Positions 1-64,000 of a stretch of DNA of 64,000 bases are shown here, piece by piece (the first letter of the stretch is position 1; every line of letters starts with the position of its first letter). The stretch is from Hyaloraphidium curvatum SAG 235-1 (Eukaryota > Fungi > Monoblepharomycota), in NCBI GenBank assembly GCA_025558095.1, contig JAIVFI010000023.1, forward strand, positions 1-64,000, read 5' to 3'. Below the pieces are notes generated by a model. It was not told the origin of the DNA. It saw only the letters and a program-made list of their open reading frames with translations, and made no database searches. The position numbers and the translations under genes were made by a program.

Positions 1-3000
1 TTCCTCGTGGACCTCCTCGGCGTGCCGCGCGGCGAACAACAGGACGCGCAGGAGTTCGGCAAGGTGCTCACCGGCCTCCTGGAGCACTCGGACCGCGCGG
101 TCGGCGAGGTCCTCCGGTCGCGGTTCGAGGGCACGCAGGACTACGTGGTCCGGTGCTCCGGGTGCGGGGGCGAGTCGCGGCGCGAGGGCAAGTGGACCGA
201 GATCGAGCTCGCGCTGGTGCCGCCCCCGGGGGAGCGGCGCGCAAAGGGAAAGGAGGCGGGGGAGGAGGGGACCAAGGCGCCGCCGGGGACGTCCCTCGAG
301 GAGGCCCTGGGGCGGTACATCGGGAGCGAGGATCTGGTGGGGGAGAACGCGTACGCGTGCGAGCGCTGCGGGGGGAAGAGGAACGCGGAGAGGTGGACGG
401 AGCTGGGGCAGCTTCCACCGGTGGGTATCGTGCCGCACATCGCCAGCCCCCTCCCGCTGACGTCGTTCGCCATGTATGCCCACAGGTGCTCAACTTCCAG
501 CTCATGCGCTTCGTCTACGACCTCGCCTCGGGCACCAAGAAGAAGGTCAAGGCCGCCATCCGCTTCCCCGAGAAGCTGGACATGCGGCCGTACCTCCCCG
601 ACGGCGGGGCCGGCAGGACGGCGGAGGAGTGCGAGTACGAGCTGCAGGGGGTGCTGGTGCACCGCGGGCCAGGGGCGTATTCGGGGCACTACATCGCGCA
701 CGCGTGGGACGAGACGTGGGTGTTCGCGGGGCGGTGCCGGGTCTCGAGGGATCTGACGCGCCCGTCCCCGATATCCACAGCACGGGCAAGTGGCACAAGC
801 TCGATGACGACACCGTCACCGAGATGCCCCCCGGCGCGCGGTTCGACGTGGAGGAGCCCGGGGACAAGGACGACAAGAAGCCGGCCAAGAAGCCCGCGGG
901 CAAGAAGGGTGGCAAGCCCGGCGCGGGCGGCACGATCGACCTCACGGGCGACGACGACGCCCCCGCTGACGAGCCCGAGCCCGAAGCCCCCGCCTCCACC
1001 TCCGCCGCCAACGCCAACGCCAAGGGCGTGTTCACCTCCCGCAACGCCTACACCCTCTCGTACGTCCGCACCGCCGACAAGCTCGCCCGCCAATCGCTCC
1101 CCGCAGCCCCGCCCGCTGTCCCGGACGGGGTGCAGGAGGAGCTCGCGCGGCGGCAGGCCGAACTCGCGCGGGCGCGGGATGAGCGGGAGGGGCGGAGGGA
1201 GGAGCTGGAGAGGGGGTTCGCGGGGGAGCTGGAGGGGAGGAAGGAGGTGTGGGGCAGGTGGGGCTGGGACGGGGGGGAGGCGGGGGTGTGGGTGCCGGGC
1301 AAGTGGCTCGAGGCGTGGTCGGGGGGTGTGCTGTTGCGGAAGCCGCGCAAGGGGGCGGCGGCCAAGGAGGAGGAGGGCGGGAAGGAGGAGGGGGCCAAGG
1401 AGGGCAAGGGCAAGGGGCCGATCGAGACGGTGGACCTGGATGCCGAACCGGAGGAGGGCGTGGCGCCGGCCGCGGAGGGCAACGGGACCGCGGACGACGG
1501 CAAGCTGGCGTTGCCCGAGGACGCCGGGGCGGACAAGCCGGCGTCGCCCGAGCGGCCCGCCTCGCCGGACGTGCCCGAGTCGCCCTCGGCGGCGGACCTG
1601 CGCGACGAGATCCCAATGGAGGCGATCATGTGCGAGCATGGCAAGGCCAACGTGGCCGAGGTGTCGAACGCCAAGGTCATATCCCAGGTTGGTATCGTCC
1701 GGCGCCCGAGTTGGCGCCCGCTGACCGCACCTCGACAGGCCGGAATGGACGCCCTCCTCGCCCGCTTCCCCGAGGTCCGCCTCCCCGTGCGCCTGACCAC
1801 GGACGACTCGCTCTGCGAGATCTGCGTCGAGACCATCCGGACCGAGATCGCGCGGGCCAAGCGGCACGCCGAGGACGCGGAGAAGTTCCAGCAGCTGCTC
1901 AAGGCGGGGCCGGGGAGGGCAGGGAGCTGGTGGATCGGGCAGTCGTGGATGAGGGGTGGGTGGACTCGGCCGGTCGCAGCGATCTCTTCCTGATGGCCGT
2001 CCCACCTACAGAGTTCCGGAAGAAGAACCCCGAGTGGGACTTTGTCGGCCACTTCCCCGCCCCCTACGACGAGCCGTACCGCTCGGAAGTCTTTTGCCTC
2101 CACGACGGCATCGTCGCGGACACGTCGACCCTGGTCGAGATCAGCGAGGCCGCCCGCCGCCTCATCTCCACCGTCTGCCCGACCTGGGTGGCCGAGAGCA
2201 CCGCCCGGGAGGCCTGCGTGGTCTGCAGTGAGGCCGCGGAGAAAGAGCTGCTGGAGGGCGGGCCGCTAAAGAACCAGGCGAAGGAGGACAAGCGGACCTT
2301 CCAGCGGCTGCTCAAGACGGCCGACTCGAACGAGTTCCGGATCTCGAGGATAAGGAAGGGCGAGCAGCAGTTCCTGGTCTCGATGCGTGGGTTTCTGCCC
2401 CTGGGTTCGCTCGGACGGCTCTTGACCCCCTCCGCAGGCTTCGTCGACGCCCTCAAAGCCTTCTCTATGGATCCCCTTGGAGCAAGGCGGCCGCAGGGCA
2501 TCGAGAACGCGCACCTCCTGTGTCCGCACGGCAACCTCCTTTGGGACCTGCAGGAGGAAGTCGACCGCGAGGACGGGCTAAAGAAGGAGTTCCACGTCGT
2601 CGAGGAGGACCAGTGGAACGCGCTCACGGCCTCGTGGGTCCGGCGTCTCCGCTCGGTTCTGTCTTTTGCTCACCCCGCCGCAGTTTCGGCAACCCGGACC
2701 ACACGATCTTTCTCTTCCAGAACGACGATGGTCTCGCCACGCTGCCCGAGTGCTGCGCCGAGTGCCGCCGCGGCCGTCTGCTCGAGTGGTCCTCGACCAA
2801 CATCGTCGTCAAGAAGCGGAGCCCGCCCGTGGAGGCCAAGGGCAAGGCCGCCGGCAAGGGCAAGGCGGAGCCGATCCAGCTCGACGACAGCGAGGACGAA
2901 CTGACTCGCAAGGCGCCCAAGACGTCGGTGTCGCGCGGGTCGACGGGCACGCGGTCGAGCAAGCGGCTGGCACCCAACTCGTACCGGATCCGGGTGGACA

Positions 3001-4053
3001 AGGGGACGACGCTGCGGGATCTGAAGGTCTTGGTGGGTGGCTCGTCGCCCAGCCGCGAGACCGCGCCTGACCGGCGTCGCCCGGCAGATCATGGCCCAGA
3101 GCAAGGCGACGCCCATCTACCAGCGGCTCTTCCTCGAGAACGGGACCGAGCTGACGGAGAACTCGGCGACGATGCAGTCCATCGGCATCGTCCCCAACCA
3201 GGTCCTCGAGCTCGAGGTGTTCGAGGAGTCGAGCGGCGCGGCGGACGGCATCAGCGACGGTTGGTGGCCCTTCGGCGCTCCACCCGACCTCGCAGCTCAC
3301 GTGGCTTCCGCAGAACCCCCGCCGTCGCGGCGCGTCGAGCGCGGGTTCAAGGGCACCGGTCTCTACGGGTTCGAAGGGGGCAACGGCAACGCGGCCCCCG
3401 CAGCGGCGCCCCCGGAGGCGCTGGAAGATTTCCTCCCGCAGGACATGTCGGAGGAAAAGGCGATTGATGAGGCGATCCGGATGTCGATGGTGGAAGCGGG
3501 GCTCGGCAACGGAACGTCCGCGGCTGGGCGCGGTGCTGGGGACCGGAAGCGGCCGCCTGCAGACGACGACCCCGAGGAGGACGACGTGGTGCCCGGGCCG
3601 TCGTCGAGCAGGAAGAGGCGCAACGTGCTTGATTCGTCGCCGGAGGCCGAGCCCGCGAAGCCTCCGACTCCCCCGAGGCGCATTGCGGCGACGGTGGACC
3701 TGCTCTCGGACGAGGACGCGCCGAAGGCCAAGGCGAACGGCGTCAAACCCGTGGTGCGGGCTCTTCCGCGGCCCTCGGCGGAGGTTTCGGTGGAGATCTC
3801 GGAGGACGACGAGGCCCCGCAGACGATCGGCAAGAAGCGCAAGGCGCCACGCAGCTCCGCCGCGAGCCACTCGGATTGCTACGACAGGTCTTCGGGCGAG
3901 GACGACGACGCGTCGTACGCCCCCCGCGGCGGCACGAGGAGGACGTCGCGCGGGAGGGGCCGGGGCCGGGTCTCGGGCATGAACGGGGGGGCACGGAGGG
4001 TGCCCAGGCGGTCGGGATCTGAGGACCTGGATGAGGACGTGGAAATGGCTTGA
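1..4053 (+). CDS. Ubiquitin-specific protease, USP48-like (UCH catalytic domain, DUSP-like repeats, C-terminal UBL and UIM); 5' end lies outside the window; multi-exon
   Basis: QQDAQEF, CxxC pairs, LNFQLMRFVYD, His box YELQGVLVHRGPGAYSGHYIAH, WHKLDD; CEHG/CLHD/CPHG DUSP-like repeats; TLRDLK..PIYQRLF UBL; EEKAIDEAIRMSM UIM. Introns e.g. 421-485 and 716-780 join the ORF-track frames. Confidence 0.9.
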
Positions 4054-4195
4054 CGGACACGGGCGCAGGAGGCTCTTTGTACATCTTAATCTGGTACATG
4101 GACATTCAAGATTCGCGCTATGCAGTCCAAGATGTCCTCGGAGCAGGTCGCCGGCAGTTCGCGCGCGAAGAAGAAACGACGATCTCGTAGAAGAG

Positions 4196-4654
4196 TCAAG
4201 CGGCCACCGCGCAGCACAGGTCCGGTACGCGGTAGGCCGTGCCGTAGTGCCTGTTTCCGTCCGCCACGGCCGAGACGACGCGTCCCCGGAGGTCCCGAAT
4301 GCGCTCCTCGCAGTGCCTTTCGAAGTCGTCGATCTTGCACCGGCTGCTTTGGATCGTCTGCTCGACCGCCTCCCGGGGCGTCCCCTCGGCGACGAACTGG
4401 CGCCCCACTTCCTCCACCCGGGCCCTCAGCTTCCCGACCTCTTCCTCCACCAATACCTGCTCGCGAACGAGCCTTTCGATGAGCCCCCTGCACATGCGGA
4501 AGAAGGCCAGGCACAGCGCCGGGCGGAGGCTGCGGCAGGTCCCGCCGAGCCGGCACGCGTCGGCGTCGGGCAGGTAGCCGACGAGGCAGACGACGAGTTC
4601 GGGGGGTAGAGCATGGAGGGAAGACCGGCGCGAGAGGTGCGAGGAGGCGGGCAT
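4196..4654 (-). CDS. Small F-box-like protein with coiled coil
   Basis: SLHALPPELVVCLVGYLPDADACRLGGTCRSL is an F-box-like motif; paralogous to 55055-55507. Confidence 0.65.
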   Translation of the reverse strand: MPASSHLSRRSSLHALPPELVVCLVGYLPDADACRLGGTCRSLRPALCLAFFRMCRGLIERLVREQVLVEEEVGKLRARVEEVGRQFVAEGTPREAVEQTIQSSRCKIDDFERHCEERIRDLRGRVVSAVADGNRHYGTAYRVPDLCCAVAA

Positions 4655-5090
4655 GTTCGGTTTGCGGGCGGCGGTTCGGTCGCGGAGTGCCAGGTCAGCG
4701 GTCGACGATTGGCTTCCCGAACCCGATCGAGCGGCCGTTCCGATCACCAAGCACCACTCTGGCAAGCCGCAGCGAACCAACCCCAATGCAATGCTTGATC
4801 AGCTCTCGTGCATTGGAGTCAGCTCCGGGACCGCAGCCGGACGACGCGGTTACGTGGACTGGCCCGGTGAGTTCCTACGCCAAGGCGATTCTCAGCAGCG
4901 AGATCACCGTCGGCAAGGATGCGGTAGCGTGGTCGAGCCGCATCGCTACGGACCTTGTTCGGATGGCAGCGAGGACGACGCAGGGTGGGGGACGCACATT
5001 GGGGACGCCCGTTGGACCCTTGAATTCGAGCCCCATCCGAGCTCCTTGTCCCCAATCGTCCAACGCGCCGCTCTCTCCCTGCCGCTCCCG

Positions 5091-5924
5091 ATGCCTTCAT
5101 CGCTCGCCTCCGCCACGCCTCCTTCCAACGACGCACAGCAGCGCGTCTGGACGGGCGCCGAGCTGGTGTCCTCCCGCCCGCGGCCGGCGTCGGTGGTGCT
5201 CGTCCGCTGCGGCGGCGCGGCGGCGACCGTCGTGTGGGAGCTCATTTCCGGCGATTATTCGAATGTTATAAGCGAAGGCCGGGCCGCGTGCTGGGATTCC
5301 GGCAAGGAGATCCGCTCCGAGTTTGCCGGGTGGAAGCACCTCCGGACCGCGGTGGAAGTCCGGGCGTGGGTGGCAGCGCTGGACCCGAGGCCCGACGTCC
5401 TCGACGCCTTCCTGGGGCACGGGGAGCCGCTAGTTGTCGGCCGTATGGTCGACGAGCTAGAGCGGGAGCTCGCCCCCGGTTCGATGGGGGACACCCGGCT
5501 GCGGTTCCCGCCCGCCGTAGCGAGCACCGTCGCGCTCGCTCCCACGGCCCTCATCGGGCGGGGAGCCAAGATCAATCACTACAACCGGATCGGAAACGGG
5601 GCCCGGGTCGGGGAGTTCTGCCGGATCGGCAACTTCTGCCTCGTCCCGCACGACTGCGTGCTGGGGAACAGGACGTGCCTCAACGCCGCGGTGATCCTCG
5701 GGGGCTGGACGAACGTGGGCGAAGATTCAGTGCTGGGGCTGAGGGCGACGGTCAGGGACCACTTGACGGTGGCGGCGGGGACGACGGTGGGGATGGGGGC
5801 CGTTGTGACGCGGAGCATCGACGTGCCGGGGGAGACGTGGGTCGGGACGCCGGCTCGCAAGCTCGAAAAGCAGGAGGCAGGCAAAGGTGGTACCGGGGCG
5901 GATGCATCCAAGGGCAGACTCTGA
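5091..5924 (+). CDS. Hexapeptide-repeat (left-handed beta-helix) acetyltransferase, PglD/NeuD-like; intronless
   Basis: [LIV]Gxxxx repeats (IGRGAK, IGNGAR, VGEFCR, IGNFCL), VPHDC His, VGMGAVVTRSI..WVGTPAR terminus. Confidence 0.8.
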   Translation: MPSSLASATPPSNDAQQRVWTGAELVSSRPRPASVVLVRCGGAAATVVWELISGDYSNVISEGRAACWDSGKEIRSEFAGWKHLRTAVEVRAWVAALDPRPDVLDAFLGHGEPLVVGRMVDELERELAPGSMGDTRLRFPPAVASTVALAPTALIGRGAKINHYNRIGNGARVGEFCRIGNFCLVPHDCVLGNRTCLNAAVILGGWTNVGEDSVLGLRATVRDHLTVAAGTTVGMGAVVTRSIDVPGETWVGTPARKLEKQEAGKGGTGADASKGRL

Positions 5925-6362
5925 GGCGTACCAGGCATTGCGGGTTTCTGTGATCCCGACCTTGGATACTCGGAGTTGAACCACGGAAATCATGGCGAGC
6001 GTTGTCGAGCAGAAGAAGGGGAAACAGAAAGTCCTACACTGGAGCCGGTGGCGGGATCGAAACGACCTTTCCCAGCGGGGAACATTCAGAAGCCAAGCGC
6101 GAACACTGCAGGACCGAGCAGTCTTCGACCGCGCCGAGCGCACTCAATTGAATGATTGCCAATCTGCCCTGTAACGGATTCCATCGGTCTCCCTGTCACA
6201 CTGCCAGGTCTGCATTGGCCACGGTCTGCAGGCGGCGGCAAAGCCGAGCCCCATCCGCCCTTCGGGATCGTCGGCACCCGCTCTAACCACTCCTCACTCG
6301 CGACGCCCAGCACCCCACCGGCCGACCACCGACCGCGGTTCTCTCCCGTAGAGACAGCCAAT

Positions 6363-7366
6363 ATGCCGATGCTGGTGCGCCGCGACGAGGACAACGTGGC
6401 GGACGCGCCCGGCTAACGTCTCCCACCGCCCCCCCGACGCCGCGCCGACAGTTCTACAACTCGATCGGGTCCGCCTCCCTCCCTGCTTTCCTTACTCTCC
6501 GTTTGACGTTATGCGCAGGCCAAACCCGCGCCTCGTAAAGATCTTCATGGAGGAAAAGGGCATCACGTCGAAAGTGCCCTTCAAGGAGGTCGATCTCATG
6601 GCCGGCGACAACAGGAAGGAGCCCTACCTCAAACTCAACCCGGCGGGCCAGATGCCATGCCTGGAGATGGAGGACGGGAGGGTCATTGCCGTGGGTTGCT
6701 GGTCGGGAAGGGCCGGTGGCGTGGTGGTGACAGGGAGAGACAGGAGGTCACGGTGATCTGCGAGTACCTGAACGACAAGTTTTCGGACGGGCCCGACCTT
6801 TACGGCGCCTCGCTCGAGGACCGCGCGGAGACCAGGAGTGGGCCTTTTCCGTCTCCGCCGCTCGGATGGCCGGCCGCTCACCGTCACGTTCGCCGCCCGC
6901 CTTCCGCAGTGTGGCTCCGCCGCCTCGACTTCAACCTCGAGATGCCCATCTTTAACGCGTTCCGCTACGGCGCCGGGAAGGAGTTCTTCGCCCCCAGGCT
7001 GCGGGTGATCCCGCACGCCGCCGAGGACCGTACGTGGGGTGCGCTGCGACGACGGGCACCCGTCGCTGATGGACGCGGTGGCTTGCTGTTCCAGTGCAGA
7101 TTCTCGGACAGGAAAAGACCATGTGGCTCGACGCGATCATCGCCGACGGGCGCAAGTACCTCTGCGGGGACCGGTTCACGGTCGCCGGTACGTCCGCTCG
7201 TTCCCCCGTCCGACACTAGAAGCTGATTTCATCTTCAACAGACATCTGGCTGGCGGTCATCCTCGACTTTGGCGCCCAGATGGGGCAGCCGATCAACCCC
7301 GAGGCCAAGCACGTGCACGCGATGCTCGAGCGGATCCGGGACCGCCCGTCGATGAAGGTGCAGTAA
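6363..7366 (+). CDS. Glutathione S-transferase (bacterial-like class), multi-exon
   Basis: Spliced N-terminus MPMLFYNSIGPNPRLVKIFMEEKG; LNPAGQMPCLE; EVTVICEYL; YLCGDRFTVADI N-cap; several GT-AG introns. Confidence 0.85.
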
Positions 7367-7514
7367 TCGGAGGCTGCAGATCCGCCGCATGTAAGGTCTC
7401 TTTCGAAAAATGCCGATTGGCAGTCGGTCTGTGTGCCTCGAGGGCGGAGGTGGCGGCAATTCCTCCGGCCCGGCGGCCTCCCGTCTCCCAAGTCCCCCCC
7501 GTCTGCCCATTAAA

Positions 7515-9960
7515 ATGGCGTCCGGCCGCGGCATGCGCCCCGTGCGCATCGCCAACTTCTCGGGCCACTCTGCCGACCGCATCACCGGGCTGGCCGAAGT
7601 GCTCGAGTGGGGCTCGCAGGCGCCGGACGGCTTCCTGGGCGCGGACTTTGCCGTGGGCGACTTCCTCGCCGAGGCGACGCTGGCGTACCTGGCCAAGCGG
7701 GACGTGGCGGGCACGGGCGGCGGCGGGTTCCTGCCGGGCTTCGCGAAGCAGCTGCGGGCGTGCCTGAGGACGCTGGTCGAAAAGGGCGTGAAGGTGGTGA
7801 CGAACGCGGGCGGGGCCAACCCGGCGGCGCTGGCCAAGGCGGTGGAGAGCATGGCGGTGGAGGTGCTCGGGAACGATGCCGGGAAAGTGAAGGTGGCGTG
7901 GGTCGAGGGGGACAACGTGTCCAAGGACCTGGCGGCGTGGACGGCGTCGGGCGAGGTCGGCGAGCTGAGGCACATGGTGGGCGCCTCAAGTCCAGCGAGC
8001 CGAGTTCATCTTGGCTCACATAAGATTGGTGGCACCCACAGGACACGGACCAGCGTCTCGCCGACTGGGACAAGGAGCCCATGTCGGCCAACGCCTACCT
8101 TGGCGGCTTCGGCATCGTCGAGGCGCTCGAGCGCGGCGCTAACATCGTCGTCTGCGGGCGCATTACCGACGCCACGCTGACCCTGGCGCCGGCCGCGTGG
8201 TGGTGGAAGGTGGGCGGCGGAACTGCGAGCGGCCTGCGTCCCAGGCCTCACCCAGAACCCGTTGCATCCACAGTGGTCGCGGACGGACTTTGACAAGCTC
8301 GCCTCGTCCATCCTCGTCGGGCACGTCATCGAGTGCGGAGCCCACGTGGTGTGTACTTCCTCATCCGGTCATTTGGAGAACTCCTGGCTAACTCGCGATG
8401 GTCCATCCCTCCCTTTTTCAGACGGGAGGCAACTTCAGCGGCTTCCTCACCATCCCCCGCAACATCAACACCGCCTTCCCCATCGCCGTCGTCGACCGCG
8501 ACGGCTCCGCGATCGTGACCAAGGCCCACCCCCACGGCGGCGGCGACGTCACCCTCGACACCGTGACCGCGCAGACGGTCTACGAGATCCAGGGGCCGCT
8601 GTACAAGAACCCCGACGCGACCGTGGACCTGCCCTCGGCCAAGCTGGAGGAGGTCGAGTACGAGTGGCCGCGCCGGGGCGGCAGCGGCAGCGAGCCCGCG
8701 CCCCGCACCAAGGCCGTGCGCATCTCGGGCGTCAGGGGCCTCCCCCCGCCGCCGACGACCAAGGTCGGCGTCAACGCCCCCGCCGGCTTCGCGTGCGAGG
8801 TCTCGGTGTTCGCCGTCGGCCTCGACATCCCGGGCAAGTTCCTGCACTTCCAGATGCAGGTCCGCGAGCTGCTGCACCGCAACGGCAACTCGGTCGAGCA
8901 CCTCTTCGGCAACCCCTCCGCGGGCAACGCGGGCAAGAACCGGATCGAGGCGATGCGGTTCGAGTGCGTGGGGTACAATGGGCCCCTCGTCTCGTCGGGC
9001 GAGGACTACCTGGCGGACCCGCTCACGCAGAACGCGTGCACGGCGTGGTTCAGGGTCACGGCGAGCAGCAGGACGAGGGAGCCCGTGAGCAGGCCGCGGT
9101 TCGCGGGGGTTATCACGGGGCAGGGGATCTTGCAGGGGTTCCCGGGCTTCGTGTGTCAGGTAATCCGTCGTCGTGCACGAGGAAGCTGCATCGCAACGCT
9201 GACGACGGCGCGACGCAGGCCGACGGATCCAAGTTCGACCCCGCGCCATTCATCGAGTTCTTCCCCACCACCATCCCGCAATCGGCTGTCAAGCACACCG
9301 CGCACCTCCCCGGCCTCCCTGCGATCCCCGTCCCCCCTCCCCCCGTCATGGCCCCCGTCCCGGCCTTTGTCTCGCAGGACCCCACCTACGCCCCGCGCAG
9401 CTTCGGCCCGACCCGCCGCGTCCCGCTGGGGCTCGTCGCACACGGACGCTGCGGGGACAAGGGCGGCAACGCGAACCTCGGGTTCTGGCCCATCGCTCGG
9501 GCTTCACCCGGGAAGGAGGACGAGGCGTGGGAGTGGCTGCGGCGAGAGCTGACTACGGAGCGGTGCCGCGAGCTGCTCGGCAACGAGATCGCCGAGGTCG
9601 AGAGGCAGGGCGGCAAGGTGGCGATCGTGCGGTGGGAGATGGCCAACATGAGGGCGGTGTGCTTCGTTGTCAAGGGGCTGCTCGGCAAGGTGGGTCCGAT
9701 CGGGCGGCCGGCTACGATGGCGCTGATCGCCTGTCGCGCGACAGGGTCTGTCGTCCAACATGCGCGTCGACCCGCTCGGCAAGTCCGTCGCCGAGTTCGT
9801 GCGGGCGCGGCTGGCCGACGTGCCCGCCAAGTTCCTGGACGAGGTGGCGGCGCAGCGGGCCAAGGGTGTCTACGGCGTCGGCGTGGGCGAGAGGACGATC
9901 GGGGACGTGGACAGGGCGATGAGGGAGGTGGTGGAGCAGGTCCGCGTCGCGAGGCTGTAA
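7515..9960 (+). CDS. AtuA/DUF1446 acyclic terpene utilisation-family protein, multi-exon
   Basis: RIANFSG..DR, DFLAEATL, VVTNAGGANP, SANAYLG, VVCGRITDA, GHVIECGAH-TGGNFSGF, HGRCGDKGGNANLG, RVDPLGKSVAEF. Confidence 0.88.
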
Positions 9961-10158
9961 GCCAGTCTAGGCAGTGTCCAGGAGGACAGAGATCAGTTGC
10001 CGTTGGAATACCCGGGGACGATCCTTGAGGGACAGGGGGCGGGGCGGCGATTCCGTGTAGACCCGGCCGCACGGGCACGGGCACCGATCCCTCAAAACCC
10101 AACGGGGACGCCGCTCCCCCGCGCCATCGGGACATCCAGCCCATAGCTGCCTCCTGAA

Positions 10159-11951
10159 ATGCGATCTCTCTATTATTTCCTGCTCGCCCTGAGCGCCATC
10201 GCGGCGGCGGCGGCGCCCGGTGCGGCACTCCAGTCCTATGTGATCCCCGCCCGTCTGCCGCCCGGCAACGCCGTCGCGTCGACGATTCGGCAGGTGCAGC
10301 TGGCGCTTGGCAGCGGCTCGAGCGCACCGACGGTTTGGAGCACCGTCGACACGGGCTCGGGCTTCGTGGTGGGTGCCTTCTCCCTCATTAGGCCGGATCC
10401 CGGGGCTGACGAGCGGGACAGGATCTGCGCTGCAACACCCCCGCGACCGGCGACCCCGTGCCCGGCGTGTACACGTGGACAAACACGTCGGCGACCAACG
10501 TCAACGAGACGGTGTGCGCCGCCATCGGTGCCGGAAACTGCATGTCGGGCGGGTCGTGCTGGTGGTCCTCGGCGGTGGGTTCCTCAAGCGAGCCAACGAG
10601 CGAAAGCACTGATCCTCGATCTCCTCCGATTAGCTGACCGGCGGGCCGACGTTCAACACCTATTCGGGCGTCGTTGTTCAAGACACCATCACGATGCCGG
10701 GGAGCCTGCCGGCCCTCTCGGTGCCCAATTCAGCCTTCGGATGGTGCGCTACCTTGGCGACGGAGCTCCGCGGCCCAACTTACAAGCGATATTTCCTGCA
10801 GCGCCCAATCGTACGAGTCCTGCGCCCGCGGCGCACCTGGGTGCCCGGCGGCCCTGCAATCCTGCCCCCCGCCGCAGACCATCAGCAAGCCCAGCAACAG
10901 CGGCCTGGGAATCGAGTTCGGCTTTACCTTCTCCGCCCCGTCATTCCCCACGCAGCTCGTCACGCGCGGCATGATCGACCCCGTGCTCGCCCTGTGCTAC
11001 CAGCCCCCCGCCGCCGCATCGTCGTGCACGCCGGCGGCGAGCGACGGCTACGTGGTCATGGGTCGGGGCCGGACGCCCAACACGACGGTGGCGCAGGTGC
11101 CCATCACCATCACCCCCATTTCCTTCGAGACGATCGACGGTCCCAATTCGGCCCTGAGCGGGATGCTCTTCCGCACGCCGGTGCCCAATTCGACCGTCGC
11201 CGTGTTTGGCGGAGGCGTCAACACCACGCTCTACTCTGCCGGCCAGTACAACGTGCTCTGGGACTCGGGCGCCTACGGCAAGCTAGCCGTCGGGCCGGAA
11301 GCCTACGGCGCGTATCTTTCGTACTTCACGGCCGCGCTGCAGGCGTACAACACGACCAGCGCGGGTGGAGCGTTCCAGGGGCAGTACCAGAACTGCAACG
11401 CGAAGCAGTTCTGCGGGGACAACTTCATGGCCTCGGGGAACGCGCAGTTCCCCGAGCAAGGGCCGGGGAGCTGCATCCGGCTGCCCGTGCAGGACGCGAC
11501 CAACGCCACGCAGACCGCGGCCGCGCTCGCCGCGCTGCAGCTCCTCTACCCGCCCAACATCACCTTCGGCCTGGCCGGCGGCATCTCCACTGCGCTCCCC
11601 ACGGCCAACCCCATCATCGACTGCGCCGGTAGCGGCGTGGCCGTGTGCAGCTACCCCTCCGACGGCTACCCCTGGGTCGCCGCGCCCTGGTTCGACGGCC
11701 GCTGGGTGCAGTTCGACGCCTCGGCGCCGATGCCCGGGCACTCGTGGAGCAACGGCACGATGAGCTTCACCCCCAACACGATGCCGAGCTGCGGGTTTCT
11801 GGTTCAGACGGGGCCGATAACGGATGTGACAACGTCGACGGGGTCGGTGGCGCCGTCGACGAGCAGGCCCAGCGGGGCAGTGGGGAAGGGGATCTCGGGG
11901 AGCGCGTGGATCGCTGGGTTGGCGGTGCTGGCCGGGTGGCTCCTGGGTTAG
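10159..11951 (+). CDS. Secreted, probably GPI-anchored pepsin-like aspartic protease (divergent)
   Basis: Signal peptide; VDTGS and WDSGA catalytic motifs; many N-glycosylation sequons; S/T-rich stalk and hydrophobic C-terminus; about 3 introns. Confidence 0.7.
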
Positions 11952-12166
11952 AGGATTCACGGCAACGCGCCCTGCTGTGTCGACGGCGGCATAGCTGCGG
12001 GGAGGCGGTGTGAATAGGAGTCGGGCGATAGAACAGCTAAGGCCCGACGCTCCGCCACACCGAAGCCCTGACTCGCCGACCGTGTCCCCCATAAAAGCTC
12101 CCGAGGTTCACGACCGCCGATGGACCCAAACACCGAGCGCCGTACATATCTGCATCGCTTCCCACC

Positions 12167-13009
12167 ATGTCTGCGCAGCCTGAGGAGTCCTACCGCAAGG
12201 ATGCGCGCTGGGAATGGGCGATAGATGCCGAACACCCCGTCAACCGTTTCCTGAGGCGAATCTCGGAGATTCTCAGCAAAGGATACGGTTCCCACTACAT
12301 GCGTGGCCTGGAGGCATCGCCTCGCCCCATTGGGAAGGAGAAGCTCCGGGTGACGCTGACCATCTCGAGTCTGGCGGCAGGCTTCTCCTACATCGGACTC
12401 TCGGGCGCCGTCCCGGACTTCGAGCGCAGCAAGTTCGGCTCTGTTGAAGCCCGGTTGCTGGCCTACGGCCTCTTTTCCTTCTGCTCATTCGGCCTTTGCC
12501 TCCTTGCCTCGCTCATTTCGGGAACCGTTCTTGGCTCGCTCGGCGAGGTCTCGGACCAGAAGATGTGGATCCGCCAGAACTATGTGCTCCTCCAGGTACC
12601 CTTCTACCTCTGCGCGACGGGACTCACCGCCATGCTGGCCAACATCCTCGTCGTGGTCTCGACGATCTACGGCCTCTGGCTGTTCGTCGCCGTCACGGCC
12701 ATCACCTTTCTCCTTTTCGGGATCGCTCTGACGAGCGTGCACGTCTCATCCTCGTGGGTACGGCACAACCAGGCGGCAGAGTACAGGAAGGTGGTCGTGA
12801 AACCTCCCCACGGGGCCAAGATCATGCCGGCGCTGACGAGCCACACCGCCATCTTTGGCGAGGAGTGGAAGGGGTTCGTCGACCGCCCGGACCCACGCGA
12901 ATCGGAAGGCGACTGCTGCTGTAGGAGGGCCGTTACGCAGTCTTGGTCGGCCACTACCCTTGTGGGAGAGACGGCGGCAAAGAACGACGACAACGAGGAG
13001 ATTGTATGA
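12167..13009 (+). CDS. Four-TM membrane protein, Orai/CRAC-channel-like fold; intronless
   Basis: Four hydrophobic segments; EKLRVTLTISSLAAGF...LLAYGLFSFCSFGLCLLASLISGTVL resembles Orai TM1-TM2. Confidence 0.5.
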   Translation: MSAQPEESYRKDARWEWAIDAEHPVNRFLRRISEILSKGYGSHYMRGLEASPRPIGKEKLRVTLTISSLAAGFSYIGLSGAVPDFERSKFGSVEARLLAYGLFSFCSFGLCLLASLISGTVLGSLGEVSDQKMWIRQNYVLLQVPFYLCATGLTAMLANILVVVSTIYGLWLFVAVTAITFLLFGIALTSVHVSSSWVRHNQAAEYRKVVVKPPHGAKIMPALTSHTAIFGEEWKGFVDRPDPRESEGDCCCRRAVTQSWSATTLVGETAAKNDDNEEIV

Positions 13010-13386
13010 GTAGCGAACATTGCTGCGTCGCCGCGCTTCGAAATGTAGATCGCAAAGAAAACATCTATCGCTTCTCTCGATATCTCCTCCGCATCTCGCC
13101 CTCCCCCTGTGTCTCTATACTGGCCATACGCAGCGGGCCAACCCCGTCAATCCAGATCACCTTCCTCAGAGCCTTCCCTTGGTTCCATCCTCGGCGCCCA
13201 AACACTTTCATTCCTTCGTTTTATCAAAAGACGCCGACTGGAAATGATAACTGGTGCCGGGTACCGTCGATCGTTTTGGTAGTGCCGCATTCCTCCTCCC
13301 ACCTGGTGCGGGATCTGGCGCCGGCTAGCTTTAGGCGCAGGGAGTCCTCCCGACCAATCCCTTCCCACTCCGAACCGTGTCCTCCA

Positions 13387-14947
13387 ATGGCCTCGAGCGC
13401 GTCCCCCCCCGCTGCGTCCCCCTCTGCCGGCTCCCCCGCGTCGCTGCTGGGCGGCGAGCGCGTGCCGCTACCGGGCGCGCCGGGCGGGCTGCCGCTGGGC
13501 GTCGGCGGCGTCGGGCTCGGCGCGGGCGGGCTCGCCTCGCTGCTCGGCGGCGCGCGCGTCGGCGGCGCGGGCGTGATCGGCGGCAGCCTGAATAGTATGC
13601 AGGGGAACTTGCAGGGGAACTTGCCGGGCGGCCTCCCCGGGATGGGCGGGCAGGCGCAGATGGGCGCGATGGGCGCCGCGGGGATGGCCGGTGCGGGGCT
13701 GCCGAGCCTCGGCCAGGGCGGGCTGGGCCAGGGGGCGCTGCAGGGCGGCAATCTCTCTGCGCTCCTTTCGGCACTCGGTGGACCCCCCCAGCAGCTGGGG
13801 CAGCTGGGGCAGCAGCTGGGCTCCCAACCGGCCCTCCCTCCCCCCCAGCCCGGCTGGAACGCGCTCACCTCGGCGTCGGGCTTCGCCAACCACGCCGGCG
13901 GCCACCTGCCGCCGCCGCCGTCGGAGGAGGACAAGATCTACGGCCTCATCCTGGACCTCACCAACCCGGCCACGCGCGAGCAGGCGCTGCTGGAGCTGTC
14001 CAAGAAGCGCGAGGCGTACGAGGACCTGGCGCCCATCCTGTGGCATTCTTTCGGTAACCCACCCGTGCAACATCGTCCTTCCGTTCATCTGACACCCCCG
14101 CTCCGCGGTAGGCGTCATCTCGGCGCTGCTGCAGGAGATCATCTCGGTGTACCCCATCCTCTTCCCGCCCACGCTCACGGGCCACGCCAGCAACCGCGTC
14201 TGCAACACCCTCGCGCTGCTGCAGTGCGTCGCCAGCCACAACGAGACGCGCGGGCTGTTCCTGAACGGTGATCCGTGGAGCCCGCCCGCGTCGAGTGCAG
14301 CCGCTGATGCTCCCTCCGGTCGCGCCAGCCCACATCCCCCTCTTCCTGTACCCCTTCCTCAACACCACCTCCAAGACCCGCCCCTTTGAGTACCTCCGCC
14401 TCACCTCCCTGGGCGTCATCGGCGCGCTCGTCAAGAACGACTCGCCCGAGGTGATCCAGTTCCTCCTCTCGACCGAGATCGTCCCCCTCTGCCTGCGCAT
14501 CATGGAGTCCGGCAGCGAGCTGAGCAAGACGGTGGCCATCTTCATCGTGCAGAAGATACTGCTCGACGATTCGGGGCTGGGGTACATCTGCCAGACCTAC
14601 GAAAGGTTCTACGCCGTCGCGACGGTGCTCAACAACATGGTGGGGCAGCTGGTCGAGGCGGGAGGGGGCAACGGGGGAGGGAGGCTGCTGAAGCACGTGG
14701 TGAGGTGCTACCTGCGATTGTCGGACAACCCGAGGTGCGTTGCGCCGGGGGGCAGTCGGCTCCCCATGCAGAACGTGCTGACGCCGCCGCCGATGGGAAC
14801 AGAGCCCGCGAGGCGCTCCGGCAGTGCCTCCCCGACCCGCTCCGGGACGGCACCTTTGCCGGCCCGCTCAAGGACGACGTGACGACAAAGAGGTGCCTGG
14901 CGACGCTGCTGGTGAACCTCGGCGAGGGCGGCGGGATGGTCGGGTGA
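13387..14947 (+). CDS. CNOT9: CCR4-NOT subunit 9 (Rcd1/Caf40) with Gly/Gln-rich N-terminal extension
   Basis: [86 protein letters not shown]; 3 introns. Confidence 0.96.
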
Positions 14948-15177
14948 TCCAACGGAGGCACGGTGGATGGCTGCCCGCGCAGCTAGGATCGATGCGATGT
15001 ATACCTTTGACCCGACGACGATGCCATCGACGGCACATCGCGGTCCCCCCGCCCATTCCGCACGGTCCCCCACACCGCGCCAGAGCCAGAACGGCCCGCC
15101 AAACACCCGACGGCCGATCCTCACTCCCTCCTGCCACCCCGCGCATCCCGCCTCGAGCCCCGCCCCGCCCGCCAAAG

Positions 15178-15987
15178 ATGTCCGACTACACCGCGGAGGA
15201 GGTCGCCAAGGTCCGCTCCCGCCCCTTGGCCGACGGCGGAGGGGGCACGTGACTGACGGTCCGCCCGCCGCTCCCAACCGCGATGCGTTCCGTGCGATGT
15301 GCCGGTGGCGCGGGCGGGAACAGCACAACACGGAGAAGGTGCGGTGCCGTGGACGTGGGGCGGATGGGGGCTGACGGGTGCGCGGACGTTTCTTTCCTCC
15401 CCCTCCCGGCCGGCTGCGGGCTCGCTGCACCCCCGCTGGACCATTTCCGATGCTCGCTGCGGCGTGCGTGCCCGACGGACGTGTGCGGCGGCATCGCTAT
15501 TGTCCGCCGCGGTGTACAGGACGCCTGGTACGTCCCCCTTCCCGCGTCTCGCCGGACGGGCAGCTGATCCGCCCGGCCCGGTCAGGATCATCATCAACGG
15601 GCAGGTGTACGACATCACCGAGTTCGCCAACGACCACCCCGGTGCGCTTTTCCGGGGCGACGGGGCGGTGTGGAGCTGCTGACGCCGGCGCGATCCTCCT
15701 CCCCTCCCGACGGACCGAACCCCCTCGCGTGCCCGCAACCGATCCGGCTCCCCCCTCCCCCGCCCGCCTCGCGTGCGGCGCCCGCAGGCGGCAAGAAGAT
15801 CCTCATCAACGTCGCCGGCAAGGACGCCAGCAAGCAGTTCGAGGCCTTCCACAACGTGGAGAAGGTGCTCAAGAAGTTCGGCCCGCAGCTGCTCAAGGGC
15901 AAGGTCAAGGGAAGTGGGTGTCCCGTGCGCCGCGGCGCGGGGGGGATGGGTGCTGACGGTCGTTCGTTGGAAGGCTCGAAGCTCTAA
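15178..15987 (+). CDS. Small soluble cytochrome b5 with micro-exons and C-terminal SKL
   Basis: Spliced MSDYTAEEVAK|HNTEK|DAW|IIINGQVYDITEFANDHP|GGKKILINVAGKDASKQFEAFH...GSSKL; HPGG heme motif. Confidence 0.88.
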
Positions 15988-16186
15988 ACGGAGGTGTTCG
16001 GGCGGATGTAGATGGGATAGAGGGTCCTTGGTTCTTGAGTCGTTCGATGCCGTCTTGCCGTCCTACCGGCTCCTATCTGGCTCGTCCAGAGTGGTCCGGC
16101 TTCCTTCGGACCCGGAGCTCGACGTTGTTGACCCGACGCGTCGGCCCGACCGCCTCCCGCCTCCTCCATCTCCCACCCCTCCCGCG

Positions 16187-16953
16187 ATGTCCGCCGCCGC
16201 CGCTCCCGCAACCGATGCCCCCGCGCCCGCTCCTCCGTCCAAACCCCGCGCCGCGCGCACGGACATCTTCGTCCTCGGCTTGACCGGCGGCATCGTGGGC
16301 CCCTGTTGCGTCCCGCCTCGATCCCGCTCACTCCCCTCCCGGACCAGGCCTCGGGCAAATCCACCGTGGCGAAGCAGCTCGCCGCGCCCCCGCACGGCCT
16401 GCGCGTGGTCGACGCCGACCTGCTCGGCCACCGCACGTACGAGCCCGGCACGGCGACGTACAAGGCCGTCGTCGCCGCGTTCGGGCCCGATGTGGTGGCC
16501 GCGGACGGCAAGATCGACCGCAAGGCGCTGGGCGGCAAGGTGTTTGGCAAGCCGGAGGAGATGAAGCGGCTGACGGACGCGGTGTGGCCGGGGATCCGCG
16601 CGCTCGCGCTGGCGGAGTTCGACGAGGCCGCATCCAAGGGCGAGAAGGTCGTCGTCCTGGAAGCCGCCGTGATGTTCGAAGCCGCTTGGGAGGACCTCTG
16701 CCACGCGGTGTGGGTGTGCGCCGTCGACCCGGACGAGGCGGTGCGGAGGGCCGTGGCGCGGCAGCCCGGCCTGGACGAGGAGGGGGCCAGGAGGAGGCTG
16801 GCGAGCCAGATGGGGAACGACGAGAGGGCAAAGAAGGGGGATCACGTGCTGTGGAACGACGGGTCGGTGGAGGAGCTGAGGGAAAAGGTTGAGGAGGCCC
16901 TCGAGGAGACGCTGAGCGGGGTGGGGTGGACCGCGGGGCGGCTGGATGATTGA
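16187..16953 (+). CDS. Dephospho-CoA kinase (CoaE family)
   Basis: VLGLTGGI|ASGKST P-loop across one intron; VDADLLGH; IDRKALGGKVF; RLASQM. Confidence 0.92.
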
Positions 16954-17242
16954 ACGGACTCAATGCTGCGCGAGCGGATGTCGAGTACGTTCTCCTTTGG
17001 AGCAGAATGCCGTTTTCCGGGTCCAATCTTGGAGCGATTCGGAGTCCTCGAGGCTGTCGCATATACGCTCGAACATCGCACGTAATGCGGTCAACGCGTA
17101 GCGTCACCCGGCGTCAGAGGTGCAGCACCGCGGCAAGGCGCAACGGATCCGCGGATAGTTTTCGTTTGCGGATGGGTTGCCGAGGAGGAGCCGCCGGACG
17201 AATCACGCGCGAGGCGCGACGCTTCCGCAAACACGCTAGACA

Positions 17243-18564
17243 ATGACTCCCGCAAGAATCCTGCCTGCCACGCCGCGACGAGGCCGACTCACGCCTCTTT
17301 GTGGTCTTTGCGCTCTTCCCACTTGCCCTGCTCCACCGCTTCCGGGCCGGCGGGCCCGGCCAGGACACGTCACCACTGCGTCCGCGGCCTCTCCGGGCTG
17401 CTCCTCCTCCAAAGCCGCCCCGACAGGTGGGTTGCTTTCCCCTCGTTTCCACCCCCAGTATTGCACGGCGCTTTTGCAGGTCGCCGGCCGGCAGTCCGCC
17501 TGCATCTTCGTCCTCGCGCGCAACGACGACGTCGGCCAGCTTTCCGAGGCCATCGCCTCCTTCGAGCGCGCATTCAACGCGCGCTTCCGGTACCCCTACT
17601 TGATGGTCAGCGACGTGCCCTTCGACGACTTCTTCGTGCGCGGCGTGAAGGAGGCGATCGCGCGGGCGAGAGGGATCGGGACGGGGGAGCTGAACAGGAC
17701 CGAGGTCGAGTTCGGGGTGGTCCCGAAGGAGCACTGGGAGATGCCCGAGTTCATCGACAAGGAGGCTGCGGAGGAGTGGAGGACGATGATGGGGCCAGCG
17801 GGGGCAGACGTTCCATACGGCTCCTCGAGATCGTACCACAAGAGTGGGCTCGCGGTTGCAGTTGGCTGCGAGACCTCGGCTCACCCCCCACTCCTTTTCT
17901 GAAGTGTGCCGCTACCAATCCGGCTTCTTCTTCCGGCACCCGCTCGCTCTCAAGTACCGGTACTACTGGCGCCTCGAGCCCGAGGCCAAGTTCTTCTGCC
18001 GGATCGACTACGACGTGTTTGGGTTCATGGCGGGCAACGGGATCAAGTACGGCTTCTCGATCATGATGTCCGAGTTCGAGGCGACTGTACCTTCACTCTG
18101 GTGGGTGGCATTGGAGAGCGCGATCGTGCGTTGGGGTGAACGATCATCTCTTGTGACGCCCACAGGCCACTCACCTTCCTGTACGCCAAGCAACATCGCA
18201 TCAACTCGACTCTGCTCAGATTCTTCGGCGATCCGTTCAAGATCGAGCACAACGACTGCTACTTCGTGGGCCGGCTTCCGTCGCGCGATCTCCCCGCTCT
18301 TGCTGATCCCATTCCTCCGGTTCCCAGTGGAGCAACTTCGAGATCGGCAACATGTCTTTCTTCCGCTCCCCCGCCTACCTCTCCTACTTCGACCACCTGG
18401 ACCGCTCCGGCGGCTTCTTCCTCGAGCGCTGGGGCGACGCCCCCGTGCACACCCTCGGCGCCGCGCTCTTCCTGTCCAAGACCGAAGTGCACTGGTTTGA
18501 AGACATCGGGTACGAGCACTCCGGCAAGGCGACGTGCCCCGTGGACGACGAGGACAGGGGCTAG
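17243..18564 (+). CDS. Glycosyltransferase family 15 alpha-1,2-mannosyltransferase (KRE2/MNT1-like); start uncertain
   Basis: FVLARNDD, FNARFRYPY, SYH..CRYQSGFFFRHP, YYWRLEP, WSNFEI, GGFFLERWGDAPVHTLG, FEDIGYEH. Confidence 0.9.
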
Positions 18565-18824
18565 AGGTGCGAGTGGTGTCCGGAGGGCAGCTGGAACCCC
18601 GGGGGATGCATTGGAGAGTGACTGGAGTATGGTCCGGTGCCGCTCATTGCTCCCGTGAAGATAGTGCAGGACGAAGACAACGGCGACGACGAGTAGGTCG
18701 TTGCGCTCTGGATCTGATGGGTCTAGCGGAAACTTTGCTCGAGCCTCTCTCTCCTTTGGTTAGGATCCACTCTGGCAACCGCCATTTGTCCGGAGGCGAC
18801 GAGCATTCGCCAAGATAGAACGAA

Positions 18825-20924
18825 ATGTCGCTCGGTTGCGGGCGCGTGATGACGCAGCGCGTCGCGTCAGGTGCCCCACTTCGGATGCTGCCGCGCCACC
18901 CACTGGAAAAGGCCCCCCGCGCAATGTCGGGGTCCAACTCCCGCTGGTTCGATGCCTGCAAGTCCGGCAACAGCAGCCTGGTGCAAGAGTACCTGCGCCA
19001 GGCGGGATTCGACCCACGGGTGACCGACAATCTCGGACAGAATGGACTCCACCTCGCGTGCCGGCACGGACATTTCGCGTTGGCCTACCTGCTGCTGCTC
19101 GACGGCCGCATCGATCCGGCCATGCGCGTGGCGGGCTCGGCCTCCGGCTACGACGCGATGCACCTCGCGTGCGGCAGGCGTTTGAATCCCAAGGACTACG
19201 AGGGGGACCCAGCTGTCGCCCTGAAAATGCTGCCGGAACTGCTAGCCGCTGTGCGCCCCGCCTTGTTGGACTCCTTAGTCCACGGTCGTACCGCCGAGGA
19301 CACGGCCAGACAGAAGGGACACGATTCGTTGGCCACGTACATCGCCACATGGAATCGCGCGAGAGCCTCCTTTCTCCTCGGGTGTCGCGCCGGCGACGTT
19401 GACGCTGTGATCGAAGCCATGGCCTGGTCCTACGTTCCGGCCGTTGCTTGCAACGCAACCGACGCGGACGGAAACACCGGGCTACACCTGGCTGCGCAAG
19501 CAGGCCACGTGGAGATTGTTCAGACTGTCGTTCATGCCGCCGAGGTTAGGGACGACATGCGGCGGTTCAGCATCGACGTGCGTAACTGCGACGGAAGGAC
19601 TCCGCTTGCGGTGGCCGTTCTTGCAGGACAACGTGCGATCGTGGCCGAGCTCCTCCAGCATGACGGAACTTCCGTGAACATACACCTGGAGGACAAGAAC
19701 GGGGATACGCCGTTCCACCACGCTGTCCGGAGCCACAACAAGCGGATGATACGCGAGTTCCTGCGCGTGCGGCGCTCAACGGAGTTGGTGACTGCCAGGA
19801 ACAAGACCTGCCAGACGGCTCTTGATCTGGCCGACGCCGAAGAGCTCCGGATGTTCGAAAAGTACGATCGCATCCTCGGAGTCGACCTGCGGACAATGGA
19901 GATCGACCGTGCGCACGTAACTGTCGATGAGTCCCGCGTCATCGGACGTGGCGGGTTCGGGATCATCAGGCCTGGAACACTCCATGGGCAGCCCGTGGTG
20001 ATAAAGCTGCCCTTGCATGCCGATGGCAACCCCCACGACGGGGACGGGAAAGAGCGTAAACGTCATTTCTTCAAGGAGGTGCTTTATTGGATGCTCGCGT
20101 TCGAATCCGACGACATCGGGACTCCGCACCCAAACAGTAAGTTGCCGTGCATGCGCGGTTCTCCGGCGGGACCCCTCCTCATCTGCTGGCTCCGATTCCC
20201 AACAGTTTTCCCCTTCCTCGGCTACAGCCGCTTCTACGCTCTAATGGACGCCCGGGAGCCTGATCCGAACGGCATCACCGGTCCACGCCCGATTATTGAT
20301 CCGGAACGTGATTGGCTTGAGGGCTTCATCTGCCCTCACGCTGATGAGAGCCTCTATCTATGGAGCTGGTACAAGAAGACCAAACCGGACTTTTGGGAGC
20401 GGGCACTCCATTTTCTTTGCGGTGCTGCGGCCGGAGTGGCCTACCTCCACTCTCTCGACCTCGTGCATGGGGACCTTTCCGTGGGCAACATATTGATCCA
20501 CGGAGGCGAGGCCAAGATCTGCGACTTTGGCCTTACATCCATGCACCCGGGCGGCGAAAACACGGACTCGAGCCGGAACGACCCCGTTCCACTACGCCAC
20601 TTTCCAGGACCAGTCCCCTACCTGGCTCCGGAACTTATCGAGCAGCCCGCAACTGAACGCTTGCGGAAGCGTACGACGGCAACGGATGTTTATGCGTTTG
20701 GGATAGTTTGCCTGATCGTGGCGCATCGAGAGAAAGGAGATCCCGACTTCGCACCGATCCAGAAAGGCAACTGGAAAGGTCTAGATCTTCCGTCGGACGT
20801 TCCGCTCACGATCACCAAGGACCTCGATGCCCTGACAAGGAAGTGCTGCAGTCCCGAAGCCGCCAAGCGGCCGAACATGGAAGAAGTGAGGGACGAGCTC
20901 GCCAGGCTCGGGCAGCTATTGTGA
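18825..20924 (+). CDS. Ankyrin-repeat + TKL-type protein kinase (start possibly 18924; probable in-frame intron near 20120-20205)
   Basis: Ankyrin motifs GLHLAC, TGLHLAA, TPLAVA, TPFHHA; kinase GRGGFG, VVIK, HGDLSVGN, DFG, YLAPE, DVYAFG, KRP. Confidence 0.88.
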   Translation: MSLGCGRVMTQRVASGAPLRMLPRHPLEKAPRAMSGSNSRWFDACKSGNSSLVQEYLRQAGFDPRVTDNLGQNGLHLACRHGHFALAYLLLLDGRIDPAMRVAGSASGYDAMHLACGRRLNPKDYEGDPAVALKMLPELLAAVRPALLDSLVHGRTAEDTARQKGHDSLATYIATWNRARASFLLGCRAGDVDAVIEAMAWSYVPAVACNATDADGNTGLHLAAQAGHVEIVQTVVHAAEVRDDMRRFSIDVRNCDGRTPLAVAVLAGQRAIVAELLQHDGTSVNIHLEDKNGDTPFHHAVRSHNKRMIREFLRVRRSTELVTARNKTCQTALDLADAEELRMFEKYDRILGVDLRTMEIDRAHVTVDESRVIGRGGFGIIRPGTLHGQPVVIKLPLHADGNPHDGDGKERKRHFFKEVLYWMLAFESDDIGTPHPNSKLPCMRGSPAGPLLICWLRFPTVFPFLGYSRFYALMDAREPDPNGITGPRPIIDPERDWLEGFICPHADESLYLWSWYKKTKPDFWERALHFLCGAAAGVAYLHSLDLVHGDLSVGNILIHGGEAKICDFGLTSMHPGGENTDSSRNDPVPLRHFPGPVPYLAPELIEQPATERLRKRTTATDVYAFGIVCLIVAHREKGDPDFAPIQKGNWKGLDLPSDVPLTITKDLDALTRKCCSPEAAKRPNMEEVRDELARLGQLL

Positions 20925-21014
20925 CTTCTTGGCCTTCTAGCCTATGTACATCTATGCCGCAATTCGCGGCCAAACATTCACAGCTCTCTTCCTTCCAACG
21001 ATCCAGGACCGTCC

Positions 21015-23848
21015 TCACGAGCTCAGCTTGAACTCGGCAAAGTCGGCCCGCTCCTTGTGCTCCAGCAGCTTGCGGTGGAAGGCCACGGCGCCGGGGGTGT
21101 AGGGCGCGCCGCGCTTGAACGAGGCGAGGACCTCCTTGTTGCCCTCGGCGTTCTGCGGGAGTCGTTAGTCGCGGGCGAACCAGGCAGGAGCGGATGGACC
21201 CCACGTAGTAGCCCTACAAAGAGAGGACGATCAGCACGGCGTCAAGAATCTGCAACGGAACACCACACACCGGCGTGCACTCCTCGAAGTAGGTCGACCG
21301 GTCGATGGCGACCTTGACGCACTCCTCCGCCCACGCCGTCTCGGCCTCGCGCGTGACCTCGGCGACCTTGACGCCCCGCTTGACGAGCTCGGCGATGGCC
21401 CAGCCGGTCCATTCGGCGTAGTAGAAGTAGACGCTGGGGAAGTTGACGCTGACGGCTTCGGCGGGCGGAGGGCGGGATCAGGGACGGGCCCGTTGGGGGG
21501 GAGATGAAGGGAAATGCCTACCGCCCTGGGCGTGTCCGTAGTACCAGAGGTTCGGGAAGTCGGAGGTGCAGAGGCCAAAGAGGGTGTTGATCCCGTCCTT
21601 CTTGAACTTCTCCGCCCGGGTGATGCCGTTGCGCCCGATGAGCTTGAAAGTGTCGCGGGACGAGCTGTTCGAGCGGCACAGAGGAAGCCGCGTCAGCTTA
21701 TAGCCGGCGCCATCCGAGGCACGAGACGAACCCGGCGCCGACGCTGAACCCGGTGCCCCAGATGATGCAGTCGACCTTGTACTCCTTGTCGCCGACCTTG
21801 ATGCCCTCGGGGGTGATGCCGCTGATGCCCTTGGTAGGGACGGTGTCGACGAGGTGCTGCAGAAACCAACGATGAGTCAGAACGGAATGGAGCTGACCCC
21901 GCCGGCCTACCCACGACGTTGGGCTGGTTGAAAACCTGGAGGAACGTGTCCGAGTACACGGGACGCTTGCAAAACTGTTGAATAAGAGCGCCGCGCGCGC
22001 CAGGAGGGTGTGGGTGTTGTCAGCAGCCGAAGGCTTTTGAGCGGCGCGGCGAGCGACGAACCAGGTTGTACCACGGCTTCAGAAGCTCGGCGGTCTCCTT
22101 GTCCTTGACGATGTCGTCGACCCGCTTCCGCAGCCTCTCCATGTGCTTAAAATCCGCCAGCTGGGCACCACCCGTCAGCCCCAACCCTCGAAGCCAGCAC
22201 ACGCCCCACGGACCTGCATCAGCTCCGGGATCGTGTACTCCTTCCCCTCCCCCGTCGTCAGCTGCCTCTTGACCAGGCTCCAGATGGTCCGGATGCTCCT
22301 CGAGAAGCCGTCGTCGAGCTCCACCTCGGGCTGGATGGGGCTCAGCGGGCCCAGGGCGCCGATCTGGAATGCGTCGTCGCGGCGGCGCTGCCAGCCCTTG
22401 GGCTGGGACTTGTACCACGCCTCGTCGGTGGGGATGTTGTCGCGGGTGTCGACGGCTGAAGGGGTGCGCTCTGCGGTCCGAAGGCGGTAAGCTGGGTACG
22501 GGAGTCCCGCCGGGCAACACCAACGGAAGACGTAGAGCTCCTTGGCCCACTTGGCCAGGTGCGGGATGGCCTGGATCGAGGTTGCGCCCGTCCCGATGAT
22601 GGCCACGCGCTTGTCGGCCAGGTTCTTGAGCTCGTACTTGCCGTCGCTGGCGCCGCCCGTGTACTCGTAGTCCCACCGCGCGGTGTGGAACTCATGCCCC
22701 GCGAACTTCTCGATCCCCTCCACGTCCGGCAGGTGGGGGCAGTTGATCGGCCCGCCCGCGCAGACCACGAAGCGGGCGCGGAAGGTGTCCCCGCGGTCCG
22801 TCCTGACGGTCCAGATGCCGTCCTCGTCGGACCACTTGATCTCCCCGACCTCGGTCTGCCACACCGCGTGCGGCTCGAGGTCCCACTTGGTCGCGAGGCG
22901 CTTCACGTGGTCGCGGATCTCCCAGGCCTCGACGTACTTGTGCGTGGGCTGCCGAGCACCGGGAGGGCGAGGAGGGAAGGGAGGGGAAAGAGATCAGGCC
23001 GCGAAGATGGGTCGACCCCGCCCTAAGGGCGCACCATGTAGCCCGTCTCCTCGAGAAGGGGCAGGTACTAGCGAGAGCACTGTCAGAGGGATCACATCGC
23101 CACGCCGCGAAGCCCGACTCACGCAGTAGGCCTCCGAGTCGCAGGCCGCGCCAGGGTACCTGACGGACGACACGGATTAGCGCCCGTCCTCCCCCACGCG
23201 GGAGCAACCAAAGCCGACCTGTTCCAATACCACGTCCCGCCGTACCCGTTGGCCTTGTCGATGATCCTGAAGTCCGTGATCCTTCCGATCCGAGGTCCCC
23301 GTCAGCCGCCTTCCCCTTCCGAGCTGCCCAAGACGCTCCCACCCGTTGTTCTTCAGCATAGTTCCAGTAAGGATGCCCGAAAACCCTGCTCCCAGGACCA
23401 GCACGGTGACGTCGGCATCGATGGGGGCGCGCTCCGCCTTGGGCGCCCAGGGGTCGTCGAGCCAGTGCGCGTACTTGGCGCCCTTGCCCTCGCCGATGGT
23501 AATACTGCGTTGCAGGAGGCAAATAGGTGAGCACCGAAGACTGTCGGGTGGACGATCCGGGGGAGCCCAACTATTGGTCCTGGAAGTCCCCCCGGATCCT
23601 GCGGTCCCGTTCGCTCAGATACTTCGATTTCAAAGCCTTGGCTGGAGAAGCGCAGCAAGGAGGCGAGGGAGGCGGGAATAGGACGAGGGAAGGAGTGCCG
23701 AGCGCCGCCGGGGAGCTCGCTTCGTCAGGCCGTGTCCCCCACATCGGCGGCGGCGCCCACCGTCAAAGTCGAACGCCCAGAAGTCGTTCTCGGGCGCGTG
23801 GCCGTTGCCGTTGGCGTGGCCGTTGGGCTGCTCGGTCTCGACGGCCAT
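21015..23848 (-). CDS. Baeyer-Villiger monooxygenase (FMO/CHMO family), many introns
   Basis: VLGAGFSG, GGTWYWN.YPGAACDSE, fingerprint FAGHEFHTARW, IIGTGATSIQ, KPWY..FCKRP, IIWGTGF. Confidence 0.92.
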
Positions 23849-24487
23849 CGTGGGCGGGGTTCGGGTCGGAGGAGGTGGGGAACAGGCGAAACCTTTCTTC
23901 CGAGGGCGCCGCCCCGAGCCGGCCGCCGCCAATGACTAACGTGGCGTTCGCCACAACAACATCGGGGCAAGAAATGGTAATCGGATCGGCTTTCTACACC
24001 TTCTGGTATCCTGTTGCCCAAGCTGCGTTCTTGATCGGGTGTGTTTCGCGGTCCCGGGGCACCGCGACGACCGCGCAGCCGTGGTCCCCTCCCCGTCTAC
24101 CGATCGGCACAACGCCGGTCAAGAGGATCAAATGCCCTGCGAATTGAAGTACATTCGGTGATCAACGGACGGGCAGGCATCCGCTATTGGTGCGCCCCCG
24201 AGCGGAAGCCAAGTGCTCCAGATTCAAGCGGCGGGGTGGGGGGGGGTGGGGGGATGTGGCGGCCGCGGCCAGCACCGAATCAATCAGGAGCAAAGCACAG
24301 CATCGGGCGGCTTTATTCTCGACCAGCTCTCTGCCAGCCTTCCGGAAGGCACCAGCGGACCCCCGCCCGCCTCCCGACCTTGGGCTCCGCAGGGGACCCT
24401 GACCGCACCCTGAACGGACCTCGAAACTCCGTCACCCCCATCACCGCCGCACCACCGCGCCCCGCCTCTCGCGCGCTCCGAAACACG

Positions 24488-24810
24488 ATGGTACGCGCTT
24501 CCCTCTGCCCGCCGCTCTCCGCCCTCACGCGCCCGCGCAGGCCGACCCCGCCGCCGAAGTGCCCCCGTACGGCCCGCCCCCCGGGCCCCGCCGCACCGTT
24601 GAGCGCTGACCCCCGATCCGCAGGGAGGACCCCGCCACCGGCGCCGGATCCGGCTCCGACGGCGAGGGAGGCGGCAAGGGCAAGGGCAAGGGCGGCGGGA
24701 AGGGGAAGGGAGGGGCAGGCGGGGCCGAGGGCGGGAAGGGGAAGGGCGGCGGCGGCGGGGGTGCCGAAGGGGGGAATGGCAAGGGCGGCGGGAAGGGCAA
24801 GGCCGCCTGA
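24488..24810 (+). CDS. Tiny 71-aa Gly/Lys-rich peptide (3 exons), absent from the ORF track
   Basis: ATG|GTACGC..CGCAG intron (24491-24540), 26-nt exon, second intron 24567-24623 with GCTGAC branch; product MADPAAEVPPEDPATGAGSGSDGEGGGKGKGKGGGKGK...GKAA. Confidence 0.7.
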
Positions 24811-25241
24811 GCGTCGACGTTGCCCGCAGGGAGGGATTCTTTGAGGAGGTCGGGGACGACTCGGTGCGGATCCGGGTCCGGGACGCGACCGGGGACCTCC
24901 CTTTCGACGCGTAGGATTTAAGTAACCGGAGGTATCGAAGGTGGAAAAGAGACTCGTTTCTTGCCTGTTTCCCACCATCCGGGTCTGCGATCCGCTTGAA
25001 CTGCCTTGATCCGAGCGGTTTCGAGTCACGGGGAGAGACACTACTCCTGGGACTCCACCCTCGCCCAGGACAAATGAAGTCCAGGAAAGAACTCCAGCCT
25101 GCTATCCTATTCCGTTTCATGTCGATCTAAATGCTGAAAGTTAACTGTCGCCTGATCTTGTTGCAAAACGCGTGGCGGAGGCAAGCGGAGTGGGGGCAAC
25201 GCGGGAGACACCTCGCACTCCAATCCCACCTCCGCGCCGCC

Positions 25242-26231
25242 ATGTCCCTCCTCCGCTCCCTCGGGTACCTCGTCGTCGCGCACCCCTCCGTGGACGCGTG
25301 GTCCTCCTACGCCACGGGCCTCCTCGGCCTGCAGCAGACGGAACGCACGCCGACGCGCGCGTCGTTCCGGATGGACGCCCGCGCGCTGCGGTGGCTCGTC
25401 GATGCCGGCGCGGAGGCGGACGCGACGGGTTGGGAGGTCGACGATGCCGGGAAATTGGAGGAGCTGAGGGCCCGGTTGAGGGAGAAGGGGGTGGCGTTCG
25501 AGGAGCTCACCGGGGAGGAGGTGCGGGCGAGGAGGGTGGCGGAGGGCATCGCGTTCCGCGACCCCGAGGGCAACCGGCACGAGGCCTTCCATTCGGCCGG
25601 CGTCGCCGGGGAGCCCTTCGTCCCCGGCCGGCCCATCTCGGGGTTCCGCACGGGCGACATGGGCCTCGGCCACGCGGTGCTCCACGTGAGGAGCTTCGCC
25701 GCCATGCGGCCCTTTGTCGAGGACGTGCTCGGTTTCAGCCTGACGGACTACGCCGAGACGCCCTTCAGGGCGCGCTTCTACCACCTCAATGCCCGCCACC
25801 ACTCCCTCGCGATGATCGAAACCGGCCGCACGGGGCTGCACCACGTCATGCTCGAGTACCTCAACCTCGACGACGTCGGGCAGGGCTACGACGCCGCCAT
25901 GCGCCCCCAGGGCGAAAACATGGTCGGCACCACCCTCGGCCGGCACACCAACGACTACATGACCTCCTTCTACGCAAAATCCCCCTCGGGCTTCCTCGTC
26001 GAGCTCGGGTGGGGCGGCCGGACGATCGACGCCGCGGAGTGGAAGGCGACCGAGATGAAGTACGGCCCGAGCTTCTGGGGCCACGACCGCAACTGGCTGC
26101 CGCCGGACAAGTTCAGGGAGGCGCAGGAGATCAGGGCCGCGGCGGCGGGGGCGGGGCTGAGGATGCCGGTGCAGGTGGAGGGATCGAATTTCGCGGTCGG
26201 TCCGGGGCCGGCGCCGTGGTGGGAGGTGTGA
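25242..26231 (+). CDS. Extradiol ring-cleavage dioxygenase (BphC/HsaC-like, VOC family); intronless
   Basis: RSLGYL, FRDPEGNRHE, GLGHAVL, RHHSLA, LHHVMLE, LGRHTNDYMTSFY, SPSGFLVELG, SFWGH. Confidence 0.93.
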   Translation: MSLLRSLGYLVVAHPSVDAWSSYATGLLGLQQTERTPTRASFRMDARALRWLVDAGAEADATGWEVDDAGKLEELRARLREKGVAFEELTGEEVRARRVAEGIAFRDPEGNRHEAFHSAGVAGEPFVPGRPISGFRTGDMGLGHAVLHVRSFAAMRPFVEDVLGFSLTDYAETPFRARFYHLNARHHSLAMIETGRTGLHHVMLEYLNLDDVGQGYDAAMRPQGENMVGTTLGRHTNDYMTSFYAKSPSGFLVELGWGGRTIDAAEWKATEMKYGPSFWGHDRNWLPPDKFREAQEIRAAAAGAGLRMPVQVEGSNFAVGPGPAPWWEV

Positions 26232-26531
26232 GAGCGGATGCGAGGCCCGGCAGGGCAGGCTGGGTGCCCCAGCTGCGATCGGCTCCCGCCGGGTGGACAA
26301 TGTCTCCGTATAGGAGTCGTGAAATGAAGAATCTTTATCGCCCATCGCTGCGTTCTGCGCATCTTCTTCCGCGTCCGAGCACGGCGAGCCGTGACGGCGC
26401 CGAAACGCCGAAAAGGGGGACCGACGGGACGGCCGCCGCAAGATTGGTCCCTGACAACGGAGGACCCCCGCATTTCGCTTCCGCACGTCGACCCGCGGCC
26501 CAAACCGGCGGACAGCACTTAGCGGAACTCG

Positions 26532-27632
26532 ATGGCCATCACCGACGGTGCGTGCTTTTCCGGAGTGGCGTGCCCTTCCCGGGCAGGTGTTGACAGGCAC
26601 GCCCCGGCCAGTCGAGGACCTGCCGCCCGAGGAGATCATGGAGTACGCCGGCCGCGCCGACGGCGTGCTCGATTTTGCCGGCGACGGCCGCGCCAAGGTC
26701 GCCGCGGCCGTCGACCGCGCCAAGAACGCCGTGTCGCGCGCCGTCGACCGCATCAAGGCCGAGCTCGAGGGCTGGCAGCTGGGCAAGGGCTGGTTCGGCC
26801 GCGAGGCGCCCCTCCTGAGCCTGAGCCCCACCAACGCCTTCGTCGTGGGCTGGACGGCGCTGCTCGGCACGCAGGCCGCCTTCTCGCTGCCGCAGACGAG
26901 GCCGCACGTCGAGAAGCTGCTGGGCTCGGAGGGTGCTGCAGCGCAGGCGCTCAAGACGTTGTCGATCGTCACGCTCGGCGCCATCGCGAGGTATTACCGC
27001 AAGGAGGGACAGTTCCTCGGCCCCGTCGTGCTCGACCGTGAGATCGTGGGTTTTCGCAACTCCACCTGACTCGCGCCCGCTGATCCGCCAGCCTTGTGAC
27101 CCCCGAACCGATCAGCCCGCCTGGATCACCGTGCCCCTCAAGGTCTTTGGCATCCTCGCCGTCAGCCACGGCCTCTTCCGCCACGCCACCCTCGAAGAGA
27201 CCACCTCGGGCAAGGTCGGCTCCGACGCCGAGGTCGGATTCAAGCGGCTCTCTAAGCGCCCCATCCTGCTCGGCGCCTCGGTCTACGGCCTGGGTCAGTT
27301 CCTGGAGGACAGGACCAAGGGCTCGCTGCTGTTCTGGGGCGTCGGAGCCGTCGCTGCCGACGTCGTGGCGGCGCTGGCTGATGTCCGCGAGGGCAAGCCG
27401 TTCGGCGACAGCCTGCCGTTCAAGGCCATCGCGCAGGACCCCAACGTGCTCGTGCAGGCCGTCAAGGGTGGGTTCCCGATGCGGTTTCGTAGCCCTGTTC
27501 AGGCACTTAACGCATTTGCCCGTCCGTGCAGAGTTGAACCCCATCGCTGCCGCCGTCGGCATACTCGGCTCGCTGCGCTGGACCTTCCCCGACGCTTACC
27601 ACAAGATGGTCGACTTCATCATGCGCCGCTAA
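26532..27632 (+). CDS. Hypothetical membrane-associated protein (4 exons)
   Basis: Strong coding codon bias; introns after MAITD, REI and AVK join the ORF frames; several hydrophobic segments. Confidence 0.6.
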
Positions 27633-27759
27633 GCCATTCGCCAAGTCAAGAACGTATTCCGCTCTCGCACTTTGTACTGTAGACCGGACAGCAATGGGAA
27701 CTAGGACGCTCTGTCGAACCTCGTGCGGTTTATTTCCCGTCCGACCGCCCTCTTCCCGA

Positions 27760-30700
27760 TCACACGGACGGCGACGCCGGCTTTCCCCCCCTGGCCGGCC
27801 CGCCTCCCCTCGGCGCCCCGCCGCGCGCCGCCCCGCCCCTCGGCATCCCGTGCTGCGCCTTGGGCGTCGTCCCCTCCCCCCCGCCCACCGATCCCGGGAT
27901 CCCCTTGGCGATGAACCCGACCGGCCTCTCCAGCAGCTTGGCCAGCAGCGCCCCCATCCGCTTGTCCGCGTCGGGGATGTCGCCCTTGACGCTCCACGCC
28001 GTCAGGTTCCCGAAGAACTGGTTCACCTTGAGAGCACCAAAGGCCTTGAGGATCTCGCGGGAGCTAGCGAGCTCGGTGAAGCCCAGGAGGGCGCGCTCGG
28101 GGGCATCCTTGGAAGAGGAGACCATGGTCTGGAAGAGGCTGCGGTAGTTCCAGTAGTAGACCACGTCGACCTCGGAGGGGCCGGCCGCGGCGGCGCCGGC
28201 GGCGGCAGGGCGCGGCTGCGAGGGGTGCGGGCTGGCCTGCGACATGGGTGTGCCGGGAGCGTTGGGCGAGGGGGTGCCGACGCCGAGACGGTTGGGGCGC
28301 GGCTGGAGCTGCGGGCCCGGCGGGGAAAGGGCGCCCGGCGTCGTTCCGGGGGTATATGCCGGGCTTTTCGGCGGCGCAGCGGGGCTCCTCGGAAGGCCGT
28401 TGGTGGCCGGAGGGCCTGCGTTGGCCGTCGCTCCCGGCCCGGCTTGGGCGCCCTGAGTGTTGTCGGTGAACCGCAGGACGAGGCTCAGCCGGTTCAGGTC
28501 CCGCTCCACTTTGAAGGCAGGGGAGCCGACGGGGCGATCTTCCTCCGCGACGGAAGCCGGCACGGTCAGGAGCATCCTGATGCCCGTGGGTTTGCGCTCG
28601 CTGGCCAGGGTTTCCAAGTCCATGAGCCTGCAGATCTCCACGAGGGCTTCCGGCGGCAGCATGATGATCTGGACGATGGAACAGAGCGCCGCACGGGGGT
28701 CCGAATCGGTGTAGGCGGCCAGCTGGCAGAGGGGGGTCAGAATTCACATCGGCATGTCGAGAACGGTCAACCGACCTTGCTTGTCAGCCACTTGGCCAGC
28801 CGACCCAGCTCCCTGTCGGTGTTCCTGACGTCGATCGTGTCCTTGGCATCGCCCTTGAGCCCCGGCAGGATGTACGGTATCGACCTCGCGTCGGCGCTCC
28901 CCGGCGTCCCGGGGGAAAGAGCGTTGGGCGCCGACGCCGTCCGCCGCGTGACCATCTGCTCCACCTTGACCGCCGCGAGCTGCGTGCACTGCCACGCCCC
29001 CGTCTTCCAGTCGATCTGCAGGATTGCGCGAAGGGGTTGGTGGTTCTGAACCAGTGTGCCTGTGTTGAAGGTGAGCCCGATGTTGGTGCGGTCCACCCGC
29101 ACTTCGCCGAGCTTGAACCGCTCCCGGACCGCGTGCTCCAGCCAGTCCAGCACCTCGAGGCCCACCGTCGCGCGCGAGATCATGCCGGCGACACGCGGGA
29201 CCATGGGCAGGGTTATGGCGGTGCCGGTGGTGACGGCGGTGCCGGCCGACGAGTTGCCGACGGCCGTCGGCACGGTGAGGATCAGCTTGGACCCCGCGTC
29301 GGGCGGCCCGTTCTCGTGCAGCGTCGACGGCATCGGGATCGCGTCGTCGTCCGGCAGCAGCGTCCTGTCGTCGACCAGGGCCAGCACCTCCGCGACGAGC
29401 CTGACCATGAACGGCACCGGGGCCTTTGCCTCGACGTCGGGGATCGGCAGGAGCGGGCCGTTCTCGAAGGTCGGGAAAAAGCGTCCGTCGCCGAGGCGGA
29501 ACGCCCTCGCCGCGGCATCGAAGATGCCGACACAGCGGAGCTGCGGCGTCTCGGTCCGCAGCATGTCCAGGACGAACCCGCGGCCGCGGTGTCTGAGCTT
29601 GGCCAGCGTCGGCGCGATCCGGTGGAGCTCCCAGAGGTCCTCGCCCGGATCCCGGTCCGACGGCGCGGGGAACAGGGGCACCGGTCCGAACGCCTTTAGC
29701 CTGGCCAGGTCGGCCACCCCGCCCAGGAGCGGCGCCGTCTCCTGCAAGTCCTTGAGGACCCGATAGACGTCCCAGAACTCGCTGAGCATCCGGCCGTAGT
29801 AGGCCTCGAAGCCCGCGTGCGGGTTCGGCGACCCGTCGAGCGAGCCGAACGACGCGGTGAAGGATCCCCGGGAGGCGGCCTGCGCCAGGGTGATGTCGTC
29901 GCCCGCCTCGGCGCGGTACGACTCGGTCCACCGCACCTTGACCGTCAGGTTCTGCACAACAACTCCATCAGCTGCGAACAGACTGTCGAGCGCGGCCCTG
30001 TAACCCACCTCGGTGTACCGAAACACCACCGCCCCGCCCTCCCACCGGACCAACCCCATCCCCTTTGCCTCGAGCCCCGCCCCGTCGAGGTGCCCCCTCC
30101 ACGCGCCAAACTGCCACGCCAGGAACCCGAGCACGTGCATCCCCCTCGCCGCGGCGAGCAGCTCCCTCCCCGGCGCCTCGCCCGACGTCCCAACCGCGAG
30201 GGTCACCTCCCTCTTGTCCTTGTCCAAACTGGCCTCCACGGGCCCCGAAGGCGCGCGAAACTCGAGCGGCGGATACCCGTCCTCCGCGAGCTTGAACCTC
30301 GCGCACAGCTTGGGCCCCGAACCCGAAGGCACCACCTTGATCGCCAGATCCCCCGCGACCCCGCGCGTCCCGGCCTTGTCCAGCACGTCCTCGAACCCGT
30401 CCGTCCGCCCCGACAGATCCACCTGCAGCGTCGACACTAGGTAATGCCTCCGCACCACCAGGACGGCCGTGCGCGGGTCCGCGTGGCGGTTGTCCCCGCA
30501 GGGCCGGTAGCACAGCTGGCGCGGAAGCTGCACGAGCTCCGACGGCACGCCGAGCGCGTTCAGGTCGCGCTCGCACGCGCGGATGGAGGCCAGCCGGCGG
30601 GCCAGAGCGCACAGGCGGTGCAGGCCCTCGTACGAGGCGCGGAGGCGGGAGTGGTCCGGGCCGCCGAGGGTGGGGAGGTCGGGCGGGGGGTCGAGGCCGG

Positions 30701-33347
30701 CGGCGAAGTCGAACGGATCCGGCGCGGGCGCGATCCCGCCCATGTCCTCGGTCCGCGCGCGCTTCCGCGGCCTCCTCTCGCCATCGGGGCTCGCCGACCC
30801 CTCCGACTCCGCCCTCTTCCTCTTTGCCTCCCCGTCCCCGCCCTCCGCCTCAACATCCGCCGCGGCCGCATCGGGATCCCACCACATCCTCTCGTTCCAC
30901 TCGTCGGCCGTCCACACGCTCCCGCTGCGCACGCCGAGCAGGAACGCGCGGAACCGCGCGGCGTCCGGCGCCGAAGGCGGCGCGCAGACGGCGACCATGA
31001 CGAAGAACCGGGGGTGCCCGACGAGGGGCATCAGCACCGGCGCGCACGAGGGCGCGGGGGCGCCCAGGAGGTCAGGGTCCGAGAAGAGCGGCATCAGACC
31101 TGCTCGGAAGGAAACGCGTCAGCCGACGCACGAGAGGCCCCGCGCCACAAGGACGTACCATCCAAAGACAGCCCCGCCTCCGCCAACCCCCTCGCCCTCC
31201 CCATCCCCGCCACAGCCCCCCAGCTCTCCCACCCCTGCACCGCGGCCGCGAACCTCGCCCCCCGCGCAGCCTCCGCCACGCCCTCCACCCGCGCGTTGGC
31301 CGCTGCCTCGGCGGCCGCCAGCGCCGCCGCCGGCGCGGGCCCGCCGAACCTGAACCTGCCGGTCCACGGGTCCGCGGATATGCGCAGCGGCGTGCCGCGG
31401 CCAATATCCAACTCGAGCACGGTGCCACCCTCCTCCCGCGCTTCCGCAAAAGGGATGCCCTCGGACGCGAGCACCTCCCCCGCCCTGTCCATCCGCGCCG
31501 CGCACACGGAATCGGCGGCGAGCCGGAGCACCTCCCCCGGGCGCGGGTCGGCGGGGTCCACCAGCGCCGCAACGCGGTCCGCGGGGAGGCGGATGGGGAG
31601 CTGCTCGCCGGGGTCGGGGAGGGTGTGCGACGCGGAGACGGCGAGGAGCGGAGCGGGGGGTGGGTCGGGCGCCGAGAGGGAGGCCGCGGACGCGGGGTCG
31701 ATGCAGTCCGCCGGCAGATCGAGGGCGTCCAGCGGGGGCCAGAACGCCGTGGATGGGTGGGAGGCAGGGGCGGGGTCGGAGGAAGGGAGCGCAAAGCGGA
31801 GGGTGTAAGCCGGTTGGAAGGGCTGCTCCAGCTCCAGGAGGGAGGCGTGGTCGAAGCTGTACCCCGGCGGCGGGGGCGGGACGGTGATGGCCGTCGGGTT
31901 GCTTCCAACGGTGGCAGGTTAGATTGAGCAGGTCATCAACCAGGCAAGCAACGCACCTCCAGAACTTGACCGACACCCCCATCCCCTCCTCGTCCTCGGC
32001 CACCTCGCACTCGTTCCACCCCTCGGCGCGCAGCTTGGAGCACGCCAGCGAGACGAGCTCCAGGAGCACCGCCGACGCCGTGCGTTCGAGGAAGGAGTGG
32101 AAGGGGGCGAGGCCGCCAGCGAGGGCGGCGCGGGCGGCGGGGAGGAGCGCGCGCTCCTGCGCGGGGGAGAGGGCGCCGCGCTCCGAGTCCTCAGAGTCTG
32201 CGGCGGTGCTTTCGGCGTTGCCCTTCCTCGGTGCCCGCGAAGAACGGGGGACGAGGGCCGATTTCGATCCTACGAGGATCTTCAGGGTGACCAGCTCCCA
32301 GGTGGGGCGTGCCGCGCCCGTCCCCTTCCCGGGCTGCAGTTTGATCTCGGCTGCCCAGCGGCCCGGCAGCCGCAGCTTCGCCAGCCCGTGGTCGCCGACC
32401 GACACCAGGGCGCTGCGGAGGGCCGGTGGCGCGGGATCCGCCGCCGCGGGCGAGAGGTACCTCTCCGCCAGGTCCCTGAGCGTCCGCCCACTGCCGGACT
32501 CGGGCGCCGCGGCCGACGGCACCTTTGCCCCGAACCGTGCCCACAGCTCCGCCGGCAGCCTGCCCCGTGCCCCGCCCCGCAGCGCGTCCGCGGCCCGCAC
32601 CAGGTCCCAGTTGCCCTCCCTGACCACGGAGCGGTCGTTTGCGGCGTAAAACAGCCCGTCCGCGGCCTTGACGACGTAGTCGTTCTGCAGCTCCAGCCAG
32701 TTGTGCGCGCTGACCAGCTGCGCCAGGTGCGGGTTGCCGCGCAGCCAGCGCACGAGCACCAGCAGCCGCGAGAAGCCGGTCAGGTGGCCTGCGACGAACG
32801 ACAAAAGCGAGAGGCGGCGCTCCTTGGCCCCCGGGTACGTCTCCGACATGGCCTGTAGCTCCTCGTAGGCCTTTTTCGCACTGCGGGAAAGCAGCTCGGC
32901 GAGGTCGACCGGGTCGACGTGCGGCGTCGGCGGCACCGCCATCGGGTTCGGCGCCGGGGAGCCGCCACCCGCGGGGCCGCCGCCGCCCTCCCCCTTGGCG
33001 GCCGGCGTCTCAGCAGCCGGCGACGGGGCGCCCCCGCGCAGCCGCAGCGGCGGGTGCGGCGCGGCCGCCCCGCGGGACCGACGCGTCTCAACTGGCCCGG
33101 CCGGGGAACCGCCGTCAAGAGTCCGAAAACCAGAGTCCCCGCCTAAAACGGTATCGGGAAATCCGGCATTCCGCAGATCCGGCGGAGACACCCGCGAAGT
33201 CCCCGCAGTGTCCCGTGCGGGCGCCGGGCGCGCGTCGGGCGGCTCCCCGGCCCGCAGGTCCGCCACCGCCCGTTCCCCGGCCGCCGCCGTCCGCCCGTAC
33301 GCGGCCAAATATCCAATGTCCTCGCCCGCGCGCGCGCGGCCATCCAT
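27760..33347 (-). CDS. MED14: Mediator subunit MED14/Rgr1, multi-exon; alternative start at MAVPP ~32942
   Basis: VDLAELLSRSAKKAYEELQAMSET..KERRLSLLSF....FSRLLVLVRW and NWDLVRAADAL match the Med14 N-terminal domain; introns (e.g. GTACGT..GAGCAG near 31100-31158) join the long minus-strand ORFs. Confidence 0.8.
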
Positions 33348-33511
33348 CTCGCCGGATGGCGCGGCACGGCGGGGCCCGGGGCGGGCCGTCGGGCGATGAC
33401 CAAACCCGCTGAACCAAGCACGCGCCGACGGCTCTTGGTACGCGTGTGAAAGAGCGCTAGAGAGCACAAATCGCTGCTCGGATCTATCTTTGGGCTTCGC
33501 ATGGAACAGAT

Positions 33512-34342
33512 TCACTTCAGATCTCCGACTCGCCTGGCATAGGACCGTTCCTCTCCGGGTCGTCCTTCGCTGCAAGGAGGATCCTGTACGTCAGGCAGGA
33601 CAGGGAACGGACAGATCGGACCGAACCCACCGAAGAACTTCCAAATCCACTTGTCGTCCTCGACGTAGGGCACGTAGGGTTTGGCATCGATGCGCCCGTC
33701 CCGCCCGTCCTCCTTGCACCGGGGATTCGCAACGAGCCGTACGAAGGCGCCCTTCTCGGTCGTAAAGACAAAGAACGACGCGTACCGCCCGGCAGCTTCC
33801 ACGCCCGTGATCCAATCGCCCTCCGGGACGAGATCCGTCTCGCACCGCAGCAGCCTCGGTTCTTCGCGTATCAGAAAGGGCGACCAGCCGTAAATCGTGT
33901 CGCCGGGCAGTGCGGTGGAGGTCACGTGCCCGTTGGCCTTGTAGTTGCCCCAGCTCCACACGCGTCCCCTGTCCGAGACCGCCGCGAATGCCGGGGGCGA
34001 CGCGGATGCGGCGGCCATCTTCACGAAGCGCTCTTCGGGGCCCAGAACGAGCAGCGTCTTTTTTGCGGGTGCCATCGGCGCGAACGAGACGGTGAACTCG
34101 TCGATCGCGTGCGGCATCCACTCGCAGAGCTTGAAGTGGCTTTCGATCGCGCTGCCGTCAAAGATGCCCATCACCCTTTCCCGCGACGGGATCCGCGTCC
34201 ATCCTTCCGAGTGGACCAGGGGCCGGCGAGCCACGTCCCATGCGCCCCGGGCCGCCTGGGGGGCACTGGGCGCGAGCACGAGCCACACGCGGTCGCCAAA
34301 GTCGTCGGCGGTCGCCGCCGGGGCCGCGTCGGTGTCGTCCAT
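33512..34342 (-). CDS. Hypothetical protein, paralog of the domain in 38031-39030
   Basis: Shares RGAWDV.RRPLVHS, GIFDGS, EWMPHAIDE, NGHVTSTALP, REEPRLL, KPYVP.VEDD with the + strand copy. Confidence 0.6.
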   Translation of the reverse strand: MDDTDAAPAATADDFGDRVWLVLAPSAPQAARGAWDVARRPLVHSEGWTRIPSRERVMGIFDGSAIESHFKLCEWMPHAIDEFTVSFAPMAPAKKTLLVLGPEERFVKMAAASASPPAFAAVSDRGRVWSWGNYKANGHVTSTALPGDTIYGWSPFLIREEPRLLRCETDLVPEGDWITGVEAAGRYASFFVFTTEKGAFVRLVANPRCKEDGRDGRIDAKPYVPYVEDDKWIWKFFGGFGPICPFPVLPDVQDPPCSEGRPGEERSYARRVGDLK

Positions 34343-34470
34343 TGTGACGTTCCTGCCTGGCTGATATGTTCCACCGAAGATTGTACAGATCCTTCAAGCC
34401 AATAATAACCTTGTGGTCGTAGATTGATCACACGCCGAGCTCCTCGACAATAATATGCAGGTCAAGCTGC

Positions 34471-37355
34471 TTACAACAGTCCTACGGCGCCGGCATCCCC
34501 CTCCGGACCTGCTTCCCCGCCGCGCAGCAGCCACCTCTCCAGAACGCCCCTGAAAACAGCATATGCGAACGGCTTGGCCAGGTAATCGTCCATCCCGGCC
34601 TCGATGCACCCCTCCCTGTCCCCCCGCATCGCGTGCGCCGTCAGCGCGACGATAGGCACCCCCCTGTAACCCTCCCCCGCCTCCCCGGCGCGGATCCGCC
34701 GCGTGGCCTCCTTGCCGTCCATCGTCGGCATCTGCACGTCCATCATCACCAGGTGGATCGGGTCGCCCGCGCCGCGGAGGACCGAGAGCGCATCGGCGCC
34801 GTCGCACGCGAGGACGCACACGGGCCCGGCCTTGCGGAGGAAGCCAGAGGCCACCTGCCGGTTCACGGGGTTGTCCTCGACCACCAGCACGCGGAACTCC
34901 GAGAGGGGGTTGCCGGGGTCGGCAGCGCCGTTGGAGCGCGCCTTCCCGGGTCGGCGCAGGGGTAGAGATCCGTTCGCACGCGGTGTCAGCTCTGGCCCGG
35001 CGGCCAACAGGTGATCCATGCACCCCTTCAGCGCGGCAAGGCCCGCCGGCCGCGCGAGCACCTTGAAACCCCCCTCATCTGCTCCCGCGCGCAGGGTCGC
35101 GGGCCGCACCAGCACCACCTCAGGCCCTCCCAGCTCCTTGGCCTGCTCCCCCACCCTCCTCGCGACCTCCATCCCGATCCTCGCGGGCTCAATGTCCTCG
35201 CACAACACCATCCGGAAGGGATCGCCCTCCGCAGCGGCGGCGCGGAGCACATCCATGCAGCCGTCGGCGGACCGTGCGGCCCCCGTGCGCAGGCCGAGCG
35301 CGTGCAGCAGGTCCGTCGTGGCATCCAGCTGGGGCTCCCCGGATTCGACGACCAGGATGCGCGGAGCGTCGAGGCGAGGGAGGCAAGCCAGCGGCAAGGC
35401 CCCGGGCAGCGGGCACGCGGCCTGACCGGACCGCCCCGTTCCGCCGACCACCTGCAACCCGGTCCCCTCGGCGACACCCAGCCTCACCACAAACCAGAAC
35501 TCCGATCCGCCTCCCTCGGAGCTCCGCACCCCGATCTTGCCCCCCATGAGCTGCACGAGCTCCCTGCATATCGCCAGCCCCAGCCCCGACCCGCCGTACC
35601 GCCGCGACATGGACGGATCAAGCTGCACGAACTTGCCGAACATGGCCGGCGCGAGGTCGGGAGGCATGCCGATCCCCGTGTCGACGACGGAGAACCGCAG
35701 GAGGGCGGTCGGGCGCGCGGGGAGGCGGTCCGCGGGATCCGGCTCCCGCGACGACGAGGAGGGACCGGCGACGAGGGTCATCCCCGAGGACGGCCTCCGT
35801 TCCGAGGCCGACAGCGGCCGCCCGTCCTCGTCGTCGTCCGCGAGCTCCGCACGCACCCGCACGGTGCCCGCCTCGGTGAACTTGACCGCGTTGCTCACCA
35901 GGTTGGCCAGCACCTGCCTCAGCCTCCCCGGATCGCCGCGCAGCGCGCGCGGCGTGCCCGGGCGGAACGAGACGGCGAGGTCGATGCCCTTGGCGTGGGC
36001 GCGGGGGGCGAAGCTCGAGCCCAGGGATTCGAGGAGGGAGGGGAGGTCGAAGTCCAGGTGCTCGAGCTCGAGATGGCCCTGCTCGGCCTTGGAAAAGTCG
36101 AGGATGTCGTTGACCAGGCCGAGGAGGGATTCGGCCGAGGCTCGGACGGTTTCGGCCAGGCGGGACTGCTCGGATGAGAGGTCGGTGTCGAGGAGGAGGC
36201 CGGAAATGCCGATGACGCCGTTCAGGGGCGTGCGTATCTCGTGTGACTGACGAGGGGGTCGAGTGAGAAGAGGTGTGGGCACCGCGGGGGGGAGCAACAA
36301 ACCATGTTTGCCAAAAAGTTGGCCTTGGCCTGTGCTGACTCCTCCGCGGCCTTTGCCGCGGCCTCGGCCTGCTTCTTTGCCTCGACCAGCATCGCTTCGT
36401 ACCGGTGCTGGCTCGTCACATCCCGCGCCGTGGCCAGCATCACCATCTTGCCGTCCAGCTCGAACGTCGACGCCGCCGACTCGGCCACGAACCCCGTGCC
36501 GTCGCGGTGCCGCATCCCCGCGCGGAAGCTGGTCGCCGAACCCGACGCGCGGACGAGGGAAAGCAGCGCGCGGGAGTCGGCGGGGGAGGAGAAGATACGC
36601 CATCCGACCTCGGCAAAGGGGCGGCCAACGACGAGGTCCTTGGCCCAGCCGGTGAGGCGCTCGAAGCCCGAGTTGGCGTCGAGGACCGTATCTGAGGAGA
36701 GATCGACAAGGTAGATGGCTTCGGCCGAGGCCTCGAAGGCCGCCGTGAACTTGGCCTTGGACGAGGAAAGCTCGGCCTGCACGTGGCGGTGCCGCAGCTG
36801 CTTGCCAAAAGTCACGAAGGCCGTTATGCTCCAGATGGCACAATAAAAGACGGCCTCGAGCAGCGCCGACCAGACGTTGCCCCGCTGCTGGTAGAGCACG
36901 ATGAAGATGGTGAGGGTGCCCGTGACGATGGACGCCACGACGGTCGGGAGGTCCAGGGCGTTGGCGGCCAGCGGCACGGGGGCGGCAATGATCATGAGCG
37001 TGGTCGGGAAATGGGTGGCGAGGAAGACCAGGCCGGCGGCGACGGCGGGGGTCGTTGCCGGGAGCGTCATGGTGTACGGGCCAATCTCCTTCTGGCCGTG
37101 CAGGTAGACGATGACCGTGAGGACGAAGGCCCCGACGCCCGCGGCCATCTTCCAGCCCCCGAAGAAATAGACGGCGATCGTCGCCGGTACTCCGATGGCC
37201 GTGTAGAGGAACCGCGCCATTGCCAGCACGGCGCGGTCGTCCTCGTCAAACATCGACGGCGCGGTTGCGCCTTCCGCCGGCGCCTCCACCGTCCACTGCG
37301 GCTTCGCGTCGGGCGGCGGAGACCGCGTCCCGTTCGCGTCGCGCCGCACCGCCAT
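34471..37355 (-). CDS. Hybrid sensor histidine kinase: TM sensor, PAS, HisKA, HATPase, degenerate REC, intact REC; one intron
   Basis: FLANM|SHEIRTPLNG, RLRQVLANLVSNAVKFT, DTGIG, GGSGLGLAI; REC VVEDN..VMMDVQMPTMDG..AKPF; intron near 36246-36302. Confidence 0.93.
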
Positions 37356-38030
37356 TGTGGCGGCCGGCGGGGAGTGCCCCTCCGACGCCGCGTCCGAATG
37401 CCGCCCGTGCGGCCTCGCCGCCACGGTGCGAGTTCCCGCCGGCCGCACGCGCCGAGGAAAAATCGAAGGCGGCGCCACGGGCTGCTGCCGCGCCCGGGGG
37501 CTACAGGGGATGAGGGATCACGTGAGGGGGATAAACAGGGCACAGCGTCAGGTGGCTGCCCTAGTGGGTGCTAGGTGACGCCACGGTTCTAGCGATCTCC
37601 TGCGTCCCGCACCGAGGATGGATCCATCATCCTTGTCCGCAGACTCGGGCAAAGCTGCTTGCGATGCTCTGGTGGATGGCGGAAAGGGGGGCTGCTTCGC
37701 GGCGGGGGAGGCTCCGCAGGGCATTTGGAAAGACCGATGGCTAGCTCTCTGTCAATCTCAATGGCTCGCTTTTCCCTACGAATCCGATTCCGCAGGCACA
37801 GCCGTCGGGCGCTGTGGGAGTCCACCGCGCGTTGCTCTTGGTAATGATTCGAGGATCGCATGAGGACCGTTCAGCCGGCGCGCCCATGATCGGGGCTAGC
37901 ATGCCCATCCGCGAGTCACATTGCGAAAGCGGGGCTTAAATTCGCAAAGTTCATACTCGTAGCTTTTTCGATTGACGGTGCTACACGTCGAGTTGCCGGG
38001 AGGTGGTGCGAAAGCGCCCCAACTCCGAGA

Positions 38031-39030
38031 ATGTCGAAGCGCGACCGCTCCCCTTCGCCCGAGCCAGCGGCAGCCGCCGGCCTCCTCTGCCCTCTCACGG
38101 GCCAGCTGTTCCGCGACCACGTAGTCGCGGCAGACGGGCAACGTGCGAGCGGGCGGCCATCGACGCGTGGTTCGACGCGGCGCGGCGCGAGGGGCGTCCC
38201 TCTCTGTCCCCGGCGGAGGGCGGCCAGGTGCTTGCGGACGAGCGATTGGTTCCGAACAAAGTCGTTGCGAAGCTGGTCGAGGATGAGGCGCGGCGGGCGG
38301 CGGCCAAGAAGGCGCGCGCCGCGTACGCGCAGGCCGGCAAGGAGGAGCTCCGCACGGCCCTGAAGGCGCTGCCCAACTCGTCCTGGCCCGGCAAGTTCAG
38401 CGATGAGGTCGTCAAGACCCTCGGGCGCGTGTTCTGGGGCGACAAGCACGAGGACTGGGCGGGGGGGCGTGGCGAGTTCTGCCAGGTGCGCCTCCTGGCA
38501 GACGGCAGGGCCCAAGCCAGGGGCGCCTGGGACGTCGTCCGCCGGCCTCTGGTGCACTCGGATACTTGGATCCGGATCCATTCCCGGGAGCGGATCATGG
38601 GGATCTTTGACGGCAGCAGGCTCGACGGCAAGTTTGCACTCATCGAGTGGATGCCACACGCGATCGACGAGATCACCGCCTCCGGCGCGCCACTCGCGCC
38701 CGACCAACGGGCACGTGACCTCCACCGCGCTGCCGGAAGACACGATCTACGACTGGTCGCTTTTCCTCGTCCGCGAAGAGCCGAGGCTGCTGCAGCGCGT
38801 GACCGAGCTGGTCCCCGAGGGCGATCGGATCAAGGATGTGGACGCATCGGGACGGTACGGGACGCTCTTTGCTTTTACGACCGAGCGGGGAGCCGTCATC
38901 AAGTTGGTCGGGAACCCCCAGTACAAGCACGAAGGGCGTGAGATGCGCCTCGGCGCCAAACCCTACGTGCCCAACGTCGAGGACGACCAGTGATCTGGGT
39001 GCTGTTCGGTGGGCTGGGTTCGGTCCGGCT
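38031..39030 (+). pseudogene. U-box + unknown-domain pseudogene
   Basis: LLCPLTGQLFRDHVVAADG / CERAAIDAWF..LVPNKVV is a U-box; frameshift at ~38140, deletion with frameshift at ~38700, early stop at 38993 relative to the paralog. Confidence 0.7.
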
Positions 39031-39535
39031 AAGAACCTCTTCACTAACCAACTTCGTAGGGGAGGACGACCCTGGGAAGAATGGTCCGATCCTTGCAGAG
39101 TGGAGGTCCTTCGACGACAACGATCCCTGATGTGAATCCGCCCTGATGTGCTGTAGCCGATCAGCATCCGAAGATGCCCCATACCAGTGTTTCGCTGCCG
39201 CGTTGTGTGTCCGGGCATAGGGAAATGAAACGGCTTTTCTCGCAGGGCACACGAGGGCATGCCGCTGAAGGACCCGTGCTTGAGTAGGACTTGCGGGTAC
39301 TCCTAAAGGTCGTTATTATAATGACCTGCTGGATCCGCGCCTGGTCGATGCCACAATCGGATGAACCGGAGTATTCTTCTCCCGCTCATTGAGTCACGCT
39401 GGTGGCGGGACGAGTGAGGGCCCGCGGGAGAACTCCACTCTCTCCCACCGGCCCCTGCTCCTCCTTCCGGCGTCGACACCACCTGCAACCGCTCCTGCCT
39501 TTCCTTTCCTCGTCCTTCCCCGCCCCCGCGTCGCG

Positions 39536-41253
39536 ATGCTCGGCACGCTCACCGCGCTCGCGGCCAACCCGACGGTGTGGCTCGTCGCGGCGGCCCTGTT
39601 CCTCGGCTGGGAACTGTACCGCCGGGTCTACCTGACCTTCGACGATGACTGCAAGACGGTCATCTTTGTCCCGTTCGTCAACTGGGTGGGTCCGTCGCGC
39701 GGCATCCCCCATCTCGACGGAATCCTGACGACGCGTCGCCCGGACGGCGCAGCCCAAAATCTCGCGTATCAAGGAGGGCGCCAAGGTCGAGCTTGAGATG
39801 CTCGAGAAGAACGGCCAGCTCGTCCGCATGGTCAACCTGTGGCGCCCCTCGGAGCGGATCATCCTGGCGTCGGACCCGGACCTGCTGCGCGAGGTGTTCG
39901 TCGGCTCGCGGTGGCAGGACTTCCAGAGGCAGCACGAGGAATGGCACCGCTACGCCACCATCTTTGCCGGCGGCTTAATCCTCATCCCGAACGGCGACCG
40001 GTGGAAGGAGGCCCGCGACCTCTTCGGCAGGACCTTCACCGACGTTTACATCCGCAACTCTTATCAGCCTTTGATGAAGGGCTTCCTGGACAAGTTCGTC
40101 AAGGAGGTCGAGGCCGCCGCGGCCAGCGGGGAGCCCTTCAACCTCCAACCCTACTTCACCCGCTTCACCTTTGGCTTCATCGTCCGCGTCATCTTTGGCG
40201 AGGACCTGGACCGCACCCCGGGCGGCGAATTCGACCGCTGCGTCGAGGCCTGGGACGCCATCCTCGAGAACGCGTCGATCCTCACCCTCATCGACAAGCT
40301 GTTCGGCAGCACTGTCGGCGAGTGGTCGGGGATCAGGGCCAAAATCGAGAACGGCAAGGAGGTGCTCCACGCGCTGGTCAAGCGCAACATCGAGCGCCGG
40401 AAGCGCGGGGAGGACCTCGAGCGGGCAAGCATCTTTGACGACGCCATGAGCGCGGGCAGCGTGCCTGGGTGGATGCTGGAGAACGACAATGCGGAGCTGG
40501 TGAAGCACCTAATGACCCTTCTTTTCGGTTGGTCCTCCTTGGGTTCGGCCCTTTTGCTTGACTAACCGTCTGCGTTTAGGCGGCCACGACACGACCGCCA
40601 GCATGCTTTCATTCCTGGCCGGCGAGCTGGCCACGCACCAGAAGTGGCAGGATGAGATCCGCAAGGAGGTCTTGGAGGAGTTCGGCCCGGACGGCGAGAT
40701 GTCGCTGGACAAGCTCGCGACCCTGAAGGTGCTCAACGCGGCCATCAAGGAGACGTTGAGGCTGTACCCCGCTGCCGTAAGTCTGGGAACAAGGCGCCAC
40801 ACGACGGTTGCTCACGCCTCGCTGTCACTGCAGGTCAACGGCGCCCAGCGCGTCATCCCCGAGGACATGGACTTCCAATGGAAGGACTCGGCGACGGGCC
40901 AGATCAAGACCATCAAGTTCAAGAAGAACGATTTCATGCTCCCCTCCCTCTTCGGCACCCAGCGCCACCCCGCCAACTGGACGGGCTCGGACCCCTCCTC
41001 CTTCGACCCCTCCCGCTTCCTGGAGTCGCCCACGGGTGGGGCCAAGGCCTTCCACTCCTTCAGCCCGTTCGGCCACGGCCAGCGCAAGTGCATGGGCGAG
41101 AAGCTGGCCTTTGCCGAGGGCAGGCTGGTCACGGCCGAGCTGCTGCGGCGGTGGCGGCTTGTGCCGGCGCCGGGGTGGGAGCTCGGGTTCAACCAGGCTT
41201 CGATGCTGGTGCCAAACGGGATCAAGGTGAAGTTGGTGCCCGTCAAGGCGTGA
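39536..41253 (+). CDS. Cytochrome P450 (3 introns)
   Basis: N-terminal TM anchor; FG|GHDTT I-helix; KETLR; FDPSRF; FGHGQRKCMG heme motif. Confidence 0.95.
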
Positions 41254-41337
41254 CCAGCCTCGCATCAGCGTATTGGATCTTTATCACTAGAGCCTCACGC
41301 ACATTCCTCGCCTCGCTCCACCGTCTAGCTTGCACGG

Positions 41338-42216
41338 CTACCAGTCCCCGCAAGCATAGATCTCCACCAGCCCCCACTCCGTCTCGTCCCACTTTCCCCA
41401 GTACCCCCGGCACCGCCTCAAGGCTTCCACCAACGCCCTCACTTCCCCCCTTCTCCCCCCGTACGCGAGGTACCTCCCGCACCATATCCCCAGGTTGGCC
41501 GCGTCCCACCTCCCTTCCCCCGTGCGGCACGTCCGCGGCCACATCCAGAGCCCCGGCGCGTGCGAGAGCAGCACCGGCACGACCGCGTGGGGAAGGTCGA
41601 GCGCCGCGAGGGCGCGGGAGGCCCAGTCCGGCCGGGTGGGGGGAAACATGACGCACTGCGCGAGGCGGTCGAGGAAGACGGCCAGGGAGGCGGGGGAGGG
41701 CACGCTGCCGCCGCGAGCGAGGTTCAGCCGCGAGACGAGGGCGGCGAGGGAGCGCAGGGGGTTGACGGTGCGTGGGTCCGGGGAACCGGTGCGGTACGTG
41801 AGTGGTGGGCCGTGGAGCAGGCGCCACCAGGGTCCGCTGGGGGGGCCGGAGGAGGCGAGGTCTGAGAGGGCGTCGGCGGCGGCCGTTGGGGATCTGCGGA
41901 GCAGGGCTCGGAGGTCGGACTCCATGGCTTCGCGGGCGAGAAGGCTGAGGGATTTGCTGGCGGGGCGGACGGAGGAGTGCAGCTCGGAGAGGGGGAGGAA
42001 GCAGAGGATGCGGATGGCGAGCTCTGAGGGTAGGTCCAGCAGCGGGAACGGCGTCGACAGGTCCACGAGGGTGGCCGTAGATATGGTCAGGGAGCACTCC
42101 GCGAGCGAATGGGAGCCGCATTTGGGATTCGGTCGCGGGGAGCGCGGGCGGGGGATGGGCGTCCGGGCCAGGCAAGAGGCGTCCGACGCGGTTGCTGCCT
42201 CCCAGGCAATCTCCAT
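41338..42216 (-). CDS. F-box-like protein (start uncertain)
   Basis: FPLLDLPSELAIRILCFLPLSELHSSVRPASKSL. Confidence 0.65.
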   Translation of the reverse strand: MEIAWEAATASDASCLARTPIPRPRSPRPNPKCGSHSLAECSLTISTATLVDLSTPFPLLDLPSELAIRILCFLPLSELHSSVRPASKSLSLLAREAMESDLRALLRRSPTAAADALSDLASSGPPSGPWWRLLHGPPLTYRTGSPDPRTVNPLRSLAALVSRLNLARGGSVPSPASLAVFLDRLAQCVMFPPTRPDWASRALAALDLPHAVVPVLLSHAPGLWMWPRTCRTGEGRWDAANLGIWCGRYLAYGGRRGEVRALVEALRRCRGYWGKWDETEWGLVEIYACGDW

Positions 42217-42531
42217 CCCATCGTCGGACTCGTTCGATAGGAAAAATGCTCCTCCCAGGAGCTTGGAGGGCGGACTATGTTGCTCTCCGCTGGAGCTTCC
42301 GGAATTGTGCACCGTCAGCGGTGGTTCTCAACGAATAAACAGAGACTCTTCGCCGGGGCGGACAAAAATCGGCTCATGATTGAGAACGCGCACGTCTTAG
42401 ATATGAATCTGCTGTTGTTTTCATGTACAGTGCGGCACAGTGTCGCCCAGATCTCGTCCGAAGCGAACGTGCTTCATGGGATGGCCAAGCTACCAGAACC
42501 CAAGTTCCCCACTCGCCAGGTATAAACGCGC

Positions 42532-42730
42532 GGGATGTCCGTCGCGGTGGCATCGCCGCCCCTCGATGGACGGACGGTGCGCCTGATGCTGGAGTTCGCC
42601 GGCGCCGAAGGTGCGGAGGAGCAGGATGCGCGGGCAGGCGAGCGTGGAAATCCGGGGCGACGTGGACGATGAGGCCCGCGAATGCCTCGAAGCGCTGCCA
42701 GGCGTCACCGTCGTCTGCGGCCGAGGGTGA
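42532..42730 (+). pseudogene. 3' fragment paralogous to gene 53718-54425
   Basis: Encodes GMSVAVASPPLDGRTVRLMLE, then a frameshift, then ASVEIRGDVDDEARECLEALPGVTVV; compare ARVEIRGSADADARECLESLPGVTVV. Confidence 0.7.
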
Positions 42731-42784
42731 TTGGATCCCAAAACATCCCTCTTCCACCGCTTCTTCCAATCTTCGCGATCCGAC

Positions 42785-44248
42785 CTAAGCAGGGCAGACC
42801 GAGTCCACCGTCAGCGCGATCCCCGCCCCCCGCAGCAGCGTCCACAGCCCCAGCAGCACCGTGAACAGCGTGGCCAGGTACGTCCTCACGGTCCCCAGCC
42901 CGACGGTGATCCCCATGAACGTCCCCCTGCGCGCCGCGATCCCGTCCCGCAGCAGGCCCAGCAGCCTCCCGTGGCGTTCCACCGCGGCGGGCGAGGCCGA
43001 GCCCGGCTCGAGGAGCAGCAGCCGCTCCGCGGCGGTACGGTACAGCTCCGCGACCGAGGCGATGTTGCGGTTCCAGACTGCGACCATGGCCGTGGGCACG
43101 GCGAGCCAGATCGAGAAGTAGCAGAAGCTGAGCGCGATCCAGGCGGGGACGCACCGGCCCACTGCGGCGTTGATGACCCCCGCAACCGCGAAGATCGGCA
43201 GCCCGGCGATGATCACCCCGTGGCCGTAGGAGAGGAAGCGCAGCTGGCTGGTGTAGGTCGCGCACAGGGTCCAGTGCAGATGCACATACGGTTCCTGCAG
43301 GGAAGGATCCGCCACCGGCTCGCCCGTGGCGCAGCGGGAAAGCAGGTCGTCCAGGGCGATCTTGACGGCCCGGTGGTGCAGCTTCCTAGCCAGCGTGAGC
43401 GCCGGCACGTTGGTCTGCGTCGTTCCCACGCTCGCTGCAGGGCCCTGCAGAGCTACAAGGAAACCGTACAGGGCCGCGATCGGTGAGGCCCAGGGGGAAG
43501 TCCAGAGCGTGGCTCCGAGCCCGACGAGCGGCGCCCACGCGAACAAAAGCCACTCGGCCAGTTCCACGGCGAGCTGGACGGCGACTTGGACCACGCGCTG
43601 GCGGCCGGCCGAATTGGGAACGGTGCCGAGGCACGAGGCGAGGCCGCACGGGCAGTCAGGGTCGTCCTGGTCGTGGACCGTGAGTCTCCCCATGATTCCG
43701 ACGGCGCTGCCGTCCTCCTCGATCTTGGCAGCCGGCTTCCGGGAGACCAGCTGGCTCCAGCGCGCCATGGCCGCGAACGGATGGCCGCTGAAATCCTGCG
43801 GAGCAGCCGCGGCGACCCCCTTCACGGGTTCGGCGTCGGGCCTGTAGAGGCGGACGAAGCTGCTCTCGCGAAACCGCGTTGCCGCGAACTGCACGACCAT
43901 GGCGCCGATCCCAAAGGCCACGGACGCGAAGCCGGCGGCGAGCTGCGGGCCGCCATACCGCCCGTCGTTGAGGGCCACGGCGGCGCCGTAGAGCGCCATT
44001 AACAGCGCGAAAAGGATGGTGTAGCGTAGGACGATGCGTGCCGCCAGGGGCTCCAGCGCACGCGCCGCCCGCACCTGCGCGCGGAGCAGCGGGTCCGGCA
44101 GCCGCGCGACGAGCGCCCCGAACGGCAGCGGGTCCGCGGCGCGGAGGTCCTCAGCCGGATCGGGAAGCGGGCCGCGGAAGAGCGACGCGTCGATCGGCGG
44201 CGGCGACGGAAACAGGGCGAGCCATTCGCGGTCCGTGAAGAGCGCCAT
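42785..44248 (-). CDS. Seven-TM protein, gustatory-receptor-like (GRL/DUF3537, 7TMIC) candidate; intronless
   Basis: About 7 hydrophobic helices; VAVWN after TM6; GTFMGITVGLGTVRTYLATLFTV split TM7. Confidence 0.55.
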   Translation of the reverse strand: MALFTDREWLALFPSPPPIDASLFRGPLPDPAEDLRAADPLPFGALVARLPDPLLRAQVRAARALEPLAARIVLRYTILFALLMALYGAAVALNDGRYGGPQLAAGFASVAFGIGAMVVQFAATRFRESSFVRLYRPDAEPVKGVAAAAPQDFSGHPFAAMARWSQLVSRKPAAKIEEDGSAVGIMGRLTVHDQDDPDCPCGLASCLGTVPNSAGRQRVVQVAVQLAVELAEWLLFAWAPLVGLGATLWTSPWASPIAALYGFLVALQGPAASVGTTQTNVPALTLARKLHHRAVKIALDDLLSRCATGEPVADPSLQEPYVHLHWTLCATYTSQLRFLSYGHGVIIAGLPIFAVAGVINAAVGRCVPAWIALSFCYFSIWLAVPTAMVAVWNRNIASVAELYRTAAERLLLLEPGSASPAAVERHGRLLGLLRDGIAARRGTFMGITVGLGTVRTYLATLFTVLLGLWTLLRGAGIALTVDSVCPA

Positions 44249-44381
44249 CGTCGTTGGGAGACACTCCCCGAGGGCAAACCGGCGCCGCAAAAATCAAGCA
44301 GAGGATGAAAGGAGTATGAGAATCACGGTCTTCGTGTCCGCAGAGATGGGCCGCGGCGAAGGGAGGAAGGCGGCCGGAGGG

Positions 44382-44680
44382 ATGAGCAGCGAGCGACCAA
44401 GCTCCACACTAAGCTCCGAGCAAGCTCCGAGCCTTCGCTCCATCGAACCAGCGTCCGCCTGGCGCCAGCCGCCGCGAATCGCGCCCGAAGAATGGGCAGC
44501 ATTGTTTCCCGCGCCGCCCGTGCCAGCGCACCCGCTGGACGTCTCGGTTCCGCCGCCCGACGGCTCGCCGGTGCCCCTACTGACGCGCGACGCGATCTTC
44601 GCCGCGCTCGGCGGCTCCCTGCTCGGCAAAATGACGAGGCTGCAGCTTACCGTCGGCCATTTCGCGCCGCCTCCAATCCA
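44382..44680 (+). pseudogene. Divergently oriented N-terminal fragment related to the 7TM gene
   Basis: IAPEEWAALFPAPP...LGGSLLGKMTRL resembles FTDREWLALFPSPP...LPDPLLRAQVRA; no TM region follows. Confidence 0.45.
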
Positions 44681-45165
44681 GTCTCCACCGCCGGATCTCC
44701 CCGAGGTGCTCCACAAAGGCGGGGGAGTGGCGTACGATCTCGGCCACATCAGCACCGAGGTCGAACAGGCATTCGAGCACCCTGGCATCGTCCTGGAGGA
44801 TCGTTTCCGTGACGGTGATCTCCCATCGTTCGCCGCGGAGCTGCCGGAGGCGCCGTTGACGGGCGAGCTCGGCAGCGGGATGCAGTGCGCAAGAGGTTCG
44901 GCCGAGACGGCAGGCGCCAGCGACGGTGAGGAAGGCGACGATGTGGAGGAACAGCTTGGGCTCGAGAGCGGCGAGGGAAGTAAATGGAGAGCCGAGCGAT
45001 ATTTCCATCGTTTATGGGGTTCGAGGTTGCGTGGCTTCGCTTTGTTGAGTGGACGACCCGCGCTTGTCGGCATATCCCATCATCCGAAAGCTCTGGTGCT
45101 CTCTCTCAGCGTCAGCTGGCGTAGACGCGTGGATCCAATGTCATTGCATGGTGCATCAATAGCAT

Positions 45166-46950
45166 TTATTGCTCCACGTCCATGCTCCCCACGCACGCCC
45201 CCAGATCCTCCCCCTCCCTCTTCCACCGCACCCCCATCCCCCTCAGATGCCAGTTCGTGAACGCCCCGCACGGATCCATGGCGTCCACCACACCCTGGAA
45301 TCCCGCCATCGCATCCCTGTCCCGCCCGTACCTGGCGAGAAGCTCGGGTGTGTTCTTCCCCAAATGCAGCCTGGCCGCCGGGAACCGGCCCATCAGGGCG
45401 GCGACGGCCTCCTCGGAGGGACGGCGGTACGCTGCCAAAGCTTCGGGGCGGTACCCGAACGGCACGAAGGTGGGGAGTTCCACGTGCGCCAGGGGTTCCC
45501 CCGGCGGCGCCCCGGGGCGGGCGGCGTTGCCGGCGAGGAAGGAGGTCTCCGTCGCGCGGTCGAAGCGGACGATGACGCCCGTGTAGGGAAGCGTCCTGCC
45601 GTGTTTGTCGAAGATCGAGTCCACGAGCTTGATGGCTTCGGGAAGGTCGTGGAGGGGAATGGAGAGCTCGTAGTCCACTTGGGAGAAATAGGGAACGTCG
45701 TAAGGGAATCTGGGCAAGTTGACTATGCGGTGGTTCCATCCGACGCCCGAGTTGCCGACGGGGAGGTACTGAGTGCCCGGCTCGGGGAGCTCGATGCCCA
45801 CGGCGCGCGGGTACGTGCCGATGATCTTGTTCTCGAGGAAGCGCTCGAAGGTGCGCGAGGCGGTGGAGAGCTGAATGCCGGCGCGGACGAGGAAGAGCTC
45901 CCCGGGGGCGACCTTGGGCGTGAAGAGGTAGTTGGTAAGGTTCTCGTGCGTGAGGGGGTCGTCGGTGGCGGTGCCGCACGCGAGGTGGGCGCGGTTGCTG
46001 GCAACCATGAGGTTGGCAAAGGCGTAGTCGCAGGGGGCCAGGACTTCGGCCAAGGCTGCGGGATCAGTGAAGTCCGAGAAGGAGCGTTCCTTCAGCTCGA
46101 TCCGAAGCCGTCGGTCGGGTTCGACCTCGATCCGTGCCCGAATTACGATCCCCAAGGCACCATTGTGTACGGATATTGCCCTCCAGGTATCACTCGGCGA
46201 GTCGAGCCGATTGAACTTGCGAAGACGCCCGGTCGAATCCACCAGCTCCACTTCGACGAGCATCTCCGAGACGGTGCTAGTCCGCCGAGTGTCAGTGCCA
46301 TGGGAGCCCGTGGCCATGGCTCCCATGACGGCGATGCCTCCCCAGCCGGTCGCATAGGGGCCAAAGGAGCGGTTGCGCGCATGGAGATGATACCCGAGCT
46401 GCTCAAAGGTGACCCCCGGCTCAATGACCACGGTGTCCAGGCCGCGCCAGCTCTCCAGGTCACCGATCCCGGTCAGCCCCTCGAGCACAATGACACCGCC
46501 TTCCGAGCAGAAGCCGAAGCCGGTCGAATGGCCCTGCCCGCGCGCTTTGACCCGCTTTCCCCGGCGGGCGAGGTCTCGCACCAGGCGCGACACGTCGTCG
46601 GTGCTGTTTGCGACGTGGATTTCCGCGCCCGGCGGGCACCGCGTGATGTCCGAATAGAAGCCTGCGACGCGCGGCGGCCACTCGGCACAGTCGCGGCGGC
46701 AGCTGTCAGGCGTCTCGCCCGCCCACGCGCTGCACACGCCGTCGCCGCACGTAAATGAAAGCAGCGTCAGGCCGTCCTCGCCAAAGCCCGGCGCGTGCTC
46801 GGCGAGGCGGTGGGCAACCAGGCCGGCGAGCAGCGCGGCGATTGCGCCCGCGACCACCGCACCCGTCCGCAGGCCGGAGCGCGTGCCGGGCCCGCGCCGG
46901 CGGCGGGCCAGTCTGTCCGAGGCAATCACACCGTGTTCTCCGAGGCCCAT
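45166..46950 (-). CDS. FAD-linked oxidase (L-gulonolactone/ALO family) with TM anchor and Cys-rich module; intronless
   Basis: RGQGHS, IEPGVTFEQL, GAMATGSHG, GALGIV, DYELSIP, RLHLGKN, MDPCGAF; CGDGVC..ETPDSCRRDC. Confidence 0.88.
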   Translation of the reverse strand: MGLGEHGVIASDRLARRRRGPGTRSGLRTGAVVAGAIAALLAGLVAHRLAEHAPGFGEDGLTLLSFTCGDGVCSAWAGETPDSCRRDCAEWPPRVAGFYSDITRCPPGAEIHVANSTDDVSRLVRDLARRGKRVKARGQGHSTGFGFCSEGGVIVLEGLTGIGDLESWRGLDTVVIEPGVTFEQLGYHLHARNRSFGPYATGWGGIAVMGAMATGSHGTDTRRTSTVSEMLVEVELVDSTGRLRKFNRLDSPSDTWRAISVHNGALGIVIRARIEVEPDRRLRIELKERSFSDFTDPAALAEVLAPCDYAFANLMVASNRAHLACGTATDDPLTHENLTNYLFTPKVAPGELFLVRAGIQLSTASRTFERFLENKIIGTYPRAVGIELPEPGTQYLPVGNSGVGWNHRIVNLPRFPYDVPYFSQVDYELSIPLHDLPEAIKLVDSIFDKHGRTLPYTGVIVRFDRATETSFLAGNAARPGAPPGEPLAHVELPTFVPFGYRPEALAAYRRPSEEAVAALMGRFPAARLHLGKNTPELLARYGRDRDAMAGFQGVVDAMDPCGAFTNWHLRGMGVRWKREGEDLGACVGSMDVEQ

Positions 46951-47698
46951 GGCGGTTTAAAGCCCAGGCTTCCGCGGAAGAAGGCCGCGCCAGGGAGTTC
47001 GAGCGCTGACAAAGCGCGCAAGGGCGGCATTATGGACCCATCGCGCCGGCCGCAGCAACACAGCCAAAGGGGCCCACGCCCCAAGACACCCTGTCGACCC
47101 TGGCTTTCGAACCCCAAAATCGCTAGAAACCGCGGCGAGCAACGAGCTCGGAGCGGTCGGGGGACCGTCATCCCCAGACTCGTTCGATTTCCTGGCACCG
47201 GCGGGTATCCCTCGGAACAACAAGCGGGTTGACGGGCGGTGTTCCCAAAACGGCGCGACAAGGTAACGAGTACGAGTATCATGTGGCGCTCAGAGGTCGT
47301 CCGCCGCCGCCCCTCATCTTTGTCTTCGGCCTGACGTCTGCACGAATCGCGATGTGGTTGGCACGACGAAGGGCGACCGACACAGCGGGGCCATTCGAGG
47401 GCAGAGCGGATGTCCCCCAGATGGATCTGAGGTGTTCCTAGATGACCTGAACTAACAGAGAGTTGATTTGGGTTCAGCGAATGGGGCCGTGAGTTGCGCG
47501 TCTTGGGTGCCCTCCCGAGGACTGGCCGTCCAGGGCCCAAAGCCAGGGTCTCGTCTCTCAAAGCTAATCGGCTCGCGCGGGACTCCATTGCTCCTCCCTC
47601 ACCTTTCCGTTCCTTCTCCTTCGGACGGACCGTCGTGCCCCGTGCCACCCTGTCGGGCTCGAGACACCGCACCCCGCTCCGCCGCCCGACGCGTCGCG

Positions 47699-49054
47699 AT
47701 GGCACCCGTGGCCGGCACCGGCCCCGACTACGCGTCGGCCTTCCCCGCCGACGTGGTCTCCAAGCTCACTCTGACCTTCGCGCCGGACGTGTGGAAGCGG
47801 ATGCTGGGCAACGTCGCGGCCATCTTTGCCAGCAGGGCGAAGCGCGCCGAAGCGATGAAGAAGCTGGACAAGGGGATGCTCGAGAAGCTCCTTGCCATCG
47901 TCGGCGACATGGACGGCCTGAAGAAGGTGGACCTCGAGAAGCTGGCCCTGGGGCCGGACGGGGAGCTCGTCCAGCCCCTGCAGCCGTCCGAGCCTGCGCC
48001 CGACCTGGAGTGGTTCCCGGTCACGGTGGACTTTGGCGGAAAGAAGTGGCAGCACGTTGGAGTCCGATTCAAGGGGCAGTCGTCTCTGTCGGTGTTCCAT
48101 AAGGGACAGACGACGAAGCTGCCCATGAAGCTGGGTTTCGATCATTACAAGGACGATCTGCCCAGCGTCAAGGGCCAAAGCTTCTTCGGGGTCAAAGATT
48201 TGATGCTGGCAAACAACTACCAGGACGATTCGGGGATGCGGGACACCCTGGTGTACAACGCCTTGCGCGAGGCCGGCCTGCCCTCCCTTCACACCGCCGC
48301 CTACGAGGTCTTCCTCGACACGGGCAGCGGGGCCGAGATCCTCGGCCTCTACACGGCAAGCGAGGCCGTCGATGACACCGGGGTCAAGAATTTCTTTGGT
48401 TCGGACGACGGCAACCTGTACGAGGGCGAGGGCCACGGGTCCACGCTGGCAGGGGCCAACACGGACGTCCTCGAAACCCATTTCCAAAAGAAGAACAACA
48501 AGAAGAAGGCCGACTGGGGGGACATCAAGAAGCTGCACGCGGTCCTCCACGACGCGAAGCGCACGACGGATCCGGCGGCCTGGCGCAAGGATTTCGAGGC
48601 CGTCTTTGATGTGGACGCCTTCCTGGGCTGGCTAGGCATCGCCTCTGCCGTCGGACACTGGGACTCGTACGGTATAGGGCCGCACAACTTCTACCTTTAC
48701 AATCACGGAGGCCGGATGACCTTCATTTCCTGGGACCACAACCTGACCCTGGAGGACACGGGCACGGCCAAATTCCGCACCGTCGACCACGCAAATGTTT
48801 CAGCCGCCGCGCCGCTCATCCGCTTCCTCCTCGACGACCCGGCTTACCACGCGCGCTACGTGGAGCTGTTGAGGAAGAACTTTGCCGGGGGGCTCGCGCC
48901 CGAGGCGTTCCTGAGAAAGGTGCACGCGCGGGCCGGGATCATTCGGCCTCACGCGCCCGACAAGGAGGCCTTCGACGCGTCGGTCAAGGCCATCGTGGAC
49001 TTTTATGAGGGCAAAGCGAAGGAGATCGAGGCCTACCTCGCCGTGCAGAAGTGA
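47699..49054 (+). CDS. CotH kinase-family protein; intronless, no signal peptide
   Basis: VGVRFKGQSS, KLPMKLGFD, DDSGMRD, GLYTASEAVDD, GNLYE, HWDSY...HNFYLY, FISWDHNL. Confidence 0.9.
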   Translation: MAPVAGTGPDYASAFPADVVSKLTLTFAPDVWKRMLGNVAAIFASRAKRAEAMKKLDKGMLEKLLAIVGDMDGLKKVDLEKLALGPDGELVQPLQPSEPAPDLEWFPVTVDFGGKKWQHVGVRFKGQSSLSVFHKGQTTKLPMKLGFDHYKDDLPSVKGQSFFGVKDLMLANNYQDDSGMRDTLVYNALREAGLPSLHTAAYEVFLDTGSGAEILGLYTASEAVDDTGVKNFFGSDDGNLYEGEGHGSTLAGANTDVLETHFQKKNNKKKADWGDIKKLHAVLHDAKRTTDPAAWRKDFEAVFDVDAFLGWLGIASAVGHWDSYGIGPHNFYLYNHGGRMTFISWDHNLTLEDTGTAKFRTVDHANVSAAAPLIRFLLDDPAYHARYVELLRKNFAGGLAPEAFLRKVHARAGIIRPHAPDKEAFDASVKAIVDFYEGKAKEIEAYLAVQK

Positions 49055-49181
49055 CGACCATAGATTGTGACTGGGATCAAGAGTGCTATAGATACAACGG
49101 TATTGCTAGATATCAGTTTCCAAAGCTACCATGCTTCTGAAACAGTGGTGACAAAGATGTTCCGCGCGCATTCCCACACCT

Positions 49182-52100
49182 TCACGCAGCAGCCTCGTTC
49201 GCGAGCAGCCCCACGCGAACACCCGGCAGGGCCGTGGCGATTCTCCTCCCGACCGTCCGCGCACGCTTGGTCGTGGTCTTCCTGGCGAGCCGCCGGATGC
49301 GTCTCGTGGTGGTTTTGCGTCTGGTGCTGGTCCGCCGCCGCTTCGTCGTCGTCCGGCGACGCCTGCTCGTCGTCTTCCGGCGCGACGTCTGCACGATCGG
49401 CGAGGTGGTCCGTACGACGGGCGAAGTGGTTTGCACGACGGGCGAGGTGGTCCGCACGACGGGCGAAGTGGTCGGCCGCGGGGTCGTGAGGACAATCGGC
49501 GAGGTGGTCGGCCGCGGGGTGGTCAGCACGATCGGGGAGGTGGTCGGTCGGGCCGAGGTGCTCACGATCCGCTTGGTCGTCGGGATGGGCCTCGCCGTCG
49601 TCGGCACCGGTCGCGGAGTCGTGGCGACCGGCCTCGGGGTGGTGGCGATCGGCCCGGGCTGGTTCGGGACCAGGGCCGCGGGCACGGGAACGGTGAGCTG
49701 AGCGGCGCACCGCCCGCCGGCCGGGCAAGTCGTCGCCCGGATTGAGATCCAGTAGTTCGCCGAAGAGTCCGGAGGCGGGTACTTGGCCTCGGACCAGTCT
49801 CCCTCGGGTAGCGCGAGCCCGTTCCGTGCAAACACGCCAACGGGCTGCACGTTCGTCCACGGATCGTTCGTCCCGAAGCTCCCGCCCTTCTGCCTCAGCA
49901 CCACCCGAATGTAGAGCACCCGCCCGTCGAAGTGGTACGTGTCCCCGAACCCGTCCCTGACCTCGGCCACCGACCCCACGGGCCTGAAGTCGTGCACGCA
50001 CACCCCGCCCCACCAAGTCTGGCACCAGTTCAGGTTCGCCTGCACGGAGAACTGCGTGCCGGCAGGGTACGGGAACGCCATGATCAGCCTGGCCTCGTCC
50101 GGCACGACCAGCCCCTGGATGACGAAGCTCGACGGCGTGCCGCCGTCGAACCGCATGAACCACCCGCCCGACTCCGCAATCACCGGGCCCGTGACCTTTG
50201 AGTTGACCTCCACCACCAGCCCCGACGTCTCGGGGCGGCCAAAGTGCGTCAGCGTGCCCACCACGGGGCACGGCCTCACGGACCCGGGGTCCCACGCGCC
50301 GTTGATGCAGACGGTGTTGCCGATCTGCGACTGCACCGCGGTGTTGTACTGCAGCACCACCGAGGCCTCCGTGTCGCCCGGCCGCATGGGGCATGCCCAG
50401 AGCTCCTCGCCCGGCAGGCCCGGCGCGGTGTTGGTCTGGATGCAATCCGAGTTCATGCGCCACCACTCCCGCGCCCAGGTCGAGCCGAGCATGATCCTGT
50501 TGCCGCGGAGGGAGGGGAGGTACGGCCCGTAGACGGAGCCGTCGGCGTCGAGCCAGCTGGCCAGGCGGCCAGAGACGGTGGTGCCGCCGGGGTCGGTGAG
50601 CGAGGTGGTAAACTTGACGAGGCGGGGGACGAGGACGTTGTCGTAGGTGACGTTTCGGGTCGCCTGCATCTGCGGGCGGAGGACAAGGGGGTCAGACTGT
50701 GCCCGGAGACGGGAGCAGGCAGCAACGCGGCCGGAACACCCACCACCTCGGGCACCCACTCGTCAGAGTGCGTCAGAATCTGCCATATGCTGTTCCCCGC
50801 GCACCGGCTCTCGGGCCAGTTGTACACGCACGGCCCGTCCCAATCCGACCTGCAGTTCCTGAACGTGATGTCGGTGATGATGTGCCTCTGCCCGACATCG
50901 TACCACGTCCACCCCGAGAAGGATTGGAAATAGGCCCAGTCCCGGTCGTGGCACACGCCCCAACCGACGTCCCACCGCGGCGCGCCCGCGCGGGAGCAGC
51001 CTGCGAACCACGCGGGCTTGTTCCCCGTGCGGCACGTGTGAAGCACCCCCGAGGCGGAGACCTGCCCAAAGACGTTGGCGGCGAGGTTGATGTCCGCCAG
51101 CTCGAACCGCACAATGTCGGAGCGGTCGCCCCAGTGCTGCATGCCGCGGTTGGACAGGAACACCTTGGTGTCCTCGAACCGGAGCCACACCCTGTCGTCG
51201 TCGCCGCACCAGTCGTTGGCCGGCACCGTGCAGGTCGAGTGCGACTTGCTCCGCCCGGGGGTGTAGGTGAGCAGGCTATTGCCCCACGCGCCCTTGTAGG
51301 TGAGCTGCCCGCCGACGTAGATCCCGCCGGCCGAGTTGAACCAGAACCCCGTCGAGTGCGCCGAGTTGCCCCTAAACAGCAAAAACGGCCTCGTCCCCGG
51401 GGAGAACCCCTGCACGTTTGCATGCAGCTTCACCGGCCTCTCGAGGGTCGGGAACGCGAATCCCGCCCACCCGCCGGACGCCGCGTTGCCGAGGAAGGAG
51501 TTGTATGCGTTGCCGCCGTAGAATACCCCCGCGGCGACGTCCGACGGGAGTATGAGGGAGGGCGACTCGTCGGCCCACGGGGCGCCCTGGGACCAGTACG
51601 AGTCGAGGAAGGGGGTGACCCAGGCGCCGAGGGGGTGGACGTGCGCGCCGAAATTGAAGTGGAATTCGTTGTTTTCTGAGCGGGCGGGGGGAGGTCAGAT
51701 CATCGGCGGGGGGGGGGGGGGGGTGCGCGCGTGCCGGTGAGGAGACGACGCCCACCTTCGACACCGTCCTCGAGGAAGTAGCAGTGCCCCATGGCATCGT
51801 ACGCCGTGTTCTCGTGCAGCCTGGCGTAGCTCGTCCCGTGCACCGCGAAGCACCGGAAGAAGCTCCTGTGCACCGACGAGTCCGTCACCACGGCCCCGAC
51901 CGGCTTCCCCTGCTGCGAGCCCATCAGGTGGAAGTGCATCGGGTAGCGCCCCAGGACGTTCGTCTGGCCCATCCTGTACAGTTCGACGCCCGAGACGAGG
52001 GCCGAGGCGCGGGTGCCGGTGACCAGCACGTGGCCGCCGTAGCCGGTCTGGTACTTGTCCTCGCAGGGGTACGAGGAGCCATAGCGGTCGGTGCAGGCGG

Positions 52101-53173
52101 TGGGGACGGTGTCGGTGGGCTCGGAGGTGGCCTCGTTGCCCTGGATGAGGAGGTCGCGGGAGAGGAGGGCGACCTCTGCCTGGTACTCGGGGCTGCGGCG
52201 GAGACGGGGGAACATGCGTTCAGGACCGAGACAAGTGCATGGAGCAGGGCGATAGTGCTTACCCTCCGTAGTGGGTGAAGGAGAGTGGGGTGGCCACGCG
52301 GATTGCGGCGACGTTGGGGCCGAGCGAGGTCCTAAAGACCCCGGAGATGGTGAGCTCCTCGTTGCGGTGCCAGTCCCTGGCGTCCTTGAGCTCCGTGGTG
52401 GTGACGACGATGCGCTGGCCCGGCTGCCAATTGGGCACGTCCTGCACCAGAAGCACCGTGTCCCCCGCGCGTGCGGTCGCCGCGAGGCGGGTCCAGGTGG
52501 GGGTGTACAGGGTGCCGTGCAGCGAGAGGCTGCCGTTGTCGACGTGGATACCCTTGACCCACGGGTCCGGGGCCGGGCTGACGGGCTGGTCTGAGCGGGC
52601 GCCGTGCAGGGTGACGGAGATGCGGGAGCGCAGGCGGCAGCCCGGTGCGCCGGCGCGGAGGGCGCCGAGGACGCGGAAGCCGCGGGCGCGGATGGCGATG
52701 GAGGCGTCGCCGATGATGAGCTCCGAGGTGGCGGGGATCGTAATGGTGCCGAAGACGGTGTTGGAGCCGTTGACGGCGGTCGTGGGCAGCGAGCACGACG
52801 AGATGAGCACCTTGGAGTTTGCCGGCAGCACCACGTTGCCCTGCGAGGGCACGGTGCCGCCCCACGTCGCGGGGCTGTGCCAGTCGACGAGCCCCGGTTG
52901 GAGGTGCGGGCAGGCGGCCGGCGAAAAGTCCGGGATCGCCAGCTTCGGCGCCGGCCTGGCCAGCGTGACGGCCTCGCTCCAGTGGCCCTGCGTGATCGGG
53001 CGGGAAGGCGTCCCCGCGCCGGCGGGCAGCTCGCCGTCGGGCAGCGCCGCCGTCGGAAACGGCTGCCCGCCCGCGGCCGTCGGGAACGCGTCGCGCACGC
53101 ATTGCCCCGCCGCGCCGCCCGCCGCACACGCGATCGCCGCCAGCGCGAGCGCAGCGGCCCGCGGGAGGCGCAT
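49182..53173 (-). CDS. Secreted G8-domain protein (TMEM2/CEMIP/fibrocystin-like beta-helix) with Thr/Pro-rich and basic C-terminal tail; 3 introns
   Basis: Signal MRLPRAAALALAAIACA; WHSPATW; G8 GALRAG; PTWTRLAATA; AEVALLSRD; MGQTNVLGRYPMHFH; GHCYFLEDGVE. Confidence 0.9.
49390..49650 (-). repeat. Coding tandem repeats (TTSP[IV]V[RQL], TTPRP) in the G8 gene
   Basis: 21-nt and 36-nt units such as acgacgggcgaagtggt / gaggtggtcggccgcgggg. Confidence 0.85.
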
Positions 53174-53717
53174 CGCGGCGCGGGAGCGTCGGTGACGCCG
53201 ACGGATCGGGGTTGCCGCAAGCGGCGGCGGCGTCGGCGGCACAGCCAGGCGTCCCAAACGGTCCCGGCCGACACACAGCGCGCCTGGACTCCGATCCGTG
53301 CGCACTCGCCGGCCAAACAGGTGCAGTTGTGTCGGAACGGCAGGCAGACCCCGGTCGCCGCAGCCGAGCCACCGCGCGAAACTCCGACGTAGGGTCTCCC
53401 CAGCCTCCGATCCAGGAACCGCAAGGTCAGCGCCGCAGCAAGCTTCCACTCCCCCATCAGGCCGGTCCCTAGATGTCCCCCGCGGGAAAGAAGTGGGGAT
53501 GGCCGCTTCCAGGCTGAGATGGGGCGGGCGGTGGTGGCACGGTGCCGCACCGGCGCGTCAAGTCGAGTCAGGTGGCGCTTGCGGTCGGGCCGCACGGGGA
53601 ACCGACTTTCCAAACACATCGAATTGAGCTTCGATCCCCGCGCCGTACAGAATGGAAACAGAAGTCTGCGCTGCTTCGATGCCCGATGCCGCATGTCTCC
53701 CAGGTTGAGATCCAAGC

Positions 53718-54425
53718 TCAGATGCCGACCACGGTCACCCCGGGGAGGCTCTCAAGGCATTCGCGGGCATCCGCATCCGCGGATCCACGTATTTCCACCC
53801 TGGCGTATCCGTGCAGAGGCTTTTCAGCGAACGAGCTCTCCATTTCCTCGAGCAACGGGCGCACATCCGGTCCCCGCATTTCCGGCGCGGCCACGGTAAC
53901 CGTCGTGCCGCGCGGCCCCGGCCTGATCCAGGCGAAGATGACCACGTCCTTCAGCGCGTGCGTGGCGACCCGGACCGTGTACGGCGCCCTGTCACGATCG
54001 TCGGCGAACGAAAGCAGCTCGTGTGCGAAGGTCACCGCGGCAAAGTCTCCCAAGGCTGCTTCGAAGCGGAGCTCCTTCATGTTGGGGCAGCCCTTCAGTA
54101 TCGCGGATACGCAGCGCGGGAGCCTGTAGATCTCTTCGACCTCCGCGAATCTCGTCGGGGAAACGAACGGCACCGAGGCGGCAAACACCGCCTTGCGGAC
54201 CAGGTCACCGCACGGCACCCTGTCCGTGAACTGTTGCTCGATCGTAAGCACGTTGGTCTCCGTGACATCGATCCTCCTCATGAGCGCAGGCGGCGAAACG
54301 GCGCGCACGTCGTGGCACGCGAGCGAGAGCTCCAGCAGCGTCCTCTTGAGCCCGAGAGCCGCGAGCGCCTCCGCAATCTCGCCAAAGATGTCAGTGGGGA
54401 GACGTAGAAGGTCGATAGTGGCCAT
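53718..54425 (-). CDS. F-box-like hypothetical protein
   Basis: MATIDLLRLPTDIFGEIAEAL...LLELSLACH..V..ALMRRI; CPNMKEL LRR-like segment. Confidence 0.6.
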   Translation of the reverse strand: MATIDLLRLPTDIFGEIAEALAALGLKRTLLELSLACHDVRAVSPPALMRRIDVTETNVLTIEQQFTDRVPCGDLVRKAVFAASVPFVSPTRFAEVEEIYRLPRCVSAILKGCPNMKELRFEAALGDFAAVTFAHELLSFADDRDRAPYTVRVATHALKDVVIFAWIRPGPRGTTVTVAAPEMRGPDVRPLLEEMESSFAEKPLHGYARVEIRGSADADARECLESLPGVTVVGI

Positions 54426-55054
54426 GGTAGCTCGGGAAGCGAAAGCGATGTGCGATGGGGTGGTGACAGGACGACCGCTGACGTGGAGGTCACTTTCCAC
54501 AACTTCGACCGGTGAGAAGTCCACCACAGCACCCCAACCGGCCCGGAAATCGCCATGGAAGACGGTTGCGACGTGACTCCTGCTTCTCTCGCCACGCTAT
54601 TGTTATTCCGCTTTCCTGATGTAGCCGATGGGTGCGACGCCACATACGCTCCGGCGCCGCCGCAGCAACCGGTGCCTCGTGGCCCCGCCATCCGCCCTGC
54701 CGCCCCTGCGCGGAAGGTGCTACAGGGGGTCACGACGCCCCGTGGGGAGAGCCGAAAGTGTGACAAGCTGGAGGCGCGGTTCGATGATGAGTACAACAAG
54801 GACTCTGGAGACTACGATCTCCCAAGCTCCTGCGGCACGTCATGCGCGTGGTCCCGAGGCGCTCGAGACGCAGGTCCGCGAGGTGGACGCGTAGGAGCAC
54901 CAAAATCTGTACCACCGCGCAGACTTTAAGGCTTCAAGTTGCTGCCTCCTTTTCCAGTAGCCGCAACCCCGGCGACAGATGATCGGAGTGATGCCTCGTG
55001 GGGGACACTGGAACCCGCGCGCAGGCAGCGGAACTCCGGCACCGACTCCCGTCG

Positions 55055-55507
55055 ATGGAACCCGCCCTTGACGACGACGCGCCTCCGCCGTCCCTCGGGA
55101 CCCTCCCGCCGGAGCTCCTCTCCCGCCTCGTCGACTTCCTCCCCGCCGCCGCCGCGTGCCGCCTCGGGTCGGCGTGCCGCGCGCTGCACCCCGCCGCCGT
55201 CGATGCGCGCGAACGCCGCCTCCGCGAACTCGCTGCACAGCTCGACGCGCTCCTCCGGACGCGGCGGCCTCTCGACGCCGAGTGCGCCGCGCTGCAGGGG
55301 CGCGCGGCCGCGCTGCACGCCGCGGCGGTCGCCGGCGCGACCACGCCGCAGGAGTTCCAGGTCGCGCTGGCGGAGCTGGCGCCGCGGCGGGACGCGGTGC
55401 GGTTGCGGATCGAGGAGCACGGGCGGCGGGAGGCTGAGCTCCGGGCACAGCTGCAGCGCGTGCTCGCGGGCCGGACAGGCTGCGTCGCGGGGCCCGAGCC
55501 GGAGTGA
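55055..55507 (+). CDS. Small F-box-like coiled-coil protein
   Basis: SLGTLPPELLSRLVDFLPAAAACRLGSACRAL; paralog of 4196-4654. Confidence 0.65.
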   Translation: MEPALDDDAPPPSLGTLPPELLSRLVDFLPAAAACRLGSACRALHPAAVDARERRLRELAAQLDALLRTRRPLDAECAALQGRAAALHAAAVAGATTPQEFQVALAELAPRRDAVRLRIEEHGRREAELRAQLQRVLAGRTGCVAGPEPE

Positions 55508-55929
55508 CCGGCGGGCCGGACAATCGTGGCGCTTTGCCGGGCTCGGCTGCTGGCTCTTTGTCACGGCAGAGGAAGGCGAAGGACTAGGGACCCATTGTGA
55601 TCACCTGGGGGCGACTAGCAGGTAGCTCCTGACTTTGGCGCACAATGTCCGAAGTGATGCATGGTTTCGGGAGTTCGAGGGGATGGGGCGACGATTCAAA
55701 GACAATATACACGAAAAGCGAAGCCCTGCCCCCCGAAATTTACCCTTCCATCTCGTAGAGCCACTGAGCCGTGTCCCTCCACCCGACGACTTACCTCACC
55801 GGCCGCCCTCCCAGCCGCCGTGGACGCCGCCTGCAGCGACCCCGATCCTGAATCCTGGCCGTCCGAAGAACCTCCAGCAGAGCCGCCGCCGTTGCCGCGA
55901 ACGCAAAGATTGACCCAGCGTCGGAATAT

Positions 55930-56700
55930 GGGTTCTGTGCCGCGCACCAGGGCCGCCGTAAGCCGCTGGCGTGCGGAAGTCATGAAGAGGGCCCTCAGCC
56001 CATCGATGTCATCCCCGGGGCCGTCAGGGTCAGGGCCGCGGGGGAGGGCGAGGAGAGAGAGCTGTTGAAGAAGCCGCTCGAACTCGGGATGGAACGTCCC
56101 TGGAGATTCTGGAACGAGAGAGGTCGGAGTGTTGGTCCCGATCAGGTAGTGGCGCTGGTAGTGCCGGATCTTAGCAAGCCTCTGCGGCCGCAAGCGCCTT
56201 GGTGGCCGCTGCGGGGAGCTGCGCGGGGTTCGGGTACGTGACCGAGATGTCGATCAACCACGGGAGAGACGAGTTGAGGAGCCATACGTAGGCATCGCAG
56301 CGATGGTCCGTGTTGATGGTCCCGCGATCGGGATGCTCGAGTGCCACCTCCGTGGCATGGTGATCGGGGGAAGCAGAAGCAGCCGGCGGCGGGGGAGCAG
56401 GGGCGGCCCCCCGGGGTAAGCCCTCGGCAGCAAGCACGGCTTCCTTGACGACGTCCATGGGAACGTTGATCCGAGCAGCGCGTTGTTGATGGCCTTGTGG
56501 CGGGTGGCGGCGGCTTTCGCCAATACGATTGGGACCGTAGGGAGGGGGTGTTCGGGCGCTCACTGGAGCCGACCGGGGCCGAGGTGATGGCGCGGCTTGG
56601 AGCCGAGGTGAACGCGGACGCGGCCCCGGCGATGCTACAGGGGTTGATGCAGCACCCCAACATGGATATGGTTCCGGTGATCGCTGAGGGGCATGAGGCA
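55930..56700 (-). mobile_element. Decayed 3' fragment of an RLE-type (CRE/R2-like) non-LTR retrotransposon
   Basis: ATRHKAINNAL, HRCD, LIDISVTYP, AAAEA-KIRHY, ESPGTFHPEF, ARQRLTAALVRG across frameshifts. Confidence 0.6.
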
Positions 56701-56925
56701 GCATTCCCCGAGTCAGGAAGAGGAGCGGCCGGGCGAAGGGTTGGTGAGGAGCTCAGGACCGGATCCTCGCGGCCCGCTGTCTCTGCTTCCTTGTTGTTCC
56801 GATTAGCAAGAGCAAAGCTCTCCAACATCCGATCTGCCGGGGGTCATCGCAGGATTCAGCAGCTCGAAGCGTGGGGGCGCCCCCGGCAACATCGTCCCGC
56901 CAACCACCCCCGGCCATCCCCGGCC

Positions 56926-58482
56926 ATGGACGCCTCCTCGCTCCTCGCCGACGACGACCCGGCGCTCCCGGGGTACGCCCTCCGCCGGTCGTGCCTCTCC
57001 GGCGACGCGGACACGGCCGTGCGGCTGCTCCGCGCGGCGCCTGCCGACGCGCTCGCGCGGACCCCCGGCGGCGTCACGGCGCTGCACTGCGCGGCGGCGG
57101 GCGGCGGCGAGAAAGTGCTGCTGCCGCTGTTCGAGGAGGACTTTGGCGAGGCGGCGTGGAGCGCGACCGACGCCGCGGGGCGCACGCCGTTCTACCTGGC
57201 CTGCGCGTACAGCAACCACGCGGCGGTCAGGCTGCTGGGCAGGGAGATGGTGCGCAGGCCCGACGGCACGTGGGACTTTGTCGCGGACATCGAGGCGGGC
57301 GCCGGCGGGCGGCCACCGGAGCGGGCCAGGGTCGGCGGCGCCCGCGCGGACGAGACCACCGCGAGGCTGGTCAGGGACGCGCGCGCGCACAGGGAAAAGC
57401 ACCGCGAGCAGGCGCGCAGGCTGGCCGCAGAAAAGGCCGCGGCCGAGAAGAGGGCGGCGGAGAGGGAGCAGCGCCGCGCGGGCAGGGTCGAGGGGTGGCA
57501 GAAGGTCCCCCCCGGCCTGCTCGGTTCCCCCAAAAAGCAGCGCGGCGACGGGACGCTGGAGCTGCCGACGCCGGCACAGATGGCCAGCGTGCGGGGCGCG
57601 CTGCACGGCCCGCCGAAGAAAAAGGCGAAAACGGAGCCGGAGCCGCGGCCGGGCGGACCGCTGCACGAGCTGGACGAGGAGATCGAGGAGCTCCCGCCCA
57701 CGCCCACCTTCCCGATCGTGCGGAGGAGGCTCAAGCCCGGGGGCACGCCGGGGGCGGCCGTCAAGGTCGAGGTGTTCAGGCCCGGCGCACCGCCCAGGCC
57801 CACCAACACGGAGCAGCCCGCCGAGGACCCCGCACCCCCGGCCTCTCTGCCGTCACCCGCCCCCTCGCAATCCCCCAACGTTACCAACGACGTCCCCCAC
57901 AAACCGCAGGTGGACATGCAGCCCGACGCCCCGCGGGACGGCTCCGAATCCAGCTCCCTCACCGCCGTCGCCCCCCTTCTCCCCACGGACCCCACCCCCC
58001 CTCCCCCCATCGGCCCGCGACCCCCGTCGCCGGACACCCCCGCCGCGCAGCAACCCGCCCCCGCACCCGGCACCGAGCACCGATCCGCGCGCCTCGCGCT
58101 CGCCGAAGCCGAGCTCGCCGCCAAGCGCGAGCTGCTCCTCGTCGAAAGGGAGCTCGCGGCGTTGCGGCGCGAAGCCCCGGGGAGGCCGTTGGAGGAGCTC
58201 AGGGAGGCGCTGTCGATCGAACGGGAGCTCGCCACCCTGCGGCGGGACTCCCCCCCGCGCGCGCTGGAGGAGCTGAGGGAAGAAGTGGAGCTGGAGAGGG
58301 AGCTCGCGCGGCTGCGCGGGAACAGGACGCTGGAGGATGCGAGGGAGGAGCTCGAGACGACGCGGGAGCTGGTGTGGGCGTGCAGGGAGCTCGAGATGCT
58401 CGACAGGGGTGAGGAGGAGGGGGGTGGGGGTTCGGGTGGGGGTTCGGGCGTCGACGAGGGGGGGAGGAGGAAGGGAGGATGA
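56926..58482 (+). CDS. Ankyrin-repeat protein with Pro-rich region and coiled-coil C-terminus
   Basis: GVTALHCAA and GRTPFYLAC ankyrin motifs; repeated LEELRE..ERELA.LR. Confidence 0.75.
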   Translation: MDASSLLADDDPALPGYALRRSCLSGDADTAVRLLRAAPADALARTPGGVTALHCAAAGGGEKVLLPLFEEDFGEAAWSATDAAGRTPFYLACAYSNHAAVRLLGREMVRRPDGTWDFVADIEAGAGGRPPERARVGGARADETTARLVRDARAHREKHREQARRLAAEKAAAEKRAAEREQRRAGRVEGWQKVPPGLLGSPKKQRGDGTLELPTPAQMASVRGALHGPPKKKAKTEPEPRPGGPLHELDEEIEELPPTPTFPIVRRRLKPGGTPGAAVKVEVFRPGAPPRPTNTEQPAEDPAPPASLPSPAPSQSPNVTNDVPHKPQVDMQPDAPRDGSESSSLTAVAPLLPTDPTPPPPIGPRPPSPDTPAAQQPAPAPGTEHRSARLALAEAELAAKRELLLVERELAALRREAPGRPLEELREALSIERELATLRRDSPPRALEELREEVELERELARLRGNRTLEDAREELETTRELVWACRELEMLDRGEEEGGGGSGGGSGVDEGGRRKGG

Positions 58483-58742
58483 GGGGCCGGTGGACGGATC
58501 GGGGGCACGATCTCGCGGCACCTGTACAGGGCCCCCAGGAGCCGGCTCAGGCCCGCTTCCTGCCGCAGCACGTCCGTATGCTCCCTCAAGGCGTCCCCGT
58601 GCCGCCTTAGCGCCGCCCTGCAGAGGAGCACGTCCGCGAGGCCGCCGCCCGCGGCGCGTTCGTCCGCGGCTGCCGCGGCGGGCGCGGGAAATGCCCTGCT
58701 ATCCCTACGTCTTGACTTCCTGCACGTCGCGGGCCACAGGGT

Positions 58743-59010
58743 GGGACTGGCGAGGGTGGAAGTCCGCGCTTCCGTGGATGAGGAAGCCCGCGAATGCCTC
58801 GGGAACCTTCCCGGTGTGACCAGATCTCTATCACAGGCGCTGAGCGCCCCCCAACCCCGATACATCACGTCACGCCATATACATTGAATTCGGGGAAGAG
58901 GGGAGGGGTTAGATGTCCGCCGAGCTGCCGGGTACAGGCTTCCTTGAACCTGTTCATAAGCTGTTGGCAACCCAGTACGCGCCCCCGGTGTGACCATCGT
59001 CTCCGCCTGA
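58743..59010 (+). pseudogene. Third fragment of the 53718 gene family, split by a 161-bp insertion
   Basis: GLARVEVRASVDEEARECLGNLPGVT[insert]IVSA*. Confidence 0.7.
58823..58983. mobile_element. 161-bp insertion flanked by a 13-bp direct repeat (probable TSD)
   Basis: CCCGGTGTGACCA at 58810-58822 and 58984-58996. Confidence 0.6.
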
Positions 59011-59311
59011 TCGTGGATCTCGGTGGGAAAGGGTAGTGGGAAAGGGGCAAGCCCTGCTGTCTTCTCGTCTTTGGAGGCCCAAGCCGCTACGCGTCTTAAT
59101 GGCCCTCTTCTATGGGTTGATGACGAGATCTGTGCTTCCACTTTGTCTGACTGCCTTGCCGACCCTGCTTTGTCGATCCTTTCACTACTTGCTAAGCACT
59201 TTGCTTAGCAACTTGCTTAGCTACGACCTTTGGGAGGATACTTTTCTTAAAGCTTCCTTCTTCCATGCTTCTTCTCTCTTTCTTATTACCATTATTATAC
59301 TTATTTTTTAA

Positions 59312-59338
59312 TTTAGGGAGTTTAGGGAGTATAGGGAG
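59312..59338 (+). repeat. Three telomere-like 9-mers (TTTAGGGAG)
   Basis: tttagggag tttagggag tatagggag. Confidence 0.7.
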
Positions 59339-59790
59339 TATTAATTTATATATATATTTATACTCTTGTGGTGAACATCCTTCTTAGGGGGAGGGGGCGC
59401 CCTGCCTTACCCCGGTATTTTTGAAAAGGGTCAATTTTATCCTCCGAATCCTCCCATCCTCCCGTAAACATTTTGCCTCCAGAAATGTGCTTCATATTAT
59501 ATATGTATGCTTTCCTGTTTTAGCTTTACACTCTCATCCTCCCGTAAGTCAACTTCGTTGACGACCAGTCTTACCCCACCACTGAGTACCCCACCTGTCT
59601 TACCCCGCCACCTCTTACCCCACCACCTGCTTCAATTCCCTTCCCCCCCTCCCCCCCGCCTCCCTCATAGGGCTTACGCCCAAATACGTGCTTTGGCGTA
59701 AGCCATTCGTTTGACGATGTCATATACTTCGTTCCTACCACGTGCTTTGAACAAGCTTTATCTACGTGCTTTGGCGTAGCCATTCCTCAT

Positions 59791-60091
59791 TTCTATACAG
59801 TTCTATACATTTATTTTTTTTCTATACAGCTTATTTCTCCTGTCTAAACTCCCTCTTTTACATCTTTCCAGCTTATTTGTATAGATGTATAGAATGTATA
59901 GAATTTAAGTAAGTTATTGTACCAATCTATGATACCCGGAGTCTATCCCATGCAAATGCCCCAATTTCCTATACTTTCTATATTTCTATACACGATTCTC
60001 ACATTCTGATTCTTGCTTCTTTTCTCGTCTCCTTTCTAAGTGCTTATTCCGCCCCCCATCGCCGCGTTCTACGGCCCCAAGTTTCTATACA
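59791..60091. repeat. About 10 copies of a TTCTATACA motif in both orientations
   Basis: Forward at 59791, 59801, 59820, 59984, 60083 (variants at 59966, 59976); inverted TGTATAGA(A) at 59878, 59886, 59895. Confidence 0.8.
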
Positions 60092-60169
60092 TGTTTTACC
60101 TTCCGTGATATCACGGGGTTTTGCGAAGCAATATCACCGAAGGTGCTTTCTCAACTTTCTTCAAATTGC

Positions 60170-60544
60170 CTATGCAATCGCTCCTTCATGGCTTTTCTCA
60201 AACAAATGCAACAGATTTTTGTAATTCCGTGCATTGCAATCAAGATCGATGTTGGTGAATCTTTTTTTCCGATGACATCGGATACTTTGCGTCGGTTTCT
60301 CAAGACATCCAATTTGAGTGCGAGGAGCATCACAAAAAGCCGTTAAAGCACGAGCTTCATCAGGTGTTAGTTCGTTTAGGGTCAATCTCTTTTGGCTTTG
60401 GTTGGGAATATCAACAAGATCAACCTGGTGAACCTCATTCGGGTCGTCACGTGCTGGAGTCTGTGCTTCTCTCGATACGGATAAGTACAAGAACGTGCCA
60501 ACAAAGATGATAAGGACGAGAGTGAAAGATATCCAGAGCCACAT
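60170..60544 (-). CDS. Small orphan protein with N-terminal TM/signal segment
   Basis: MWLWISFTLVLIIFVGTFLYL followed by a hydrophilic Cys-containing domain; starts 20 nt after the SET gene stop. Confidence 0.5.
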   Translation of the reverse strand: MWLWISFTLVLIIFVGTFLYLSVSREAQTPARDDPNEVHQVDLVDIPNQSQKRLTLNELTPDEARALTAFCDAPRTQIGCLEKPTQSIRCHRKKRFTNIDLDCNARNYKNLLHLFEKSHEGAIA

Positions 60545-60564
60545 CTACTTTACTGTTATACATT

Positions 60565-62398
60565 TTAGAAGTCTTCGAAATTGTACCCATAATCCAAGTA
60601 AAGTTCGTCGCCCGCACCGATGCTACGGGAAGAGTAAACGAGCAGCAATGGAGACTCCTCATCGTCAAGGCTTTTCCAGCACAATGTGCAGTTGGCGAGT
60701 TCATAAGAATGGTTGATAAGATGAGCGAAAGTTTTAGCAAAGTCGGGCATGTTGCCCAAAGAATCGGTAGGATCGATCACGAAAACGTTGCTCCTGGCGG
60801 AATACCGTTCAGTATCGCGCCCGAGCGAGTATACTTTCCATTCGTAATCCAGGCAAGTGGTCAAAGTTCCGCAATAAGCAAAGATGGGCAGACCCGCAGG
60901 GATATCACGTTTGGCAAAAACACCCAGTCCGGCGTTTGGGATACGGGAAACACGAGATTCAAAGACGGCGTCGAGGTCACGAAAAGCAAGGAGAGCCCGC
61001 GCACGTTCAAACACAAGGTTGGCGACGTGCCGATTGCCGGGGCAAATGAGATTGGCAAAGGCGATTCGGTCGTCGGTAACGAGAGCGAGTCCAAAACGAG
61101 CAGGACGAGCAAAAAGGTCACCAATGACAGAGTCGATATTCATAGGAGGCCCATGGTGAAAGCGTTGAACGAGAGCATAGGTAGCCGAGTTCAGTTGATC
61201 CCGAGTTATCGTGCGAGAAGCAAAAGCAAGAGCAGATATAGCCCATTGATGAACAGTCAAATCGGGGGAAAAGTCAGAATCAGCGAACATGGCCACATGA
61301 GCTAGAGACGCACCGTTTAGAACACAGGTTTGGGGCTTAACTGGCCGAAAGCCGAACCTGGTGTCTGAGCGCGAAGGAACTCATCGAGGTCGGCTTCGAA
61401 GCCCACGAAACGCCCTGGGCTCATCGGATCGAGAACATGCCAATCAAAGTCGTTGAAGGACTCGGGGAGATCGGGCCAAAGCATGGTGACGCCATCTTGC
61501 AGTGTGACAGCAAGCTCGTCGAGATCGGGAGCCGAGGCAACGGGAGCCGGCGCAACGGGAGTTGGCGCAATGGGAGCTGGGGCAACGGGAGTCGGCGCAA
61601 TGGGCACCGGCGCAACGGGAGCCGGAACAACGGGAGCCGGCGCAATGGGCACCGGCGCAACGGGAGCCGGGGCAACGGCAGCCGGAACAAACTCTGTGAA
61701 GGGACGTTAGACGATATCACGGAACACAAGACAAACGAACCTTCAAAAGCGCGTTTTAACCAGTCGATGGCGGCCCGAAGGTTCGAGTAAAGAGCATAGG
61801 AAACGTCGTCCGAGTACTCGATGTAGGAGGTGGAATGAACGCGTTCAAGTAGGCTTTGATCAACGATGACGGGAACAATCTCATCGCGGAACCGAGACTG
61901 GAACTCGGCGACCTCATAATCGAGAGCAGCGAAGGCGAGGACTTGCTGACGACGCAGAAAAGTGGCGTCGGGGTTGAGTGGAGTGAGGTCCTCGTGCTGG
62001 GGAGGCAAGGCCGGGTGACGAGCATCGAGCAACGCGATCCAGATCCGCGGGTCACGGTCCGCGTTATGAACTAGGCTGTCGGACGCGATGGCATGAGAAA
62101 ATAGGTTTCGAAACGAAGGGATAACGACTCACAAAGAGCCGGGATCCGTGGCGGGGCAGCTGGCGAACCAGAAGACATAGAGCGCGTCGCCGACACGAAC
62201 CGTGTTGTTGTCACGAAGCGCGTCGCACAGGACGTGACTTGGGGCGAGAGCGGCGGGAAAGAGGATAGCAGGGATGTAGGCACGCGCCCAGTCGCCGGCC
62301 ATGAGGCCTTCGTTCCAGACATAGACGAGTTGGAAAGGTTTGAGCGAAGCGGGATTGACCACGACAAACTGGTCGCCGCGAGCGAACGACAGGGCCAT
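60565..62398 (-). CDS. Spliced ~557-aa PWWP-like / Pro-rich / wHTH-like / SET-domain protein (exons 62398-62133, 62075-61741, 61693-61358, 61301-60565)
   Basis: Introns 62076-62132 (GTGAGT..CAG), 61694-61740 (GTTCGT..CTAAC..CAG) and 61302-61357 (GTTCGG..CTAAA..TAG) all keep the frame; SET motifs AGLGVFAKRDI, FAHLINHS, ELYLDYG. Confidence 0.72.
61531..61690 (-). repeat. 15-nt coding tandem repeat encoding P[VI]AP[ATV]
   Basis: About 10 units of ggcgcaacgggagcc-like sequence. Confidence 0.9.
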
Positions 62399-63001
62399 GG
62401 TGGTTCAGTTAATGACGTGATACGTTGCGTTCCCGCGTCGGTGGGGACGGCCATCGGTATCGGAAGAGACCGGAAAGCGGAAAAGTGCGGAGAGCGAGAC
62501 GATGCGTTTCGCCCAATGGAACAACAGGCCAAACTATCGGAACAACTGAACCGACAAATAGGAAAGCGCAAAGTGCGCGACCAGTTGAAGGAAAGCGTGC
62601 CGTGTTTTTCCCGAGCGGCCATGAGTAACTCACCGCATGGGGATAGGCGCTGGGACCCGGCTAAACGGCATAACTCAAACCGGGACGCAAGCAAGTGTTA
62701 AGCTAAATGGCGAATCGCAAACGCGTTATAGAATCACACACTTTACCGTGCTGCCGAGACGGAGACACAAACTTACGAACTCGTCCTTTGTCGGGGCTTA
62801 GCTTCGGCCGTCAAAGATCGAAGGCTTTCCCTTCCGGGTGTCGGGAGAAGGGGTTCGTGGCAAAGTCCGATCTGAAGCAATAGGCCGTGCGCCTATATAT
62901 AGAGCCAGGTTCAACGAATATAAGCCAGCGTTCCGACGCCTGACGCTGCATAATTCTACACACGAAACGCGTCCGTGTTGTGGCCGCATGATCAGCCAAG
63001 A

Positions 63002-63391
63002 ATGAGCAATTCAAACTCAGTGGGACGGAGGGATTGGAGCCAAAACACAGCGCCATCGGAGAACGGGGACACAGGAATGTCGTCGAGAAGCTCGAATTCC
63101 AGCGCGGAATTGGAGCCATCGCGAGCAAAGTTGACTGCCGCGTCGGTTTGCGCGGTCTTGAAAGGGGGCAGAGTCGCGTGGAACGAGGTGAAGTCGGGGG
63201 CCAGTCGGTGGCGCAGGATCCTCATGTGGCCTTGGCAGACGAGACTCTACCGGGAATTGGCGAAGGTGGTGTCGACGGAATACCTTGACTCTTTGAGCGC
63301 CGCACACGCGGCGGACACGGACGCGATTCGACGAGGACTTGAACTCGAAATGAAGGCGAAGATACTGCAAACACACTATGTAATCATGTAA
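63002..63391 (+). CDS. Orphan hypothetical protein
   Basis: ATG-initiated ORF downstream of TATATATA (~62894); helical-looking C-terminus; convergent with the 63406 gene. Confidence 0.4.
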   Translation: MSNSNSVGRRDWSQNTAPSENGDTGMSSRSSNSSAELEPSRAKLTAASVCAVLKGGRVAWNEVKSGASRWRRILMWPWQTRLYRELAKVVSTEYLDSLSAAHAADTDAIRRGLELEMKAKILQTHYVIM

Positions 63392-63405
63392 CTTGGCCAA
63401 AACAG

Positions 63406-64000
63406 CTAAAGCTCATCGCTCATTTTCCTCCGACGCCCACTGCTTCTGGTGGGCTTGGGATCCTCCTCCATTTCCACGACTTCTTCTTCCTCCGGGACAT
63501 CACCACCAGTGCCCTCCCCTTCGTGCCCCGAGGCTTGACCACCGTTGCCCTCCGAGCCGCTTCCCTCGTTGCCTTTGTTGGCGTCGCTTGCGCTAGCCGA
63601 CTGCCAGCCATCTTCCCCTTCGCCAGCAGACTGCGAGCTCCCCGAGCTGGAATCGGAACCGGAGCCGGAACCAGAGCCGGAACCGGAGCCGGAACCAGAG
63701 CCGGAACCGGAACCGGAACCGGAACCAGACCCAGACTGGGAGCCTTCGGCATCGCTCTTGCCGGCATCGTAAGCCTTGGGAACGGCGTCAGCCCACTTCG
63801 TGGCGTAAAGAGCGGCGGTATGGAACGCGTTCTTCTGGCCCATAAAGTATGCCGATTTGGCGCCAGAAAGATACGAGGCCTTGATCTTGTGGGCAATGTC
63901 GGGAGACAACAAAGGCACGATATCGCTATTGATGACAGACTGGGAGAAATGAGCTAAACCGGCATAGTCACGGCCGGCTTCGACACTCACCTGCTCCCAC
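63406..64000 (-). CDS. 3' part of an orphan protein with (GS)n linker and acidic/basic tail; 5' end outside the window
   Basis: Open frame; probable 51-nt intron 63940-63990 (GTGAGT..CCCAG); RRRK possible NLS. Confidence 0.55.
63650..63735 (-). repeat. Hexanucleotide repeat encoding (Gly-Ser)n
   Basis: ggaacc/ggagcc/agagcc units. Confidence 0.9.

What the first reader, a model, noticed from the sequence alone, without database searches (positions are those of the whole stretch)
60565..62398. Hidden spliced PWWP-like + wHTH-like + minimal SET 'reader-writer' protein carried by a foreign island
Seen: four ORF-track entries (62129-62398, 61421-62032, 61317-61652, 60565-61296) join into one 1674-nt frame through three canonical 47-57 nt introns, each with correct phase. 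The C-terminus is a clear SET domain (GLGVFA, HLINHS, ELYLDYG) with no pre-SET/AWS or post-SET cysteines, like viral vSET or bacterial SETs. Inference: exon 1 (QLVYVWNEG...YIPAILFP...ALYVFWFAS...SFLV) has the beta-barrel pattern of a PWWP/Royal-family reader, although it lacks a literal PWWP. The segment before SET (QWAISALAFASRTITRDQL...IDSVIGDLF...RFGL) looks like a winged helix. Host NSD-type enzymes pair PWWP with SET, but this compact architecture inside a low-GC island suggests a mobile element or virus that writes or propagates histone methylation, for example to escape or impose silencing.
Basis: partly seen in the sequence, partly recalled or inferred. Interest (0 to 1): 0.85.

Follow-up and report, generated by a model that had tools for sequence, protein, structure and literature searches.

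The report
Fungal island gene splices SET out
A low-GC stretch of DNA in an early-branching fungus carries an expressed gene with no known relatives that includes an intact-looking lysine-methyltransferase (SET) domain, but the RNA form seen stops before that domain and splices part of it away, so the full enzyme is likely a minor or conditional product of what is likely a mobile element's chromatin gene.

Summary
The four-exon, 1674-nt frame exists and is letter-for-letter the public 557-aa model KAI9015923.1 of Hyaloraphidium curvatum, so it is not hidden. The SET domain is real (Pfam 44.7 bits, cut-off 22.4), has no post-SET cysteines and no close relative. The island is real (GC 0.52 against 0.68). 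Contigs of the one RNA-like run show introns 1 and 2 but not intron 3. They read through the stop at 61317 and skip 480 nt (61313-60834, GT..AG), which removes the pre-SET segment and a third of the SET. The observed product is 325 aa without SET. The PWWP likeness scored no better than shuffles; the winged helix could not be tested (pLDDT about 32). No transposase, terminal repeat pair or viral hallmark lies in the 5 kb visible. Best reading: an accessory chromatin gene of a mobile element, with SET behind a splice switch. SET cargo is already known in oomycete and red-algal transposons. Moderate interest.

The parts
62133..62398 (-).
   Evidence: no homologue
62076..62132 (-). Intron 1, 57 nt, spliced in RNA contig
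61741..62075 (-). Exon 2 (aa 89-200), ends in predicted helices
61694..61740 (-). Intron 2, 47 nt, spliced in RNA contig
61314..61693 (-). Exon 3 as seen in RNA: Pro/Ala repeat linker (15-nt unit, 61526-61685), acidic-hydrophobic tail, stop TAA 61319-61317; gives a 325-aa protein
61302..61357 (-). Intron 3 of the 557-aa model, 56 nt; not seen spliced; imperfect branch site that itself holds the stop codon
60834..61313 (-). 480-nt intron seen in RNA (GTGCGT..AAG); its donor lies inside intron 3; removes aa 313-468 of the model
60955..61290 (-). Pre-SET segment with its own ATG at 61290 (241-aa ORF); low-confidence helix-helix-helix-strand-strand order; no family match
60565..60954 (-). Minimal SET domain (aa 429-557; Pfam match aa 437-551), motifs intact, no post-SET
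59791..60091 (.). Array of 7 TTCTATACA motifs (5 plus, 2 minus), none elsewhere in the 64 kb
   Evidence: most frequent 9-mer reached at most 3 copies in 200 shuffles
59023..60564 (.). Left, non-coding end of the island (GC 0.435) with many short tandem arrays; an RNA contig and a DNA contig leave the window sequence at 59023
62896..62901 (-). TATA-like box upstream of the gene (consensus match only)
63406..63939 (-). Last exon of an upstream, expressed orphan gene of the island (Gly-Ser repeat, acidic tail, basic C-terminal patch); runs off the window

Best explanation
The locus is a transcribed, spliced orphan gene in a low-GC island of Hyaloraphidium curvatum whose observed RNA encodes a 325-aa protein without SET, and it is likely the accessory chromatin gene of a mobile element in which two mutually exclusive introns would act as a switch for the methyltransferase. 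Shown: introns 1 and 2 are removed; the donor at 61313 joined to 60834 keeps the stop at 61317 and deletes the pre-SET segment and the first SET motif. Inferred: rarer use of the donor at 61357 and acceptor at 61302 removes the stop and gives the 557-aa SET fusion, which would methylate lysines, probably on histones of the element's own chromatin. Inferred: the short form (folded N-terminal domain, Pro/Ala linker, acidic-hydrophobic tail like an activation domain, the likeness being recalled knowledge) would act as a non-catalytic regulator. Inferred: the TTCTATACA array would be binding sites for an element-encoded protein.
For: RNA joints and the stop 3 nt before the last junction. SET frame open for 241 codons from its ATG, with motifs matching the invariant columns of 17 other SETs, which argues for recent selection. 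Intron 3 anatomy rarer than chance (about 3%). Sharp GC step and GC3 0.49-0.74 per exon against 0.73-0.93 in host ORFs. Motif array and short tandem arrays at the island end. A second flank at 59023 in an RNA and a DNA contig, the RNA flank not found in the window. aa 257-312 hold 13 D/E, 2 K/R and 15 F/W/Y/L. Precedent: SET cargo in HarbingerS, MuDR, Helitron and Plavaka elements, the last beside arrays of inverted repeats (passages); VANC targets form tandem motif arrays.
Against: No transposase, recombinase, TIR partner or viral gene in the 5 kb visible. The 557-aa RNA was not observed. P0001 is a one-member cluster on one contig and no paralogue of exon 4 turned up among proteins of 133-2000 aa, unlike an active family. 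Only one RNA-like run, as contigs. No DNA contig covers 60834-61313, so a genomic deletion in that sample is not excluded. No contig supports the window's own junction at 59022/59023, so the second flank could be a misjoin or allele. Substrate and function of every part are untested.
Confidence: 0.42

Rival explanations
1. The SET exon is recently defused cargo: a weakened branch site in intron 3 and a cryptic 480-nt intron now leave only the 325-aa protein, and the SET frame has not yet decayed.
For: Only the SET-less form is seen; intron 3 alone lacks YTNAY; no paralogue found; the 480-nt intron uses an AAG acceptor inside coding sequence.
Against: The frame and all SET motifs are intact despite about 30% identity to everything else; no homologue was available for a dN/dS test.
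Confidence: 0.22
2. The SET ORF is expressed on its own as a 241-aa protein from ATG 61290, by an internal promoter or from unspliced RNA, as in compact viral gene pairs; the fusion is an annotation artefact.
For: ATG 27 nt after the upstream stop, purine at -3; exon 4 has the lowest GC3 (0.49), as for a separately acquired piece.
Against: The one contig that reaches the SET 3' part is joined to exon 3 across the ATG; an out-of-frame ATG at 61298 lies just before it.
Confidence: 0.1
3. It is an ordinary fast-evolving host gene in a low-GC, repeat-rich region (for example near a telomere or centromere), not mobile cargo.
For: Host-type short introns and a TATA-like box; singleton protein; no mobility gene seen.
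Against: GC3 below all 20 host ORFs measured, a sharp step, and an orphan neighbour; best matches to solved eukaryotic SETs are weak (E 7e-5), unlike a conserved host methyltransferase.
Confidence: 0.14
4. The island is the edge of an endogenous large DNA virus and the SET is a vSET-like host-silencing enzyme.
For: Minimal SET as in vSET (passage); giant viruses of zoosporic fungi are reported (title and abstract start).
Against: Spliceosomal introns in both island genes; viral contigs gave only 3 weak partial matches, one of them in a phage-like gene context; the SET did not group with those 3 viral rows (no giant-virus SET was in the tree); 0 mentions of Hyaloraphidium or SET domain in the main text of PMC13533422 (supplements not read).
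Confidence: 0.12

Closest known systems
SET-carrying DNA transposons: HarbingerS and MuDR of Phytophthora, Helitrons, red-algal giant Plavaka PAG2 (PMC12730594 and bioRxiv 10.1101/2025.02.11.637652, passages; the Repbase reports seen only as reference titles)
   Same: SET methyltransferase gene as likely cargo of foreign DNA; short repeat arrays next to accessory genes.
   Different: No transposase or termini seen here; fungal host; no N6-adenine methylase partner; SET removed by splicing in the observed RNA.
VANDAL/VANC anti-silencing system (PMC5735166, abstract and section 9)
   Same: Arrays of a 9-nt motif in non-coding DNA; accessory protein with tandem peptide repeats.
   Different: No VANC domain matched in Pfam; binding and demethylation untested; VANC has no SET in what I read.
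vSET of chlorella virus PBCV-1 (PMC4150861, passages)
   Same: Minimal SET without post-SET cysteines.
   Different: Intron-containing nuclear gene with long N-terminal parts; no sequence link shown; H3K27 specificity untested.
NSD-type PWWP-SET methyltransferases (architecture recalled)
   Same: Only the proposed reader-plus-SET order.
   Different: No PWWP, AWS, PHD or post-SET detected; SET weakly and about equally like KMT2, SETD8 and bacterial SETs.
TET/JBP-carrying fungal DNA transposons (PMC12730594, abstract and passages)
   Same: Fungal mobile DNA with a chromatin-modifying cargo gene.
   Different: Reported from rusts, mushrooms and Pezizomycetes; DNA oxidase, not a lysine methyltransferase.

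Membership tests
SET domain (PF00856) | Score above the curated cut-off | tested here: met
   44.7 bits, cut-off 22.4, whole profile 1-105
SET domain (PF00856) | GxG, NHS and ELxxDY motifs with the catalytic tyrosine | tested here: met
   aa 435, 506, 545; match invariant columns of alignment A2
SET domain (PF00856) | SAM-dependent lysine methylation | not testable with these tools
   needs an assay
PWWP (PF00855) | Profile match | tested here: not met
   No Pfam hit at E up to 10; own 40-sequence HMM: 221 of 3000 shuffles and 15 of 285 window decoys score as high; block chain: 128-183 of 400 shuffles score as high
PWWP (PF00855) | Aromatic cage for methyl-lysine (PMC8934638 passages) | tested here: inconclusive
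   Best block alignment puts Ile at the second Trp and Arg at the preceding aromatic; third strand keeps aromatics; the alignment itself is not significant; cage positions recalled
PWWP / Royal family | Five-strand barrel fold | tested here: inconclusive
   Single-sequence model pLDDT 32; fold search covered only aa 160-202
Winged helix-turn-helix | Three helices plus beta wing | tested here: inconclusive
   Order H330-338, H346-362, H368-375, E380-387, E392-399 in a model of pLDDT 33; no Pfam or PDB sequence match
NSD-type methyltransferases | AWS and post-SET cysteine clusters, PHD fingers | tested here: not met
   7 scattered cysteines, none after aa 520; SET is the only Pfam family
SET-carrying DNA transposons (HarbingerS, MuDR, Plavaka, Helitron) | Transposase or RepHel gene in the element | tested here: inconclusive
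   None in 59023-64000; island runs off the window and no genome is held
SET-carrying DNA transposons (HarbingerS, MuDR, Plavaka, Helitron) | Paired termini, target-site duplication, several copies | tested here: inconclusive
   Second flank at 59023; no inverted partner in the window; singleton protein
SET-carrying DNA transposons (HarbingerS, MuDR, Plavaka, Helitron) | SET gene beside short direct and inverted repeat arrays | tested here: met
Giant endogenous viral elements / vSET | Viral hallmark genes or a SET nested among viral SETs | tested here: inconclusive
   None in 5 kb; query is an unplaced long branch in a tree without giant-virus SETs
Giant endogenous viral elements / vSET | H3K27 methylation by a dimer | not testable with these tools
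   needs biochemistry

The most novel reading that the evidence does not exclude
A fungal mobile element of an undescribed kind encodes one gene with two products: a constitutive reader-activator (very divergent Royal-family domain plus acidic tail) and, by a stage-specific splice switch, a reader-DNA-binder-writer that adds a winged helix and a minimal SET to mark the element's own motif-tagged chromatin.
Probability: 0.12. Interest if true: 0.75.

Novelty: new variant of a known kind. Interest (0 to 1): 0.38.

Why it matters
Mobile elements that carry their own histone-marking enzymes are known from oomycetes and red algae, but my searches found no report of this locus or of such SET cargo in fungi. 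If the long form is real, splicing would decide whether the element writes a chromatin mark, which one RT-PCR can test. In any case the public 557-aa model does not match the RNA seen, a warning for domain-architecture claims drawn from gene models.

Tried and rejected
No genome held, so copy number, the rest of the island and synteny were not tested. N-terminal 202 aa: only itself among 1.84 billion representatives; no usable ESM Atlas hit for aa 1-89 or 1-202; PDB sequence hits all E 0.26 or more and none a PWWP. Both AlphaFold2 single-sequence models were unusable (pLDDT 32.7 and 32.1) and three fold searches gave nothing (no Z of 5 or more, no E of 0.001 or less). PWWP seeds: 7 of 7 viral-contig matches were chance; 118 metagenome loci gave 46 unique pieces of 85 aa or more, 6 were dropped (intron read-through, low complexity, near-duplicates), 40 used; they were picked by a recalled motif, not checked with Pfam, and lean to canonical short-loop forms, so a very divergent barrel could be missed. 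SET tree of 34 rows (27 bacterial, 3 viral, 3 database hits, the query; no host fungal or giant-virus SET): query on a long branch, in no starred group; weak 90/87 join with P0002/P0004, whose 'algal-type' label is my guess. No match in phages. SET homodimer job: no answer, score 0.00, no evidence either way. No run is on record as RNA; X1 is treated as RNA because of its GT..AG joints. DNA runs X2 and X3 cover the island only in scraps, and contig depth is no copy number, so none is claimed. A ribosomal frameshift between the overlapping frames (61380-61320) was considered by eye; no in-frame slippery heptamer. Three other frame-joining GT..AG pairs exist but the RNA contig is continuous across them. 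No Rfam match in 55000-64000. Upstream gene: no homologue. Earlier-finding look-ups by place, sequence and relatives were empty. Paper search was swamped by the ordinary word.

Full report
Identity and observation. The product is identical to P0001, NCBI KAI9015923.1, hypothetical protein DFJ74DRAFT_678812 of Hyaloraphidium curvatum, a one-member cluster on one 699-kb contig; the species is in Monoblepharomycota. The model is thus already in the public annotation. That agreement is not independent proof of splicing, since how the model was made is not known to me.

The island. GC is 0.677 over 1-59022 and 0.523 over 59023-64000, and 0.435 in the non-coding left part. GC3 is 0.58 for the CDS (0.74, 0.63, 0.60, 0.49 by exon) against 0.73-0.93 for 20 host ORFs with Pfam hits (pre-filtered list). 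The first 59 kb hold ordinary host genes such as P450, CoaE, Rcd1 and CotH. The left end holds 7 copies of TTCTATACA in both orientations within 300 nt and none elsewhere in the window; the commonest 9-mer reached at most 3 copies in 200 shuffles. Many short tandem arrays lie at 59187-59990. An RNA contig and a DNA contig both leave the window sequence at 59023; the RNA flank has no match in the window. This fits an element end at a second site, but also an allele or a misjoin, as no contig spans the window's own junction. No transposase or viral gene was found in the 5 kb visible, the island runs off the window, and no genome is held.

RNA. Three runs hold parts of the stretch; none is on record as RNA. 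Run X1 shows 4 joints in 59001-64000, all with GT..AG ends. Two are introns 1 and 2. The third joins 61314 to 60833, a 480-nt skip. That contig is continuous from 61622 to 61314, so it keeps the stop at 61319-61317; the encoded protein is 325 aa, with the stop 3 nt before the last junction. The skip removes aa 313-468 of the model: the whole pre-SET segment and the first third of the SET with its first motif. Its donor lies inside intron 3, so the two introns exclude each other. The contig goes on to 60578, so the SET frame lies in the same transcription unit. Limits: one run, contigs drop rare forms, and no DNA contig covers the skipped part. Intron 3 still looks like an intron: its donor differs from the used donor of intron 2 at one position, and a CTAA-like site 19 nt before the AG holds the stop itself; about 3% of 20000 shuffles give such a set (12% without the branch demand; post hoc). 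It lacks the YTNAY motif present in 4 of 4 RNA-supported minus-strand introns. The SET frame also has its own ATG at 61290, giving 241 aa.

Domains. SET: PF00856 at 44.7 bits over the whole profile, motifs matching the invariant columns of 17 other SETs, no cysteine after aa 520. It has no close relative: best database hits E 0.088 and 2.9, best solved relatives KMT2A at E 7e-5, then SETD8, 27 bacterial loci mostly at 27-32% identity, 3 weak viral loci. In a 34-row tree it is an unplaced long branch; host and giant-virus SETs were missing. N-terminus: aa 1-202 match only themselves among 1.84 billion representatives. A profile of 40 natural PWWP-motif domains scored it at -0.7 bits, equalled by 221 of 3000 shuffles and 15 of 285 decoys. 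So PWWP is unsupported, though a divergent barrel is not excluded. Pre-SET segment: a helix-helix-helix-strand-strand order in a pLDDT-33 model and no sequence match: untested in effect. aa 203-256 are a Pro/Ala repeat; aa 257-312 are acidic and rich in F/W/Y/L, like an activation domain (recalled likeness).

Mechanism. I commit, at 0.42, to an accessory chromatin gene of a mobile element. Shown: foreign composition, motif array, transcription, two introns, the SET-less form, an intact SET frame. Inferred: mobility; rare or conditional use of intron 3 to give the SET fusion; lysine methylation of the element's own chromatin; a regulator role for the short form; binding to the array. Rivals: defused cargo (0.22), ordinary host orphan (0.14), endogenous virus (0.12), separate 241-aa SET protein (0.10).

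Comparison. SET cargo is known: HarbingerS and MuDR of Phytophthora (PMC12730594, passages), and Helitrons and red-algal Plavaka PAG2, with arrays of inverted repeats beside accessory genes (bioRxiv 10.1101/2025.02.11.637652, passages; its supplements were closed). VANC proteins act on tandem 9-nt motifs (PMC5735166, abstract and section 9). vSET is a minimal dimeric H3K27 enzyme (PMC4150861, passages). PWWP readers need an aromatic cage and basic patches (PMC8934638, passages); aa 1-110 here hold 10 D/E and 8 K/R. The Mycodnaviridae paper has no mention of Hyaloraphidium or SET domain in its main text (PMC13533422, term search only; supplements not read). Searches (listings only) showed no report of this locus or of SET cargo in fungal elements. 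Unreviewed notes of this scan list SET-bearing transposons in other genomes; I did not test them.

Verdict. The SET and the island are real. What is new is an orphan minimal SET in likely mobile DNA of an early-branching fungus, sitting behind mutually exclusive introns. New variant of a known kind; interest 0.38.

Noticed in passing
window 63406-64000, minus strand: Expressed orphan gene upstream in the island: 51-nt intron 63990-63940 supported by an RNA loose end, Gly-Ser repeat, acidic tail and basic C-terminal patch; about 890 nt of its RNA contig lie beyond the window. Not found in the protein database even as itself.
   Followed up: partly
window 63185-63237, plus strand: A low-depth contig with a 51-nt GT..AG skip on the plus strand, between the two island genes: possible antisense or non-coding transcript.
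   Followed up: no
window 59023-59326: Held at the end of an 1822-nt RNA contig whose other 1518 nt lie elsewhere and begin GC-rich; a short plus-strand frame 59011-59208 could be the 3' end of a gene cut at 59023.
   Followed up: partly
window 55700-56750: Many diverged contigs pile up at 55700-56400; the minus-strand frames resemble the C-terminal endonuclease part of a CRE-type non-LTR retrotransposon (recalled motif; no Pfam hit).
   Followed up: no
window 58821-58987: About 170-nt repeat with many contigs and different flanks on both sides, directly left of the island; SINE- or MITE-like.
   Followed up: no
window 53718-54596 and 58483-58887: Two orphan frames with similar C-terminal ends on opposite strands; a contig links the two regions.
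   Followed up: no
window 49185-53557, minus strand: Large G8 plus CEMIP-type beta-helix gene with a Thr/Pro/Arg-rich tail.
   Followed up: no
window 59314-59341: Three copies of a 9-nt TAGGGAGTA-type unit, telomere-like by eye, inside the island's left end.
   Followed up: no
L010:2758-3189: A 143-aa minimal SET ORF in a phage-like viral contig, upstream of a helicase-like and a recombinase-like ORF (likeness by eye).
   Followed up: no
window 12095-13006 and 47456-49051: Orai-1-like (weak, E 4e-4) and CotH kinase genes in this fungus.
   Followed up: no
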